This document shows positions 1 to 64,000 of a DNA stretch of 64,000 bases, one piece after another. The DNA is from a virus (lineage: Duplodnaviria; Caudoviricetes). The stretch is taken from IMG/VR virus record IMGVR_UViG_3300011008_000999; one strand, given 5' to 3'. The first letter of the stretch is position 1. Each line of letters begins with the position of its first letter. The translations under genes were made by a program, and so were the position numbers. The notes beneath the pieces were generated by a model. It had not been told where the DNA came from. It saw only the letters and a list, made by a program, of their open reading frames with translations, and made no database searches.

Positions 1-427
1 CGGTAAGTGCAATTTGTTTCTTATTAGCACTATTACTAGAATAATATGTAACTAAATAAGATCCAATAACTTCTGTATTTACTTCACCTTCAATTGAGTA
101 TGTGTATACTGAATTATCTGGATTCATAAATGCTTCATATTCTTTTGTATTTACCTCATCAATAAATTTTTCAGCACTAAAATCAAATTGATAAGGAATA
201 TCTACTGAAAATCCATCATCAGTTTTATTTACGTATTTTAACACTAATTGAGGATTTACAAACATGTCATATAAATAATCTCTAAAAACAAAGCCTGAAG
301 TACAAGCAATTATAATAAGAGAAATTATTGTTGCAAGTGCAATTTTAGGCAAAGGATTGATGTGAACCTCTTTACCTAAAGTAATATCAGCAGTACCAGC
401 GTATCGCCATGTCATTACTTTACTCAT
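1..427 (-). CDS. Membrane-anchored Ig-like (DUF5011-like) protein, paralog 3, runs off the window edge
   Basis: Not in the ORF track. My translation from ATG 427 is MSKVMTWRYAGTADITLG...TM...GFVFRDYLYDMFVNP...YSIEGEVNTEVIGSYLVTYYSSN, clearly similar to the two upstream genes. Confidence 0.8.
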   Translation of the reverse strand, partial: MSKVMTWRYAGTADITLGKEVHINPLPKIALATIISLIIIACTSGFVFRDYLYDMFVNPQLVLKYVNKTDDGFSVDIPYQFDFSAEKFIDEVNTKEYEAFMNPDNSVYTYSIEGEVNTEVIGSYLVTYYSSNSANKKQIALT

Positions 428-452
428 GACAGCTCATCATCTCCTTTCGTCT

Positions 453-1535
453 TTAATCTCCCCACATTCCAGTACCATCATCATATATATTAACACCGCT
501 ACCTCCATTAGTGTTTTGATTATTATTAGCGTCATTATTAGTAGGTTGAGTTTGTGTAGGAGTAGTATTCTGATTATTATTTCCACTGGGCTTAGCAGTA
601 GAAATTTTGGTATCAGGATGCTCCTTATTAAATTCATTTACAAGTGGTTGTAATTCAGCTAAGTCATTATTTAATGTAGTTACTATAATATTTTCATCAA
701 ATGTTATAACTAATTCAACACTTGCAGAATCTTTAAGAGCGTTTTCTCGATTCTCTGCCACAATATATTCAATTCTATAATTACGAACTGGTTCAATATG
801 TAATGGTAAAATATCTTCTTTATATTTTGTATCAGCTGTAATATGATTATCTACCCATTCAGATAGATCATCTGATTTTAGATCATTTAACCAAGATATG
901 TCTTTATACATATTTCTAATATCAGATAATGAAATTTCTGCACCGTCGTCATCATAGATAGTCCAACTAGTAGATACATCATAGTAGTTATCACTTACAT
1001 TTTTAATGTAGCTGTCTGGACTAAATGTTTTTATAGCTTCATCTGTACAGGCTATAGTTTCAACATTTTTAGTAAGTTCAATTAAAGGTTTTTCATTATC
1101 AGATATTCTAATTGTTACCGGAATTTCTTGCGAATTTATTCTATTTGAGGATCTATATACAATAGTATATTCACCACAAACATCTGTATTGACATCTCCT
1201 TCTATATCACATTTATATCGTGAATTTTCAGATATAAATTTGTCATATCTAAGAGTTCTATTTTCATCAATATATGCATACTTGTCAAATTTAGAATTTA
1301 CTTCTATATCGATAAAATAAGTTCCATTTTCAGATTTTACTAAATTGTTTAGTTCAATATGAGGATTAAATATTACATCATATAGATAATTTCTGAGAAG
1401 GAAGCCAGCCATACAAGCAACTGCAATTAAGCCTATAATAGAAAATAAAATAATTTTAGGGGCTTTACTCTCCTTAATTTCACCAAACACAATGTCTGGT
1501 TTGCCCTTATATTTCCACTTCATTACTTTACTCAT
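453..1535 (-). CDS. Membrane-anchored Ig-like (DUF5011-like) protein, paralog 2
   Basis: N-terminal TM; IEGDVNTDVCGEYTIVY..S..(V)TIRISDNEKPLIEL Ig-like motif; N/T-rich tail. Confidence 0.75.
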   Translation of the reverse strand: MSKVMKWKYKGKPDIVFGEIKESKAPKIILFSIIGLIAVACMAGFLLRNYLYDVIFNPHIELNNLVKSENGTYFIDIEVNSKFDKYAYIDENRTLRYDKFISENSRYKCDIEGDVNTDVCGEYTIVYRSSNRINSQEIPVTIRISDNEKPLIELTKNVETIACTDEAIKTFSPDSYIKNVSDNYYDVSTSWTIYDDDGAEISLSDIRNMYKDISWLNDLKSDDLSEWVDNHITADTKYKEDILPLHIEPVRNYRIEYIVAENRENALKDSASVELVITFDENIIVTTLNNDLAELQPLVNEFNKEHPDTKISTAKPSGNNNQNTTPTQTQPTNNDANNNQNTNGGSGVNIYDDGTGMWGD

Positions 1536-1578
1536 ATTGTTTAGCTTCCTTTCAGAAATTCATAGTATTTCCTCTTTC

Positions 1579-2736
1579 TTATTTAGATTCTTCTTCAGTA
1601 GTTTCAGTTTCTTCTGTTGTTTCTTCAGATGGCTCTTCTGTATTTTCTGTAGGTAGTTCACCTTCTACAATAATAGTCTGAGTACATGTTTGTCCATCTG
1701 TAGTAAACCAAACTACATGATAAGTGCCTGGTTCTGTAACAGGTTCGGTAATAAATGCTCCAGAGACTGGATATAACACAACTTCTCCATAGTAAGTTAC
1801 ATTATTCATTGCACTTTTAACAAATTCAGAAGGATCATTAGAAAGAGACCAAGTAAAGTCTTTTGCACTCATTTCAGGTATAACCACTATTTCTGGTTCA
1901 CCTTCTTTTTGTTTCCAGTTACCTACGAGAATATTAAGTTCTCTTTCCATTTCTGCAATACGTTCTTTTTGAGCGTCTGCAATAGCATCATATTTATCCA
2001 TAACAATAATTGGAAGAATAGTGACACTAGAATTTCCAGCTTTATCTACTGCTGTATAGATAACTTCGAAGTTTTTAGTTCCAGTTCCGTCTTCAAGATC
2101 TATATCTTGACCTGTATTTTCAAGTTTAATATTTTTTTCTTCGTCAAAGTCGTCAGTAACTTCTAGAATATATTTGTTTGCATTAAAGTCTAAAGTACCT
2201 AATGACGAACCTTCATTATGAACACCTCTTACTAAAACGATTGGATCATATTCACCACCTTCATTAAGAGTAGCATCTAATTTAATTACAGGTGCAGTAA
2301 GATCTTTTACATGGACTAATACTTGTACACTTCTCTTATTCATTTTATTTGCAGATGAATAAGTAAGAGTATAGTCACCAAGAGTATTAGTATCTACTGA
2401 ACCTTCAATAGAATAAGTATAATCCTTATTGTTAGGATCCATAAAGTCGTTATATTTAAGTGTGTTATTTTCATCAATATAATTTTCTGGTTTAAAGTCA
2501 TATCTATACGGAATATTTAGATAGTAACCAGCTTCACTGTAATTTGCATATACATTTACTTGTGGATTATAAACAACGTCATAAATGTAATCTCTTAAAA
2601 TGAAGCCAGCGCCGCATAGAGTTAAAATAACGAAAGCCGATATTATTGCTATGATAGTAGGCAAAGGGCTATTCGCTTTGGCGCCGAATGACTCGGATGC
2701 ACGACCCTTATAATACCATTCTTGTATTTGACTCAT
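1579..2736 (-). CDS. Membrane-anchored Ig-like (DUF5011-like) protein, paralog 1
   Basis: Start moved to MSQIQEWYYKG at 2736 (ATGA overlap with the upstream stop, GGAG upstream, matches paralog N-termini); GSVDTNTLGDYTLTY, VKDLTAPVI and YTAVDKAGN motifs. Confidence 0.75.
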   Translation of the reverse strand: MSQIQEWYYKGRASESFGAKANSPLPTIIAIISAFVILTLCGAGFILRDYIYDVVYNPQVNVYANYSEAGYYLNIPYRYDFKPENYIDENNTLKYNDFMDPNNKDYTYSIEGSVDTNTLGDYTLTYSSANKMNKRSVQVLVHVKDLTAPVIKLDATLNEGGEYDPIVLVRGVHNEGSSLGTLDFNANKYILEVTDDFDEEKNIKLENTGQDIDLEDGTGTKNFEVIYTAVDKAGNSSVTILPIIVMDKYDAIADAQKERIAEMERELNILVGNWKQKEGEPEIVVIPEMSAKDFTWSLSNDPSEFVKSAMNNVTYYGEVVLYPVSGAFITEPVTEPGTYHVVWFTTDGQTCTQTIIVEGELPTENTEEPSEETTEETETTEEESK

Positions 2737-3608
2737 ACAACTCCTCTTCCTTTCAAGAATATTAGTGCAATTAAACCTATGTCTATTGCTAAAACTACTA
2801 TATCTAATATAGTATTTATCAATCCACCAGTAGTGCAAGTTACTAAGAAATGACATTTATACCAACAATGTCCGCCAATTGGAATTGGCCACAATAAAGG
2901 CACTCCACCGTCTGCGAAGAAATCCTCCAGACAGTGAAATAAATAGCCAAAACCTATACATAGACCTAAGATCCTTAAATGATTATAATCTAATGTAAAT
3001 GTATAGATCAGAACAAGTACTGGAAGAATATAACTAATTAGTTTAGGCAGTTTGAACCATTTTACTAATCTATATAAGATCATATCACTACCACAAAGAA
3101 CTGCCATAAAGAGAACTATAATGAAGAATAAAATTGCTACATTATTTTGTAAGAATCTGCCAAATGTTTCTTCTCGTATTCCACCAAAAATTGTTGTTTC
3201 TCCAGTAGGCATTCCAAACCAAAATAGACATATTATTCCTGCACTCGCAACTAATGTGTGCCAAAAATATCTATGTGGAGTCATCGGCATTCTTTCTCTT
3301 CTTGTATGAACTAATGTCCATATAACAGAGCTTGTAGACTGCATAAAAATAGTAATGATGCTTCCCATGAATCCTAATGTGGATCCAGCAGAACTAGAAC
3401 AGTTATCTAGGTCAGGAAGTAGGGCACCACCTACTAAAACTGTTAAGCCTACAATAAAGAATAAGATGTTATCTTTCAATAGCCAAAGAGTTTCTTCGAA
3501 GACATTTACAGGAATAAGCAAACAAATGCATAGGAACATTACGCTTAGGAGAGCGTGAGTTTTTCCCATCCAACCATATACGTTGGAATTCACTATAAAT
3601 TTTCTCAT
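2733..3608 (-). CDS. Membrane-bound metal-dependent hydrolase (YdjM/DUF457-like)
   Basis: GKTH, GALLPDLD, HRYFWHT and HCLEDFFADGGVPLLWP motifs; several TM segments. Confidence 0.8.
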   Translation of the reverse strand: MRKFIVNSNVYGWMGKTHALLSVMFLCICLLIPVNVFEETLWLLKDNILFFIVGLTVLVGGALLPDLDNCSSSAGSTLGFMGSIITIFMQSTSSVIWTLVHTRRERMPMTPHRYFWHTLVASAGIICLFWFGMPTGETTIFGGIREETFGRFLQNNVAILFFIIVLFMAVLCGSDMILYRLVKWFKLPKLISYILPVLVLIYTFTLDYNHLRILGLCIGFGYLFHCLEDFFADGGVPLLWPIPIGGHCWYKCHFLVTCTTGGLINTILDIVVLAIDIGLIALIFLKGRGVV

Positions 3609-4561
3609 TTTTTAATTTTCCCTTCGATTTCTTGTTTGAACTGTATAATATCTTGATTATTCCAAAGCACTATATAATTCAAATTATACTTAATTGCGCT
3701 ATTATGTTTTAATACGTCACTATTTGACCAAACTTTAACTGCAGCTTTATACTGTTTATGCCCTAATTTAGCTTTTTCTTGCCATTTACATAATTTAGCT
3801 ACATCATTTGGATTATTTTCATTAAACCAATGGAAACCATGCATCCAATATAAATTAAGTTCAATAAACATATCTGATGATTTTATATAAAAATTACACA
3901 TATACGGATATCTGTTATCAGATGAATAATTTCTAAATACATCTTGTTTATCAAATATAGTTAACAACCATTCATAAAAATCATTTTCTGGTTTAGACGT
4001 ACTTAATGTACCATTTTGTCGTTTAATTTCTCTTACTTTATAATAAAAGCCATCTTTTTCTGTTTGAGATCTATTTAACATATACTCTCTAGTAGATTTA
4101 CTAATTTTATTACGTACTTCTTGTAATTTAACTGGTTCTTCTACACCATATTTTTCTAAATTATTTTTATGTCTAGTGTTAATAACTCTATCAGATATTT
4201 CTTTAGATTTTTGACAATTATCTACACCATAATGTTTTATTAAGGTTTGTTTCATTTTATTTTTAACTATATCTGATTGATTTGAACTTTCAACTCCATA
4301 TCTTTTCAAACATGTAGATTTAATTTTATCTTGTGTAGTTTTATCTAATTGTGCATGACTAATACAACAATGATTTTGATAACCTTTAAACAAACCATAA
4401 AAAGGTGTTTCATTATTGCATGTATCTAACTTACATATTCCTTCGTTATCAGTTCTTATATATAAATCATAATATTGTTTAGCTGATAAATTATGTTTAT
4501 GTAAATGAGATCCCATACCTCTAGAAGTTGTTGCATTAAAGCCACATATTGCACAAATCAT
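3605..4561 (-). CDS. Free-standing homing-endonuclease-like protein (Zn finger, KYGVE repeats, C-terminal Vsr/PD-(D/E)XK-like domain)
   Basis: CxxC...HxxxH; repeated KRYGVE/KHYGVD/EKYGVE; SKPE...FYI...FIELN..WMHG; more AT-rich than its neighbours. Confidence 0.7.
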   Translation of the reverse strand: MICAICGFNATTSRGMGSHLHKHNLSAKQYYDLYIRTDNEGICKLDTCNNETPFYGLFKGYQNHCCISHAQLDKTTQDKIKSTCLKRYGVESSNQSDIVKNKMKQTLIKHYGVDNCQKSKEISDRVINTRHKNNLEKYGVEEPVKLQEVRNKISKSTREYMLNRSQTEKDGFYYKVREIKRQNGTLSTSKPENDFYEWLLTIFDKQDVFRNYSSDNRYPYMCNFYIKSSDMFIELNLYWMHGFHWFNENNPNDVAKLCKWQEKAKLGHKQYKAAVKVWSNSDVLKHNSAIKYNLNYIVLWNNQDIIQFKQEIEGKIKK

Positions 4562-4600
4562 TTCTACACCTCCATTGTCTTAATTTCCTTTCTTATAAAA

Positions 4601-4640
4601 TAGATAGGCGGCCATATAAAGAACTATATGACCGCCATCT
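4601..4640 (-). terminator. Hairpin, probable intrinsic terminator
   Basis: agataggcggccatata...tatatgaccgccatct imperfect inverted repeat just after the stop at 4651. Confidence 0.55.
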
Positions 4641-4650
4641 TATAATAGTT

Positions 4651-7600
4651 TTACTGTCTTCCACCATTATTTGTAGATTCACCGTAAATTCCTTTAATCA
4701 TACGACGATCTTGATTCATCGCATCCATCTTTTGCTCATCAACAACATAATCTGCTCTAGTAGCTTCAGCTCCATGTGATATAGACTGAGTCTGTGATTC
4801 AATCACACTAGCCATCTGTTGCTGTTGTGCTCTAGCTTCACCTTGTCTTGCTTCAGCTGCTGATACAGCTTCTCTCTGATTAATTACAGAACTCATATCA
4901 GGCTGAGGTCTAGCTTGAGCTGGATTAGTGTACATATTATGTCCTGCATTCTGCTGAGGATTTCTAGCAGGAGCAGCCTGTGGCTGAGGCTGTGCATTTT
5001 GCTGAGGTCTAGCCTGTGGCTGAGGTCTAGCTTGTGGTTGCACAGGAATATCACCAGGAATAGGTCCAACATCAAGATTATTTACTGCATTATTAGATGC
5101 ATTTGATCTTGACTGAGGCTGTGTTGGCGCAGGATTACTGTACATATTAGGTGCAGGTTGTGCCTGAGGTTGAGACTTAGCTTGAGCCTGTTGTTGTGGC
5201 TGAGGTTTAGGCTGCGCCTGTGGCTGAGGCTGTGTTGCATGTGTAGTAGTCTTAGGTGCATTTGCTTCTGCTGCATTAACTACTGCAGACATATTAGGTG
5301 TTTCATTAGAATCTGCTGTAGGAGTTGGAGTAGCACCATTAGATCTATTATTAATTGCACTCTGAAGTTGTTCTTGAACAGAAGCTCTTTCAAGACCTCT
5401 CTTACCTGCATCTGCTTTAGCAGTCTTATACTGATCTTTAACTGCTGCTTTCTGCTTACCATGTTCTTCAGCTTGGCGTTTCATCTCAGTATCAAGTGCG
5501 GCTTTAGCTGCATCATATTTCTCTTGAGTATCAGCTTCTTCAACTCTTGCCTGTAAATGTTCTCTAACATGTGCATCTGCTGAGTGCTTATCACCATCAT
5601 AGTGCTGAGATACTTTATCAACAATATCTCTAACTGCTTGTTTAGCTTCGCTGTCTTTACCTTCAGCTTTCATAATATCTTCGCCATTCTGAAGCTGACT
5701 TAACTGAAGCATAGCGGCTGCTTGAGCTTCAGCTGCTGCTTTATTAAGTTTCTGAGTAGAATCACGACCGATTTTACCTTGTGCTGAAGTATTATTAACT
5801 TCTTTAGACATAGCGGCAATAGCAGTATTAAGAGTTGCTTCCATCTCATCTCTATGTTTCTCGATAGCTGCTTTCTTTGTAGCGTTTTCAATCTTAGAAT
5901 CAAGATCTCCACCTTCAGCTGCATCATAATCAAGACCACGTTTAGCCATAGCTTCTCTAGCTGCACGTTCCTTAATTGCTTCAGTAATCTTACCTTTTTC
6001 AGCTTTGATCTGATTCTTCTTAGCTTCAATCTTAGACTTATAAGCAGCAAGTCTAGCTGCATCTTCAGTAGACATTGTACGCGCTTCTTCGCCTTCTTTA
6101 AGTTTAGCATTTTCTCTCTGAAGGTCTGCTTTCATCTTAAGAAGATCCTGGTAATCTGCATTATTCTCAAGCTCCTCAAGTTCATCTCTATGAGCTCTAC
6201 GATCTGCAACCATTCTTCTTTCTTCTTCTGAAAGTTTAGCATCATCATAAGTATCTTCACCAAATTCATCTTTACCAGTAACAGCATCAGTTACAGTAGT
6301 ATCAATTTCATGGTGAATACCTCTGTCTTCATGATCTGCTTCATTATAAATAGCTGCACGCTTACGTTCAACTTCAAGCTCAGCATTTTCACGAATCTGT
6401 CTAGCAGAATCTGCCTTATTCTTCTGACGATCTTTATTAAGCTTAGTATGCATTCCAATAAGACCTTCATGCTCATTACCTTCTGCAAATACTGCATTTG
6501 CACCAGTATGCATGAGTTTAGATAATGCATCACCACCGTGTTTCTCGTAAATAGGTTGACCATCTGCATCGTATCCAACGATTTTACCATTACCTTTATC
6601 GTAAGCTTCAATACCTTGTCTAGCTTTAGCTTTAGCCCAGTTCTTAGCTGCTCTTCTACCATTAACAAGTTCAGGAGCAATCTGTCTTTCAGTTTGTTCC
6701 ATAATCTGTTTGATCTTCTGAGCAATCATTGGATTAAAGTAAAGTAATAAGATAAGTAAAGCCATAGTAGCTAACAGTGGTAAAATATCAGGTTTGAACA
6801 TTGCACATACTGTATAGATAATAATATCAAAGATAATTGAATATACAGTAATCTCTAAGAATGATACTACTAACATACCAAGAATTGCTTTACCAGTCTT
6901 AACCAATTTCTGATTAGATGTAAGAATTAATGGACCTGCAAGAGTCATTCCTAATAGTGAAATGAACATCTGAATTTTAGCAATTACTACATTAAGTGCA
7001 TACTTAAATAACACAATTGCTAAGAGAATAAGTACAATTGCAAATACAAGTAAGCATAAGAATCTTGGACCACCACCAGGACTAGCAAAAGATCTAGTAG
7101 TATTTTCGATCAATTCTGTTACTGCAGCATTACTAGCATTAGCATTATGTTGTACCTGTAAGTACGTCATTATAGATGACAATTTATTGTGAACTGACTG
7201 TGTATCAGTATCAGGGAAAGTTGCATTAAGACTAGTTTTCTGTGTAGCACTAGAATTAGCAAACCAATAATAATAACCTAAGTTGTCATTAAAGTCATCA
7301 TGCATATCAGCTGAATCTACACCAGCTAAATATGTTGCTGCAACTGATCCACCCGAATCACCAAATTTATCAAATTTAAGTTCATCTACACTTGATACAT
7401 CAAACTGTGAACATAACTGTAAATCAATAAATGCCTTATTGACAAGAGACATTTCGCACATTTGAATAATCTCTGTTTCATGTTCAGCGTCTGTAATATC
7501 AATTTCAAAGGCATGTCCATCACCACCGACTGATAGTGATTCTGCAACGGTGTACATAACTTTACTTGCTAAAGTAGAAATACTTGAACCAAGTGAAGAA

Positions 7601-8475
7601 ATACGACCAGTTAAACACATACCAATAATAATTAAACCGATACCAATAGTACCAAGAATTTCCCAAATACCTTGAGTTTTAGTACCACCTTTTGCCCATT
7701 TAATTGCAAAAGCTGCGATAGTGAAAATCAAAATTAAGATACAAAAACCAGTGAATGCCGATAATTTAAGATGATCTCCATCCCAAATAAAGTTCTTAGT
7801 CATTACATCATTCAAACCATCAAGATTAAGAATATCCATTATGATTTTAAGACTGATATTCTTAGCTCTTACAATAAGGCTAATAATAAGAACTGCAACC
7901 CATGCAAGTCCTTTAACTACCCAATATAATGCACCACCTATCCATTTAGTAAAACCAGTTTTAGTCATAGTTGATGCGTAAAGTCTTAATGATTTTACAT
8001 TACCAGCATTAATCTGTTCTGCAGTAGGAACATTTTCGAAACTATCTGAATCTACACCAGAACCCCAATAAGACGCTGCATCTACACCACCACAAGCAGC
8101 GCCATATCCAGGATTAGTTCCACCTGCATCAGTACCATCTTCTGCATAATATCCTTCCCAACCATCTCTATACTCTTCATCTTCATCATCATAAATCTGA
8201 GCATAAGGAAATTCGCCATGATACCATACTAATGATCTAGTAGTTCCGTATAAAACATCCATACTAACCATACTTATAGTAGCAGTAGATGAATCATAAG
8301 GATATGTATCAATTTTAGAAGCATCAATAGAATTTGAATAATCTTCCCAATTCGAGTCTGCTTCATGGAAACTAACTGAAGCATTAGCTGCTTTAAATGT
8401 AAAGAGGACACCAATTAGTAATATTACAGCTAATGATATAATTGGCAAAAGATTTTGTCTTATTGCTTTATTCAT
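4651..8475 (-). CDS. Large polytopic membrane protein, VirB6/TcpH-like transfer channel candidate with coiled-coil and Q/P-rich tail
   Basis: Signal peptide, two TM clusters separated by an extracellular loop, long charged helical tail; conjugation-like context. Confidence 0.55.
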   Translation of the reverse strand: MNKAIRQNLLPIISLAVILLIGVLFTFKAANASVSFHEADSNWEDYSNSIDASKIDTYPYDSSTATISMVSMDVLYGTTRSLVWYHGEFPYAQIYDDEDEEYRDGWEGYYAEDGTDAGGTNPGYGAACGGVDAASYWGSGVDSDSFENVPTAEQINAGNVKSLRLYASTMTKTGFTKWIGGALYWVVKGLAWVAVLIISLIVRAKNISLKIIMDILNLDGLNDVMTKNFIWDGDHLKLSAFTGFCILILIFTIAAFAIKWAKGGTKTQGIWEILGTIGIGLIIIGMCLTGRISSLGSSISTLASKVMYTVAESLSVGGDGHAFEIDITDAEHETEIIQMCEMSLVNKAFIDLQLCSQFDVSSVDELKFDKFGDSGGSVAATYLAGVDSADMHDDFNDNLGYYYWFANSSATQKTSLNATFPDTDTQSVHNKLSSIMTYLQVQHNANASNAAVTELIENTTRSFASPGGGPRFLCLLVFAIVLILLAIVLFKYALNVVIAKIQMFISLLGMTLAGPLILTSNQKLVKTGKAILGMLVVSFLEITVYSIIFDIIIYTVCAMFKPDILPLLATMALLILLLYFNPMIAQKIKQIMEQTERQIAPELVNGRRAAKNWAKAKARQGIEAYDKGNGKIVGYDADGQPIYEKHGGDALSKLMHTGANAVFAEGNEHEGLIGMHTKLNKDRQKNKADSARQIRENAELEVERKRAAIYNEADHEDRGIHHEIDTTVTDAVTGKDEFGEDTYDDAKLSEEERRMVADRRAHRDELEELENNADYQDLLKMKADLQRENAKLKEGEEARTMSTEDAARLAAYKSKIEAKKNQIKAEKGKITEAIKERAAREAMAKRGLDYDAAEGGDLDSKIENATKKAAIEKHRDEMEATLNTAIAAMSKEVNNTSAQGKIGRDSTQKLNKAAAEAQAAAMLQLSQLQNGEDIMKAEGKDSEAKQAVRDIVDKVSQHYDGDKHSADAHVREHLQARVEEADTQEKYDAAKAALDTEMKRQAEEHGKQKAAVKDQYKTAKADAGKRGLERASVQEQLQSAINNRSNGATPTPTADSNETPNMSAVVNAAEANAPKTTTHATQPQPQAQPKPQPQQQAQAKSQPQAQPAPNMYSNPAPTQPQSRSNASNNAVNNLDVGPIPGDIPVQPQARPQPQARPQQNAQPQPQAAPARNPQQNAGHNMYTNPAQARPQPDMSSVINQREAVSAAEARQGEARAQQQQMASVIESQTQSISHGAEATRADYVVDEQKMDAMNQDRRMIKGIYGESTNNGGRQ

Positions 8476-8492
8476 TTACTAATTTTCCTCCT

Positions 8493-9035
8493 TTATCCAG
8501 CATTATCTCCATTCTGTATTGATTCCCATTCTTCTATTGATACGCATCTTAAGAAACTATGCATACTCTTTGGATCATAAGTACAAATATATCTAAGCTT
8601 TGCACCATCAGCGTATGAGACATCAATATAAACATGTGATTCATCAGTTATGTCAGCTATTTCTTCTAATATAACTTTTCCATGATCTTCGACATCGTAT
8701 TTAGTACGATTATCTAATTTAGTAACCATTGCAGATTTATCTGCTGACTGTTCTGGTGTTAATCTCTCGATATGATTGATATTAACATCATTAATAGTCA
8801 AAATCTTATTTTCAACAGGAGTTGGTTCTTCAATTGGTTCTTCCTCCTGTTCATGTGTTTCATTATATGCATAATTATGCTCTTGTTCAACCGGAGTTTC
8901 TTCTTCCGGTTTAGGCCTAAATATTGCAATTAAAATTAGAGTGATTACAAAAACAGAAAGAAGAATACTCAATAGAATAATCCTCGCTTTTTTACTCATT
9001 GCTATATTCTCCTTTACATATTTGCTATCCAGCAA
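8493..9035 (-). CDS. Single-pass membrane protein
   Basis: N-terminal TM and acidic linker; likely start is MSKKAR near 8999. Confidence 0.65.
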   Translation of the reverse strand: MLDSKYVKENIAMSKKARIILLSILLSVFVITLILIAIFRPKPEEETPVEQEHNYAYNETHEQEEEPIEEPTPVENKILTINDVNINHIERLTPEQSADKSAMVTKLDNRTKYDVEDHGKVILEEIADITDESHVYIDVSYADGAKLRYICTYDPKSMHSFLRCVSIEEWESIQNGDNAG

Positions 9036-10384
9036 ATTCTTAAAATTTTTAATCCGCCTGCAGAATTAGATCCGGAATTAAGAAGTGTATTTAATTCAGA
9101 AGCTTTCCAAGCAAATGTATCTGAAATAGGTCCTTCAAAACCACCAGCTAATCCCATAGCAGAGTCGATTATATACCATTCACCACCATCATATTTGGTG
9201 AGTAATACTGCATGCTGTCCGTCACCATAATCAAAGTACATTAAGATTCCGGCTTCTGCACAAACTGCACTATTACTAAAGAGATCTTTAATATAATCTC
9301 CAGTAATTGCAGAACCTTCAGCAGTAGTTTCCTGACATACCATATCTGCTACAGTAGTTGTACCAGTCCAATAAACAGCCCAAGATGAACCGGGAGCTCT
9401 ATTAGCTACCGATAAATCGAAAACCCAATTTTCATTTGCACTATTATCGGCATAAAAATCACTAGTCATTTCGTAAGATTCATAATCAATTGAATCATCA
9501 CGTAAATAACCCCAATTAGACATTGTCCAACTACTTATACCATTCTTTAATGCAAATTTACAAGCACCATTAGGTTTATTTCTATTTGCAGGTTTAATAA
9601 GACTAGTAGTTCTGACAGTTGTAGTACCATTAATACAGTGTCTAATAGTCGTAGGAGTAGCTAAATGATCTGTTACTAATACTTGACCTGGAGGACTATA
9701 TTGTCCGTCTTCTTTCCATAAATAATCAAAGAAGTTAAGATCTTTCATAGTATAATAACGCATCATCATATTAGCAGTAGCGCAGTCAGTGCATGGACCA
9801 GAACCATCTTGAATGATGTAATGTCCATTCAATTCTTCAAGTTCGAACAGACCTTTATCACCACAATATTGCTGATATACTGCAGTTTTCTTTAATGAAC
9901 CATCTGCTTCAGTATCACAATAATAATGCGGTGTAGGAGTTGCAGCTTGAGCTACACTAATAATGAATATCGTAGCAAATGAACCAACTAATACTACAGC
10001 TGATGCAATAGCTAATGGATATGCATGTGCAGCGATCCAAGATGCCATTTTCTGCAATTTGAGAAAAAGTTCCTTTAATTTCTTATAAAAGTCAGTACCC
10101 TTAAATTTTTGACCTGCTTTATTGCCTAATAATTGTGCTTTAGCTTTAAGACCTTTAGCGTTGGCTAAATCTTTACCGAGTGCAGCTGCGCCTTTAATTG
10201 GTTTAGCGGCATTATCAATACCTTGTTTAATTTGTCTTCCAGTATGTGCAACACTGTCTCCGGCAAATTTGCCTTTTTGTTTTATTCCATCGGCAGCATT
10301 CTTTGAAATATTATTGACACGTCTTTCAACGGTCTTGGCAAATCTCTGCCCCCATTTATCAGCGCCACCATCTTTAAGTCCCAT
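9014..10384 (-). CDS. Membrane-anchored papain-like (C39-like) cysteine peptidase
   Basis: Q..GSGPCTDCATANM (Q/C), HAVLLTKY (H) and YIIDSA (D) in catalytic order; basic N-terminus then TM. Confidence 0.6.
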   Translation of the reverse strand: MGLKDGGADKWGQRFAKTVERRVNNISKNAADGIKQKGKFAGDSVAHTGRQIKQGIDNAAKPIKGAAALGKDLANAKGLKAKAQLLGNKAGQKFKGTDFYKKLKELFLKLQKMASWIAAHAYPLAIASAVVLVGSFATIFIISVAQAATPTPHYYCDTEADGSLKKTAVYQQYCGDKGLFELEELNGHYIIQDGSGPCTDCATANMMMRYYTMKDLNFFDYLWKEDGQYSPPGQVLVTDHLATPTTIRHCINGTTTVRTTSLIKPANRNKPNGACKFALKNGISSWTMSNWGYLRDDSIDYESYEMTSDFYADNSANENWVFDLSVANRAPGSSWAVYWTGTTTVADMVCQETTAEGSAITGDYIKDLFSNSAVCAEAGILMYFDYGDGQHAVLLTKYDGGEWYIIDSAMGLAGGFEGPISDTFAWKASELNTLLNSGSNSAGGLKILRICWIANM

Positions 10385-10389
10385 AGGAC

Positions 10390-10692
10390 TTACTCCTCGC
10401 CTCTAAGAACTGATAAAATACTGTCCTGCTGCTTCTTATTAAGACCAGCTGAGAGTGAAGAGATAAATCCCTTAATTTTCTCCTGATTAGCCTTAATAGA
10501 AAATTCAGTATTATTCTTGTCGACTGTTCCAGATATATCAATATAATTGATACCTTTTTCCTGTCTTACTGCAATAGCTGCATTGTCGAGAACGTGGCAA
10601 CATCTTTTCTTACCAACATTCTCGTCAGATGCACGACATAAACTACAGCCGCCATCTTTGCGAGTACGCATCATTGCTGTCATTGTAATCAC
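10390..10692 (-). CDS. Small Cys/His protein (possible Zn-binding)
   Basis: CSLCRASDENVGKKRCCH; strong GGAGGTG RBS. Confidence 0.65.
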   Translation of the reverse strand: MITMTAMMRTRKDGGCSLCRASDENVGKKRCCHVLDNAAIAVRQEKGINYIDISGTVDKNNTEFSIKANQEKIKGFISSLSAGLNKKQQDSILSVLRGEE

Positions 10693-10704
10693 CTCCTATA
10701 TTAT

Positions 10705-12039
10705 TTACATAAATTCTTTAATTACCCAAGTTCCACCATTTTGTTCAACTAACATATAAGTTTCAAGTTTATACTTAAATCCAGTTGAAGTGATAATTGA
10801 ATACTCAACATATACATTATATCCTAACTGGTTAGGCTCAGTATATGCGCTAAACTTATTTATTTCTACAAACTGTGCGTTGTAGTTATTAAACTGACGG
10901 AAGTTCTGGAAATCCTGTGATGTGTCCATTGTACCATCATAAAGCGCTTTAAGAGTATTATTTACCTTAGTGCGCATCTTAGCTTCAGTATCTTCATCTA
11001 CTTTCTTCTCTTCATCAAATGCAAATACTGGATCTATAGTGATTTCATCAAAATTAGTCATATCAGTTTCAACTAATGAGTAAAGATTCATATTACCAAC
11101 AACTGCATAACCAGTAGTAACAACAGTTACACCATCAGCATCATACTGATATGCAAGTTTAACTGGTACATAGAAACTATATCTCTCACGAATAATATCA
11201 CCAGACTGCATAACTATTCCGTTTGCTGTCATATAATAATGTTTAGTTTCACCAGTTTTAGTTGTCTGATAATCAATAGATGTATTAGGAATATCAGAAG
11301 GCTCTTCTTCCTCAACTTCTACTTCCTGTTCTACCTGTTTGATAACTGGATTACCATCTTCATCTAAAATTGGATTACCATCTTCATCAGTCTCAGGTAC
11401 TGGATTACCGTCTTCATCTAACAAATCAACCATAACTGTTTCAGTTTCTGTCTGTGGTTTAGTTGATTCTGTAGTTGTATTTAAGTCTGCACCAAATCCA
11501 CTTCTCTTTAACTGTTCAAGAATGTTAGGATCAGTAATCATAACATCATTCTTAGTAGTAACAATATCTACTGAGAAATAAACTTGTGCTAAAGTAGGAC
11601 TAAGTTTTCTTACCTTAAAGATATAGCAAGAATCCTGATCTACTTCTACAGACTGAATATCTTTACCCTGATTTGCTTTATTATCATTATAGTATTTCTT
11701 AAATAAAGTAGCACAATTATCTCGAATATAACCATCAAGACCTTCACTAGGATAAATATCTGTATATCTAGCTTGTCCTATTGCGTTATATACATCGTCC
11801 ATTGTCAAACCTTTTTTGAAGAAAGTATTGTAGGTACCAAATGTAATTAAAATACCTGCAATTACTACAATAATCAAAATAATTATGACTTTATTTACTT
11901 TTTGCTTACTATGTAAAGCTTGTATTTTTCTCTGTCTTTCTAAAATTTGCTGCTGAATTTCAGCTTCTTGTTCACGCTCTTTTTGCGCGCGTTCTTCTTC
12001 AAGCTGCTCAGGCGTTTTTCCTAATACTACCTTTGGCAT
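10705..12039 (-). CDS. Bitopic conjugal transfer protein, TcpC/VirB8-like
   Basis: Charged N-terminus, one TM, two NTF2-like-looking segments ending in ...GGTWVIK; acidic DEDGNP x3 insert; first gene of the operon. Confidence 0.5.
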   Translation of the reverse strand: MPKVVLGKTPEQLEEERAQKEREQEAEIQQQILERQRKIQALHSKQKVNKVIIILIIVVIAGILITFGTYNTFFKKGLTMDDVYNAIGQARYTDIYPSEGLDGYIRDNCATLFKKYYNDNKANQGKDIQSVEVDQDSCYIFKVRKLSPTLAQVYFSVDIVTTKNDVMITDPNILEQLKRSGFGADLNTTTESTKPQTETETVMVDLLDEDGNPVPETDEDGNPILDEDGNPVIKQVEQEVEVEEEEPSDIPNTSIDYQTTKTGETKHYYMTANGIVMQSGDIIRERYSFYVPVKLAYQYDADGVTVVTTGYAVVGNMNLYSLVETDMTNFDEITIDPVFAFDEEKKVDEDTEAKMRTKVNNTLKALYDGTMDTSQDFQNFRQFNNYNAQFVEINKFSAYTEPNQLGYNVYVEYSIITSTGFKYKLETYMLVEQNGGTWVIKEFM

Positions 12040-12055
12040 TTTGTAATTTCCTCCT

Positions 12056-12108
12056 GTTATAGAATATCAGTTATAGAATATCGACTAGTTAGTCTATCCA
12101 ACTAGTCG
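12056..12108. promoter_or_regulatory. Direct repeat (GTTATAGAATATC x2) abutting a 9-bp perfect inverted repeat in an operon leader
   Basis: gttatagaatatca-gttatagaatatcg; cgactagtt-N9-aactagtcg. Confidence 0.6.
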
Positions 12109-12133
12109 TTGGATTTGACGTTTTTGTATATAA

Positions 12134-12143
12134 ATTAAATAGC
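12134..12143 (-). promoter_or_regulatory. Class-2 motif GCTATTTAAT
   Basis: One of 8 copies, upstream of the operon starting at 12039. Confidence 0.65.
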
Positions 12144-12159
12144 TCTTCATAAATGTATT

Positions 12160-12191
12160 CTATTTACTTCATAGAGGATTTCTGTTATAAT
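12160..12191 (+). promoter_or_regulatory. Class-1 sigma70-type promoter CTATTTAC-N18-TATAAT
   Basis: ctatttac ttcatagaggatttctgt tataat; no ORF downstream. Confidence 0.7.
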
Positions 12192-12256
12192 AAATATAGA
12201 AACTATAATACTCGTAATTAAAGTTCCTTCTGAGTCAATCTGGTTAATTGTAGATA

Positions 12257-12302
12257 TAAAAAAGGAAACCCGATAGAGGTTTTTATTCCTCTACCGGGTT
12301 TC
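12257..12302 (-). terminator. Intrinsic terminator of the adhesin gene (possibly bidirectional)
   Basis: gaaacccgatagagg...cctctaccgggtttc preceded by an A-run on +. Confidence 0.75.
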
Positions 12303-12339
12303 GTCATAAGATGAGTTTGAGAACTAAAACAGTTCTATA

Positions 12340-15300
12340 TTAGAATCCAGAGTCGTTGTGACCATCGCCATCAATTTCCTCTGTCATCATACCAGTAATT
12401 GCATCCTCAACTGCTTCCTCATCCATCTCCTCTACATTATCTGTAGTATCATCGACGTCTGTTACTACCTTCTTTCTCTTGGTCGCGAAGAAAGCTCCAA
12501 CGCAAAGTAAACCAATGAGTGCAAGGATCGTAATAGGAAGTATAGGCAAGTTATCGCCAGTCTTAGGTGGAATGATTATAATCTTATCGAACATCTTAAG
12601 ATTAATTGCACATACACCATCAGATTCACGAGACATATCATTATCTGTGAATGTAGTCTTAGTGTTAGTAGCTCCATCGTAGTATGCAGTTCCCTTAATA
12701 GGAATTACATCCTCACAAAGCTTATATCCGAAAGGTGCTTTGGTTTCCTTAGCATAGAAGAGCTGGTTCTCATCATAAGTAATAATTATGAATTCTACCT
12801 CACCCTTTTCGTTAGTCTTACCAACGCAATCATTACCATTAATATCCTTTGCCAACTGTGTGCACTTTTCGTCTACATAGATTGAAATCTCTGCATTCTT
12901 AAGTACATATACGTGGTTATCAAAGTCAGACTTAACGAGCTTAACATGAAGTTTCATGACTGTATCGAATGTCTGGTTCTCATCATTAATATCAGAGTGT
13001 GTTCCAACTCTTACCTTCTCGAGATAAAGATCCTCGAATACAACTACTCTTCTACCTGCAGTAAGTGCTGCATTGAACTCAAACTTAACTTCTACAGTAC
13101 CAGAAGCTAATCCATCTTTGATGGTTGAGTTAGATTCGTCAGGTTTGAATGTTGTACTAGCTGTAATCTTGTTACCATTAGCATCCTTTACGTACTCATA
13201 ATCCTTACTATCACCATAATCTCTCTTGAATACGAGTGTACCAGTTACGGTATACTCTTTTCCAGGAATGAGATTCTCGTAAGTTACAGTATCAATAATA
13301 GTCTGTGTCTTGGTACCATCAAGTTGTACATTAGTATTTCCATTTGCATCCTTGACAGTAGTTCTAATCTTAGGACAATAAATTGTCTGATCTTCGTCCT
13401 CGATATCTTTGTGTTCAGCTACGGCTTCCTTATTTGCAGTACCATCTTTCTTAGCACCAACATATAAGCATTCTTCGAATACTACTAATGTTTTGCCTTC
13501 AAGTCCTGTGGTATCGAGTGTGAAGATAACTTCAACTTTACCAGAAGATTCAGCAGGTAAGAATCTGGTTGTAGCTGTAACAGCCTTACCATCTTTATCT
13601 GTGATTGCTTTTCCGGTTGCCTTGTCCATAATAGTACCAGACATCTCGTACCATACACCAGGAAGTAACTTGTTATATTCAACAACATCAATAAGCTGTG
13701 CTGTCTCGCTATAAGGTACTACCTTTTCACGATACTCAGCATTACCATCTGTTGCTTTTACATAACCGTTTGCTGTGGTACCAATTTCAGGAACGAACAT
13801 CCACTGCCACTGGTCGTCAATCTCTGCATGTGTTGCTACTTTAATTTCACCATATTTGCAATCCTCAAATGCAACTACGTGAGTTCCTTTGAGTGCGGTA
13901 GAATCAAAAGTAAATACAAGATCTACGTTACCAGATGCAATTAATTTACCATTACTAATAGATACCTGAGTATCAGGTAATGTATTAGGAGTAAATGTCT
14001 TTGTAGCAGTAACTCTAACGTCCTCGCCATTAGCATCTTTTACTAAAATAGGTTCTCCAGTATCAACGTTTACAAGGTAACCTTCGATTGTATATTCCTT
14101 ATCTGCCTGCAAACTTACGAATGTAACAGTATCGGTAATAGTCTCGGTAGTATTCCAACGTGATACGTGATCACCAATAACAGTGTCAGTCAAGTGTGTG
14201 AAGATTCTAGGAACAAGAATTGTCTGATCTTCATCCTCGATATCTGCATGAACTGCGTATACACGACTGTTCTCTTCATCAGAGATGCATCTTTCGAATG
14301 CAACGATCTGTGTACTCTTGGTAACATTGATCTTCTCTTCATCAGAGATACCACGCTCTGCACGAGCTTCTTCTCCAGTGTATTCATTTGTAATAACTCT
14401 AGTATCGTCATTACCAGATACATCTGTAGGCTCTACGACAAGATTTCCATCTACATCCACTTCAGGAGCAGTACCAGTATCGGTTACTGTTCTATTAATG
14501 TTGAGATGATCTTTGTCGAGATATTCGTCAAAATCGTGTAACTGATCTGCAGGAATTGTGAATGAAATTTCTACATAACCTTCACCAGTTTCAGAAGCAG
14601 TAAAGCTCTTATCCTCAGTGATCTTAGTGAGAACTGTATTTCCTTCATCATCAGTAGATGTTAAGTAATAAGGTTCACCAGTAGTCTTGTTCATCAATAC
14701 ACACTGCATAATATAGTTCTTACCAGGAACAAGTCCCTTGTAGTGTATAGTATCAATAACAGTAGCATCTTCCTCAAGAGGAACCACATGAGTTTCAGTA
14801 TGAGATTCAATGAACTCAGTATGAAGCTCAGGGATAACGATGGTCTGCTCTTCATCTGTAATGTCATTATGATATGCATAGCAATCATTAGGAACAGCTA
14901 CAGATTCGTCAGGAACATAAGTGTTATTTGTACCAAGAAGCATGTACTCATAAACTACAAATGTACCACCATTACGTGCATCTGTCTTGTTGAGTTTGAG
15001 ATCTATATCGAGCTCACTATCAACTGCGATTACGTCTACACAACCATCTTTTCCACATTCGCACTTATACTCAGCAGCTGCACCAGTAGCTACGCCAGCA
15101 GGTGAGTGATATGGAGTATACTGTACAAACTTAGATCCATCTGTAAGGTTAGTAACAGCCTTACCAGTATCTTTGTTTACTACAATAGTAACTAATGTGT
15201 AATCAGTGTCAGGTGTAATCTTGTTCATGCTTACAGTATCTTTAATCTTCCAATCGTAGTTCTCAAGATCAGAAGCATTGAGATACCATTCATCACTAGT

Positions 15301-18300
15301 AGCGTTACCACTTACAGTGATTGTATGTTCTCCAGTTTCAGCATCAATAGCAGTAGTATGAAGGTCAGGTACAGTTACCTGCTGCTCTACCTTAGTAAAG
15401 TCATTCTCAATGAGAACTTCATGTCCTTCTGTATCAAATTCACCGAAGTACAGTCTTTCCTCGAACATGATGGTCTTACCCTTGTACTCAGTTGCATCAA
15501 GAGTGAGATCGATGTCTACAAGAATAGGATTTGCGTCAGTACCAAAGAGTAACTGATTGAAATCTGTTCCGTTTCCATCATTGTGCTTAGCAAAGAATGC
15601 TTCACCACTATTATCAACACCATTGATTGTAGTAACATAAGGAGTAATTACCTTACCATCAGTGTCGCGTTTAACGTCAACAACAACCTTCTTAGTAGCT
15701 GTGAACTGCTTACCGTTTGCATCAACAATAGGCTCGCCATTTTCAGCATCTACTGCAGCAATTCTTAAAGTAAATGTGCTAGGAATAATATCAGTAATAG
15801 TAAGGTCTGTGTTCTCAAGATCGCTCTTGATTACAGTATCGAGACCTACGTTCTTGATCTCAACAGTATCAGTTACAGTCTGGTTAGGAGCTGCCTGAAT
15901 CTGTCTATCATTCGCACTAACTGCGGCTGTGTTTGCAGGATCTGCAACTGTAGAAGTTACAGTTGTTCTGAATGTAGGAAGATGTACAGTCTGTCTCTCA
16001 TCATAAATATTGTTGTGAACTGCATACTTAAAGTCAGTATGGCCTTCATCACCAAAGCTTAATGATTCGAAGCATACCCATGAAGGGTCACTCTCCCAAT
16101 CCAGTGCAGTTAATACCTGCTTAAATGTAATAGGAACCTCACATGTACCATAAGCTCTTCCAGTGACAGGGTCAATAGTTGAGTTGCCAGCAGTAGGAGT
16201 GAATGTCTTTACTGCTACTACAGGATTTCCTTCAGCATCCAATACAGGAAGCTTAGTTTCCTGATCCATAAGTTCTGCAGTAAATGTCCAAGGCTTACCT
16301 ACAATAAGGTTTCTATAAGTTACAGTATCGTATACAGTTACGTCTGCATACTGTCTATTTACTACCTTGTACTCAGTTCCCTCATGTTTATTAACGAGAT
16401 GTGTTTCAATTTCAGGAATAGAAACTGTCTGCTTCTCATCGTTAATATCTTCATGAAGTGCGATAAGTACTTCAGTATCACCATCATCATGGAGTACATA
16501 CTTACTAACGTATAAAGTACCATAAGCAATTTCCTGTACAAAATGATGTCCAGTAGCCTGCTGATGAATCGTAGCTTTACCATAAGTATTAAAGCGTTCT
16601 CCACAATTTGGATCTGTACAAATATAAATCATAGATCTTGAATCCATAGATGCATTTTCAGGTACGTATTTACCATCTGCATGTACACCTGCATGACCAG
16701 GAAGATCCATATAAACTCTTTCACATACTACAAGCTCGCGCTTAGCGTACTGTCCAGAGTCTTTTACTGTGTACTGCATCTCTACACTACCTTCAGGAAC
16801 ATCAGTAAGTGTAAAGTTCTTAGATGAATATGCTACGTAAGGCGTATCAAGACCATTGTTTGTATCAATAAATCTCTTACCTTCTTCATCATATCCAACA
16901 AGGTATACATAACCTTCAACTCTAATATCTACAGATTCTGCAAGATTACTATAATCAATTCTATCTCTAAGAACTACATCGCCCTTAATCATATTTCCGT
17001 CAAGATCCCAAGATCTACCATTAGGAAGAACTCCTTCATCTCCAGCTTCTGACATAGCAGTAGTTTTGATCTGAAGCCATCTAATGTTCTCATCTTCTTC
17101 ATCAAGATCGTAATTATGATGTTTGAGACAAATATTACGTTTGTTGTAAAGTTCAACTCTTACAAATACTGAAATAGTATCTTCAGGATTGTTAGGAATT
17201 ACCCAATCCATCATACCTAAGTCACTAAATGTAAATTCACCGTCACAAGGACCTTCGAGTGAACCCTGAACTAATACATCATCTGATTCATCATCAGGTG
17301 TACCGTTTTCATCAATAATATCTGTACCATGTAATACATGATCGAGATCTTTATCAATATAAATTGATACTCTAGTCTTGCATTCATTACCATAAATGTC
17401 TTTAACGACGAAGGTTTCACCTGCACTGTTAACACCTATAAGTTCTGCTCTGAAACTATAGTTCTGCTTATCTCCAAGATTGCTATAAACAATCTTATCA
17501 TCAACAAGAGTATAACCTACAATTTCACCATCAGCATTGTAAACAAGCTGACCAGAAGTAGCAACATTATTAACAAGAGGCATTCCCTTTTCGCCATAAG
17601 CATATCTACCAAGTCCAGCTACTCTTGTACGAGTAGTTTTATCAGTAGATTCAGTTACAAACTTAATAATACCAACATACTGAGTCTTTTCATTAAGCTC
17701 TGCATTATGCTGTTTTACTAAGCTCCATCCTGATGCACCCATGCTCTTATAAAGATCAACTGCAAAGGCAATCTTTTCACCTTCCTGACACATAGAAGTA
17801 TCAACGTTGAAATCCTGAATGATGCTCAAATTATAAAGAACATTGAATCTATCATTTGTAGGATCATTATTAGGAGCAGATTCACGAGTAAAGTTACCAT
17901 CATGATCTCTGAATACTACGTAGTTATTATCTATAATAGTATATGAACCAGTATCATCTGTAAATGTACCAGAAACAACAGATGTAAAGTTAGGATCAGC
18001 ATTTCTAAGAGTATTGTACTTTCTATTGTTGGTAGGATTTGTGTACTTGCTTCCAGTGAAGTCAAGTGTGCACATATCTGTTTCCTGGAGTAACTCTATA
18101 GGATTGCCGTCTTCATCACATCTCCAGATATAAGTCTTGTAACCATATCTCTGTGAAGTATTAAGTCCACCGAATGTGACCGTATCACGAAGTAAACCAT
18201 GATCACTAGGAATAGTTGAATTGGTTTCGTCTATAGCATCTAATGCTTCAGACTGAATAGTAAGAGGATCATCTACACCGATATCTAAATCATCGGGAAG

Positions 18301-21300
18301 AAGTACAGGATTAGGATTATCATGTACTACTCTGAGAGTAGAACTAATCATATCATAATCTTCTGTATTCCATATAATTGTTCTAACTTTACCATTTCCA
18401 AGATTTACTTCTTCAATTGCGTCTTCAGGATTTACACCTGGATCATTAAATTTAGGATAACCATATTTAGATACACGAGGAATCTCCTGAATTACGTATG
18501 TACCAGCAAGTAAAGCACCTCTTTCTTTAATAACGTACTTACTATTAGGATTCTCAAGTTCAATATCACCGAACCAAATATTACCAGTTGCAGCTGCTTT
18601 AAGATCCTCTTTTGAGCCAGTCCATACTAACTTATTAAGGTCTGGATCGAATTCTACATAATCATCATACTTGTTAAGATTATCGACAGTCTTAGGACGT
18701 GCATCCCAGTTTCTAGAATCGAACATTGCATCAAAATCAAGTACAAATACATGCTCTTCGATTACATTATAGCTACCATCTTCATTCTGAATAGGATCAC
18801 CATTCGCATCAGACTCTACAAGTGAAATTAACCAAGGAACATAATGCATAAAATCACCATCAATGTTAGCTTTCTGCATCTTAAAATCACCACGAACAGG
18901 TAAATCGCTCCAAGTGAAATGATATTCCTGTGGCTCATAAGTAGATCCAGTCTGCTTATTGGTAGTAGTTCCAACATATCCACGAATAGTTCTATCGTCT
19001 TCAGTGTGAACATCGTAACCTGAACCAATTTCATGTCTCCACTCAGGCTGAACTACAAAATACTTATTAATGTATTCATTCCAAGTGTACCATTCATTAG
19101 CTCTATCATCAGTACCAAAATACTGACCTTCCTGACCAGCAACACCATTTACAGCTGTAGTAGCTTTATGAGCTGCATAATCTTTCTGCCAATCCTTATA
19201 TGCTTCCATAGCAGCATCATTCCATACGAAGTGAGGCTTAATAGTGTTACCATAACAAGTAACTTCTACAAGCTGACCGCTATTGTTAGGAAGATTGATT
19301 GTTCTCTGCTGTGTATTATAAGAATCATTGATACGAAGCTCATATACTTCATAAGTACCATAAGGTAAATGATCTATACGGCATGTACCAGTGTCATCAG
19401 TCTCAAGAACTGCGATTACTTCATCAGGTTCAAAATATCTATCCTCAGCATTTTCAAGATCCTCAGTATAAGGATAGCATACAGACCAATAAGATCTGTT
19501 TACAACCGCAAACTGAACGTGAGCAAGACTATTTGCACCCTGATTATAGTCAGGAATCTTGGTTTCATCATCCTGCTTAGTAATTATAATATTACCATAT
19601 ACAGTTTCATTATCCCAAGTATTTTCGTTGTTGTCATCTACTTCATGTAAATTACCCATCATTATAAGGCGTCCATTGTTAGTATATCCAGTATGGAGAT
19701 CTGAACCATCTTCAGCCTTAGTATCTTCGAGTGTGTAATAGAAGTAAATGTCATCTCTATAAAGCATTGAAGGATTATTAGCAATATCTGTACGTAATCC
19801 AATAAGATCGCTGTTTACTCTATAGTTAGCAAATACACTAGAACCTAACTTAGTAGACTCATAGTAGTTATCACCAACCTGAATAGTAGCATCAGCTCTT
19901 AACTCACGGATTTCATACTGACCATAAGGAAGTCCCCATAAAGCCACGTAACCCTGCTCATATCCTTTAACTAACTCATCATCGTCATTACCTGACTTCT
20001 GGTGAGAAGTTATAATAGCAACTACACAATTAGGTGCAATTGCAACATCATTCTTAATTTCAACATAAGGCTGATCTGCTGCAGGCATCTGCTGTGTATA
20101 CTTGTCAAACATCTTTACATTATCATCAGACTTATTGATAACAACATATCTAATGTCATTCCAAGTTGAATCACCTTGAGGATGATCTAAGAATCCGTCT
20201 TCATTTGGAGCATAACAATATACTAAATCTCTCTTCCAGAATGAGAAACCATCACGGAAGACATCATCCTTATATCTACTTGTACCAGTTGAATAAAGAT
20301 CTTTATGTACGTCAAATGCACCATTTACACTGTGTGCATGGCTGTTGTAATCGGTTAAGTTATATGTAAAGTGAGTATCATTCCAATAGAATGAGTCATT
20401 TGCATAAATACTATTTCCTTTATCAGCAGTTTCCCATACATCACCAGGATGAATGTTTGCATCACGCTTTAACTCGACAACTTCATAAGTACCATAAGGT
20501 AAACCATAGATAGCAAAGTAACCATCTACCTGCTGACCTGCATAAGTACCTTCTTTTACTGCTTCAGGACCATTGTGAGTAGTAATAACGGCTACTACTT
20601 CACCAGGAGCAATCTGTCCATCAGTATTACCAACACCGTATGCAGTATTACCACCAGGGATAAACTCTACATAAGATGCCCAATTAGGATCAATTAAACC
20701 AAGCTGATCAATATCAGACTGAAGAATTTCCATAGTACGAGTTGAACGGTTAATTACTGCAAACTTAATATCATTTGCACTTGAATTACCTTCAGTAACC
20801 TCAAGATACTCTTCATCTAACTTGTAAGCCTGGAAACCATCTACCATAATCTTATCCTGATAAATATGATCTCCATCCTGTCCTGCATAAGCATAAGTGA
20901 AGTGATCAATGTTTCCAGCACCGTAGTACTGTTTATTATCTTCTGTAGTATAGTCAAATGAATATACTGTATCATCAGTTCTAAGATATGAAGGATTTGC
21001 CATATCACTTGAACCCTGATCAGTAAATGCTGCACCAATAAGTGCATCATCAGTACCAGCATCAATCTTTAACTCAACTACATCGTATTTACCATAAGGT
21101 AAACCATACATTCTGAGACAACCTTGTACACCATCTACAGTATGAGTTGTAACAATAGCACAAATACGATCTGTTCCAATTTCTACACCGTCTTTAATAG
21201 CACAGTAAGAACCATCAACAACATTGTAATTGTTTCTCATTACTACATGATGATTAGATCTGTTAATAACAGCATATCTAATTCCATCAAGTGAACCACT

Positions 21301-24300
21301 ACCCTGAGTATTGCCAAGTGTGTCATTAGAATTAGTTAAATCCTTCTTCCACATAGCAAAACCGTATCTATAGATTGCATCATCAACAGCTCCGTCTCTG
21401 TTAGACGTTTCCGAAACTTTAACAACATCATGATCCGTTCCGTTATAATCGTTTAACATAAGATGATCGGCAGTATTTCCGTCTAACCAATCCTTTTCAG
21501 AGATTGTATAACCATAAGTATTTACTGCATAACCGGTTGGAGCAGTAACTTCATATAACACATAATTATCGTCGAATGGGAACGTAATGTTTCCTGTATC
21601 ACCGTATCCATTGCTGATTGTGATATATATTGGCTTGCCATTACACAGAACAGGCTTAGCATTTACGCTATAAGAAACATCTCTTCCAAGTCCATCAGTC
21701 GCATTTATAGAATATGGACTGCTTCCAAGCGTTAAGATATTCCCATCTCCATTAGGATTATGATATGTAACATTAAACAACTCAGCATTTGACTTAGTAC
21801 TTGTGGAGAATACCTGATATACTGCTCCGTCATAAGCTCCACTACCTTCCGGAACTTTCAAAACACTATCTGCATATCCCAGCTGATCCATATCGAGGTC
21901 TGCTTTAAGAATACCTAAAGGTCTCCAAGACTCTACTTCTTTCTGATCAAAGAATACATCATTGACTGCAATTCTTCCATCAATATTGTAGTTTGTATTA
22001 GGAATGGATTGTTTTTCCTGACGACGCCAAATCTCTATATCGCCATCCCACATCCAAGCATTAGTATAATTAGCGGTTGAATAACTACCACTGGTATCAG
22101 GTGAAACTCCATCTGGTAAAACCTTGGCGGTGTATGTCTTATCACTTAAGTATAAACCCGTATCCTGATTACCGTTTCTGGGGACAACTACTTCTCTGAT
22201 TGTATAGTAACCAATCGGCCAAGCTAATATCGTGGTCTGCCCTGGGACATAAAAAGGATTTCCATCTACGAAGTACTTACCACCTATATTATTATAATAG
22301 CAAACACCGTCATTATCCGTTTTCATTCTCCATGACCGAACAACATCTCCGGTAGGATTACCATTAGTATCTATATTGTAGTAATTAATCTCATATATAG
22401 CATTTACTGCATAAATATCCGCATTGAAATCAGGAGTACCCGTAGTATCACTTACTTTTCTGACCCCTAAATAAGGAGGGTCAAACATAGGTATGTTGGT
22501 TATATTAAAACTAGTTGGATTGTTAATATTATACGAGTTTACTTTATGCGTATCCGTTCTTTCTGATAAAGTTCTATATTGAAATCCAAATCCAACTTTT
22601 GTTTCCGTACAGGTTATGTATTTATCATAAGCATCTGTATACCACAAAGTATATTCCTGAGACTGCCCGGAATATGTAGGATAGAATATAACCGGATTAC
22701 CTGATATATCATATACCTGACGTCCATCAGCATAAGTTGCAACAATTTCTGTTCCGTCTATATGATATGAACCCGTTATTAATCCGGTATATGTAGTGTT
22801 TTTGGTAATTGACATATATACATAATTCCAGCACCATGCATCCGCAGATCCTTTATATACCTGACGTTGATTAGTAGTCTCGTATGTTTGAGTCAATCCA
22901 TTTACATTTATAGTACCGGTAAGAGCACTAGCATTTCTTATTCCACCGTAATCTGTAACCGTTACAATATTTTCAGATGCCTTTGCTGCAGCATTACGGT
23001 ATGCGTCTTGCTTAGCTCCATCTATATAACTACTAACTTCGTTTGTAGATGTTGTAAACGTTTCAGTTTTATTTGATTTACCGGTATATGTAGCTTTAAC
23101 TGTACCATCTGTTGACTTTGTAAGTGTCCAGTCAACCGTTACAAATATTTGATTGCTTGTTTTACCATCTGGCGAGAGTCCGCCAGTTTCATTAGTCCAA
23201 TCTGTCCAAGATCCATTTGCAAGTTGATGGCGAGTCTTATATGTATAAGTTGTAGTCAATTTCCAAGTATCAGTATGACTTGTCCATGTACGTGCTCCAA
23301 AACCATCATTACTGAATAAAACATTAAAATTTACAATCCTTTTAGATCCATCTGAAGTATCAGCAATACTAGAAACAGTTGCCTGATAGTTAACGGTAGG
23401 TCCGACAAGACATGTTGCATATTTAGACTGTGTACTATTAGCGCCGTGACCTTCACAATCAACATCAATTGTTTTTCCATTAAATAACTGTTCAAACGTA
23501 TTTCCATTTCCGGTAATAGTTGCAGTTCCATATCCGGGTTTGCTTTCTGAAAATGCGCAGGTTCCTGTAAATGTAGAACCTGCAGACATAGTATCAACTA
23601 TATCTCTAGTAGTTTCTATACCTGTAGCAGTTCCCTGAGGTACAAAGCCATCAAGTTCATGCTCATCATAATCTACTTCCGGCACATAAATACTAACATT
23701 ACCATCAGCATCTATTACATAGTCATAACCGGTCTCTTCAATAAAAGCCTTTATGAAAAGATTTCCGTCAAGATCAGATAAATCTCTTTCTTCAGGCTCG
23801 ACCGGTTCTTCAATAATAGTAGGCTGAAAATCACTACTAAACAACTTAGAAGATTCCGTAATACCTGCAGAGTATAATCCGGTAAAGATAGCAGTAGCTT
23901 CAGAAGTAGAATCTGCTATAACATAATAATCTACATTATAGTTAGAATTAGCCCTCTTTGTACCATCTTCATTAGCTGCACCGATAATGATTGCACTCTC
24001 AATACATCCCGGAATAAACTTATTTGCAGGAAGATTATAGTTACCTGCCGCACCAATAACAACAATACCCCTAACTATTGCTTCCTGAATTACCTCTTTG
24101 ACGATAGCATTCTTTTCTACGTCAGAACCAACAAGAGAAAGGTTAATTATTTTAACATTGTTTGCTATTGCTAACTTAATACCGGCATATACAGATGCAG
24201 CATCAGTTGTAGAACCATCAAATACTCTGATAGACATTACCTTAGCATCAGGATTCTCATTCTTTATGAGTTCTAACATCCTTGAACCGTGTCCATTGGA

Positions 24301-25476
24301 ATCGCCGGTATCATCACCAACAACTGAGAAATTTACATCAGCATTAGCACCGGTATCAATAAGTGCAATATAGTCTGAATAGTCAATATCTTTAGTATCT
24401 TCAACAGTGTCATTTAACTGAGCGAGAACATCATTTCCATCGTTAAGATCGTCAAGATCAGCTACGTCTTCATTATTCTCATCAGTTGCGATAGAAATTA
24501 CCTTAGACAAGTCAGAGATAGAATCTACCTTATCAACATAGTAAGAATAAACGTATCTTGCTTCTTCAACAGATGCGCACTCGATAATATAAACGTCGTC
24601 GAAATTAGATACTACGTTTGTGTTCTTTGTAAATACAGAAGAGTCATCAGTCTTTACAAGTAAATCAGACGTCTCTACAAGAGATTCATCAATTTCAGTA
24701 AAGTAATGATCAAACACTACGACAGGATTTACTTTTACAGTCATCTCATCAGAAGCAACTTCTTCACCTTCTACAATTAACTTACCGACAATAGTATATT
24801 CACCTGCATTATTGAAAGTAATTGCAGCACCTGTTGCAGTAGTTGTAGTGATTTCAACTCCTTCACCGGAGAATTCAAATGTATAATCCACATCTGAAGT
24901 TTCATCATCAACAGTTACCTTTGCGACAACCCCTGCTTCGATATCAAGTGTGTCACCCTCACTTACAGTTTTGTTATCAGGCAAAGTAACGCTGTATTCA
25001 TAAACTGGTTCAGCAGTCTCTTCTTCAGCTTCTTCAGTCTGATCTTCTGTTTCAGTTTCTTCAGTAGGTTCAGCATCCTCATCAGAATCTTCATCAGAAT
25101 TCTCTTCATCTTGATCAATAACTATTACAGTTTCTTCATCATCTGCGGTTCCACTATTAGAACCATCATCAATATTTGGCGGATTATCAACATCCTGAGT
25201 ATTCTGATCCTCAGTGTCATCATCCGCAGGAAGTGAGTCGTTGTTTTCATCATTAGACTCATCCTCTACAATGATAGTATAGCTATTATTATCCTCCCCG
25301 TCAGTGTGTACTCCAGTTTCGTCTACTACAATAGTAGTGGTAGTAGTTTCTACAGGAGTATTGTCGACATTACCATCTGCTAAAGCAGATACAGGACATG
25401 CAGATACTACCATTAAGAGAGAAAGAAATCCTGAAAGGACTCTTGCCCCAATCGAATTAGTTTTAATTCTTCTCAT
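12340..25476 (-). CDS. Giant cell-wall-anchored adhesin: subtilase (S8) domain, SpaA-like repeats, about 10 VaFE repeats, sortase signal
   Basis: Signal peptide; IALIDTG/NGHGS/AAGN/STSEA subtilase motifs; repeated GLPYGxYEVxEL; repeated DTVxYxNL...VVFE...HxDIxDExQT; C-terminal PPKTG + TM + KRKK. Confidence 0.85.
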   Translation of the reverse strand: MRRIKTNSIGARVLSGFLSLLMVVSACPVSALADGNVDNTPVETTTTTIVVDETGVHTDGEDNNSYTIIVEDESNDENNDSLPADDDTEDQNTQDVDNPPNIDDGSNSGTADDEETVIVIDQDEENSDEDSDEDAEPTEETETEDQTEEAEEETAEPVYEYSVTLPDNKTVSEGDTLDIEAGVVAKVTVDDETSDVDYTFEFSGEGVEITTTTATGAAITFNNAGEYTIVGKLIVEGEEVASDEMTVKVNPVVVFDHYFTEIDESLVETSDLLVKTDDSSVFTKNTNVVSNFDDVYIIECASVEEARYVYSYYVDKVDSISDLSKVISIATDENNEDVADLDDLNDGNDVLAQLNDTVEDTKDIDYSDYIALIDTGANADVNFSVVGDDTGDSNGHGSRMLELIKNENPDAKVMSIRVFDGSTTDAASVYAGIKLAIANNVKIINLSLVGSDVEKNAIVKEVIQEAIVRGIVVIGAAGNYNLPANKFIPGCIESAIIIGAANEDGTKRANSNYNVDYYVIADSTSEATAIFTGLYSAGITESSKLFSSDFQPTIIEEPVEPEERDLSDLDGNLFIKAFIEETGYDYVIDADGNVSIYVPEVDYDEHELDGFVPQGTATGIETTRDIVDTMSAGSTFTGTCAFSESKPGYGTATITGNGNTFEQLFNGKTIDVDCEGHGANSTQSKYATCLVGPTVNYQATVSSIADTSDGSKRIVNFNVLFSNDGFGARTWTSHTDTWKLTTTYTYKTRHQLANGSWTDWTNETGGLSPDGKTSNQIFVTVDWTLTKSTDGTVKATYTGKSNKTETFTTSTNEVSSYIDGAKQDAYRNAAAKASENIVTVTDYGGIRNASALTGTINVNGLTQTYETTNQRQVYKGSADAWCWNYVYMSITKNTTYTGLITGSYHIDGTEIVATYADGRQVYDISGNPVIFYPTYSGQSQEYTLWYTDAYDKYITCTETKVGFGFQYRTLSERTDTHKVNSYNINNPTSFNITNIPMFDPPYLGVRKVSDTTGTPDFNADIYAVNAIYEINYYNIDTNGNPTGDVVRSWRMKTDNDGVCYYNNIGGKYFVDGNPFYVPGQTTILAWPIGYYTIREVVVPRNGNQDTGLYLSDKTYTAKVLPDGVSPDTSGSYSTANYTNAWMWDGDIEIWRRQEKQSIPNTNYNIDGRIAVNDVFFDQKEVESWRPLGILKADLDMDQLGYADSVLKVPEGSGAYDGAVYQVFSTSTKSNAELFNVTYHNPNGDGNILTLGSSPYSINATDGLGRDVSYSVNAKPVLCNGKPIYITISNGYGDTGNITFPFDDNYVLYEVTAPTGYAVNTYGYTISEKDWLDGNTADHLMLNDYNGTDHDVVKVSETSNRDGAVDDAIYRYGFAMWKKDLTNSNDTLGNTQGSGSLDGIRYAVINRSNHHVVMRNNYNVVDGSYCAIKDGVEIGTDRICAIVTTHTVDGVQGCLRMYGLPYGKYDVVELKIDAGTDDALIGAAFTDQGSSDMANPSYLRTDDTVYSFDYTTEDNKQYYGAGNIDHFTYAYAGQDGDHIYQDKIMVDGFQAYKLDEEYLEVTEGNSSANDIKFAVINRSTRTMEILQSDIDQLGLIDPNWASYVEFIPGGNTAYGVGNTDGQIAPGEVVAVITTHNGPEAVKEGTYAGQQVDGYFAIYGLPYGTYEVVELKRDANIHPGDVWETADKGNSIYANDSFYWNDTHFTYNLTDYNSHAHSVNGAFDVHKDLYSTGTSRYKDDVFRDGFSFWKRDLVYCYAPNEDGFLDHPQGDSTWNDIRYVVINKSDDNVKMFDKYTQQMPAADQPYVEIKNDVAIAPNCVVAIITSHQKSGNDDDELVKGYEQGYVALWGLPYGQYEIRELRADATIQVGDNYYESTKLGSSVFANYRVNSDLIGLRTDIANNPSMLYRDDIYFYYTLEDTKAEDGSDLHTGYTNNGRLIMMGNLHEVDDNNENTWDNETVYGNIIITKQDDETKIPDYNQGANSLAHVQFAVVNRSYWSVCYPYTEDLENAEDRYFEPDEVIAVLETDDTGTCRIDHLPYGTYEVYELRINDSYNTQQRTINLPNNSGQLVEVTCYGNTIKPHFVWNDAAMEAYKDWQKDYAAHKATTAVNGVAGQEGQYFGTDDRANEWYTWNEYINKYFVVQPEWRHEIGSGYDVHTEDDRTIRGYVGTTTNKQTGSTYEPQEYHFTWSDLPVRGDFKMQKANIDGDFMHYVPWLISLVESDANGDPIQNEDGSYNVIEEHVFVLDFDAMFDSRNWDARPKTVDNLNKYDDYVEFDPDLNKLVWTGSKEDLKAAATGNIWFGDIELENPNSKYVIKERGALLAGTYVIQEIPRVSKYGYPKFNDPGVNPEDAIEEVNLGNGKVRTIIWNTEDYDMISSTLRVVHDNPNPVLLPDDLDIGVDDPLTIQSEALDAIDETNSTIPSDHGLLRDTVTFGGLNTSQRYGYKTYIWRCDEDGNPIELLQETDMCTLDFTGSKYTNPTNNRKYNTLRNADPNFTSVVSGTFTDDTGSYTIIDNNYVVFRDHDGNFTRESAPNNDPTNDRFNVLYNLSIIQDFNVDTSMCQEGEKIAFAVDLYKSMGASGWSLVKQHNAELNEKTQYVGIIKFVTESTDKTTRTRVAGLGRYAYGEKGMPLVNNVATSGQLVYNADGEIVGYTLVDDKIVYSNLGDKQNYSFRAELIGVNSAGETFVVKDIYGNECKTRVSIYIDKDLDHVLHGTDIIDENGTPDDESDDVLVQGSLEGPCDGEFTFSDLGMMDWVIPNNPEDTISVFVRVELYNKRNICLKHHNYDLDEEDENIRWLQIKTTAMSEAGDEGVLPNGRSWDLDGNMIKGDVVLRDRIDYSNLAESVDIRVEGYVYLVGYDEEGKRFIDTNNGLDTPYVAYSSKNFTLTDVPEGSVEMQYTVKDSGQYAKRELVVCERVYMDLPGHAGVHADGKYVPENASMDSRSMIYICTDPNCGERFNTYGKATIHQQATGHHFVQEIAYGTLYVSKYVLHDDGDTEVLIALHEDINDEKQTVSIPEIETHLVNKHEGTEYKVVNRQYADVTVYDTVTYRNLIVGKPWTFTAELMDQETKLPVLDAEGNPVVAVKTFTPTAGNSTIDPVTGRAYGTCEVPITFKQVLTALDWESDPSWVCFESLSFGDEGHTDFKYAVHNNIYDERQTVHLPTFRTTVTSTVADPANTAAVSANDRQIQAAPNQTVTDTVEIKNVGLDTVIKSDLENTDLTITDIIPSTFTLRIAAVDAENGEPIVDANGKQFTATKKVVVDVKRDTDGKVITPYVTTINGVDNSGEAFFAKHNDGNGTDFNQLLFGTDANPILVDIDLTLDATEYKGKTIMFEERLYFGEFDTEGHEVLIENDFTKVEQQVTVPDLHTTAIDAETGEHTITVSGNATSDEWYLNASDLENYDWKIKDTVSMNKITPDTDYTLVTIVVNKDTGKAVTNLTDGSKFVQYTPYHSPAGVATGAAAEYKCECGKDGCVDVIAVDSELDIDLKLNKTDARNGGTFVVYEYMLLGTNNTYVPDESVAVPNDCYAYHNDITDEEQTIVIPELHTEFIESHTETHVVPLEEDATVIDTIHYKGLVPGKNYIMQCVLMNKTTGEPYYLTSTDDEGNTVLTKITEDKSFTASETGEGYVEISFTIPADQLHDFDEYLDKDHLNINRTVTDTGTAPEVDVDGNLVVEPTDVSGNDDTRVITNEYTGEEARAERGISDEEKINVTKSTQIVAFERCISDEENSRVYAVHADIEDEDQTILVPRIFTHLTDTVIGDHVSRWNTTETITDTVTFVSLQADKEYTIEGYLVNVDTGEPILVKDANGEDVRVTATKTFTPNTLPDTQVSISNGKLIASGNVDLVFTFDSTALKGTHVVAFEDCKYGEIKVATHAEIDDQWQWMFVPEIGTTANGYVKATDGNAEYREKVVPYSETAQLIDVVEYNKLLPGVWYEMSGTIMDKATGKAITDKDGKAVTATTRFLPAESSGKVEVIFTLDTTGLEGKTLVVFEECLYVGAKKDGTANKEAVAEHKDIEDEDQTIYCPKIRTTVKDANGNTNVQLDGTKTQTIIDTVTYENLIPGKEYTVTGTLVFKRDYGDSKDYEYVKDANGNKITASTTFKPDESNSTIKDGLASGTVEVKFEFNAALTAGRRVVVFEDLYLEKVRVGTHSDINDENQTFDTVMKLHVKLVKSDFDNHVYVLKNAEISIYVDEKCTQLAKDINGNDCVGKTNEKGEVEFIIITYDENQLFYAKETKAPFGYKLCEDVIPIKGTAYYDGATNTKTTFTDNDMSRESDGVCAINLKMFDKIIIIPPKTGDNLPILPITILALIGLLCVGAFFATKRKKVVTDVDDTTDNVEEMDEEAVEDAITGMMTEEIDGDGHNDSGF

Positions 25477-25511
25477 CTTAATGCTCCTTTGGTTATTTTA
25501 ATTTGCATACT

Positions 25512-25545
25512 AAAAAGGTTATGTGTCGCTGATAACACATAACCT
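25512..25545 (-). terminator. Terminator-like hairpin in the 5' leader of the adhesin gene
   Basis: aggttatgtgt...acacataacct followed by a T-run on the minus strand, about 35 nt before ATG 25476. Confidence 0.6.
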
Positions 25546-25612
25546 GGTGACCTAATTAAATTATTCATTTTTCTAACATCCTTCCAAATTTATTGTGTTT
25601 CCACTTTATAAT

Positions 25613-25622
25613 AATAAATAGC
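25613..25622 (-). promoter_or_regulatory. Class-2 motif (GCTATTTATT variant)
   Basis: aagagctatttattattata upstream of the adhesin. Confidence 0.6.
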
Positions 25623-25638
25623 TCTTCGTTGCAAAAAA

Positions 25639-25670
25639 CTATTTACGATTACAACCCCGCAGTATATAAT
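25639..25670 (+). promoter_or_regulatory. Class-1 promoter CTATTTAC-N18-TATAAT
   Basis: aaaaaactatttac gattacaaccccgcagta tataat; no ORF downstream. Confidence 0.7.
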
Positions 25671-25676
25671 ATAACT

Positions 25677-25820
25677 ATAATAAAACAAACGTTCGATCCT
25701 TGAAAAACTCATATTTCTCAAATTTCTTCTTCGATTCCTACCCAAATCGAAAAAATGAAATAAATAATCATTACCCAGGTTATATATTTCTATTTCATAT
25801 TTATTAACGAACGTTTATCT
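25677..25820 (+). ncRNA. Candidate structured sRNA
   Basis: Follows a class-1 promoter; closing stem aaacgttcg/cgaacgttt encloses ttcgatt/aatcgaa and atgaaata/tatttcat hairpins; no ORF. Confidence 0.4.
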
Positions 25821-25901
25821 ATTATTTTTCCGTACTAAATTATTATCTACACGTAACAAAAGAGTATACGATTGTCTCTTACATCATTTTATTTTTTGCG
25901 C

Positions 25902-25933
25902 AAAAAAAGAGACCTCAGAAAACCTAAGGTCTC
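25902..25933 (-). terminator. Intrinsic terminator
   Basis: gagacct...aggtctc with A7 on the + side. Confidence 0.7.
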
Positions 25934-25954
25934 AATAATCTCAAATTTAATTAT

Positions 25955-26680
25955 TTACTTTTTCTCTTCACCACATTCTGTGCATCTTTCAACTGTATGA
26001 GGTACCTGAACTTCGACTTCTTCATCGTATGCAGCAATTGTTTCTGTATGAGTCTGCGCTTCGTGGTGGATTATCTGCGTTTCTGTGGTGTAGGTAGTTT
26101 CATCATAAGCCGTCTGATCAACTACTGTTTCATCCCAAGCATCACTTATCTTTCCATAAATTGTACCATTGGAAGATGTGCCGCCATGACATACAGGGCA
26201 ATCAAAATAATAGACCGGTTCAAAATGTCCGCAGTCACATTGAAAACCAGACGCTTCAATATTACCCCACTGTTCTTCATGATGCACAACGTGCGTAACG
26301 GCTTCATGGTGTGTTATATGAGGAACCTGTATTTTTACTTCCTCATCCCACGCTTCTTTATCAACTATAGTTTTTGTTTCTTCATCATGGTGAACCAGCT
26401 GTATTTCTGTAGTATATTCAGTTACTGTTTCCCATGTATGCTCACATGTATTCTCTTTATCGGTCTGTGTTGTTTCGTTAGGCGCCTCTTCTTTTTTCGA
26501 AGTCTGTGTTGTTGCATCAGTTGTCTCAGAAGATCCATCCTCTTCAACCATCTGCTCAATCTGTGTAGGATTTGTAAGAGGATCATTTGAAGTTGTCGCC
26601 TGATGTGCTCCGCATCCAGTTAAAATTCCAAGTGAAATTGCTGTAACTACTGTAAATGTAACGATAAGATTCTTTTTCAT
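25955..26680 (-). CDS. Lipoprotein with His-rich HHxxxT repeats and Cys pairs
   Basis: Lipobox LTGC; HHDEET/HHEAVT/HHEAQT; CDCG...CPVCH and CTECG. Confidence 0.8.
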   Translation of the reverse strand: MKKNLIVTFTVVTAISLGILTGCGAHQATTSNDPLTNPTQIEQMVEEDGSSETTDATTQTSKKEEAPNETTQTDKENTCEHTWETVTEYTTEIQLVHHDEETKTIVDKEAWDEEVKIQVPHITHHEAVTHVVHHEEQWGNIEASGFQCDCGHFEPVYYFDCPVCHGGTSSNGTIYGKISDAWDETVVDQTAYDETTYTTETQIIHHEAQTHTETIAAYDEEVEVQVPHTVERCTECGEEKK

Positions 26681-26764
26681 GGTAAATACCTCCGTTTTTT
26701 GATATAAGTTAAAACTAACATTTCAGTTAGTTTGATTTGAAAATATTTTATATTTTTTAATTAT

Positions 26765-26927
26765 ATTATAACAAGTTTCTATTAAAATGTAAATAGTTTT
26801 TTGAAACTTTTCGAAAATTTTTATAAAATATTTTCTTTCTTCTAATCAAATATTTTCGATTTACCCTTTCGAAATATCTGATTTATTATGAGTATATTAT
26901 AACAAGAATTTTTGTATTTGTAAATAG
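26765..26927 (-). promoter_or_regulatory. Tandem pair of class-1 promoters (26765-26796 and 26896-26927) with A-tract UP regions
   Basis: Both read aaaaaactatttac-N18(…ttgt)-tataat. Confidence 0.8.
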
Positions 26928-26991
26928 TTTTTTGAAAAAGTTGAAAAATTTTTTCTAAAATTTTTTATACTGTATTTAATTTTTTCTACTT

Positions 26992-27715
26992 TTACTTAAC
27001 TAATACTGGAACAGTATTTCCGAAGTACTCAAAGAGTGTATTGATCTCATCATCAGTAAACTGAGCTACGTTATAGAATATTACATCAACTACAACATCA
27101 TCAACTTCGTATTCAACTATATAAGTAACATCTACATAGTCATATGGATATGCCTGAGAAATAGTATAAATAGTATTGGTATAAGTGGTATTTTCTTCAA
27201 CTGTTACATTAATAGTATTTCCATTGGCGTCTTCATATGAAGTATTTGTCTTATACCATGAAATTGTTTTTTCAGGATTAACTGAATACTGAACATTTGC
27301 ACCAAAAATATTAGGCTCAGCAGTAGTGAACAGTGTCAAAGTATTACAATCCTTCGCATAATCTGCATAGGTATAATTTGTATACATATCAGCATCAGCG
27401 AAAAAATTCAGATCCGCATTTTCTGCGATATATACTTCTTTATCACCTGCAGTAAGAGGATAATCTGCTAAATATCCAGTAAGATCAACTTCTCCGCTCT
27501 CCGGATTTTCTTCTGATCTTAAATCTGGAGTATCGAGTTTTTCAGGTGCTTCGGTAAGTTCAACAGTTTCAGTAGGTTCAACTGTTTCGGTAGGCTGTTC
27601 CGCAACTACGGTAGGCTCATTAGATGTTTCTGACTTTTCGCTCGTCTTTCCGCATCCAACGAGTGTGGTTAAGGTAAGTGCGGATATTGTGAAGATTGTG
27701 AGTAACTTTTTTCAT
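26992..27715 (-). pseudogene. Lipoprotein with a frameshift in an A6 run right after the ATG
   Basis: ATG AAAAAA G TTA; removing one A gives MKKLLTIFTISALTLTTLVGC (lipobox) in frame with ORF 26992..27387; AAGGA RBS. Confidence 0.7.
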
Positions 27716-27758
27716 ATGATTTTTCCTTTCATATAAATATTATTTATTTTATGGTTAT

Positions 27759-27790
27759 ATTATAACACGATATAGTTTAATTGTAAATAG
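27759..27790 (-). promoter_or_regulatory. Class-1 promoter
   Basis: ctatttac aattaaactatatcgtgt tataat. Confidence 0.8.
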
Positions 27791-27948
27791 TTTTTTCAAA
27801 AAATTAAAAAATTTTTGAAAAAAATTTTTAAGATCTTTTATTTAATTGTACTATTTACTTTTTCTCTAATATCTTGTCCTCCTCTATATCGTTTAATCAA
27901 CTTAGATTTTCGTTTACCCAGACGAATCTCTTTATTGATTATGATATA

Positions 27949-27980
27949 ATTATATCACAAGAGTTGATATTTGTAAATAG
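27949..27980 (-). promoter_or_regulatory. Class-1 promoter, no adjacent ORF
   Basis: ctatttac aaatatcaactcttgtga tataat. Confidence 0.75.
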
Positions 27981-28013
27981 CAAAATTAAAAAATTTTATA
28001 TTTTTATAAAAAC

Positions 28014-28049
28014 AAAAGCGAGCAGACTTTATTATATCTACTCGCTTTT
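28014..28049 (-). terminator. Intrinsic terminator
   Basis: aaaagcgag...ctcgctttt. Confidence 0.7.
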
Positions 28050-28122
28050 AGTAATTTTCACACTCAAAGAATCGTACTTCGCTCAATTATTAGAGTTTCC
28101 GTACAATTCCAAGTTAAATTGG

Positions 28123-28845
28123 CTAGAACCATTTATCCTTTAGCACATCATCAGGATCTTTACCTACAATATCGTAGTCAGGAAGAAGTAGAACTTTATT
28201 ATCAGGTGTGATAGTAAATCTACCTACTTTCATTCGATCTACGATTGGGTTAGATTTCCTGCTATTTTTCGCTTTTTCAAAATATTCCATCCATAATGTC
28301 TTCTTACTATACTCAGTACCTGTACTATTGAATATGTCATCATCAGTCAATTCTCTAGGTTCCTGTGGAGGAATATCCGATTGAAGAACTGTACTAATAT
28401 CTTCATCATCAGGTGGAGTATAAGTAGGAATAACTTCCTGCTGTCGCTGTACAATAGGTTTTTGTACTTGAACCTGTTGCTGAGGCTGTTGAACTACTTG
28501 TGGTTGTTCAATTTGCTCAACTGGCTTTGATACAGGCTGAAGTTTAGGTTTATCAGGTTCTCTATTTACTGGTTGTAAAATAGATTGCTGAGGTTTTTGC
28601 TGTACAGGTTGAAGAACTTGCTGTTGTACTGGTTGTGTTTGCTGAACTGGTGCAACAGATTCTGCAGGTTTTTGTTTGATTTTTAACTTAATTACCTTAG
28701 GTGTAGGATCTAAAACTGCACTTTCAGGCGGAATTATTTTTATGCACTGATTCTCAGGCGGAATAACTCTAATAGAAGGCTGAGGCGGAGTACTATATAC
28801 AATATCCTGTTCTTGCAGTGATTGTATAAAGTCTTGTAATGCCAT
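28123..28845 (-). CDS. Q/P-rich hypothetical protein
   Basis: Likely start MALQD at 28845 behind GGAG; low-complexity QPVQQ linker. Confidence 0.7.
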   Translation of the reverse strand: MALQDFIQSLQEQDIVYSTPPQPSIRVIPPENQCIKIIPPESAVLDPTPKVIKLKIKQKPAESVAPVQQTQPVQQQVLQPVQQKPQQSILQPVNREPDKPKLQPVSKPVEQIEQPQVVQQPQQQVQVQKPIVQRQQEVIPTYTPPDDEDISTVLQSDIPPQEPRELTDDDIFNSTGTEYSKKTLWMEYFEKAKNSRKSNPIVDRMKVGRFTITPDNKVLLLPDYDIVGKDPDDVLKDKWF

Positions 28846-28989
28846 AGTTTGCAATCTCCTATCTTTGTGCGATATCAAAAGATTCTCCTAGAAAATTAAC
28901 TGAATCTAAACATTATGTGAACGATCCATTAGTGTTAACATCTAGAAGAATCTTTGTTTTCATTCATTTAGTTTTCTAAATGCCTATCT

Positions 28990-29346
28990 TTATTTAAGAA
29001 TAACGTTGGCTTCGTTATTCACAGTATTGATTACCTTATTTCCAATTGACTCAGCCTTGTGTCCAAGGTCACTGTAGTTAACCGCAAGGAAAATAAGACC
29101 AATTATAAGAATAAGGAATAATGCCTTACCAATAATCTTAAAGATAGATGACGAACCCTGACCTTTTGCAAATTCTACACCATCTTTAACGAGAGAGTAG
29201 ATAAGGAAAAGTGCAACAAGACCACCACCAATACCTGCACCCCAAGCAACGGCATTGCTCATGAAAGAGGTACCTCCATCACCATCAGCAAAAGCCATTA
29301 CAAAAGGCAAATATTTAGCAATAGCGGCTACAAATGCTGTAATCAT
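28990..29346 (-). CDS. VirB2/TrbC-like pilin candidate
   Basis: 118 aa; signal-like N-terminus ending AFA; two Gly-rich TM helices joined by a short loop; strong AGGAGG RBS. Confidence 0.5.
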   Translation of the reverse strand: MITAFVAAIAKYLPFVMAFADGDGGTSFMSNAVAWGAGIGGGLVALFLIYSLVKDGVEFAKGQGSSSIFKIIGKALFLILIIGLIFLAVNYSDLGHKAESIGNKVINTVNNEANVILK

Positions 29347-29363
29347 CTTTCAAATCCTCCTTT

Positions 29364-29861
29364 TTAGAATTTACTATACATGTAATCAAAGATCATTGCC
29401 ATAGACTTGTCATCAAACCTACTGATCTTATAATTACGTTTCTTAAGATCATCAATCAAGTCCTTGGCTACCTGATCAAATACTGGATTTGACGCATTGT
29501 CTTTTGTTTCAACAACTGTCTTAACGCTAGTATCTTCAGATTTATTTCTGCGTTCGTATTTGCGCTTAGGTTTGTTGTTATTATTAAATAGCTCTTCAGA
29601 TTCCTCAGAAGGCTTCTCAGGAGTTTCTGGAATATCAATCTCACCTTCTAAATTATCATCTTCTGTATTTAATTGTTCATCGTCATCAAGAGTTACTTCT
29701 TCAACTAAGTGACTCATCTGACTTTTAGCTGCAAGAGACATACTATCAAGAAACTCATCAGTAGAAACAGAATCCATCTGCTCTTCAAGAGTATATTCTC
29801 TCTCTTCTGACGGAGTATTTAACTTACTAAGTCTATCTAAAGCATTTTCGTTCTCTGCCAT
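29364..29861 (-). CDS. Acidic hypothetical protein
   Basis: ORF with GGAGG RBS in operon. Confidence 0.7.
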   Translation of the reverse strand: MAENENALDRLSKLNTPSEEREYTLEEQMDSVSTDEFLDSMSLAAKSQMSHLVEEVTLDDDEQLNTEDDNLEGEIDIPETPEKPSEESEELFNNNNKPKRKYERRNKSEDTSVKTVVETKDNASNPVFDQVAKDLIDDLKKRNYKISRFDDKSMAMIFDYMYSKF

Positions 29862-29872
29862 ATTGCACCTCC

Positions 29873-30424
29873 TTACTGTGGCTTCTTAGGCAATTTAAGA
29901 TTTATTTTAGGTTTTGCCGGAGCAGTAGGCTGCTGATATGACTGCTGCTGTTGAGCCAATTTCATGTCTGCAACTGACTCACTATCATAATTACCAGTTA
30001 TAGAACCTATCCTGCCTAACATAGTAAATCCTTCTTCTGCAGAAATATCTGGCACTTCCATAAGAGACATCTGCATCTTCAGCTGACTAAGTTCACTCTG
30101 AACAGCTTTAAGTTTGTTCTGAGTATCATTTAATTCTTCTGAAAATTGTTTATTCTCTTTTGTAAGATCAGATACTTCTTTCTGAAGTCCTGCAATAATA
30201 GGATCTACGTCTTCAGGATAATATCCATAAGGACTGGACACCCTAATACCTAAATCTTTTGCTAACTGAGAAAGTTCATGTTCAATCTTAGAACCACGTC
30301 TGTCTTTCTTCTGCTTAGGCTCCTTTTCTTTAGGAGCCTTAGGCTGTTTAACAGGTTTTTCTTTTACTGGTTTCTCTTTAGCCGGTTTTTCGGTTTTAGG
30401 TGCGCTATTATCCTTTTTAAACAT
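29873..30424 (-). CDS. DivIVA-like coiled-coil protein
   Basis: YGYYPEDVDPII followed by a heptad coiled coil (DivIVA GY..EEVD-like); likely start MFKK at 30424. Confidence 0.55.
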   Translation of the reverse strand: MFKKDNSAPKTEKPAKEKPVKEKPVKQPKAPKEKEPKQKKDRRGSKIEHELSQLAKDLGIRVSSPYGYYPEDVDPIIAGLQKEVSDLTKENKQFSEELNDTQNKLKAVQSELSQLKMQMSLMEVPDISAEEGFTMLGRIGSITGNYDSESVADMKLAQQQQSYQQPTAPAKPKINLKLPKKPQ

Positions 30425-30425
30425 A

Positions 30426-30767
30426 TTACAGCACCTCCACGTATTCTTGAATATCCTCATTAAATCTGATTCTTACAATCTTTTCTGCACAAAGAATTTT
30501 ATTGTACACAACTTTATTACTAGATGTGACGTACTGTTCAGAGTCTATTTTTCCATAGACTCTGATCATTGCGCCTTGCTGAAGAATATCTTCTAATCTT
30601 TCATCTACTTCACCAGGATAGATTACTCTAATATAAGTAAATCTATTCTTGACTGTATTGTCCATACAAGTATACTTACCTGTGATGGCTGACACATTGA
30701 AATTTGCTATCTCTTCAAAGAGTTTCACATCTTTTTGGACACAGCAATCTAAAATTACTTTATTCAT
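30426..30767 (-). CDS. Divergent SSB-like OB-fold protein without an acidic tail
   Basis: IRVYGKIDSEQYVTSSNKVVY...AEKI resembles the SSB C-terminal strands. Confidence 0.55.
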   Translation of the reverse strand: MNKVILDCCVQKDVKLFEEIANFNVSAITGKYTCMDNTVKNRFTYIRVIYPGEVDERLEDILQQGAMIRVYGKIDSEQYVTSSNKVVYNKILCAEKIVRIRFNEDIQEYVEVL

Positions 30768-30778
30768 ACGCTATCTCC

Positions 30779-32212
30779 TTAAAATGCGATAATCTGATTG
30801 AGCTGCTCTGTAATTTCATCATTAGTATCAATAGTAATCCACTGCTGGTACCACTGAACCTGCTTAATTACTTTATCAATCTGTCCAAACTGTGCTACAA
30901 TAGGAACATACTTATTGATGTTCTGTTCAACAATCTTATTAATGTCATCATCGTCCTTATCAATACGAGTAAGAACTACTCCGATCTTTTCAAGAATGTT
31001 ATCACCAGGTCTAAAAGTATTATTCTGTCTTGTACCAGATAAAGTCTTAAACTGTTTAATAACAGACTTAACAGCATTAATTGAAGGGTTACATGTGATA
31101 ATGATCTTATCAGCAATCTTATAAAGATTACTAATAGGAAGCTTACCAATATAATCAATACCACTATCAAAGAAGACTACATCGTAATTCTTAATGAGTT
31201 TATCGAAAATATCAGTCCAGAACTCATTATCGTTCGTAATCGTAGGAATATCCTGCGAAGGTGCAAGATAAAAGTCAATATTAGGACTAAAGTGATCAGA
31301 CTTAACCTTACAGTTTTCAAGATAACTAAAGTCTTTACGCTCATTTCTATAAAGCTTGTAGTAATCCTGCATGGTAGGTGTAAGTTTGTTGATAGTAATA
31401 CCAACCTGACCATCAATAATATCAAAGTCTGCTAATGCAATTCTCTCAGTTGGATGAGTCTTAGCGTACCAATAAGCACTAATCAAACAAGTGAAAGTCT
31501 TACCAGTACCACCTTTAGAAGATCCAAATAAGATAACTTTTGCAGGAGCAGCTTTTCTACTTCTACTTCTATCACCTGCATCATAATCATCATACTGAAG
31601 CATATTACCTAAACTTGTCTGCATCTGCTGCTGTGTAAGCTGCTGCATCTGTGACTGAGTCATAGGCTTAGGCTGTGCCTGAGGCTGTACAGGAGGAGCT
31701 TGCTGTACCTGAGGCTGATAAACAGGCTGCTGATACATTTGCTGATCCTGGTATGGATTCTGATAAGGTTGCTGATATGGCTGCTGATACTGCTGAGGCT
31801 GAGGTGCAACTGGTTGCTGCATCTGAGGCATCGGCTGAATCTGCTGCGTTTGTGGTTGCACAGGTTCTGGCTGAACATAAGGTTCAGGTTCTGGCTCCTC
31901 ATTAAACTCAGGTTCTGGTTCAGGTACATAAGTAGAATATACTTTAATTTCCTGAGTAATAGTAAATGTAGGAGCTGGACGATCATCAAATCTGTAGTAG
32001 ATGATATTGACGCCAGCTTCAATATAGGCATCAAGTGCCTGATATATCTCTTCGGTTAAGTCGGCGACATCATACCAAATACCTTCATCAATTTCAAGAC
32101 CGTCATCGTCTGACGCACGAGAAAAGAACTCGTTAGGCGTCCACTGCTCAACCTGAAAACCCTGTGCAAGATCTTCAGGAAGGCGCTGATCGGTACTTAC
32201 TACAATGTACAT
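30779..32212 (-). CDS. ParA/MinD/CpaE(TadZ)-like ATPase with N-terminal domain and Q/P linker
   Basis: Deviant Walker A SKGGTGKT; ALADFD; YDVVFFDS; ADKIIIT. Confidence 0.8.
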   Translation of the reverse strand: MYIVVSTDQRLPEDLAQGFQVEQWTPNEFFSRASDDDGLEIDEGIWYDVADLTEEIYQALDAYIEAGVNIIYYRFDDRPAPTFTITQEIKVYSTYVPEPEPEFNEEPEPEPYVQPEPVQPQTQQIQPMPQMQQPVAPQPQQYQQPYQQPYQNPYQDQQMYQQPVYQPQVQQAPPVQPQAQPKPMTQSQMQQLTQQQMQTSLGNMLQYDDYDAGDRSRSRKAAPAKVILFGSSKGGTGKTFTCLISAYWYAKTHPTERIALADFDIIDGQVGITINKLTPTMQDYYKLYRNERKDFSYLENCKVKSDHFSPNIDFYLAPSQDIPTITNDNEFWTDIFDKLIKNYDVVFFDSGIDYIGKLPISNLYKIADKIIITCNPSINAVKSVIKQFKTLSGTRQNNTFRPGDNILEKIGVVLTRIDKDDDDINKIVEQNINKYVPIVAQFGQIDKVIKQVQWYQQWITIDTNDEITEQLNQIIAF

Positions 32213-32230
32213 ATAAGTTTCCTCCTAATT

Positions 32231-32275
32231 TGGCCACAGCAACAACACTGTGGCCATGTGTTATAATTAAATAGC
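32231..32275 (-). promoter_or_regulatory. Class-2 motif (32266-32275) followed by a leader hairpin
   Basis: gctatttaattata, then tggccacag...ctgtggcca just before the RBS. Confidence 0.65.
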
Positions 32276-32278
32276 TTT

Positions 32279-34987
32279 TTACAGACGATTTTTAGCTCTC
32301 TGTATGCTTGCTTTAGTATCTTGATACAAATGTCTAACGTCTTTCCAAGAAAATCCAAGGACAACGATACAACATAAGATATAAAGAACTAATTCTATGA
32401 AACCTTTATCTACAAATATATAGTATAAAGTTATCATTATATTAAGTTTCATTGCTGCAGTGAAATAATCTACAAAACTCTTCTTTATAGAATCAAAGAA
32501 TGGTGCAATACCCATATCTGGTTTAAAGATCTCTAATATAGAGAAATAAATCATCTTAAATGTAGTAATCATTAATAAGAAGAATGATGTAAGCTTCTTA
32601 ATAATTACTGGAAACATGAATAATAACAAACCTGCGTTGAATAAAGCTACATAACTCTGAAGATCAAAGTGAGTCTTTAACATATGAGCATGTAAGTAGT
32701 TATTATTTATTGAACCATTTGCATAATACTGAGGTGAAATATTCATCTGCGCATCAATGATTCTAAATAAATCTGCAGGTAAATCTGGGTTATTTGCAGT
32801 AGTTTTTGTTGTCCAGTGAGGGAATCTAATACCTAAATCTGTATTAACATCTTCTACTGCTTCTTCATCAAGTGTAGAATCTATATGATATATAGTACCA
32901 CATGAATAAGCATACGCTGCCCAGTTTCTAAGTTCTGTACCACCACCAACAGGAACAAATACATCACCAGTAGCTTCTACACTATTATAGAATGCTTTAC
33001 CAGTCATATCAGTTGTATCTATTTCCTCATTATCTTGTGGCATCATTTCATCTTCTGATTTACCAGAATAATGTGTGTAAAGATGTTCATATTCCATATT
33101 ATCGAACTGACCTCTACACCAAGGATTAAATACTGCTTTTCGCCACATAACTGCATGTACAGCTAAGTCTGGATCACTAACACATATAACTTCATCATCT
33201 GATAGCGACGCAGTTAAAGCCTCATTAAAGATCGTATCGATAATTGTAACCGCTTTAGAAATTACATTATTAAATACTGCAGGTCGAGCAATAGCTGCAA
33301 ACATCATACCTAAACAAATAAATCCTACTAAGAATCTATTTATAGCATCTCTAGCTGCACCTTGACCTTTAGCATATTTAATTGCTTTTCCAGCTAACGA
33401 GAATATGAAGAATATCATAGCAAGTCCTAAAATACCTAAAATAGGAATTTTCATGACTTTCCATACATCAGTACTTTCAAGATATTCAAGTAAATCAACA
33501 AAAACTTGTCGTATTTCAGGTCCCATTAAAATTGCTACAATAGAAACAAACCATTTTGCAATTTCAAACTTAAATGAACCTGATACATAGAAGAATCCAT
33601 CGAACCAACCAATATTTAAGTGTGATACACGCGGATCTTTATCTCCATTATGAACATCATCTTTAGTAAGAACTAAAGGTCTATTTGGATAAACATTACA
33701 TGATAGATAGTTATATGCATCATAGTCAATTGTATTAAAACTAATTAAGTCTTTAACTTTATTCTGATCAATTGCACTCCATACATGATCTATCAATGTA
33801 GGTGTATATGTAGCTTCACCCATATACCTATACCAATGTAGGTCTTCACCATATAGTTCAAATAAACTATATTTTGATGAGCTATCTCCAACACCTTTTA
33901 GATTATTTATATAGCCTGTCCAAACTTCTTCATTACGATCTCTAAGATCATCATTCAAAGTACGATTTACAATAAATCCACCATTTCTAGGATAATAAGC
34001 AACAGTAGAAGCAAAGCTATAAATAATACCTCTATCCTGAATACCTTCTCTTACTTGTATTAAACTAAGACCGGCCATTGATAAAACTTTCTTAGCGTAT
34101 TTCTCATTCCAATCAAGACCGCAGAATAATGGATATAAATCAGCTGCAATTACCTGTCTTGCCGCTACGAAATCAGGAAGTTCATTACCATTAATCATGG
34201 TATGGAAGAATGTTTCTACACATTCATCAAGAGATTTTCCTTCAGTTGCAGCAATCCAATCTTGAAGTGCTTCACCTTTATAACCACCATCAGAAGATGG
34301 AGCTATAATATAAGCAAACTGGTTTTCAAATTCAAACCATCTCATACCAGTTTCTTCACTCCAAGCAAAAAGCTTTTTAAGTGATCCACCAGTAAACTGA
34401 TATAATCCGCATCCAACCCAACCAACACCATGTTCATCATAGTATGTGCTGAGTGATAATGAAGTACCTACGACTGATGAATAACTATCACCAGAAAAGT
34501 CGCCATCATGACATTTCTCAATAGTGTCTTCTGAGATACCATAATGTCTCATTATCTCATCAGTAACATCTGTTCTAAAATCTGCATTTGTGTCCATCAT
34601 AGAACTATAAGCAGCAGTATATGCTTCATAGTTTTCCATTGAATCTTCTAATGGACATAGACCTAAAATATCAGGTCCTTCAACACAGTCTGATCTAAAT
34701 AATGATGTACATTCTGCCTGCATACATGCTATCGCAGCTACGGCTTGGTTATCATCCATTCCCATTCCTTTATAAATACACCAAGCTTTGTATTTATTCA
34801 TAGCAGCAACACTGCCTTCGAAATCATCAGGATTTTCTGGATCTTCCAATCCAGTATAACCGTCCGTAGCTGTATACGCGTTAGCACGTGTAATTGTAGG
34901 CAAAGAAGATACAGCAAAGGATGTTAGTGTAATGAGTACTAAACTCAGCGCAATGAGGGCACTGACTTTATTGATCTTTGTCTTCAT
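32279..34987 (-). CDS. Phage-tail-lysozyme-like domain fused to a VirB6-like polytopic membrane region
   Basis: GMDDNQAVAAIACMQAEC...GCGLYQFTG...FENQFAYI resembles Phage_lysozyme2; C-terminal two TM clusters with FNPWCRGQF. Confidence 0.6.
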   Translation of the reverse strand: MKTKINKVSALIALSLVLITLTSFAVSSLPTITRANAYTATDGYTGLEDPENPDDFEGSVAAMNKYKAWCIYKGMGMDDNQAVAAIACMQAECTSLFRSDCVEGPDILGLCPLEDSMENYEAYTAAYSSMMDTNADFRTDVTDEIMRHYGISEDTIEKCHDGDFSGDSYSSVVGTSLSLSTYYDEHGVGWVGCGLYQFTGGSLKKLFAWSEETGMRWFEFENQFAYIIAPSSDGGYKGEALQDWIAATEGKSLDECVETFFHTMINGNELPDFVAARQVIAADLYPLFCGLDWNEKYAKKVLSMAGLSLIQVREGIQDRGIIYSFASTVAYYPRNGGFIVNRTLNDDLRDRNEEVWTGYINNLKGVGDSSSKYSLFELYGEDLHWYRYMGEATYTPTLIDHVWSAIDQNKVKDLISFNTIDYDAYNYLSCNVYPNRPLVLTKDDVHNGDKDPRVSHLNIGWFDGFFYVSGSFKFEIAKWFVSIVAILMGPEIRQVFVDLLEYLESTDVWKVMKIPILGILGLAMIFFIFSLAGKAIKYAKGQGAARDAINRFLVGFICLGMMFAAIARPAVFNNVISKAVTIIDTIFNEALTASLSDDEVICVSDPDLAVHAVMWRKAVFNPWCRGQFDNMEYEHLYTHYSGKSEDEMMPQDNEEIDTTDMTGKAFYNSVEATGDVFVPVGGGTELRNWAAYAYSCGTIYHIDSTLDEEAVEDVNTDLGIRFPHWTTKTTANNPDLPADLFRIIDAQMNISPQYYANGSINNNYLHAHMLKTHFDLQSYVALFNAGLLLFMFPVIIKKLTSFFLLMITTFKMIYFSILEIFKPDMGIAPFFDSIKKSFVDYFTAAMKLNIMITLYYIFVDKGFIELVLYILCCIVVLGFSWKDVRHLYQDTKASIQRAKNRL

Positions 34988-35005
34988 TTACTGTATCTCC
35001 TTCCA

Positions 35006-38000
35006 TTAATCTTTAGATCCACCAATCTTTGGTGGACTCTTCTTCTTTTGGCCAGTACCAGTCTTAGTTTGACTAGCCTCAGTCTGTCCGTACATGTCAT
35101 TTACCTTTTTATGACGGTCTATTTTAGATGGTTGTGATTGTCTACCATCACCGTGATCTTTTACTTCACCCATGCCATTAGCAATCTTCTTGTCCATTGC
35201 TGCACTAGCTACTCCACGTTTATAGACATATTTCTTCTTATCTATATCTGCATTATAGTCAATCTTTGACTTTTCTTCATCAGTTATACCACAACGAAGT
35301 TTATCTGCAGCAGTCATTTGTGCATTAGCAGCAGCGCCAGCTTCACCTTGTTTCTTGATCTTATCACCAATTCTACCTTGGTCTTGTTCAAGAATGCTCA
35401 TCTGGCGAAGAGTGTCCATATCATGTTGTACGTTATACGCAGGTCCCTGAAGAGCTTTAGCTCTATTGTACCAGTTCATAACCTGAGTATCATACTTCTC
35501 ATCACGATATTCAGCTCTACGGTTACCATTCTCATCAAAGAGAACTTTACGCTGATCTTCAAGTGACATATCTGAGTAACCATCAACCATACCGTTCTGA
35601 ATATCCTGGTTCTTAGCTTCGTTTCTAATCTTATCCTGCTGAAGTCTCTGCTGAGCACGTGATAAGTTAGAAAGATAATAAAGAGGAACAAGTGTATTCG
35701 GGAACCATACTTGGCGTCCAAAATCATGCCACCATCTAATCATCATAAATGTAAGCCAGAATAAGAATATTTCAAGGAATATACCAATAAGTCCAGCAGC
35801 ATTCATACCCATAATCATGGCTATACCTGAATATAGACCAACCATAATCATACAAATTGTAGGTGCGAATGTTTCTAGAACTATTCTTCCCATAGGTTTT
35901 CCTTCTGCACCTCTACCAAGAATTACTCTAAAGATAAAGATATAAAATACAAACCATTGCCATAAGAATGTCATAAGTTTAATGAATGACAATAAGCAAC
36001 ATAAGATACAGTTCAAGAGTTTTACAATAAGATCTACAATTCCAGACTGGAACTCACCATTGTAATTCTCATTTTCCTTAATACTCATGCTAATCTCGTC
36101 ACCACTATCACTTAATGTTACTCTAGGAGCCATAAAGTGATCGACAACTCTATAGGCATTATTATTGATTGTAGGACCATTATAAGTCTTTCCACCAATA
36201 GTAATTGTATTAACTAGTGAATTTGAATATCCCCAATAGTGGAATGAATCCATTAAGAGAACAGACCAGTGTTTAACTTGGTTACCACCAATTGTAGGAA
36301 AATCACCATCTTCCAACTCACGATAATCACGAGTATCATCCATGAGCTGTTCATCAGCTAATATACCATAACCAGTATTATACTTAGACCAAGTATCAAG
36401 ATATGGCATATAATAAGTAACTTCATGATCTGTTGCATCACCGTATAAGTACGTTAACTCTGGAATACTATAGACTGACGCCATTTCACCTAGGTTAATT
36501 ATTTTATTTTCTACATTCTTAACCATATTCCAAACTTTATCTGGAGCGGCAAATGTAGCAGTAGTTAAACCTAACTCAAATACGAGTATAAAGAATGCAA
36601 CTATCAATCTAGCACCAGAATTAGTGCCCATTTTAATTACAGCAATAACGGTCTTAACAATAAAGAATAATGCTAATAAACACATCATTAAAGCTACATA
36701 TCCACTAGTCCACATTTTAGCAGGAGATAATCCATAATCATCTAATATATCAAAATTACATAGTTGCTGCATGAATACTGATAATTCAGTAAAGAATCCT
36801 GCAATACTAACTATGGTCTTTTGAGGTTTGAAATAAATTCCAATAGCTAATGGATTAAGATCAAAATTAGAAATTAACTTACCAATAACATGAGTCTTAT
36901 ATAATTCAACTCTAGGATCAGTTACTCCATAATTCTCTCTATCTCTTGATAAAAGTGTAGCAGTATCATAAGGCATTACTCTTAAATCATCAGAAATAAC
37001 AATCTGTGTAGGTTCATCATTTCCTTCATACTTAGCGGTAGCACACATGATTTTCATCATATTTGCTATAACTTCGTTAGAGTAAGGTCCACAATATGCC
37101 TGTAACTTAGATATAATTTCATGTGCATCTGCATCAGTTAATTTACTTGTACTTTCAGGATAATCTTCAGTAACTGTGTAAATTCTACTGTATGCATATA
37201 CTTGTACTATTGAAAGTGATGTCTTATCATCACCATATTTACGTGACCAACATTCATCATCTTTTTCACTTTCGCTAGTAATCATACATTGTCTATACAA
37301 CAATTCTTTCTTAGAAGTAGCATCTGTCTGATCGTCACCTCGTGCAAGCATTTCAATGAAATCAAGATACTTCTGTTTTAATTCTTCATTTGCTAAATAA
37401 GTTTCATAAATACCTTGTAATAATGCTGGAACGAAGTCTGATTCATCATATTCAAGTGAATCAAAACTACATACTTCCATAAAATTCTTCCAATCATCAT
37501 AAGACATAGTATTAGTTTTATCACTTTTAGCAAATAAGAAAATTATGTTATAATTAACATAAGATACTTCTGTTTGAGTATAAGTGTATTGAGACCAAGT
37601 TTCATATGACGTATCATCATCACCATCTTGATCAGATTCAGATGTAACAGCACTAGATGAACCATTAGTAAGAGAATAATTATCATAATAAGTTGGATCG
37701 TCTCTCCAAGGTTCTGTTTCAGTAAATACTACATCCTTTTCTTTATCTTCATAAGTAGGTGTAGACCAATCACCATAACTAGTTCCACCAGAACCTGTTA
37801 TAGTAGAAGTAGTTCCATCACTATTATGTGATGTATGTTGTGTTTCAACTGTTACAGTTCTAGTTCTAGTTTTAATCTGATATGAAATATGTGCTTTGAA
37901 ATTAGTACTTGTTTCAGTATATCTCAAAATATCAGCGGCTAAGCTGACTGAAGTATCAGTATCTATATTTTCGTCATAATGATCTGTATATACTCCATAC

Positions 38001-39112
38001 TTTTTAGGAGTATTAAGATAATTACCACTACCTCCATATCTTCTATGAGATCCAAGAGTAGCGTTAATCATAATATAAGCTTGATTAGGATTAGCAGTAA
38101 CCCAAGAATTAAATTGGCTCTTATATTTGTCAATACTTGCTAAGAAGTGCCAAGCATCGTATTTTCTATTACCAACTAACTGAGTTTGTGCTAAGCAGTT
38201 TTCAATACCTCCAGCTTCATAAGCATCCCAATATACATATCTTTGTACCGCTTCATTATATTCATCTTGGTGTGCAGTATTATAGTTACATGCAGCATTA
38301 TACGCATCTTCAGTAACTGCCATACTAATAACTTCTTCAGGTCCAGAGAAATATCTATCTGTTGAGCCACCAGTTGTAATTTCATCTAGAGGAATTTGTC
38401 TTTCAAAATAGTCTAAATAATAATCTTTGAAAAAATCAAGAATATAATCTTCTCTATTTTTGTATTCATGATTTAAGTAAGTAATTGTGTTAAAGTTATC
38501 TGCATCTGGTGCTTGTAAGAATGAAACACCAAACAAAGATTTAATTGCTCTCCAAGCTACTTCCCACCATTTCTTAGGCGAAGGCAAAATACCTGCAGTA
38601 GACATAACTTCTTTAGGATATTCACCCATATAAGTATAGCTTGGAATCTTAAATCCATACTTAGTAATTACATTTTCACTACTTGCTTCAGTACCTACTT
38701 TTACAACCCATTGTGTATCTTCTACTTTATAAGTTTCATCAGTATAACCATCACCTACTAGTGAGATCATTCTGTTCTTTACAATAGATTGTAGGTTTGG
38801 AGTGTTGAAATAACATTTGTAACGAGTAGTACCAGCTGTATCTTCGTATTTCTTAATGACTGTATAAGTCTTAAATTGAAACATCCAATCTACTATTTTA
38901 TCAACATCATAAATAGTAAAGTCAAATAAACTTTCTACGTCTTTTCCTTCGATAATATAGTAAGTTGCATCATCTCCACTATCGCTAACTACATAATCAT
39001 CTGCGAAGGCTGGACTGAAGGAAGATAAGATGGTTATCGCACAAATACAAACAGCTAAAAATTGTTTTAACCATTCCTTAAACATAATTCTATCTCCTTT
39101 CAGTGTAGTCAA
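35006..39112 (-). CDS. Large polytopic membrane protein, VirB6-like candidate
   Basis: Signal peptide, large extracellular domain, two TM clusters, charged tail; shares DPRV and overall layout with the neighbouring gene. Confidence 0.55.
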   Translation of the reverse strand: MTTLKGDRIMFKEWLKQFLAVCICAITILSSFSPAFADDYVVSDSGDDATYYIIEGKDVESLFDFTIYDVDKIVDWMFQFKTYTVIKKYEDTAGTTRYKCYFNTPNLQSIVKNRMISLVGDGYTDETYKVEDTQWVVKVGTEASSENVITKYGFKIPSYTYMGEYPKEVMSTAGILPSPKKWWEVAWRAIKSLFGVSFLQAPDADNFNTITYLNHEYKNREDYILDFFKDYYLDYFERQIPLDEITTGGSTDRYFSGPEEVISMAVTEDAYNAACNYNTAHQDEYNEAVQRYVYWDAYEAGGIENCLAQTQLVGNRKYDAWHFLASIDKYKSQFNSWVTANPNQAYIMINATLGSHRRYGGSGNYLNTPKKYGVYTDHYDENIDTDTSVSLAADILRYTETSTNFKAHISYQIKTRTRTVTVETQHTSHNSDGTTSTITGSGGTSYGDWSTPTYEDKEKDVVFTETEPWRDDPTYYDNYSLTNGSSSAVTSESDQDGDDDTSYETWSQYTYTQTEVSYVNYNIIFLFAKSDKTNTMSYDDWKNFMEVCSFDSLEYDESDFVPALLQGIYETYLANEELKQKYLDFIEMLARGDDQTDATSKKELLYRQCMITSESEKDDECWSRKYGDDKTSLSIVQVYAYSRIYTVTEDYPESTSKLTDADAHEIISKLQAYCGPYSNEVIANMMKIMCATAKYEGNDEPTQIVISDDLRVMPYDTATLLSRDRENYGVTDPRVELYKTHVIGKLISNFDLNPLAIGIYFKPQKTIVSIAGFFTELSVFMQQLCNFDILDDYGLSPAKMWTSGYVALMMCLLALFFIVKTVIAVIKMGTNSGARLIVAFFILVFELGLTTATFAAPDKVWNMVKNVENKIINLGEMASVYSIPELTYLYGDATDHEVTYYMPYLDTWSKYNTGYGILADEQLMDDTRDYRELEDGDFPTIGGNQVKHWSVLLMDSFHYWGYSNSLVNTITIGGKTYNGPTINNNAYRVVDHFMAPRVTLSDSGDEISMSIKENENYNGEFQSGIVDLIVKLLNCILCCLLSFIKLMTFLWQWFVFYIFIFRVILGRGAEGKPMGRIVLETFAPTICMIMVGLYSGIAMIMGMNAAGLIGIFLEIFLFWLTFMMIRWWHDFGRQVWFPNTLVPLYYLSNLSRAQQRLQQDKIRNEAKNQDIQNGMVDGYSDMSLEDQRKVLFDENGNRRAEYRDEKYDTQVMNWYNRAKALQGPAYNVQHDMDTLRQMSILEQDQGRIGDKIKKQGEAGAAANAQMTAADKLRCGITDEEKSKIDYNADIDKKKYVYKRGVASAAMDKKIANGMGEVKDHGDGRQSQPSKIDRHKKVNDMYGQTEASQTKTGTGQKKKSPPKIGGSKD

Positions 39113-39121
39113 ATGGAAGAG

Positions 39122-39571
39122 TTATGCTCTCGCTTTTGTTTTTCTCTTTTTAGCTGGTTCTTCTACTGGTGTGAATGCTTCAATACAATCACTTTCTTTA
39201 TAACCATTAGTAGAAATCCAATTGTGTGCCCAATTCTTAACTTTAGTGTCATGCACATCAAATCCTAAATGTGAAAATGTTTTTACTATGTTAGATTTTC
39301 TCTTATGCTCTCGATAATAAATCATCTTTACACCATAGCCTGCCCACATATTTATGCAGTATGAGAATAACGACATCATATCTTCTTTCTTAGTAACATA
39401 AATATAATGAATTATAGCTATAGTAAAACCATTTACTTCACGAAAACCAAAGGATATGAATGCATCACCTAAAGTAATCGTATACCCATCAAGAGGAACA
39501 TTTCTGTGGTAATTTGTACCATGTTCATCATTGATAAGTCTTTGCAATTTTACCTTATCATAATTGTTCAT
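39122..39571 (-). CDS. Hypothetical protein (weakly GNAT-like)
   Basis: IHYIYV...GVKMIYY...FSHLGF pattern; strong RBS. Confidence 0.6.
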   Translation of the reverse strand: MNNYDKVKLQRLINDEHGTNYHRNVPLDGYTITLGDAFISFGFREVNGFTIAIIHYIYVTKKEDMMSLFSYCINMWAGYGVKMIYYREHKRKSNIVKTFSHLGFDVHDTKVKNWAHNWISTNGYKESDCIEAFTPVEEPAKKRKTKARA

Positions 39572-39586
39572 GTTATAATTTTCCTC

Positions 39587-40006
39587 CTAAATTTCTATCA
39601 AGTTGTCCATATCAAGGACGGCCCAATTATTTTCGATAAAGGCTTGAAAGTCTTCATATATATTTGTAAATTCTAATAACGAAGCAAACTCAAAGATATT
39701 GATAGTTTTCAAGCTCTTTATCAATTCTTTCACTTCCGCTATTGATAGAATTTCTGTAAAAAAACGACGCTGATTGTTGTAAAAATCCTCAGCGTCAATG
39801 TAAAGAAATTCGTCCAAATCTTGATCGGACTCTGTATATAGAACAAAACATTCTTGGTGCTTGATGTCTGCCTTTAATCCAATTTTATATAGAACTTTTC
39901 TAATAATATTTCCATCATTATAAGTTACTCGTAATTCTTCTGTTAAAGGCTTTAGACGATCTAAGCAATAATAATTAAACTCTTGATGTTGCTTAGTCAA
40001 ACTCAT
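39587..40006 (-). CDS. Hypothetical protein
   Basis: ATGA overlap with sbcD. Confidence 0.65.
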   Translation of the reverse strand: MSLTKQHQEFNYYCLDRLKPLTEELRVTYNDGNIIRKVLYKIGLKADIKHQECFVLYTESDQDLDEFLYIDAEDFYNNQRRFFTEILSIAEVKELIKSLKTINIFEFASLLEFTNIYEDFQAFIENNWAVLDMDNLIEI

Positions 40007-41037
40007 ATATGTTCTATTGCCTCCTTTGCCTTAATAAATATACCATCGTACTCAGGATAATTTTCCTTGACCCAATCATAAATATTAAGTGCAATTGAGG
40101 CTTCAGCGACATTTTCGTCCGACTCAACTTCGTGCTTAACAATATCTATAACAAGATTTACTGCTGTATTCTTTGCAGCAATAAACAGATCATTATCAAT
40201 GGCATTTACATCACCATCAAAAGTGATCTTATAAATATCTTCAATCACATTCTTGAGTTTTTCATTTATGTCTTTATCTGTACAATTAAGCTTTATAATA
40301 TGAGGTGTCTTAACCTTAATCTTATGCCACTTCATTGTATCTGTATCAAGTATAATTGGACCTGTTCTGTCTTCATATGCTTGGTAATCGATCATTGCAC
40401 CAGGGGAAAGTACTAAAGTATTATCCTGATAATAATCATAAGGAGTATGAATATGCCCAATGATTACTAAATCGAATAGTTTTACTAAGCCATCAGACAA
40501 CATGATAGGATCACTAATAAGACTATCTTTATAGTACTTCTCAGTAACACCATGAGTTACTAGAATTTTTTTAGAACATGTAGAATCTAAAGCAGCTTTT
40601 CTACAACTATTTAGATAATTAGCAATAACTTCTGCTTTACCATAAATGTAAGGCATCATGATAAAGCAGATATCGTTAATTTCTACTACTTTTAATTCAT
40701 AATCAGCAAAATATGTATGTGTAGCCATAGATACAGCACTACATTTATTAGCCATGTTAGCGAAACTAAAATCATGATTTCCTAAAATAGTCATAGTAGG
40801 AATATCTCGAAGTTCATTCATAGCCTCAAAATAATTTGTCATCGCTAATACAGATGGATTAGGTGTTTCAAATATATCACCAGCATGAATGATTAGATCA
40901 GGTTTTTCCTCTTTAATAATTCTAACATTTTCTTTAAGAGCTCTATATCCCTGCCATTCAAATGCATTATAGTTATTTTCATCTGTACGATACTGGCGCT
41001 TGCCAATATGAGTATCACTCCAAATGGCTAATTTCAT
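40003..41037 (-). CDS. sbcD: Mre11/SbcD-like metallophosphoesterase nuclease
   Basis: SDTHIG, AGDIFE, GNHD, VTHG and GHIH motifs. Confidence 0.9.
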   Translation of the reverse strand: MKLAIWSDTHIGKRQYRTDENNYNAFEWQGYRALKENVRIIKEEKPDLIIHAGDIFETPNPSVLAMTNYFEAMNELRDIPTMTILGNHDFSFANMANKCSAVSMATHTYFADYELKVVEINDICFIMMPYIYGKAEVIANYLNSCRKAALDSTCSKKILVTHGVTEKYYKDSLISDPIMLSDGLVKLFDLVIIGHIHTPYDYYQDNTLVLSPGAMIDYQAYEDRTGPIILDTDTMKWHKIKVKTPHIIKLNCTDKDINEKLKNVIEDIYKITFDGDVNAIDNDLFIAAKNTAVNLVIDIVKHEVESDENVAEASIALNIYDWVKENYPEYDGIFIKAKEAIEHI

Positions 41038-41056
41038 TTTGCTAATTTCCTTTCAA

Positions 41057-41848
41057 TTAAAATTCTAACTTCAAGTCTAATGACTTTTTCAATTCAATAT
41101 TATTATTAAATAGCTCCTCGATTAACTCAGGCATTATAATTTGTTCAGGTTCATAAGCAGAACCAACACAAGCAGCTTCATCCATGCACATAGCCTGTTT
41201 GGACATCATTCCCATTCTTTCATATTTAGGTACAGCAGTTGCAGCAGGATCAAGAACCTCAAGAAGATGTACTTTAGGTTGCTCAAGGAAGTCTAACTTA
41301 CTAGCAATAGTTTGGACCTCTTTTACACCTTGATTAATACACATTGCATAAAGTTCCTGCTCAGTAGACTTATTAAGTTCATCAGATACTGTATGCTGAT
41401 AAGTACACTTAAAGTCTTTTTCTGTACACATATTAAATATATTCATAAGATCATCTACAGTTGTTTCACCATAATTAAGTACCGCTACAAGATGAAGAAT
41501 TGCTTCATAATATAAGAACTTCTCTCTTGATCTATTATCGTACTCATTTCTCTTATCTTGATTCAATTTCTCATATTCGTTATGAGAAATCTCCTTTTTG
41601 GTTTTTTTATGAACATAATAATACTCTCTAGTTGTTCTTTTCTTAAGATCTACATCCATCTGATGATATGAATCAGGTCTATAAGATGTCTTACTTGTAA
41701 TATAGGTTTTTGCTGTATTTCGATCCTCATTAATCTTACTAATAGCTTCTTTTGCGGTTTGTGCTTTTGCATTAATAGTAATTGCTAAATCTACAATATC
41801 AGGTTTAACTTCTTTTGTAGCAACACTGTGATAAATCATTATACTCAT
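41057..41848 (-). CDS. SIMPL (DUF541)-like protein
   Basis: EVKPDIVDLAITINAKAQTAKEAISKINE N-terminal motif. Confidence 0.6.
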   Translation of the reverse strand: MSIMIYHSVATKEVKPDIVDLAITINAKAQTAKEAISKINEDRNTAKTYITSKTSYRPDSYHQMDVDLKKRTTREYYYVHKKTKKEISHNEYEKLNQDKRNEYDNRSREKFLYYEAILHLVAVLNYGETTVDDLMNIFNMCTEKDFKCTYQHTVSDELNKSTEQELYAMCINQGVKEVQTIASKLDFLEQPKVHLLEVLDPAATAVPKYERMGMMSKQAMCMDEAACVGSAYEPEQIIMPELIEELFNNNIELKKSLDLKLEF

Positions 41849-41863
41849 TTTTCAAATTCCTCC

Positions 41864-42040
41864 TTAATCTAGATCTAAATCTATATAGTCGGTACAATCA
41901 TCGTCTTCTTCATCAGGAACCGATCTACCAATAGGTTTAGCAGTAACTGCATCATAGATAAATAATCCAATAATTACTAATGTACCAAAAATAGTTAAGG
42001 TACCAACAAAAGTTGCAAATGATTTTAAGGCTTTAATCAT
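41864..42040 (-). CDS. Small membrane protein (58 aa)
   Basis: MIKALKSFATFVGTLTIFGTLVIIGLFIYD...acidic tail; AAGGAG RBS; absent from the ORF track. Confidence 0.65.
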   Translation of the reverse strand: MIKALKSFATFVGTLTIFGTLVIIGLFIYDAVTAKPIGRSVPDEEDDDCTDYIDLDLD

Positions 42041-42075
42041 TTATAATCTCCTTCTATAAGTTTATTTACCTCTTA

Positions 42076-42555
42076 TTAAAAATTATACATATTTCCGTCT
42101 TTTACTTCATAGGCACACTCTTTTACTATTTCATAATAATCCATATACTGAATGTATGGTTTATATTTATTATATGTATCTTGATCTATTATTACGTCAG
42201 TTTGGTCATTAAATGTAAGAGTCACCGATCTTTCACTAGGATTCTGAATTATTGAATCAATAACTTTATCAGAAAATTGTTCAATATTAATATCCTTAGT
42301 AATAAAATACGGTGGCGTACATTTATTTATCGAATAATACTTAATAATTAGCTCTGGGTAATCATTCTGAAGACTCTGGAGTATCTCAAATAACGATTGT
42401 TTAAGGTATTTAATATCTACTAATATACCCTCATCAACTGTCAATCCTCTAAATACCGCGTTAAAAAAAGTAACTGATCTTTGAAATTCTAACTCTGGAT
42501 ATTTGAATTTTAGAGATACTGGAAAATTTCGTTCTTCGCTAATTATAATATACAT
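42076..42555 (-). CDS. Array member 5: ParA-N-domain-like N-terminus plus shared C-terminal module
   Basis: Ends VTLTFNDQTDVII...MDYYEIVKECAYEV; N-terminus aligns with the 30779..32212 N-terminus. Confidence 0.75.
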   Translation of the reverse strand: MYIIISEERNFPVSLKFKYPELEFQRSVTFFNAVFRGLTVDEGILVDIKYLKQSLFEILQSLQNDYPELIIKYYSINKCTPPYFITKDINIEQFSDKVIDSIIQNPSERSVTLTFNDQTDVIIDQDTYNKYKPYIQYMDYYEIVKECAYEVKDGNMYNF

Positions 42556-42911
42556 TATTCAACTACCTCTAATGCGTATTCTCTAACTACTGTTTCATAG
42601 TCCATATTTTTGATCTGCTCATAACTATTTTCAAAATCATAAATACTTATATGAACTTTAGTATCATTAGAATAAGTCAATACTACATCATCTACGTAAT
42701 ATTCAACATCCTCTAATATAATATCTTCTTCACCATACTTTTCTTCATATAATAGCCAGGTTTTAGCGAACATAGTTTTACAGATATCATTAATAGTTTT
42801 GACATCTTCTTCACAATACTGGTGCTCTCGTTCATTATAAGATCTTATATTATCCCAAGAACCACCTTCGCATAACATTTCTTTCCAAGTATATTCATTT
42901 TTAGGATGCAT
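42555..42911 (-). CDS. Array member 4 (start MHPKN)
   Basis: Ends VVLTYSNDTKVHI...MDYETVVREYALEV; ATG 42911 follows GAGGT. Confidence 0.75.
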   Translation of the reverse strand: MHPKNEYTWKEMLCEGGSWDNIRSYNEREHQYCEEDVKTINDICKTMFAKTWLLYEEKYGEEDIILEDVEYYVDDVVLTYSNDTKVHISIYDFENSYEQIKNMDYETVVREYALEVVE

Positions 42912-43417
42912 TATCAAGTACCTCGATTGCAAATTGCGATATAATAGTTTTGTAGTCCATCTTACCAATTTCAGATTCTATCATAAAGAAATCTACTGCA
43001 TTCATAATCATATGAGTATTATTACTAAAACGTACAGTTACAGTACAAGTATTTTCATCATATTCGTATCCAGTATATTTAATTACAACCTTCTTAGGTT
43101 TTGCTTTTTCCCTCTCAAACTGAAGACGTATATCATAATACTGTAAAGCTCTTTTAAACTCATCAAATGCTAAATCATCTTTATACCAATCTGCATCATA
43201 ACCATATTTATAATAATCGTCAATAAGATTATCTGCAAAATCATAATTACCATAATAGTCATTATACTCAAAATTCAACTTATTTGATACATATTCAAGT
43301 ATCTCTACTAGATGGTTATATTCATCACGATCATAAGTAGGATCAAGATAATTCAAATAGTCTTCAAGTTGTGCACAAAATCTTAAGTTGTTTTTAAATA
43401 TTTTTTTTAGGATGCAT
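42901..43417 (-). CDS. Array member 3; natural start ATGCATCCT is frameshifted in an A8 run
   Basis: Ends VTVRFSNNTHMIM...MDYKTIISQFAIEV; removing one A joins MHPKKIFKNNLRF to ORF 42901..43356. Confidence 0.65.
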
Positions 43418-43882
43418 TTAATATACCTCTATAGCAAATTCTCTAATAATATCATCTTTGCTAAAATCTTCTAAGAATAGTGCATTCTCTTCATAGTCAT
43501 TTCTGGAAATAATGACAATTGTAGAATCTGAAAAACGCATTGAAACTATATCATTCATAATTTTAATATTAGAAATTACTGGATGATTCATTACTATTAC
43601 ATCTCCATCAAAGTCTAAACCGCTCTTTAATATGTCGGTCATTAACACTTGCGATTTACCAGTTCCACAACTAGAAGTAATTGGTGTATATACTTTACCT
43701 ATAGGAATTCCAGTACTTTCTCCTAAGTAATCAGTAATGCTATTAACCGGTATTAGTGTACAATTATGTGGTATAGAGGCAAAATCTAAATCATGAATAT
43801 AAAGATCATTATTACAATAGTCTTTAGATAGCTGTTTCAAAGAAGATTTTTGTATCTTTTTAGTAGTTTTCGCCGCCATCAT
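43418..43882 (-). CDS. Array member 2
   Basis: Ends VSMRFSDSTIVII...DIIREFAIEV. Confidence 0.75.
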   Translation of the reverse strand: MMAAKTTKKIQKSSLKQLSKDYCNNDLYIHDLDFASIPHNCTLIPVNSITDYLGESTGIPIGKVYTPITSSCGTGKSQVLMTDILKSGLDFDGDVIVMNHPVISNIKIMNDIVSMRFSDSTIVIISRNDYEENALFLEDFSKDDIIREFAIEVY

Positions 43883-44243
43883 TATATTTTACCTCAATAG
43901 CAAATTCTCTAATAACTCTTTCTATAGGTATTTTATGCAATTCTTCATGATATTTCATCCAATCATCATGTGTAATATACACAATAGTTTCATTTGTATA
44001 TCTTATAGCGACTGTATCTGTATCGAGGCCGTCTACATAACTAATATAAACTTTATCTTTCCAGTATTCTTTCTGTCGTTTATTATTCATTGATGGGCCA
44101 TATAATTCATGAAGAACTGCATCTAATTCTTCGTCTGACATATCATCAAAAGGATAATTATCTTTCTTCCACTCAATAGCGCTCATAACATCAAGCATAG
44201 AAGATTCACTTTCAAACATACCATTGTCTAATAAAGCGAACAT
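43860..44243 (-). CDS. Array member 1
   Basis: Ends VAIRYTNETIVYI...RVIREFAIEV. Confidence 0.75.
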   Translation of the reverse strand: MFALLDNGMFESESSMLDVMSAIEWKKDNYPFDDMSDEELDAVLHELYGPSMNNKRQKEYWKDKVYISYVDGLDTDTVAIRYTNETIVYITHDDWMKYHEELHKIPIERVIREFAIEVKYNDGGENY

Positions 44244-44252
44244 ATAATCTCC

Positions 44253-45899
44253 TTAGAGAAGTCTTTCATCATGAGATACAATAATCCACTGGTTATTATC
44301 TTCATGAATAATTCTTCTAATTGCTGCAATATTATCTGCATCCAAGTTAGAGAAAGACTCATCCATAACAAGTGGAAGTGAAGGTAAGAAAAGGTTTCTT
44401 ATTACCAAGATAAGTGATAATGCAACAATTGTCTTTTCACCTTTTGAAAGACACTGAACAGCATATACATTCTCAGATTTGAAATCTTTATCAAAGAGTC
44501 TTGCTTTATAAACACCATTCTCAATAAAGATCTCAGTATATCTTGTATTGATTGTCTTAACAATCTCAGAAGCTTTCTTTACAAGTTCCTGTGCATAATG
44601 TTCTTTTGCCTGCTCAATGAACTCTTCTACGATCTCAATACATTTCTTATCTTGATTCCAAATATCAGTAGCAAGAAGTAACTCATTGATCTTACCAAAG
44701 TCTTTACTAAGACTTGCAAACTCATTTCTCTTCTTATCATACTCTGCATATAACTGATTAGTTTCTGCGTTATAAGAATCAAGAATTGACTGATAATCAA
44801 ATTCAGTAGCATACTTAAGCGGCTCTAACAGTTTAACAAAATGCCAATACTTTTTAGATTCAAGCAGCTTATCAAATGTGTACTGCTTTTCTTCCTTTTC
44901 CTTAAGAATAGCTTCAAGTCTCTGAATCTTATCATTATCTACAGTATCATAATCAAGTTTAGGCTCTACAAACTTACCACCACAAAGGACACAAGTATTG
45001 TTATTGCACTTACTTTCATTAATCAACTGAGCAATTGTAGTTCTAGGATATTTTACAAGAGGTGAAGAAACAGGCTTAGACTTTTCAGCATTAAGTTCGT
45101 CTTCTACGTTCTTAAAATAAGCATCCCATTCTTCAGGAGTTTTACCATATCCATTAAGTTTTACACAGGTTTCACGATCATAAGCAGGTTCAGGACAAGC
45201 ATCTAACATCGCCTTTACCTTAAGATATTCTTCATGATCAGTTTTTGCTTTCTTTGCCTTGATTACATCTGAATCAGATACAAATGCTTTTTCCTTGATC
45301 TTTGCTTCGATATCAGCAATTTCTTTTTCAAGCGTATCAATATCTTCTTTAGTTACTTTCTGATTAGTAATAGCTTTTTCAAGGGTAGCTTTCTGTTTCT
45401 GCTGATATGATCTATCAGATGTGAAATGCTGCTTAAGAGAGAGTGGTTCTGAAAATTCAGTTTCAAGCAACGAATACAAATAACTAGAATTAAGTACCTG
45501 TGAAAGAGCTAATGACTCATATCCCCATAAAGAGGTAAGTACTGAATCAGGAATGATCTTATTAAGAAGTTCTTTACATTCCTTATTTGTTCTAGCTACT
45601 AAAGATTCATCTTTGAATACTTTATATCCAGTAGTTTTACCGACTTCTCTCTCAACTACATAAGTAGAAGCGTTATGCGTGAAGTGTAATGTGATCTTGG
45701 AAGGTTTTTCAATATCTACAAGACTTGCGAAATCAAGATTATCTGGACGCTTATCAAATAAGCAAAGAACAATTGCTTCAATAAGTGAAGTTTTACCTTC
45801 ACCATTTTTCCAGTTAAACATTGTGAGTCCATTTTCGAAATCAACCTTCTTATGATCAAAACATTTCCAATTGATCATTTCGATTGAGTTAATCCTCAT
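44253..45899 (-). CDS. sbcC: Rad50/SbcC-like SMC ATPase
   Basis: NGEGKTS Walker A, CVLCG zinc hook, LSKGEK signature, LVMDE..SNLD, IVSHD. Confidence 0.9.
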   Translation of the reverse strand: MRINSIEMINWKCFDHKKVDFENGLTMFNWKNGEGKTSLIEAIVLCLFDKRPDNLDFASLVDIEKPSKITLHFTHNASTYVVEREVGKTTGYKVFKDESLVARTNKECKELLNKIIPDSVLTSLWGYESLALSQVLNSSYLYSLLETEFSEPLSLKQHFTSDRSYQQKQKATLEKAITNQKVTKEDIDTLEKEIADIEAKIKEKAFVSDSDVIKAKKAKTDHEEYLKVKAMLDACPEPAYDRETCVKLNGYGKTPEEWDAYFKNVEDELNAEKSKPVSSPLVKYPRTTIAQLINESKCNNNTCVLCGGKFVEPKLDYDTVDNDKIQRLEAILKEKEEKQYTFDKLLESKKYWHFVKLLEPLKYATEFDYQSILDSYNAETNQLYAEYDKKRNEFASLSKDFGKINELLLATDIWNQDKKCIEIVEEFIEQAKEHYAQELVKKASEIVKTINTRYTEIFIENGVYKARLFDKDFKSENVYAVQCLSKGEKTIVALSLILVIRNLFLPSLPLVMDESFSNLDADNIAAIRRIIHEDNNQWIIVSHDERLL

Positions 45900-46065
45900 T
45901 TATTATCTCCTTAATTTCCTTCTTCGCTTTCTGTCTATTATACTGCTTCTTTGTAGAGAATACTGTTGCACGAGGACGTAAAGGCTGCTCATAAGAAGAC
46001 TTATTTCCAGGATTGACTTTATTCTGATGTTCTATTTTTTCCATTATCTTCTTAATTGAAGCCAT
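45889..46065 (-). CDS. Small basic protein (58 aa) with an ArfA-like motif
   Basis: MASIKKIMEKIEHQNKVNPGNKSSYEQPLRPRATVFSTKKQYNRQKAKKEIKEIINED; GAGGT RBS; directly behind a class-1 promoter. Confidence 0.65.
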   Translation of the reverse strand: MASIKKIMEKIEHQNKVNPGNKSSYEQPLRPRATVFSTKKQYNRQKAKKEIKEIINED

Positions 46066-46097
46066 AATAAATATACCTCTTTCTTTTAGATATTTTT

Positions 46098-46129
46098 ATT
46101 ATATCAAGAAAGTTTTATAATGTAAATAG
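46098..46129 (-). promoter_or_regulatory. Class-1 promoter
   Basis: ctatttac attataaaactttcttga tataat. Confidence 0.8.
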
Positions 46130-46130
46130 T

Positions 46131-46538
46131 TTAGTCACAAAATTTTACAACATTGATTCCTTCATTTTGAAGCATATCAATAGCAGTACCATCCGGTCCA
46201 GCTCCACTACCATAACCATAAACTTCATCAAGATATTTAGCATATTCTCTCACAGTCATAGGTTTAGTAGTTTGAATAACTACATTAGGCCATCCACCAC
46301 CAGGACCAGTCATGTCAAGTACCTTAACAATTTTGTCAGGTATTCCATTTCTTTCTTCATAAGCATTATAAGCAGCTACAAACTTATCTTCATCATTTGC
46401 CTGTCCAGCTTGACTAATTGCTTCATCTTCAAGTCCATCATAACAAATATCAAATTCAAAACTAAATAGATATTTTTTGTTAGACTCAAGAATATTGTTG
46501 AAAGAAAAATCGTCGTTTTTACCAATTGATAGTATCAT
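46131..46538 (-). CDS. Hypothetical protein
   Basis: GGAGG RBS; GPGGGWPNV motif. Confidence 0.7.
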   Translation of the reverse strand: MILSIGKNDDFSFNNILESNKKYLFSFEFDICYDGLEDEAISQAGQANDEDKFVAAYNAYEERNGIPDKIVKVLDMTGPGGGWPNVVIQTTKPMTVREYAKYLDEVYGYGSGAGPDGTAIDMLQNEGINVVKFCD

Positions 46539-46562
46539 TTCTTATACCTCCTTAAAAAATAT

Positions 46563-46599
46563 AAAGCCTACCGTAATAATAAATACTACGCTAGGCTTT
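46563..46599 (-). terminator. Intrinsic terminator after ssb
   Basis: aaagccta...taggcttt. Confidence 0.65.
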
Positions 46600-46633
46600 C
46601 ATTTATAATTGTAACTCTCTTATGATGTTTATA

Positions 46634-47092
46634 TTAAAAATCATCGTATGCATCATAAGATGCTGTCGCAGGTGCGGAATCAGGCTTAGCGGCAGGCTGT
46701 TCAGTAGGCTGAGACTGTGTCTGAGGCTGAGGCTGAGTTGCAGTAGGTGTAGACTCACCGCCAGAAACATTACCATCAGACTTCTTACCAAAGAACTCAA
46801 CGTTATCAATAAGCATCTGGAAGCCATATACCTTGGTTCCATCTTCCTTAGTATAATTGTTGTTCTGGAATGTTCCTTCAATAAGAGCTTTAGAACCTTT
46901 CTTGAAATACTTAGCAATAAAGTCTGCAGTCTTACCGAATGCTACATACTGGAACCAGTCTGTGTCAGGGTCACCTTCCTTGTGGAAACGTCTTGCAACT
47001 GCTCCACTGAATTTAACCATAGTCTGATTGTCTCCGTAGTTCTTAACCTCCGGATCTCCACCAAAAGTAACTGTTTGAGTTGTTCTGTTCAT
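46634..47092 (-). CDS. ssb: Single-stranded DNA-binding protein
   Basis: DTDWF..VAFGKTADFIAKYFKKGS..LIEG; acidic C-terminal tip YDDF. Confidence 0.92.
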   Translation of the reverse strand: MNRTTQTVTFGGDPEVKNYGDNQTMVKFSGAVARRFHKEGDPDTDWFQYVAFGKTADFIAKYFKKGSKALIEGTFQNNNYTKEDGTKVYGFQMLIDNVEFFGKKSDGNVSGGESTPTATQPQPQTQSQPTEQPAAKPDSAPATASYDAYDDF

Positions 47093-47176
47093 AATTTTTG
47101 TTTCTCCTTTATATCTTACAATTTTTTATATACTAAACGCATTATTGCGTATTAGTTAAATAATGATTCTTGTAAT

Positions 47177-47186
47177 ATTAAATAGC
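47177..47186 (-). promoter_or_regulatory. Class-2 motif upstream of ssb
   Basis: aagagctatttaatatta, followed by a leader hairpin at 47133-47156. Confidence 0.65.
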
Positions 47187-47195
47187 TCTTCGTTT

Positions 47196-48881
47196 TTAAA
47201 TCTTGAAGAAATCAACTGCATCTTTAAGATCATCTGCAAGATTCTTCATAGTAGTCATATCTTCTGATACACTATTTACTGCTTGAGACACAGTAACCGT
47301 AGTAGCAGTTACCTCTTCATTTGTAGCAGAAGTCTCTTCTGAAATAGCGGACAGATCAGAAATTGCACCAGAAATAACTGACTTAATTTCATCAAGCTTC
47401 TTAGTAATATCAGATACCTTGTTAATATTATCTACTGAAGAAGTAATTTCGTTATTAAGCGCATCGAACTGTTCCATAGCAATCTGAAGAAGTTCCTGTT
47501 CTTTATCAATAATTGCCTTAACTTCATCTGCCTGAGTTACACAGTTAGCAGAAAGATCAGTAATCTCATTTACAACATCTTTAATGTTCTTAGCAGATGC
47601 ATTACTATCAGCAGCAAGTTTACCAATTTCATCAGCAACTACTGCAAATCCTCTACCAGATTCACCAGCTCTTGCAGCTTCAATCTGTGCATTGAGTGAT
47701 AAGAGATTAGTCTGACCTGCAATATCAGAGATAAGCTTAACCATTTCACTGATCTTTTCAACTGCAGTATTTGTATTGTTAATACTCTGACGAATATTTG
47801 TAACAGCATCAACTGACTTCTTACTACTTTCAGAAATATCAGAAATACACTGCATAGCGTTTGTATTTGCATTAGACATTGTATCGGTACTATCTTTAAG
47901 AACTGAAACTATATCTACTGCATTAGATACGATTTTATCCATATCAGATACATTCTCGCTAATATCCTGTACATTCTCAGCAAGAGTAACTGTACCATCA
48001 GCAAGATTACTCATAGAATCGGAGATCTGTGACATATCACTAGATACCTGTTCTGCATTACAAGTAGTTTCTTCTATCTTATCATCAAGACCACTCATAT
48101 TTGTATTGATCTTGGATAAAATTTCCTGAAGGTTAACTAAAAGAATCTTAATACTATCAATAAGTGTAATAGTCTCAGTTACATGAGATTCAGCATTAAG
48201 TTCAATCTTAGTTTCACCAGTAGAAAGTGTTTTAAGACTATCTGCAACTTCTTTAATAGGATTAGAAACCTTTTTAACTATCATAATAGCGATTACTGTA
48301 AAGATACCAATAAGAATAGCTGCTAAACCAAAAATAATAAGCATAATATGCTGTTCTGCTTTCTGAATCTGAGTAGCAGGTTTACCAGCAAATGCCATAC
48401 CTACAACATTTTTATCTGCATCATATAGAGGCATGTAATATACAAAATACTTAATTCCACCAATTTTTACATCATTAGACTGATAATCCTCTTTAGACTT
48501 AACTGCTTTCCATACAGCCTCAGATGCAGTTGTTCCTTCATTTCTTGTACCATCTTCATTTCTAAGAGATGTCATATAACGTACATCATCTTTGAACAGT
48601 GTAAGATGTACACCGACGTTATTATTAACGACGTCAATATATTCAGTTGGATCATATTCAACGAAACCGTCAGTTAGATCCGCATCGTTTATCAAGTCAT
48701 ATTCATAATAACTCTTAAGACCTTGTGCAGCTAACTTCAGTTCTTCAAAAGTAGTAGTTTCAAGATTTGAGTTCATTATGTTTAGAGAAACTATAGCTAA
48801 CATAATGATTCCACAAGTCAGTGGAACTAATGCAAATAAGATCAGCATTTGTCTCAAGTTAATGCCCTTTTTGTTACTCAT
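47196..48881 (-). CDS. Methyl-accepting chemotaxis protein (Cache sensor, HAMP, signalling domain)
   Basis: Two TMs; [37 protein letters not shown]. Confidence 0.95.
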
Positions 48882-48995
48882 TTTTTCTCCTTTTTGCCAA
48901 CCTCTTTAATTGGCTTTGGTGATGGTTTTGGTATAGGTTTGACCTTTATACCTCCACAGTTTGATCTAATATTTTTATCATTCATAATAACTCCT

Positions 48996-49685
48996 TTATA
49001 TTGCTATAAGACCATAAGTATATCCAAATTTTTTCTGATTCTTAAGCAACCAGTTATGTGAAGATACTAAATAAATATTATTTATACTATTACATTTAGT
49101 ATAATACTCATTTTTAGCATTTGCATAAATTCGATTAGACATTTCCTGAGTCATAATTCCATTATTTAACTGTACTTTAAGGAAGGAATTAAGTTTATCA
49201 AATTCAGCTTTTGCCGTAGCGATATCAGCGTCAATTTTCTTTCCAAGTTTATCATCATATTTTTTATAGGCTTCTACTATAGAAGGATCAAAATTATCGA
49301 GTTTAGTCATACTATATACACCTTCTTTAGTAACTGCTCTATAAGTATGTAACTTCTTAAATTCTACAAATATTTCTAAATCACCGACGCTAAAAGTACC
49401 ACCAATCATTCCTACGTTTCTAGGATGAACGTGAGAAAATACTGTAGATCTCTTATAAGCATCTACAGTCATAGCTACAAAACCCTTACAACCTTTATGT
49501 TCTTCAACTATTTTCTTATTATTTACTAAAATACCAAATTCAATTTTACTAAATTGTCTTTTAGTTTCAAAATCAATAATAGACTGAGGAACTACAGTAT
49601 TAAGGTTACTATATGTCAATAAAATAGGTAACTCAATTACTTTACCATTAACATCATTTACTGTTGTTATCTTAGTAGTTTTCAT
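48996..49685 (-). CDS. JAB/MPN-like metalloprotein
   Basis: E...FSHVHP......GTFSVGD...RAVT motif. Confidence 0.6.
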   Translation of the reverse strand: MKTTKITTVNDVNGKVIELPILLTYSNLNTVVPQSIIDFETKRQFSKIEFGILVNNKKIVEEHKGCKGFVAMTVDAYKRSTVFSHVHPRNVGMIGGTFSVGDLEIFVEFKKLHTYRAVTKEGVYSMTKLDNFDPSIVEAYKKYDDKLGKKIDADIATAKAEFDKLNSFLKVQLNNGIMTQEMSNRIYANAKNEYYTKCNSINNIYLVSSHNWLLKNQKKFGYTYGLIAI

Positions 49686-49713
49686 TTAAGTTACCTTATT
49701 ATTATAGGTTTGA

Positions 49714-49775
49714 TTGGATGTGGTGCAGTCGAAACACCCTCAGTGCTTAATGCCTTATGAGTCCGTTTACATCCA
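49714..49775 (-). ncRNA. D-armless tRNA-like structure
   Basis: 7-bp acceptor-like stem UGGAUGU/ACAUCCA next to T-arm GGUGU-UUCGACU-GCACC; central CUCA/UGAG arm. Confidence 0.5.
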
Positions 49776-49833
49776 ACCTCTTTGAGAGGTAAATAATCAT
49801 GCAAGACAATATTATTATCATCTTACTATAATT

Positions 49834-49865
49834 ATTATAACACGAACATATAAGTTCGTAAATAG
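49834..49865 (-). promoter_or_regulatory. Class-1 promoter
   Basis: ctatttac gaacttatatgttcgtgt tataat. Confidence 0.8.
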
Positions 49866-49876
49866 TTTTTTGCAAA

Positions 49877-51151
49877 TTAATTTGCAATATAGTCAATAGT
49901 TAATTTTTTATTGAGATTTGCATTATGTACAGTAAAACTAAAACTATCCATACCTATACGAGATCCATCCTTAAGTAAGATATATGAATGTGAGAAATCA
50001 TATCCGTTCTGCTGAGTCATATAATGTCCAGAAGGCTCTTTATATGTTTCAATTTTATATATTTCTCTTTCTATATATTCAATTTCATCTTCATCATACT
50101 GATCAATTTCTGATAATGGAATCTGATTGCCATCTTTATCTATAGCAATAGTTTCGTATTCACCAGTAGGTTCTTCTCTAGTTCTATTTACTAAAATCTC
50201 AGAGGTCCAGAAATGTGCAATCTTATTCAACTTTACAGTGTAATAAGATAACTTACCATCAGAATTATAAACACCTTCTATAATAAGTTCACTATTCATA
50301 TCAGTATTGACTTCAACATCAATATCTTCTGCAACCTCAGCATCTGGATCATCTGTTACTCCAGCCTCTTCTCTTGCAGATGCTTCTCTCTTTTCTTTAA
50401 TTTTAGCCATATCTTCTGCAGTATATTCTAGGTTAGCATCACCAATTGAAAACTTCCAAGTATATGTGGTACCCCAAATATCATTATCTTTAGCTTCTAC
50501 AGCTAAACTAAAAATATCATTAGAATTTCCTTCTTTTCTACTATCAAAATTAGTATCACAGAATTTAATCAATTCTTCAAATTTCTTAGTAGATCTAATA
50601 AGATCAGAAGGAGAAACATCTTTAATACCAATCTTAAACTTATCTATTGCAGGTACAAACATTGCTAAACTTTCTTCATCATATCTAGCATCATACTTAA
50701 CATCAGATAAGTTAAGTTTCATAGTATAACCAGAACAATAAACATGATTAGTGATACTTGTTTCTTTAAGCTGTTCTGTTTCGTTAACGCTAACTGATAC
50801 ATCATCTAATGTAAAACAATAAGGAGCTACCTGTGCAACAGCTAATCCATTTACATAGAACTTATCATCCCTATCATTTGGATAAATGTAATTTACATCA
50901 GAATAGTCTTCTACTTCAGGTTCCTCTTCAGCATCAGTGCTTTGCTTTTTCCAAGGATCATAGTCAGTGTCATTAGGACCGGCTATAATAATGTCAGTAT
51001 TTTGTTCTTCATCTTCAGTTTTTGTAACTATTGGATTTACTGCATAATTATGCTGTTCTTCTGTGCTAGCTTCAGGCTCTTTTTTACCACATGCAGCTAA
51101 ACTGACAATACATGTCAAAATAAGAAAACTAGCAAAAAGTCTCTTTTTCAT
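49877..51151 (-). CDS. Lipoprotein
   Basis: Lipobox LAAC. Confidence 0.8.
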   Translation of the reverse strand: MKKRLFASFLILTCIVSLAACGKKEPEASTEEQHNYAVNPIVTKTEDEEQNTDIIIAGPNDTDYDPWKKQSTDAEEEPEVEDYSDVNYIYPNDRDDKFYVNGLAVAQVAPYCFTLDDVSVSVNETEQLKETSITNHVYCSGYTMKLNLSDVKYDARYDEESLAMFVPAIDKFKIGIKDVSPSDLIRSTKKFEELIKFCDTNFDSRKEGNSNDIFSLAVEAKDNDIWGTTYTWKFSIGDANLEYTAEDMAKIKEKREASAREEAGVTDDPDAEVAEDIDVEVNTDMNSELIIEGVYNSDGKLSYYTVKLNKIAHFWTSEILVNRTREEPTGEYETIAIDKDGNQIPLSEIDQYDEDEIEYIEREIYKIETYKEPSGHYMTQQNGYDFSHSYILLKDGSRIGMDSFSFTVHNANLNKKLTIDYIAN

Positions 51152-51160
51152 AGAATCACC

Positions 51161-51916
51161 TCATCGATAAGTAACGGTATAATTATATAATACACCGTCT
51201 TTGAACAAAAAGTAATAACCATGATCTCCTAGATACTTCTCAGATAACCGTGTGTACTTATATGTAGCATAATTAATTGTACTCTCTTCTTCTACTGCAT
51301 CTCCAGCAGTATCTTGTACAGTACTAATATCTTCTTGCTGATTATCTATATCAGTTGGATCTCCAGCATTTTCAAGTAACTGTGTTTCAGTTAAATTAAA
51401 TGGACAAGATAATTTAAGCACATTATTTTCTACTACATCAAAAGTAAGAGAACTAAGTGGACAATTATTAATTGTCTTATTCTCATCAGTAAAGTTGCTA
51501 AATGTAACGTAAGCTAAATGTTCATCATCAAGTTTAATTTCAAATGTTTCTGATTCATAGTTAGGTCTAATGTTATTATTAGCATTAGAAATATCTACAA
51601 AAGGAACTTGATTGTCAATCATGTCTTGTAAAGTACTTTTATTAAATGTGTACTTATATCCATTAATTAGAATTGACATATCATCAAAATCGACATAATT
51701 ACTTGATAAAGTATCAGAAGATTGTGGAGCAACTACATTAGGTGTAGGTTCCTCAGTAGGTGTAGCTGTAGGAGCTTCAGTAATTGTAGGTTGCTCAGTC
51801 ACTACAGGTTGTTTTTCTGTAGTAGATGGCTTCATACTAGAACAAGCAGTAAGAGCCATAGAAAGCATCAAAATTCCAATGATAGCTCTCAATCTGTTTT
51901 TCATAATAATTTCCAC
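51161..51916 (-). CDS. Lipoprotein
   Basis: Lipobox LTAC; T/P-rich linker; likely start MKNRL at 51904. Confidence 0.8.
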   Translation of the reverse strand: MEIIMKNRLRAIIGILMLSMALTACSSMKPSTTEKQPVVTEQPTITEAPTATPTEEPTPNVVAPQSSDTLSSNYVDFDDMSILINGYKYTFNKSTLQDMIDNQVPFVDISNANNNIRPNYESETFEIKLDDEHLAYVTFSNFTDENKTINNCPLSSLTFDVVENNVLKLSCPFNLTETQLLENAGDPTDIDNQQEDISTVQDTAGDAVEEESTINYATYKYTRLSEKYLGDHGYYFLFKDGVLYNYTVTYR

Positions 51917-51924
51917 TCCTGTTA

Positions 51925-52470
51925 TTAAATTGTAATAATACCTACATAAGAACCATTGACTGTTCCATCACTAGTTACTACATAGGTTCCAGAACTGATA
52001 TTCTCAATTCTTTCATCTTTTGCTATAGTTGCATACTTTGGAAGTCTTGCAGGAATAGCGATCTTTTTATTTCCAATAGCAAGATTATGAATCAAAGTAT
52101 CTTTATCTACAAGATATAATCCAACTTTTGTTTCAATAGGCACAATAGGAAACTTATCTATAGATGCAATTACATCTTTAATAGCCGCAGTTGCTTTGAT
52201 GAGCTTAACCTTCTTCATCTCATCTTTTACAGTATGAGCTTTCTTTCTAATCTCTACTACCTGATCATCTAAGAATTTAATCTGTTCATTTGTAGTAGCT
52301 AAGAATGTAGTATCATTATGTGCCATATAATTTCGCATAATTCTACATACTTTAAGTCTTTCCTGGTCTAATGTATCAAGAGAGTTCTCATAATCAAGAA
52401 CAGTCATTCCATCTGATTTAAGTTCGGTGTCTAATGCTCTAAAAGCATCTAAAAACTTTTCATTCGCCAT
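51925..52470 (-). CDS. HEPN-like (RNxxxH) plus degenerate CBS-pair protein
   Basis: FLDAFRALDTEL...RNYMAH; C-terminal VGIIT CBS-like end. Confidence 0.55.
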   Translation of the reverse strand: MANEKFLDAFRALDTELKSDGMTVLDYENSLDTLDQERLKVCRIMRNYMAHNDTTFLATTNEQIKFLDDQVVEIRKKAHTVKDEMKKVKLIKATAAIKDVIASIDKFPIVPIETKVGLYLVDKDTLIHNLAIGNKKIAIPARLPKYATIAKDERIENISSGTYVVTSDGTVNGSYVGIITI

Positions 52471-52565
52471 CTTTATAAATCCTTTCTATTATATTTTTTC
52501 AAAAAATAACCAAGAGACTATATTTATAATCATTTGGCCATTGTTAACTTATATAAGATTATAAA

Positions 52566-52575
52566 ATTAAATAGC
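52566..52575 (-). promoter_or_regulatory. Class-2 motif
   Basis: aaaagctatttaattttata, just after a terminator. Confidence 0.65.
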
Positions 52576-52587
52576 TTTTGATAAAAC

Positions 52588-52620
52588 AAAAGACTGACAC
52601 CTTTTGGGGTATCAGCCCTT
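52588..52620 (-). terminator. Intrinsic terminator
   Basis: ctgacacc tttt ggggtatcag hairpin with an A-run on +. Confidence 0.6.
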
Positions 52621-52624
52621 ATTA

Positions 52625-53290
52625 TTAACCATTCTTAAAGAAATTAAAGTTAGTGGTATTAGTAGCATTATCTAAATAACCTTCTCCTAACTTTCCATTA
52701 AGATCTAAATTCTCAAACATTTGTTCAAACATACTTTCAACAGTCTTACCAAGAGCTATTTTATTTTGAACATTATGTATCATTTCATATGAAAATACTT
52801 TATCAGATTGAGCTGTCAATATACAATTTACCTTAACATTTGATCCAATCTTCATAATTGTTTCAATCATATTAGTAACAGATTCTGCAAGCTCGTTATT
52901 GTCTTCATTTAGAATATATTCATCAAATGAGTCAATTATGATTACAATATAACCATGCTCATCTAAAGTCTCTCCACTTTTAATCCATTCATATCTACGC
53001 ATAATTTCTGGTAGAATAAGATGTTTTAATTCTGTTTCAATATCTGATAATGCACTAGCACTAGCATTAAAATTCAAATAATTATCATTTCCTGCAAATA
53101 TTGTTATAGTATTTTTAGGTTCATTATTTAGTTTGTATTGATTGATTATAGTTTTAACAAGAGTTGTTTTACCAGAACCTGGCAATCCAACTATAATTGT
53201 AGAACCAGGATCGAGGCTTACAATCTTCGTACCTATTTCTATCATAAGCGTTTCTCCTAATAAAATGGCTACCCATTTCTGAGTAGCCAT
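52625..53290 (-). CDS. Single-domain FtsK/SpoIIIE-like P-loop ATPase
   Basis: GLPGSGKTT; EIMRRY; IVIIIDSFDE; ILTAQS. Confidence 0.7.
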   Translation of the reverse strand: MATQKWVAILLGETLMIEIGTKIVSLDPGSTIIVGLPGSGKTTLVKTIINQYKLNNEPKNTITIFAGNDNYLNFNASASALSDIETELKHLILPEIMRRYEWIKSGETLDEHGYIVIIIDSFDEYILNEDNNELAESVTNMIETIMKIGSNVKVNCILTAQSDKVFSYEMIHNVQNKIALGKTVESMFEQMFENLDLNGKLGEGYLDNATNTTNFNFFKNG

Positions 53291-53309
53291 TAATAAGATC
53301 TCTTTTCAA

Positions 53310-53627
53310 TTAAGCTAATAACATTTCTAACTGCTTTTTTGCTCTTTCTGGAATATTTGTTCTAAGAATTGATGCAGTCACTAAATCCTGATCTATACAT
53401 TCTAATTCATTATACATATACGCTTCACCAACAATAGCATTATCATCTTCTGGTGTAGGATATATAAGTGGATAGAATATTATACGATCTTTTGACATAT
53501 TGTGAGATTTATCAAACAATATCTCTGGAGCATTAGTCCATTTAGTACTTAACAAAAATTCAAAGAAAAATCCATCCTTTGTAGCTAAATAATGATTAGG
53601 ATCAATTTTATCAATATTCCAACTCAT
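53310..53627 (-). CDS. Hypothetical protein
   Basis: ORF in operon. Confidence 0.6.
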   Translation of the reverse strand: MSWNIDKIDPNHYLATKDGFFFEFLLSTKWTNAPEILFDKSHNMSKDRIIFYPLIYPTPEDDNAIVGEAYMYNELECIDQDLVTASILRTNIPERAKKQLEMLLA

Positions 53628-53632
53628 ATTTA

Positions 53633-54235
53633 TTATTCTGTAACCTCGCTTGTTTCAACATCATCTACTGTCTCCTCAACAGTAGGTTCATCAGAAGAAT
53701 TTTCAGTCGCTACATTTCCAGTAATATCTTCTCTGGTACCTTCAAATTCTTTTACTGTAATAGATCCATCATTACCAACTCTAACAATTACAATAACATC
53801 ATTATCAGTTGCTGATGTAGCATGTCCTTCTTTTTTAGTTTCACCTACAAATGCATAAGACATAGCATTTTCTTCAGTTTTAGTACCAAGTAAAATATAC
53901 ACATTATATCCAGCTTCATCTGCAGCACTAGCACACTCAATAATGGATCTAGCATTATCAGTGTCCATCTCTTCAAATATGAGTAAGTTTGCACCATTTC
54001 TACCTGCAACTGGTACCCATTCGTTAAGAACTTCACCAGTGTCTTCATCAATAATTACTTCCTCAGGTGTACCAATATCAGCTACATTTACTGCTGCTTC
54101 TTTTGCTGAAACTGCATTTTCTGCTGTAGATGCTTTCTTTTCTCCTGTTTTACTACATGCTGCCAATGAACATACCATTACTGCACTAAGCAGCATTACT
54201 ACAAATTTCTTCATTTTTTGAAAAATTCCTTTCAT
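53633..54235 (-). CDS. Lipoprotein
   Basis: Lipobox LAAC. Confidence 0.8.
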   Translation of the reverse strand: MKGIFQKMKKFVVMLLSAVMVCSLAACSKTGEKKASTAENAVSAKEAAVNVADIGTPEEVIIDEDTGEVLNEWVPVAGRNGANLLIFEEMDTDNARSIIECASAADEAGYNVYILLGTKTEENAMSYAFVGETKKEGHATSATDNDVIVIVRVGNDGSITVKEFEGTREDITGNVATENSSDEPTVEETVDDVETSEVTE

Positions 54236-54245
54236 ATTTTTTATG

Positions 54246-54277
54246 ATTATATCACAGATTAGATAAAAAGTAAATAG
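54246..54277 (-). promoter_or_regulatory. Class-1 promoter
   Basis: ctatttac tttttatctaatctgtga tataat. Confidence 0.75.
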
Positions 54278-55438
54278 TTAATGTAGCTCTTTGTAGTCCC
54301 AGTCTTTAACTAAACCTTTTGCCTGAAGTTCAGGATCCTGAATCATGGCATTGATCTCTTTAGAAAGATTTGCATCAGGATTATCAAGAAGCTCTACTAA
54401 TCTAGCAGTAATTTCATCTTCAAAAAGTAAGAATTGAGTATCTACAAGATATTTACCATTACTTTTAAGCATCTTCTGTGAAAGAATGATGTTAAGCTGA
54501 AGAATAAGGTCAAGTGATAAGTTCTTATCATTGTCAAGGTGATATAAAAGACGGTTAATAGTACCAGGAACATCAGAAGCATGGAATGTAGTACTAGTAA
54601 TATGACCAGTACGAGCAGCTTCAATAGCTGCACAAATAACCTCTTTATCTCTACACTCACCAACGATGATGATATTAGGGTGTTCACGAAGAGCAGCTTT
54701 AATACCCATTCCAAATGATAAGAAGTCTTTACCTAATTCTTTTTGGCTAATCTTTACGCTATCAGTACTATTGAAAATATTCTCAATAGGATCTTCAAGT
54801 GTAATGAATACCTTATTATCTAGAATCTCCCCTGGCTGAGTGAATGTGTTAATACAAGCTGCCATAGTAGTTGATTTACCAGAACCAGTAGGACCAGTCT
54901 CGTAACAAATACCAGATGACTTTTTGTAAGCTCTCCTAAGGGCTTCTACACATTTCTCATTATAATTGATTGTGTCAAATGTTGGCTGATCTGGTTTAAT
55001 CATACGGAAAGTAGCTACGTTTCTTTCTTCTGAGAATCCAAATGATACACGATAACGATAACAGTTATTTGGATATTTACCGTAGTTAGCACTAGTTTCA
55101 GGAACTCTAATAGATACAGAAGTATCAAGAAGTTTCTGTCTAACATAACCAGCATTTAACTCATTAAGAATGTACTTATCATAAAAGATTGACCATGTAT
55201 CTTTTGTAATAGGTACACAAGGTACTCTAACAATACGACCAAATCTTGAAATATAAGGACATTCAAATGTCTTGATATACAAGTCAGAACAGTTATGTTC
55301 TGTAGTGAAGATCAATAAATCCTCAATTGACAAATTTTGCTTATTAAGATCAAGAATATCGGCATTAGGATTTTCAGGAGTAGATTCCTTTATTTCTTCA
55401 TCTTTTGGTTTTATGTTTAATTTAAGTGTTTCTGCCAT
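54278..55438 (-). CDS. PilT/VirB11-family secretion ATPase (PilT-like)
   Basis: CSDLYI; GPTGSGKSTT; TLEDPIE; ALREHPNIIIVGECRD; TGH..STTFHA. Confidence 0.9.
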   Translation of the reverse strand: MAETLKLNIKPKDEEIKESTPENPNADILDLNKQNLSIEDLLIFTTEHNCSDLYIKTFECPYISRFGRIVRVPCVPITKDTWSIFYDKYILNELNAGYVRQKLLDTSVSIRVPETSANYGKYPNNCYRYRVSFGFSEERNVATFRMIKPDQPTFDTINYNEKCVEALRRAYKKSSGICYETGPTGSGKSTTMAACINTFTQPGEILDNKVFITLEDPIENIFNSTDSVKISQKELGKDFLSFGMGIKAALREHPNIIIVGECRDKEVICAAIEAARTGHITSTTFHASDVPGTINRLLYHLDNDKNLSLDLILQLNIILSQKMLKSNGKYLVDTQFLLFEDEITARLVELLDNPDANLSKEINAMIQDPELQAKGLVKDWDYKELH

Positions 55439-55451
55439 TTATCTCACCTCA

Positions 55452-56780
55452 TTATAAGTCTTCACCAATTGCAGGAGACCAAATAGGCTGACCATTAGCA
55501 GTTGTTAAACCGTCAGTATCACCTACTGTAGCACCAGAATTCTGCTGGAAACTAAGAGGGAACATAAGAGGTCCAGTGTGAAGGAACTTTTTAGGTTTCT
55601 TATTGATATAATTATCAAGGAAATCAAGCGCCTGAGTAAGTGACTTAGATACAAGAATATTTCTATCTTTACATTCTGTAATAAGATTCATTACTCTCTG
55701 CTTTAACTGATCCTTAGTCTCAGCATATACAAGAACTGAGCAGTTAAACTGACAAAGTACAGTACCCTGTTCAAGATCCTGAATTGCCATAGTCGCAATA
55801 TCAATATTCTGCTGTGTCTCTTCAATAGATTCAATTTCCGCATTAGCCTCAATAGCCTGATCTCGTTCATATCTATCTGATGCTCTAGTTCTCTTTAACT
55901 TAAGCATAGCATCTTCTTTCTTGAGACACTGAATTGTTGTAACAACATTAGGATAATCCATAGGGAAGTTACAAGTTGAAATCTGAGGTGGGAAAGCTTG
56001 AATATCGAGCATACAACCATAAGTTGTCTGAGGATCAAGACCAAAAATATCCATTCCTTCATTATGCATTTCAAACCATCCAAAGTTATCAGATACAGTC
56101 TGAGTAATGGCTCCCATAATAGAAGTATAAGTCTTCTCGCTGATATAAGAAAGTCTATCATAAGAAATCTCATAACAAGGGAACACTTTACTTACAAAGT
56201 TATAGAATACTAGCTCTCTAGATGCACGTACGCATTTATAGTTAATAGTTCTATAAATATTTTCCTCAATCTTCATGATCTTTTCAGGATCAGCTTTAAG
56301 GTTACCAAGACCAGCAAAACTATTAGCCATATTCTTAGCAATAGCTTTAGCCGTGTCCATAAGAGTAAACTCTTCTACATCAGTAACAGTTGTCTGCTGA
56401 ATATCAATACCAAGCATACAATAAGACTGAAGATCATCTCTTACATTTCTAGTAAACTCAGCAGGCATATCATAATCTTCACGATAGATCTTAATTGTAT
56501 TGTAAAGATTCTCAAGTACGTCCTTACGTCTAATAGTCTTTTCAATACGTTCAATTGTGAACTGAACTGTAGGATTATTAGTAGTAAGGTTAGAGATCAT
56601 ATTAGTGATCTGCTGAACTGTATTATGTACTCCACCAGGTGAGTTTGTAGAATAATTTGATAATGGAATTATATAAAAAGCTGTAATAACACCATTATTA
56701 TAAAGAATGTTATCGCCAATAATGTCAATAGTATTTTGAGCTCTGACATTTATTTTAGCTGAAGTATCTTTCTTAGCCAT
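55452..56780 (-). CDS. VirB4/TcpF N-terminal-like transfer protein with no Walker motifs
   Basis: IDIIGDNILY start; ...VLVYAETKDQLKQR; lies directly after a TcpE-like gene; no P-loop. Confidence 0.5.
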   Translation of the reverse strand: MAKKDTSAKINVRAQNTIDIIGDNILYNNGVITAFYIIPLSNYSTNSPGGVHNTVQQITNMISNLTTNNPTVQFTIERIEKTIRRKDVLENLYNTIKIYREDYDMPAEFTRNVRDDLQSYCMLGIDIQQTTVTDVEEFTLMDTAKAIAKNMANSFAGLGNLKADPEKIMKIEENIYRTINYKCVRASRELVFYNFVSKVFPCYEISYDRLSYISEKTYTSIMGAITQTVSDNFGWFEMHNEGMDIFGLDPQTTYGCMLDIQAFPPQISTCNFPMDYPNVVTTIQCLKKEDAMLKLKRTRASDRYERDQAIEANAEIESIEETQQNIDIATMAIQDLEQGTVLCQFNCSVLVYAETKDQLKQRVMNLITECKDRNILVSKSLTQALDFLDNYINKKPKKFLHTGPLMFPLSFQQNSGATVGDTDGLTTANGQPIWSPAIGEDL

Positions 56781-56800
56781 ATTATTCTAATTTCCTTTCT

Positions 56801-57202
56801 TTATAGTATAGATCTTACAAAACTTTTAAATTTTATATCAGTTAAATGAAATTCAGTATGTCTGAAATCATTCATGTATACTTTCTTTGGTTTAAAATAT
56901 GCTGCAAGATATTGATACAGTCTATATCCAGCAAACTGCACATACCATAAAGCACATCCAGCACCAATACCAATTACAAGCCAGAAAATTGTCCATGCAG
57001 GTTTAAAATTACCACCAAATGGATTAAAGAAGTTAATTCTAAATGGTATACTTAAAACAGCACCAACTGCAATAATAACTAATGCTACTGGTGCAACAAC
57101 TTTAAGGAATTCAATTGAGAAACCACCAGGAAGCTGATAACCACCAATGTTATAAAGCTTTGTATCTCTTTTCTGAAGAGACGAGTAGTTGTACAAAATC
57201 AT
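56801..57202 (-). CDS. TcpE/VirB3-like small membrane protein
   Basis: YNYS..K.DTKLYNIGGYQLP; two TMs; GYRLYQYLAAYFKPK. Confidence 0.6.
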   Translation of the reverse strand: MILYNYSSLQKRDTKLYNIGGYQLPGGFSIEFLKVVAPVALVIIAVGAVLSIPFRINFFNPFGGNFKPAWTIFWLVIGIGAGCALWYVQFAGYRLYQYLAAYFKPKKVYMNDFRHTEFHLTDIKFKSFVRSIL

Positions 57203-57220
57203 ATAATTTACCTCCTAAAT

Positions 57221-57245
57221 AAAAAGCTGATCTTTCGATCAGCTT
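57221..57245 (-). terminator. Intrinsic terminator immediately before the RBS of the TcpE-like gene
   Basis: aagctgatc-gaaa-gatcagc followed by T5 on the minus strand. Confidence 0.7.
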
Positions 57246-57469
57246 ATTGTACAAAATATTGATTTTTCCTTTGACTTTCGTGGATGAATTACATAGTCTC
57301 CAGGTGATGAAATTATATTGCATCTAGCATAAGTAGAACCTGTTCTACAATTGTCTACATAGCATTCTCCATAAACTTCACTAACGTATTCATATAACTT
57401 TTGCGAAACATCTTTCACAGTTTCTGCTGAATATGTTAATCCACCATCGCTTAATATACCTGTTACCAC
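57239..57469 (-). CDS. Small hypothetical protein
   Basis: GTG start behind AAGGAG and a class-2 motif at 57503-57512. Confidence 0.45.
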   Translation of the reverse strand: MVTGILSDGGLTYSAETVKDVSQKLYEYVSEVYGECYVDNCRTGSTYARCNIISSPGDYVIHPRKSKEKSIFCTIS

Positions 57470-57515
57470 TGATTATTCATCTCCTTTATAATTCCGTATA
57501 ATATTAAATAGCCAT

Positions 57516-58199
57516 TCAGACATCATTTAATAAAATTAGATCATCTGTAATTATCAAAATATCATCAATTTTATATTTTAATTGGTATACAGGCTTTTTA
57601 TTAATAGCGTATCTTATACATCCAGCTGTACCACCTTTAGATGTTTTCCAACTATCATCAGGATATAATGCAATAATCATATCTGCATCATCTACCATAG
57701 CTTCATTTCGCTTATAAAGTGCTTTTACTACTTCATGATATTCTGCATTCTGTGGTAACTTAGATATGTACTTAACTACATCTGCTCTATCTTTCTGATA
57801 ATTGTACATTTTCTGTCCAAAGAATCTATCAGTTAACCAAGACTTTTCTTGACCTTCAAATGGAATATATAGATGAAGATTGACTGGAAATATACTTTTT
57901 AGACGTTCTGCCGCAATAAATGCTAATTGATCAAATCCTTGCGCTCCACCACATATAAATGTAGTATCAGGTCCATAAGATTTAAGAATTTCAGTTAATT
58001 GATCTAAAAACTGATTATAATTCTTTTTATCATATCCTACAAGATCTTTAGGACGTCTACCAGTAAATGCAATAGTTAAATTAGTATTGTACATATTCCA
58101 TCCATATTTTGGTCCGCAGTATTTACAGTAATGATTATTATCTGTTACATGTTTACATCTGCAGCAATCAGGTTCATCATAGTCTGGTGCATATACCAT
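57516..58199 (-). CDS. YspA/DUF1273-like SLOG-family protein with an N-terminal Cys cluster
   Basis: IAFTGRRP, GGAQGFDQ, RNEAMVD, GGTAGCIRYA. Confidence 0.85.
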   Translation of the reverse strand: MVYAPDYDEPDCCRCKHVTDNNHYCKYCGPKYGWNMYNTNLTIAFTGRRPKDLVGYDKKNYNQFLDQLTEILKSYGPDTTFICGGAQGFDQLAFIAAERLKSIFPVNLHLYIPFEGQEKSWLTDRFFGQKMYNYQKDRADVVKYISKLPQNAEYHEVVKALYKRNEAMVDDADMIIALYPDDSWKTSKGGTAGCIRYAINKKPVYQLKYKIDDILIITDDLILLNDV

Positions 58200-58822
58200 T
58201 ATTGTTCACCTTTAAGTTTAGCGAGCTTGGCTTCAAGTTCAGCTATTTTGTTAGCCTTTTCAGCATTCTTACGCTCTGCTATCTTACTATCAATTTGATC
58301 ATAGATTGACTTAATATATGTTTCATCATTAAGACATTTAGTTATAAAGTATTCTATAGGAATGCTAATATAACCACTTAACCATCCATCTGAACTAATT
58401 TCTTCAGCATAAAACTTTACGTGAGTGTCAGTAATTTCTTTGATATGATCAAGTTTACAACGTGTTATATCGAAATCAGATTTGTCTAAATCAAATACAT
58501 CTTCATCTGCAACTATTTCTCGTATAATGCCAAACCTTAATACTGCTTCCCTAGGATAATACCAACCATATTTTGACTCAATGAGTTTATTAATGTTATT
58601 TAAGATACCTTTACCTGAATGAATGAAATCTTTTTTAAAAGAGTCTTTTTCTTTAACAAGATCATTAATAGATTCATCGAAGGCTTTTCGTCTATTGGAT
58701 AATTCTTGTTCAAGAGTTGTTATTTCTTGTGTAAGAGATTCATTAGATTTTTTAAACTCATCCTGTTTCTGCTGTAGCTCAGTCTGAATACTAACATATC
58801 TATCAAATATATGTTTTTCCAT
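58199..58822 (-). CDS. Coiled-coil hypothetical protein
   Basis: GGAGG RBS. Confidence 0.7.
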   Translation of the reverse strand: MEKHIFDRYVSIQTELQQKQDEFKKSNESLTQEITTLEQELSNRRKAFDESINDLVKEKDSFKKDFIHSGKGILNNINKLIESKYGWYYPREAVLRFGIIREIVADEDVFDLDKSDFDITRCKLDHIKEITDTHVKFYAEEISSDGWLSGYISIPIEYFITKCLNDETYIKSIYDQIDSKIAERKNAEKANKIAELEAKLAKLKGEQ

Positions 58823-58832
58823 AAAAACCTCC

Positions 58833-59168
58833 TTAATCCATATAACTTACTCGTCTAATTTCATACTTTATGTCGTAGTTACCAAGACTTCTATCAATTA
58901 AGAAAATAATCTCATCCTGATCAGTATCTTCTACTTCCCAAGTAAGAGGATCATTATAAATCTCTTCCATAGCCTCTTTTACATAATCAACACCTTTAGA
59001 TGTTCTAAAAGTATCAATTGCAAGCTTAAGATGTTTTTTAACTGTATCGATTGCTTTTACTGGGCTATCAAAAAGTTTATAATCATAATTCAAATCTTTA
59101 TATAACTCTACATAAAAATCTTTATCCTGATTGATCTTAAAATAAGCTAAATATGCGTAATTTTTCAT
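58833..59168 (-). CDS. Hypothetical protein
   Basis: ORF in operon. Confidence 0.65.
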   Translation of the reverse strand: MKNYAYLAYFKINQDKDFYVELYKDLNYDYKLFDSPVKAIDTVKKHLKLAIDTFRTSKGVDYVKEAMEEIYNDPLTWEVEDTDQDEIIFLIDRSLGNYDIKYEIRRVSYMD

Positions 59169-59570
59169 TTATCCTACCATATATTCATTAGAGAATTTAT
59201 CACCATAGTATGCTCTACCAGCACCTAAGTAATCACACATCATTTCAAGTGCATATTTGAATGGCATTTTCTTAGGAATAAATCCTTTTTCAAAATCGTC
59301 CATCCAGTATTCCCAATGATGTTTATTACGACCTCTATGATGAAACCATGCCATAGAATAACCATTTTCTTCTTTACATGCATCTATAGGAGATCTATTA
59401 CCTTGCCAGTACTTAGCTGATTCCCAAAATTCAGTTGGACTAAATTTTGACATATCATGTAAAATACCTTGTATATATAAGCCACACATAAAACAATAAT
59501 GTGCTACACATTTTTTATGTTTGAGAACAGTCTTTAAGTGTCCAATAAAGTTTTTCATTTTATACTCCAA
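59169..59570 (-). CDS. DUF5662-like HD-related protein
   Basis: HDMSKFSPTEF; AWFHHRGRNKHHWEYW; EMMCDYLGAGRAY. Confidence 0.75.
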   Translation of the reverse strand: MEYKMKNFIGHLKTVLKHKKCVAHYCFMCGLYIQGILHDMSKFSPTEFWESAKYWQGNRSPIDACKEENGYSMAWFHHRGRNKHHWEYWMDDFEKGFIPKKMPFKYALEMMCDYLGAGRAYYGDKFSNEYMVG

Positions 59571-59748
59571 TAGTTACTGCACAAGCATTCCACCAATCAA
59601 GATCAAATTTAGCTTGACCAGATGGATTAAGTTCTACAAATACTAAACTGCCAACTATTGAAATATCTTTAACTTTTAGTACCTGCTGAACTACATCTCC
59701 ATTTGTAACTATATCTTTATCAATTTTAATATTTATACTAACTTGCAT
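59560..59748 (-). CDS. Small hypothetical protein
   Basis: TNGDV...FDLDWWNA phage-like small protein; GGAG RBS. Confidence 0.6.
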   Translation of the reverse strand: MQVSINIKIDKDIVTNGDVVQQVLKVKDISIVGSLVFVELNPSGQAKFDLDWWNACAVTIGV

Positions 59749-59756
59749 AATACTCC

Positions 59757-60239
59757 TTATACAAGACCATGATTTCGTTCATAATCAAATATATCACGAC
59801 CAATATTCTCAACATGAACTAACATCCAGTGTGTTTCTGTTTTAAGATATCTCATAATATCCTCTACAGAATCGAGTGTATTCTGACAAAGTCGATGCGC
59901 TTTGATAATACGATTCTCTTCTAGTTGTAGTTTATAAATACGCTCAGCAAGATCTCTAGCAACATCTTCTTTAGCATTCATTTTCTTCAGGTCTTTATGA
60001 AATTTTTCAATGTCATCACAAAGTTTACAACAATCTGCTGAAGTAAAGTATCTATCCATTCGTTTCTCCTTTACATAATCAATATGTTCAAATTCGCTCT
60101 TGATACAATCTATAGTATAGTCTTTACTAAAAAGTACGCTATTTTCATTATCATCTGTAACACATATTGTAGAATACGTTTTTCCGGTCTTTAACATGAG
60201 ATCTAAAGGATTAGCTGTAATAATAGTGTCAACTCTCAT
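59757..60239 (-). CDS. Hypothetical protein
   Basis: First gene after the class-1 promoter at 60282-60313. Confidence 0.7.
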   Translation of the reverse strand: MRVDTIITANPLDLMLKTGKTYSTICVTDDNENSVLFSKDYTIDCIKSEFEHIDYVKEKRMDRYFTSADCCKLCDDIEKFHKDLKKMNAKEDVARDLAERIYKLQLEENRIIKAHRLCQNTLDSVEDIMRYLKTETHWMLVHVENIGRDIFDYERNHGLV

Positions 60240-60281
60240 TTTATTACCTCATTATATATTAAGTGTTTAGAAGTTAATTTT

Positions 60282-60313
60282 ATTATATCAAGCTAGAATA
60301 TAATTGTAAATAG
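60282..60313 (-). promoter_or_regulatory. Class-1 promoter
   Basis: ctatttac aattatattctagcttga tataat. Confidence 0.8.
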
Positions 60314-60351
60314 TTATTGCAATATTTTTATATATTAGACTATCTTAAAAG

Positions 60352-60394
60352 AAAAAGCCTATTACCAACGCTGATATTGTTAATAATAGGCTTT
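60352..60394 (-). terminator. Intrinsic terminator
   Basis: aaagcctatta...taataggcttt. Confidence 0.7.
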
Positions 60395-60430
60395 ATTTCT
60401 TAAATTGTATAAAAAGTTACTTAAAAGGTA

Positions 60431-60652
60431 TTACTTATCCTTCATCATATTTTCGATCTCAGCAACAACAAGATCATCAGGTGCAGGAAGTTCACCGTTC
60501 AACTTAGAGATCTCTGCATTGATAATACGAATTGCATATCCCTTCATAGCAGCTGCCGGATCAGAGAACTCTGCTTCAAGTTTCTTAGTATCTACAAGGT
60601 CAATTCTTTCCTTAAGCTCTTCAAGCTTTTCAGTTATAATTTTGTTATCCAT
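60431..60652 (-). CDS. Small hypothetical protein (monocistronic)
   Basis: Own promoter (60727-60758), AAGGAG RBS and terminator. Confidence 0.75.
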   Translation of the reverse strand: MDNKIITEKLEELKERIDLVDTKKLEAEFSDPAAAMKGYAIRIINAEISKLNGELPAPDDLVVAEIENMMKDK

Positions 60653-60726
60653 AGTATAATCTCCTTTCGATATAAAACCTTGGCATAAATGCCATCCACT
60701 TATATACTATGTTTTATTATGGTTTT

Positions 60727-60758
60727 ATTATAACATGAAACTATACTATTGTAAATAG
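60727..60758 (-). promoter_or_regulatory. Class-1 promoter
   Basis: ctatttac aatagtatagtttcatgt tataat. Confidence 0.8.
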
Positions 60759-60958
60759 TTTTTTTCAACAAATTTAATAGAATGCTCCAAAAGTTCTTTA
60801 TTTATTTTAATATGCTGTATTCGATCATTATAAGCAGTTTTTAAATTATATCTAATCCTAAAGATAAGATGTTGTATAGTATGTGCTAAATACTTAAAAG
60901 ACTTAAATATAACAAATGCAGCTATAAGACTAAGTATAAGATATATTAACTCTTTCAT
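60746..60958 (-). CDS. Small membrane protein
   Basis: N-terminal TM; AAGGAG RBS. Confidence 0.6.
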   Translation of the reverse strand: MKELIYLILSLIAAFVIFKSFKYLAHTIQHLIFRIRYNLKTAYNDRIQHIKINKELLEHSIKFVEKNYLQ

Positions 60959-60975
60959 ATAATCTACTCCTTTAT

Positions 60976-61988
60976 TTAAAGTACACTTTTACTTGGTTTT
61001 TCTTCTATACCAATAATAGACATAACTTCATCAAATTCTACTTCTCTATTGAACAGAACTATAGGACATTCATATCCACCTGTATATTTATCAATAGGAA
61101 TTAGAGTTTTTGCTCTAGCTACATAACATTGAGCTAACTCATCATCAGTAAGTCTATCAGTAGTTACAAAGAACTCCTGTCGTTTTTTCTCAAATTCAGC
61201 ATCGTCTACTACATAAACATCATTATTATATTTGATCTTAACTACTGCTACAGAATTTTTATCAAATCCTAAAGAAGACTGTGAAGATGCAACATGGTAT
61301 ACTAAATCATCTGCATCATTAATTATTTTTTTTCTATATTAGGATCGGCCCAAACAAAACCATCATAACAAATTTTATCAAATTCAGTACCACCACCTCT
61401 AGTGCTAAGCGGACAGAGTCTGTGACCAGGACCTACAGCATAAAAATGCATATCTTTTATATAACTACCATTATAGTATTCTAAAATAGTATCTTTCATA
61501 CGAAAGTCAATCGGAACATATATTTTATCAAATATTCCGCTATATTTAACTTCCTTCTTTGCTTCAACAGGTGGAATTTCGTCATAGTTAACTTCAGGAT
61601 ATTGAATAATATAGTCTAAGATATATTCAAGATAATCATTAACTTCATTAAATATAGCATTTACATTAAACTCAACAGGCTCGCGGCCTTCAGGATCATA
61701 CTCTCTATTAAGATCATTAGTATGTCTTAAAATTTCAGCACGAACACCTCTATTACCACATCCTTCATATCTTAAATATCGTCTAGGGTTGCAGTGAAGC
61801 TTAGAATTAGTCTTAATACTATGTTTGAACCACCGCTTATCTGCTTCATAATTCTTACCTACATAATAATATAATGTAGGACCAGATTCATCTGAATATA
61901 CACGAAGTTGTTTGCCAGGAATAGTAATTTCTCTAAGACCTTCATAATCAAAATGAAGTAGGAAATCATCACCTTCTATATCAGACAT
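60976..61988 (-). pseudogene. Hypothetical gene split by a frameshift in an A8 run near 61330
   Basis: Start MSDIEG at 61988; stops at GAA AAA AAA TAA, but a startless 116-codon open frame continues to 60976. Confidence 0.55.
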
Positions 61989-62343
61989 TCTTACTTCCAG
62001 CTTTTTGATGAAGTCCGTCAATGTTCTGTGTTACAATCCACAGATCTTTCTTCTGTTCAAGTTCTGCAAGCTTCTTATGTGTGATATTAGGTTCAATATT
62101 ACGAGTGTCCATCTTCTGTCTGTAGAACTCATAAAATACTTCAGGTTTATCATACAGACAATCACTACTCAGCAGATACTCGGGTTCATATTGTTCAAAC
62201 TGTACATCGTGCTGATTGTAAAGACCGTCTTTTGATCTGAAGTCTGGAATACCACTTTCAGTAGATACTCCAGCGCCACCAAAGAATACGATCTTATTTG
62301 CATTGTCTATATATTCTTGCAGTGTCTTTATTTCTTCTGACAT
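61981..62343 (-). pseudogene. N-terminal half of a Sir2/CobB sirtuin
   Basis: GGAGVSTESGIPDFRS and TQNIDGLHQKAGS, then a stop just before the catalytic ELHG. Confidence 0.8.
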
Positions 62344-62358
62344 ATACTTAATCTCTCC

Positions 62359-62856
62359 TTATTCTACATATTCAAATTCATGACCTACAATCTTAACTAA
62401 CTCTTCATGAGTCATCTTAGGAGGCTTTGGAGGAATGATCTTCCAATTATGCATAACCTTAGTGAGTTTATCTAATTCAGACTCACTATAACACCAGAAT
62501 GCTTCAGGTGCTTCACCAATAGACTTAATTAATGCTTTCTTAAGATAATCAACGATTTGTTGATCTGTCCAAGTATGCATTTTCTTACAGTCTTCTTTAG
62601 CGTCATCCCAAGTAGGTTTACTTTTAAGTGTAATTACAAAAAGTTCTTTGTTGTGCTGAGATCTATCCTGCTTAGTATCAAATTCAAAACAGTTCCAAAT
62701 ATCTTCATAATATCCATCTTCATAAGAACCATAATTACCTCTACTATTCTCCCAATAACCATCAGATAACTGAGTAGAGAAATGATGAAATAGACTGTTT
62801 ATCTTAGTCACAAAATCACATGCAATATAGATTTTTCTTGCTTTAAGTTTGTTCAT
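62359..62856 (-). CDS. Hypothetical protein
   Basis: QLSDGYWEN motif; phage-like tail MTHEELVKIVGHEFEYVE. Confidence 0.7.
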   Translation of the reverse strand: MNKLKARKIYIACDFVTKINSLFHHFSTQLSDGYWENSRGNYGSYEDGYYEDIWNCFEFDTKQDRSQHNKELFVITLKSKPTWDDAKEDCKKMHTWTDQQIVDYLKKALIKSIGEAPEAFWCYSESELDKLTKVMHNWKIIPPKPPKMTHEELVKIVGHEFEYVE

Positions 62857-62888
62857 ATTAAATACCTCACTATTTAATTGATAGATTT

Positions 62889-62920
62889 ATTATAACATTA
62901 TTCTATATACATGTAAATAG
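62889..62920 (-). promoter_or_regulatory. Class-1 promoter
   Basis: ctatttac atgtatatagaataatgt tataat. Confidence 0.8.
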
Positions 62921-62929
62921 TTTTTATAC

Positions 62930-62966
62930 AAAAATGGATAGACCTACTATAGAAGTCTATCCATTT
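62930..62966 (-). terminator. Intrinsic terminator
   Basis: aaatggatagac...gtctatccattt. Confidence 0.75.
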
Positions 62967-62976
62967 GTTGTTTTTA

Positions 62977-63261
62977 TTATTTCTTAGCTGCTGCAGCAAT
63001 TTTCTTATCACGATCAGCAATATACTGCTTAAGAACTTCTTCAGCTTTAGCATCATCATTAGATACTACATATCTGTAATTAGGTGTATAGAATACCGTA
63101 TTGAAATCAGCAAACTTCTGAAGGAAATAATTTCCGTCATTATCCTTAAATCTAATTGCTCTACCACCTTTTTCATCAACTGTTTCAGTTCCTTCGAATT
63201 CCTGAATTTGAATCTTATCAGGATTCTCAGTTAAAATACCGTAAAAAATTTTTGTCTTCAT
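62977..63261 (-). CDS. Hypothetical protein
   Basis: Likely start MKTKIFY at 63261 behind GAGGAGG. Confidence 0.7.
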   Translation of the reverse strand: MKTKIFYGILTENPDKIQIQEFEGTETVDEKGGRAIRFKDNDGNYFLQKFADFNTVFYTPNYRYVVSNDDAKAEEVLKQYIADRDKKIAAAAKK

Positions 63262-63277
63262 GATTACATCCTCCTCT

Positions 63278-63427
63278 TTAATGAATCCACGTACATATAA
63301 AATATGTTGCGACTGTAGAAACTGCATATAGTCCTAAAAATAATAAGACCATTGTAATAATAAACTTCTTTTTTGAAGATTTGTCTTCTACAGAAGTTTC
63401 TTCAACTTTAATGTTTTCATTTTCCAT
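63278..63427 (-). CDS. Small membrane protein (49 aa)
   Basis: MENENIKVEETSVEDKSSKKKFIITMVLLFLGLYAVSTVATYFICTWIH; fills the operon gap. Confidence 0.55.
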   Translation of the reverse strand: MENENIKVEETSVEDKSSKKKFIITMVLLFLGLYAVSTVATYFICTWIH

Positions 63428-63429
63428 AC

Positions 63430-63864
63430 TTATTTATCTTTCCTCTTTTCTTCTAATTCTGTAACTACTTCATACGCAGGAATATCAATATCTTCTGAAG
63501 CATAAGATTCACCTTCATAAAATAAAGCGTTAGTAACTCCCATAAGAACAGGCTGTAAATACAATGCTCTAGATTCTACAATTTCTCTTACATTATCATC
63601 TAAATCACTTTTACGAATTACTGTATGAACTAATATTTCTGCTAAAGATACAAGGTCTTTGTTATGATATATATTTTCTTCATCAAATCTTAAATGATCG
63701 TAAGTAAAATTATAGTCATAAGAACGATATTCACCGGCCTCACTACCTTTACATCTAATAGTAGCCTTTCTTAAAGAATCATCTTTACCATCATAATCAA
63801 TAATTCCTTTCTTAATAAGATATTTTAATGCTTTAGTGTCATCACTTCTTGGAAAATATAACAT
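63430..63864 (-). CDS. Hypothetical protein
   Basis: GGAGG RBS. Confidence 0.7.
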   Translation of the reverse strand: MLYFPRSDDTKALKYLIKKGIIDYDGKDDSLRKATIRCKGSEAGEYRSYDYNFTYDHLRFDEENIYHNKDLVSLAEILVHTVIRKSDLDDNVREIVESRALYLQPVLMGVTNALFYEGESYASEDIDIPAYEVVTELEEKRKDK

Positions 63865-63877
63865 GATAAAAACCTCC

Positions 63878-64000
63878 TTATGTTATCTTTGGCAAACCTA
63901 ATGTACAATGGCATATACCATCTCCACCATTTGAAGGATGTGTAGGACATTGTTTACAAGGTTCTGGTGTAGTATCAACCTTAGGTAATTCTATAACAAT
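63878..64000 (-). CDS. 3' end of a Cys-rich hypothetical protein
   Basis: ...PCKQCPTHPSNGGDGICHCTLGLPKIT*. Confidence 0.6.
   Translation of the reverse strand: MVIELPKVDTTPEPCKQCPTHPSNGGDGICHCTLGLPKIT

Follow-up and report, generated by a model that had tools for sequence, protein, structure and literature searches.

Five abutting minus-strand genes between a Rad50/SbcC-like and a Mre11/SbcD-like gene, at 42076-44243 of the 64,000-nucleotide stretch of DNA analysed here (the window), each join a different N-terminal head to a module of about 50 amino acids common to all five, and this module constitutes a new, previously unnamed and rare domain family. Sequence comparison with related elements indicates that the array changes by gain and loss of whole cassettes, and at least two of the heads appear to have been taken from other proteins of the same element. 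The element is circular, mobile and 332 kb long, and carries conjugation-like genes, among them T2SSE-type and VirB4-like (Pfam AAA_10) ATPases and other transfer-like genes. Pfam searches for Terminase_6N/6C and HK97-type capsid found none of these families in it, which, together with the VirB4-like AAA_10 ATPase, leaves the "virus" label of its IMG/VR record unconfirmed. The features discussed below are collected in Table 1.

Table 1. Array genes and surrounding features, in coordinates of the window
Feature	Position	Strand	Length	Details
ParA/MinD-like ATPase	30779..32212	-	477 aa	Pfam AAA_31 and CbiA at aa 225-435
Mre11/SbcD-like metallophosphoesterase	40003..41037	-	344 aa	Pfam Metallophos 3.4e-15, Metallophos_2 3.6e-16
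SIMPL/DUF541-like protein	41057..41848	-	263 aa	Between array and SbcD-like gene; Pfam SIMPL 2.2e-5, right on the cut-off
58-aa protein	41864..42040	-	58 aa	Between array and SbcD-like gene; hydrophobic stretch, acidic tail
Array gene 5, type F (P0001)	42076..42555	-	159 aa	Module DNA 42088-42240
Array gene 4, type D (P0002)	42555..42911	-	118 aa from ATG	Module DNA 42558-42704
Array gene 3, type C	42901..43417	-		A8 frameshift; remaining ORF 42901-43356; module DNA 42904-43059
Array gene 2, type B (P0004)	43418..43882	-	154 aa	Module DNA 43421-43564
Array gene 1, type A (P0005)	43860..44243	-	127 aa	Head aa 1-72; module DNA 43875-44030
Rad50/SbcC-like SMC-type ATPase	44253..45899	-	548 aa	Directly upstream of array
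Best promoter-like site	46098..46126	-		TTTACA-17-TATAAT with TG, consensus match only; upstream of 58-aa gene and SbcC-like gene
SSB gene	46634..47092	-		Pfam SSB 6.4e-17; two genes upstream of SbcC-like gene

The initial annotation of this DNA held that the five genes share a C-terminal module, which it did not recognise as a named family, and both observations are confirmed. A profile built from any four copies recovers the fifth with E-values of 1e-8 to 6e-13 among the 2,572 six-frame ORFs of the 332-kb genome, with zero matches outside the family at E<=10 in the same set, and the five-copy profile picks up two copies elsewhere in the genome on which it was not trained (E 6.5e-13 and 2.7e-8). 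Scanning the five window proteins, the stand-alone homologues and 59 family members against Pfam, PHROG, NCBIfam and PADLOC gave scattered sub-threshold matches and no family covering the module. PDB sequence searches with two profiles returned nothing under E 0.03, ESM Atlas feature searches gave no usable match, tblastn with one stand-alone member found no match in 50,697 phage and 72,556 plasmid records, and the locus had no megablast match among cultured phages and plasmids. The family is rare, comprising 51 clusters in 1.84 billion proteins.

The tight packing of the genes, also pointed out at the outset, is equally real. At four junctions the terminal Glu-Val codons contain GAGGT, which doubles as a Shine-Dalgarno sequence 7-9 nt ahead of the next start codon, and array genes 3 and 4 both begin with ATGCATCCTAAAAA, encoded within a 15-nt exact repeat (42898-42912 and 43404-43418). 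The true start of array gene 3 is the ATG at 43417 (MHPKK...), whose frame is lost within a run of A at 43401-43408 that, at eight letters (A8), is one too long; in the alignment, the near-identical relative L029 has A7 at this place, and the orthologue P0008 is an intact protein of 171 aa. Begun at TTG, the remaining frame in the window would encode 151 aa. The frameshift implies that not every cassette is needed. The stop codon of the SbcC-like gene lies 9 nt ahead of the start of array gene 1, no terminator-like sites were found within the array, and the promoter-like site of Table 1 could possibly mark the start of an operon.

Beyond the array, the module occurs as stand-alone proteins of 55-61 aa, in tandem, and fused to other domains, and in some proteins more sequence follows it; type E proteins carry it at an internal position, as does a 337-aa protein at L011. 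Fusion partners include DUF3945/Toprim_Crpt-like and NUMOD4/HNH parts, and one protein (P0038) joins the N-terminus of a homing endonuclease to a type B tail. DUF3945/Toprim_Crpt-like Pfam families occur in proteins of conjugative elements. In other elements, stand-alone copies adjoin an SSB gene, an NAD-ligase-type gene, or a RecD2-like helicase with YqaJ, although this DNA-metabolism neighbourhood amounts to guilt by association from about six contexts. All array members are acidic, with pI values of 4.2-5.1 and a net charge of -2 to -9 over the 48 residues of the module, and the stand-alone forms are mostly acidic too (but not P0056 and P0068, which are neutral or basic). The acidity of the members and the negative charge of the module argue against direct binding of DNA by the module.

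The module is an autonomous domain, as its stand-alone, tandem and fused occurrences show, and is confidently predicted to fold as three strands followed by two helices and a further strand (AF2 model of a stand-alone member, pLDDT 94.4, pTM 0.77). In the full-length type A model (pLDDT 64), the module reaches a pLDDT of 77-87 and confidence in the head is low. A predicted complex of two module copies scored 0.01, which speaks neither for nor against self-association. With the full-length type A model and the stand-alone model, Foldseek found no match at E<=0.001, the neighbours being weak and non-specific, and the best VIA Z was 5.2, to a blade of a beta-propeller.

Among possible structural relatives, DUF2442 (PF10387; N-terminal domain of NE0471, PDB 2auw) is likewise small, with a strand meander followed by helices, but its scores (ESM Atlas TM 0.58 over 50 residues; Foldseek probability 0.66, E 0.46 and TM 0.47 to 2auw_A) fall within the chance range for a 58-residue model, and Pfam scans gave no sequence match between the two. 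We know of no established function for DUF2442. Three strands and two helices in the N-terminal part of a Gram-positive RecX (PDB 3d5l; RecX_N/RecX_HTH1) also superpose on the module, with TM values of 0.61-0.63 to four RecX clusters in the Atlas and an rmsd of 2.1 Å over 47 residues at a VIA Z of 4.5, which is below the level of trust advised in VIA's notes. Both RecX and the module occur in a recombination context, but they share no sequence similarity or Pfam match, and the three helical repeats of RecX are absent from the module. KTSC (PF13619) is of similar size, stands alone or in fusions, is common in phages and mobile elements, and by eye has a comparable strand-strand-strand-helix order. 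We set it aside, as only one of the 59 members matched it, below threshold (E 0.0095), and the KTSC profile has no match in the genome at E<=10. DUF6061 (PF19537) was rejected as well: two of the 59 members gave sub-threshold matches, and the sole true DUF6061 match of the genome is a different ORF of unrelated sequence. A split-intein reading was discarded by eye, there being no conserved Cys/Ser at the module start and no TxxH block.

To judge from the sequences of related elements, the array consists of old paralogues kept in one colinear order whose presence or absence varies. It lies between the SbcC-like and SbcD-like genes, with the 9-nt gap to the former, in all eight loci compared (the window, L001, L003, L004, L012, L029, L030 and L031), and in L003 the interval also holds a DUF6508 gene. 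Array length is not fixed: related arrays hold 2, 4, 5 or 6 genes in the single order A-B-C-D-E-F, with types A and F, the latter always last, forming fixed ends that are present in every complete array seen; two members are left in L004 and L031. The island changes by gain or loss of whole head-plus-module cassettes between A and F, and by rapid divergence. Array members are 25-82% identical between relatives, compared with 95-96% for SbcC, 90-93% for SbcD and 97-98% for the next gene; type A orthologues in L001, L003, L004 and L031 share 54-82% identity and the type D orthologue in L003 46%, while type F proteins share merely 25-33%. Between orthologues, module and head diverge at similar rates, so that there is no sign of a module held constant by one invariant partner. 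With the paralogues of the window only 25-39% identical in this region, the description of the module as constant was overstated, and an expansion by recombination in any recent sense does not fit old, colinear paralogues. What is supported of the initial interpretation is a family with variable heads and a shared module; constancy of the module, expansion by recent recombination and SbcCD as the common partner are not supported.

The N-termini had been called unrelated, which holds for the heads within the window, as these are mutually dissimilar, but not for the element as a whole, where two of them match other proteins. A profile of the type F head (aa 1 to about 100) matches aa 5-98 of the ParA/MinD-like ATPase with an E-value of 5.6e-24, and BLAST against the ParA-like protein gives 7e-6 with the window copy and 7e-16 with the L001 copy. 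These comparisons make the type F head a copy of the ATPase's N-terminal domain (aa 1-98, about 31919-32212). In the type B head, aa 10-49 resemble NrdD near its HDLD motif (Pfam NRDD 0.0036; NCBIfam NrdD 8e-4; head profile E 8.4e-5). In a search of all genome ORFs, 45 aa align with the NrdD of the element itself at 40% identity (E 7e-5), which suggests that this head carries a segment of that protein. A head-profile search detected no source for the type A, C, D and E heads. The reuse in array heads of pieces of the element's own proteins was first recognised in this analysis, and copying from a ParA-like ATPase and NrdD lends some indirect support to the idea of decoys.

Both flanking proteins are divergent members of their families. 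The ATPase matches Pfam SMC_N (2.2e-17, aa 3-547), AAA_23 (1.2e-14) and AAA_29 as well as the SbcC-like PHROG family (8e-21), has a CVLC motif in mid-sequence and belongs by these features to the SbcC/Rad50 family, with NCBIfam Rad50 N-terminal matches under the curated cut-offs. The phosphoesterase belongs to the SbcD/Mre11 family, its NCBIfam Mre11 and sbcd matches likewise staying under the cut-offs (TIGR00619 sbcd, 45.3 bits against 77.65; Mre11_Sulfo, 3.1e-13). Of the proteins encoded between the array and the SbcD-like gene, the 58-aa one is found in all relatives (42-67% identity), its hydrophobic stretch being a membrane segment as judged by eye, and the SIMPL-like one is 60-70% identical in relatives.

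As an explanation, which we favor tentatively and at somewhat less than an even chance, we propose that the array is a fast-evolving accessory island of adaptor or decoy proteins with a docking domain; we infer the docking, the adaptor or decoy role and the setting of conflict. On this view, the five old paralogues were inserted as an island between the Rad50-like gene and its Mre11-like counterpart in the mobile element, each protein consisting of a different head and one small acidic domain. The domain may dock on some conserved part of the machinery for DNA replication or recombination, and the heads, at least two of them copies of the ParA/MinD-like N-domain and the NrdD segment, would serve as adaptors or decoys that differ in specificity. 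Cassette gain and loss with rapid divergence is the pattern expected for genes in host-element or element-element conflict, and the traits of the array genes that would suit a putative anti-defence island are indirect ones: they are small, acidic, hypervariable, variable in copy number and near SSB. One could go further and imagine, although we consider it rather unlikely, a combinatorial adaptor or decoy system in which pieces of the element's own proteins, carried on the acidic domain, are tethered to one replication or repair hub (possibly the Rad50/Mre11-like nuclease or SSB), shielding the genuine proteins from host attack or coupling DNA-end processing to partition and nucleotide supply.

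Several other readings draw on the same observations. The constant position of the array and the lack of terminator-like sites inside it would suit a module that docks specifically on the Rad50/Mre11-like (SbcCD) complex, the common partner suggested in the initial annotation, with heads that bring targets or regulators; in a defence-type variant, the array would provide specificity subunits to an SMC-like ATPase plus nuclease, in keeping with the best PADLOC matches of the flanking ATPase (mad3, 5e-24; LmuB, 2.5e-17) and phosphoesterase (PDC-S10). Yet the two further module proteins of the genome are encoded far from SbcCD, no SbcCD was called in the examined flanks of the stand-alone homologues near SSB, ligase and RecD2-like helicase, and the same interval holds unrelated inserts (the 58-aa, SIMPL-like and, in L003, DUF6508 proteins) and thus behaves as a general insertion hot spot, so that we regard such docking as unlikely. 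Alternatively, the module could be an export recognition domain through which a conjugation or type IV secretion-like apparatus moves array proteins into the recipient cell. A conserved recognition domain at the C-terminus is a common feature of known effector families, and the array offers variable heads on a shared, mostly C-terminal domain, proteins that are small, acidic and fast-evolving, transfer-like genes in the element, and an SSB gene nearby. An export role is nevertheless quite improbable, given the internal position that the module has in the 337-aa protein and in those of type E, stand-alone copies in the replication/recombination module of an element with an integrase, where the examined flanks had no transfer genes called, and searches in which no similarity to known secretion-signal domains was found.

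The negative charge of the module in all array members, the acidity of most stand-alone forms and the hypervariability of genes placed beside those for DNA-end processing and SSB could also point to acidic proteins that mimic DNA or that directly inhibit nucleases or restriction systems of the host, with the module as the active part and the heads secondary. A monomeric module of about 50 residues is, however, small for a DNA mimic, two stand-alone forms are not acidic, and nothing in the Pfam, PHROG and PADLOC scans resembled ArdA, Ocr, Gam or any other known inhibitor; we give this reading little chance. Finally, the array could for the most part be neutral remains of a recombination hot spot, a collection of duplicates in decay and of gene pieces captured from elsewhere that currently does nothing. 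A frameshift disrupts one member in the window element, heads include fragments of other genes, members are freely lost, and in P0038 the N-terminus of a homing endonuclease is joined to a type B tail. Against this, relatives whose array proteins have diverged to 25-50% identity still preserve the open frames, the start-stop coupling and the Shine-Dalgarno spacing, module profiles score 1e-15 to 1e-26 in every array member, and the two end types persist in every complete array, which makes such debris a poor prospect.

Should the module indeed be a docking domain, as in the adaptor or decoy explanation that we favor, its interchangeable heads would all plug into one hub, and it would open up a regulatory or conflict layer, so far uncharacterised, of the giant extrachromosomal elements found in uncultured bacteria. 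It is small enough for NMR or crystallography. The two traced heads show clearly that the element has copied parts of its own proteins into small accessory genes, which could be a general way in which decoys or dominant regulators arise. With the module profile as a marker of the hypervariable island, these elements can be typed.

In size (548 and 344 aa) and family, the genes flanking the array correspond to the T4 gp46/gp47-type Rad50/Mre11 pairs of large phages, and the nearest cultured match of the SbcD-like protein is a "recombination endonuclease" of the T4-like Caulobacter phage Cr30 (29% identity). Unlike T4-type pairs, the flanking genes are less than 30% identical to those of any cultured phage or plasmid. 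For the array itself, the closest parallel in kind is with the polyvalent proteins and anti-defence proteins that conjugative elements and phages encode, which are mosaic, recombine small domains and evolve fast (Iyer et al. 2017, PMC5512222). A non-exhaustive check of that text led to no description of the module, and DUF3945 is not mentioned in it. In contrast to the polyvalent proteins, the domains of the array are distributed among separate small genes instead of being joined in one giant polypeptide.

The initial annotation described five abutting genes in 42076-44243 whose dissimilar N-termini are joined to one shared C-terminal module. All five open reading frames were found, on the minus strand, and each protein ends in a domain of about 50 residues with the consensus V-x-L-x-[YF]-S-[DN]-x-T-x-V-x-I ... 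[IV]-[IV]-[RK]-[ED]-[FY]-A-x-E-V. The proposal that the terminal E-V codons also serve as the Shine-Dalgarno sequence of the next gene holds at four junctions, where GAGGT lies 7-9 nt before the following start codon, and the identical start of two members, ATGCATCCTAAAAA, is a 15-nt exact repeat. The true start of the third gene, type C, is an ATG (MHPKK...) separated from its reading frame by one surplus A in a run of eight just 3' of the start codon, which puts the opening 20 codons in another frame; a contig that is otherwise nearly the same has seven and an intact 171-aa protein. The longer run may reflect genuine inactivation of the gene, a switch prone to slippage or a mistake in the assembly.

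Table. Coordinates of array genes, further module proteins and associated features (window positions unless a locus or the whole-genome record, G000:C1, is named)
Feature	Coordinates	Strand	Remark
Type A, first transcribed	43860-44243	-	127 aa
Type B	43418-43882	-	154 aa
Type C	42901-43356, displaced start at 43417	-	
Type D	42555-42911	-	118 aa
Type F, last transcribed	42076-42555	-	159 aa
A8 run, type C gene	43401-43408	-	
A7 counterpart, near-identical contig	L029:651-680		
Rad50/SbcC-like ATPase	44253-45899		548 aa
Mre11/SbcD-like phosphoesterase	40003-41037		344 aa
ParA/MinD-like ATPase	30779-32212		477 aa
Methyl-accepting chemotaxis protein	47196-48881		
Module protein, same genome			259 aa; DUF3945/Toprim_Crpt-like head; adjoins Tpt1/KptA gene
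Module protein, same genome	L011:1108-2121 (G000:C1:197781-198821)		337 aa; module mid-protein
Tandem stand-alone module genes, 3-kb metagenomic contig	L015:2456-2632 and 2696-2872		
Type E, two relatives	L003:9522-9989; L001:8706-9257		
DUF6508 gene, relative	L003:10544-10921		Pfam 3e-12
NrdD, two ORFs	G000:C1:325186-326604 and 327668-328780 (L028, L027)		Pfam NRDD positions 2-248 and 271-562
DUF6061 match	G000:C1:243827-243997		25.8 bits; outside window

The similarity among the modules is far above chance: when a profile is made from any four copies, the one left out is recovered from the 2,572 six-frame ORFs of the whole genome with E-values of 1e-8 to 6e-13, and no unrelated ORF in that set matches at E<=10. 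The copies in the window are nevertheless only 25-39% identical to one another, so that "constant", as the module had been called, overstates the case. The domain is unnamed, as had been suspected, and rare. Scans of Pfam, PHROG, NCBIfam and PADLOC gave no family covering it, a PDB sequence search found no match, and a profile run exhaustively against 1.84 billion cluster representatives returned only 51 clusters at E<=1e-3, among them stand-alone proteins of 55-61 aa, two-module proteins and fusions with DUF3945/Toprim_Crpt-like, NUMOD4/HNH and pentapeptide-repeat parts. An AlphaFold2 model of a stand-alone member (53-sequence alignment; pLDDT 94.4, pTM 0.77) predicts the order strand-strand-strand-helix-helix-strand, for which structure searches found no convincing neighbour; RecX of Gram-positive bacteria, in its N-terminal region (Z 4.5; TM 0.61-0.63), and DUF2442 (TM 0.58) come up repeatedly as the best, though weak, likenesses. 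The module is acidic (net charge -2 to -9), as are all the array proteins, which have a pI of 4.2-5.1. It is a new, autonomous, small acidic domain that is combined with varied heads.

Beyond the array, the module turns up repeatedly in mobile elements next to genes for DNA replication and recombination. Stand-alone copies directly follow SSB, another follows a RecD2-like helicase in an element with YqaJ, Toprim and integrase, and two in tandem come right after a NAD-dependent-ligase-type gene, showing that tandem duplication of module genes is not confined to the array. The same genome encodes two further module proteins, both distant from the array. In the 337-aa protein, the region after the module has a D...D-A-K pattern that by eye resembles PD-(D/E)xK or NERD-type nucleases; Pfam gave no support for this region. 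Among metagenomic relatives of type B, P0038 joins a NUMOD4/HNH_3 homing-endonuclease N-terminus to a C-terminal 55 residues, module included, exactly as in the type B-like P0037; an array gene seems to have been invaded by a homing endonuclease gene.

The comparison took in related contigs, 24 kb to 401 kb long, that carry the same conserved operon. Arrays there have two (L004, L031), four (L001, L012, L030) or six genes (L003), against five in the window, and since their sizes differ, the array is not the identical, fixed one that the initial annotation had set against its own reading. Head clustering gave six types, and each array is a subset of the single order A-B-C-D-E-F: A B C D F in the window, all six in L003, A B E F in L001 and A F in L004. 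Between elements the conserved flanks are 95-96% (SbcC), 90-93% (SbcD) and 97-98% (next gene) identical, and array proteins 54-82% (type A), 47-68% (B), 37% (C), 46% (D) and 25-33% (F), with heads and modules diverging at similar rates. The array is thus hypervariable, variable in length and colinear. Instead of recombinational expansion onto a constant tail, as first proposed, the picture suggested is one of old colinear paralogues that diverge fast and among which cassettes are lost or gained, without recent shuffling.

Judged by their sequences, some of the heads reuse parts of proteins that the element itself encodes. The type F head profile matches, over its full length, residues 5-98 of the ParA/MinD-like ATPase (E 5.6e-24; in pairwise BLAST the L001 copy is 39% identical, E 7e-16, and that of the window 28%, E 7e-6), and both proteins begin with MYI[IV][IV]S. 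In type B heads, a stretch of about 45 residues around [VI]Y[IT]HDLD...HNC..IPV is shared with NrdD (Pfam NRDD 0.0036; NCBIfam NrdD 8e-4); against all genome ORFs the element's own NrdD is matched at 40% identity (E 7e-5), and by the head profile at E 8.4e-5. A [KR]-x-T-G-Y-[IL] in several N-termini resembles the NrdD glycyl-radical motif, a statistically weak match. For heads A, C, D and E, head-profile search of the genome gave no further paralogue. Type E proteins continue for 49-58 residues past the module, and this extension shares YCE[AS]DV.AT.D[LM].N with type D heads, the observed score being reached in 0/200 shuffles for two of the three extensions and 1/200 for the third, as would result from a lost gene boundary and fusion to a D-like head. 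The element's NrdD is itself split over two ORFs some 1.1-1.4 kb apart, outside the window, which suggests an intron, intein or homing-endonuclease insert.

The record that contains the window (331,944 bp, direct terminal repeats) is listed by IMG/VR as a complete virus. It carries VirB4-like AAA_10, T2SSE and ParA/MinD-like ATPases, SSB and a chemoreceptor, and no match to Terminase_6N/6C or HK97-type capsid was found; we therefore use the neutral term giant mobile element, for something that may or may not be a virus. The gene order is Rad50/SbcC-like ATPase, array, a 58-aa hydrophobic-stretch protein, a SIMPL-like gene and the phosphoesterase. The best promoter-like site is found 5' of the gene that comes before the SbcC-like one, and no terminator-like site was seen within the array. 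In PADLOC the ATPase best matches defence ATPases (mad3 5e-24; LmuB 2.5e-17, full length), the phosphoesterase scores against the candidate system PDC-S10 (8.6e-13), and the pair might conceivably act in defence or exclusion. Two relatives keep the chemotaxis gene at 91-96% conservation, and L004 lacks it at the same position. Elsewhere in the genome, a DUF6061 match above cut-off contains one TAA, where a MERLFEF... ORF ends and a same-frame ORF follows; these may be two adjacent genes.

What the module does can be proposed only tentatively. Its acidity, autonomous fold, diverse fusions and copied protein pieces favour a protein-docking unit, on which the heads would act as adaptors or decoys; the acidity also argues against DNA binding by the module. 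The initial annotation went further and named SbcCD as the specific partner. Throughout this element family array and SbcCD do lie side by side, but the module occurs in many places without SbcCD, and unrelated inserts also collect in the SbcC-SbcD interval, as shown by the extra DUF6508 gene between the L003 array and a 59-aa hydrophobic protein, so we regard this version as unlikely. We give little credence to an export-recognition role for the module, find it quite improbable that the array proteins mimic DNA or inhibit a nuclease, and doubt strongly that the array is neutral debris.

Islands of several fast-evolving genes for small accessory proteins are familiar in phages and conjugative elements (for example PMC5512222). 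An array with self-derived heads was not described in the sources searched; while the island theme is familiar, what is new here is an unnamed, rare domain together with an array whose heads would in part derive from the element's own proteins.
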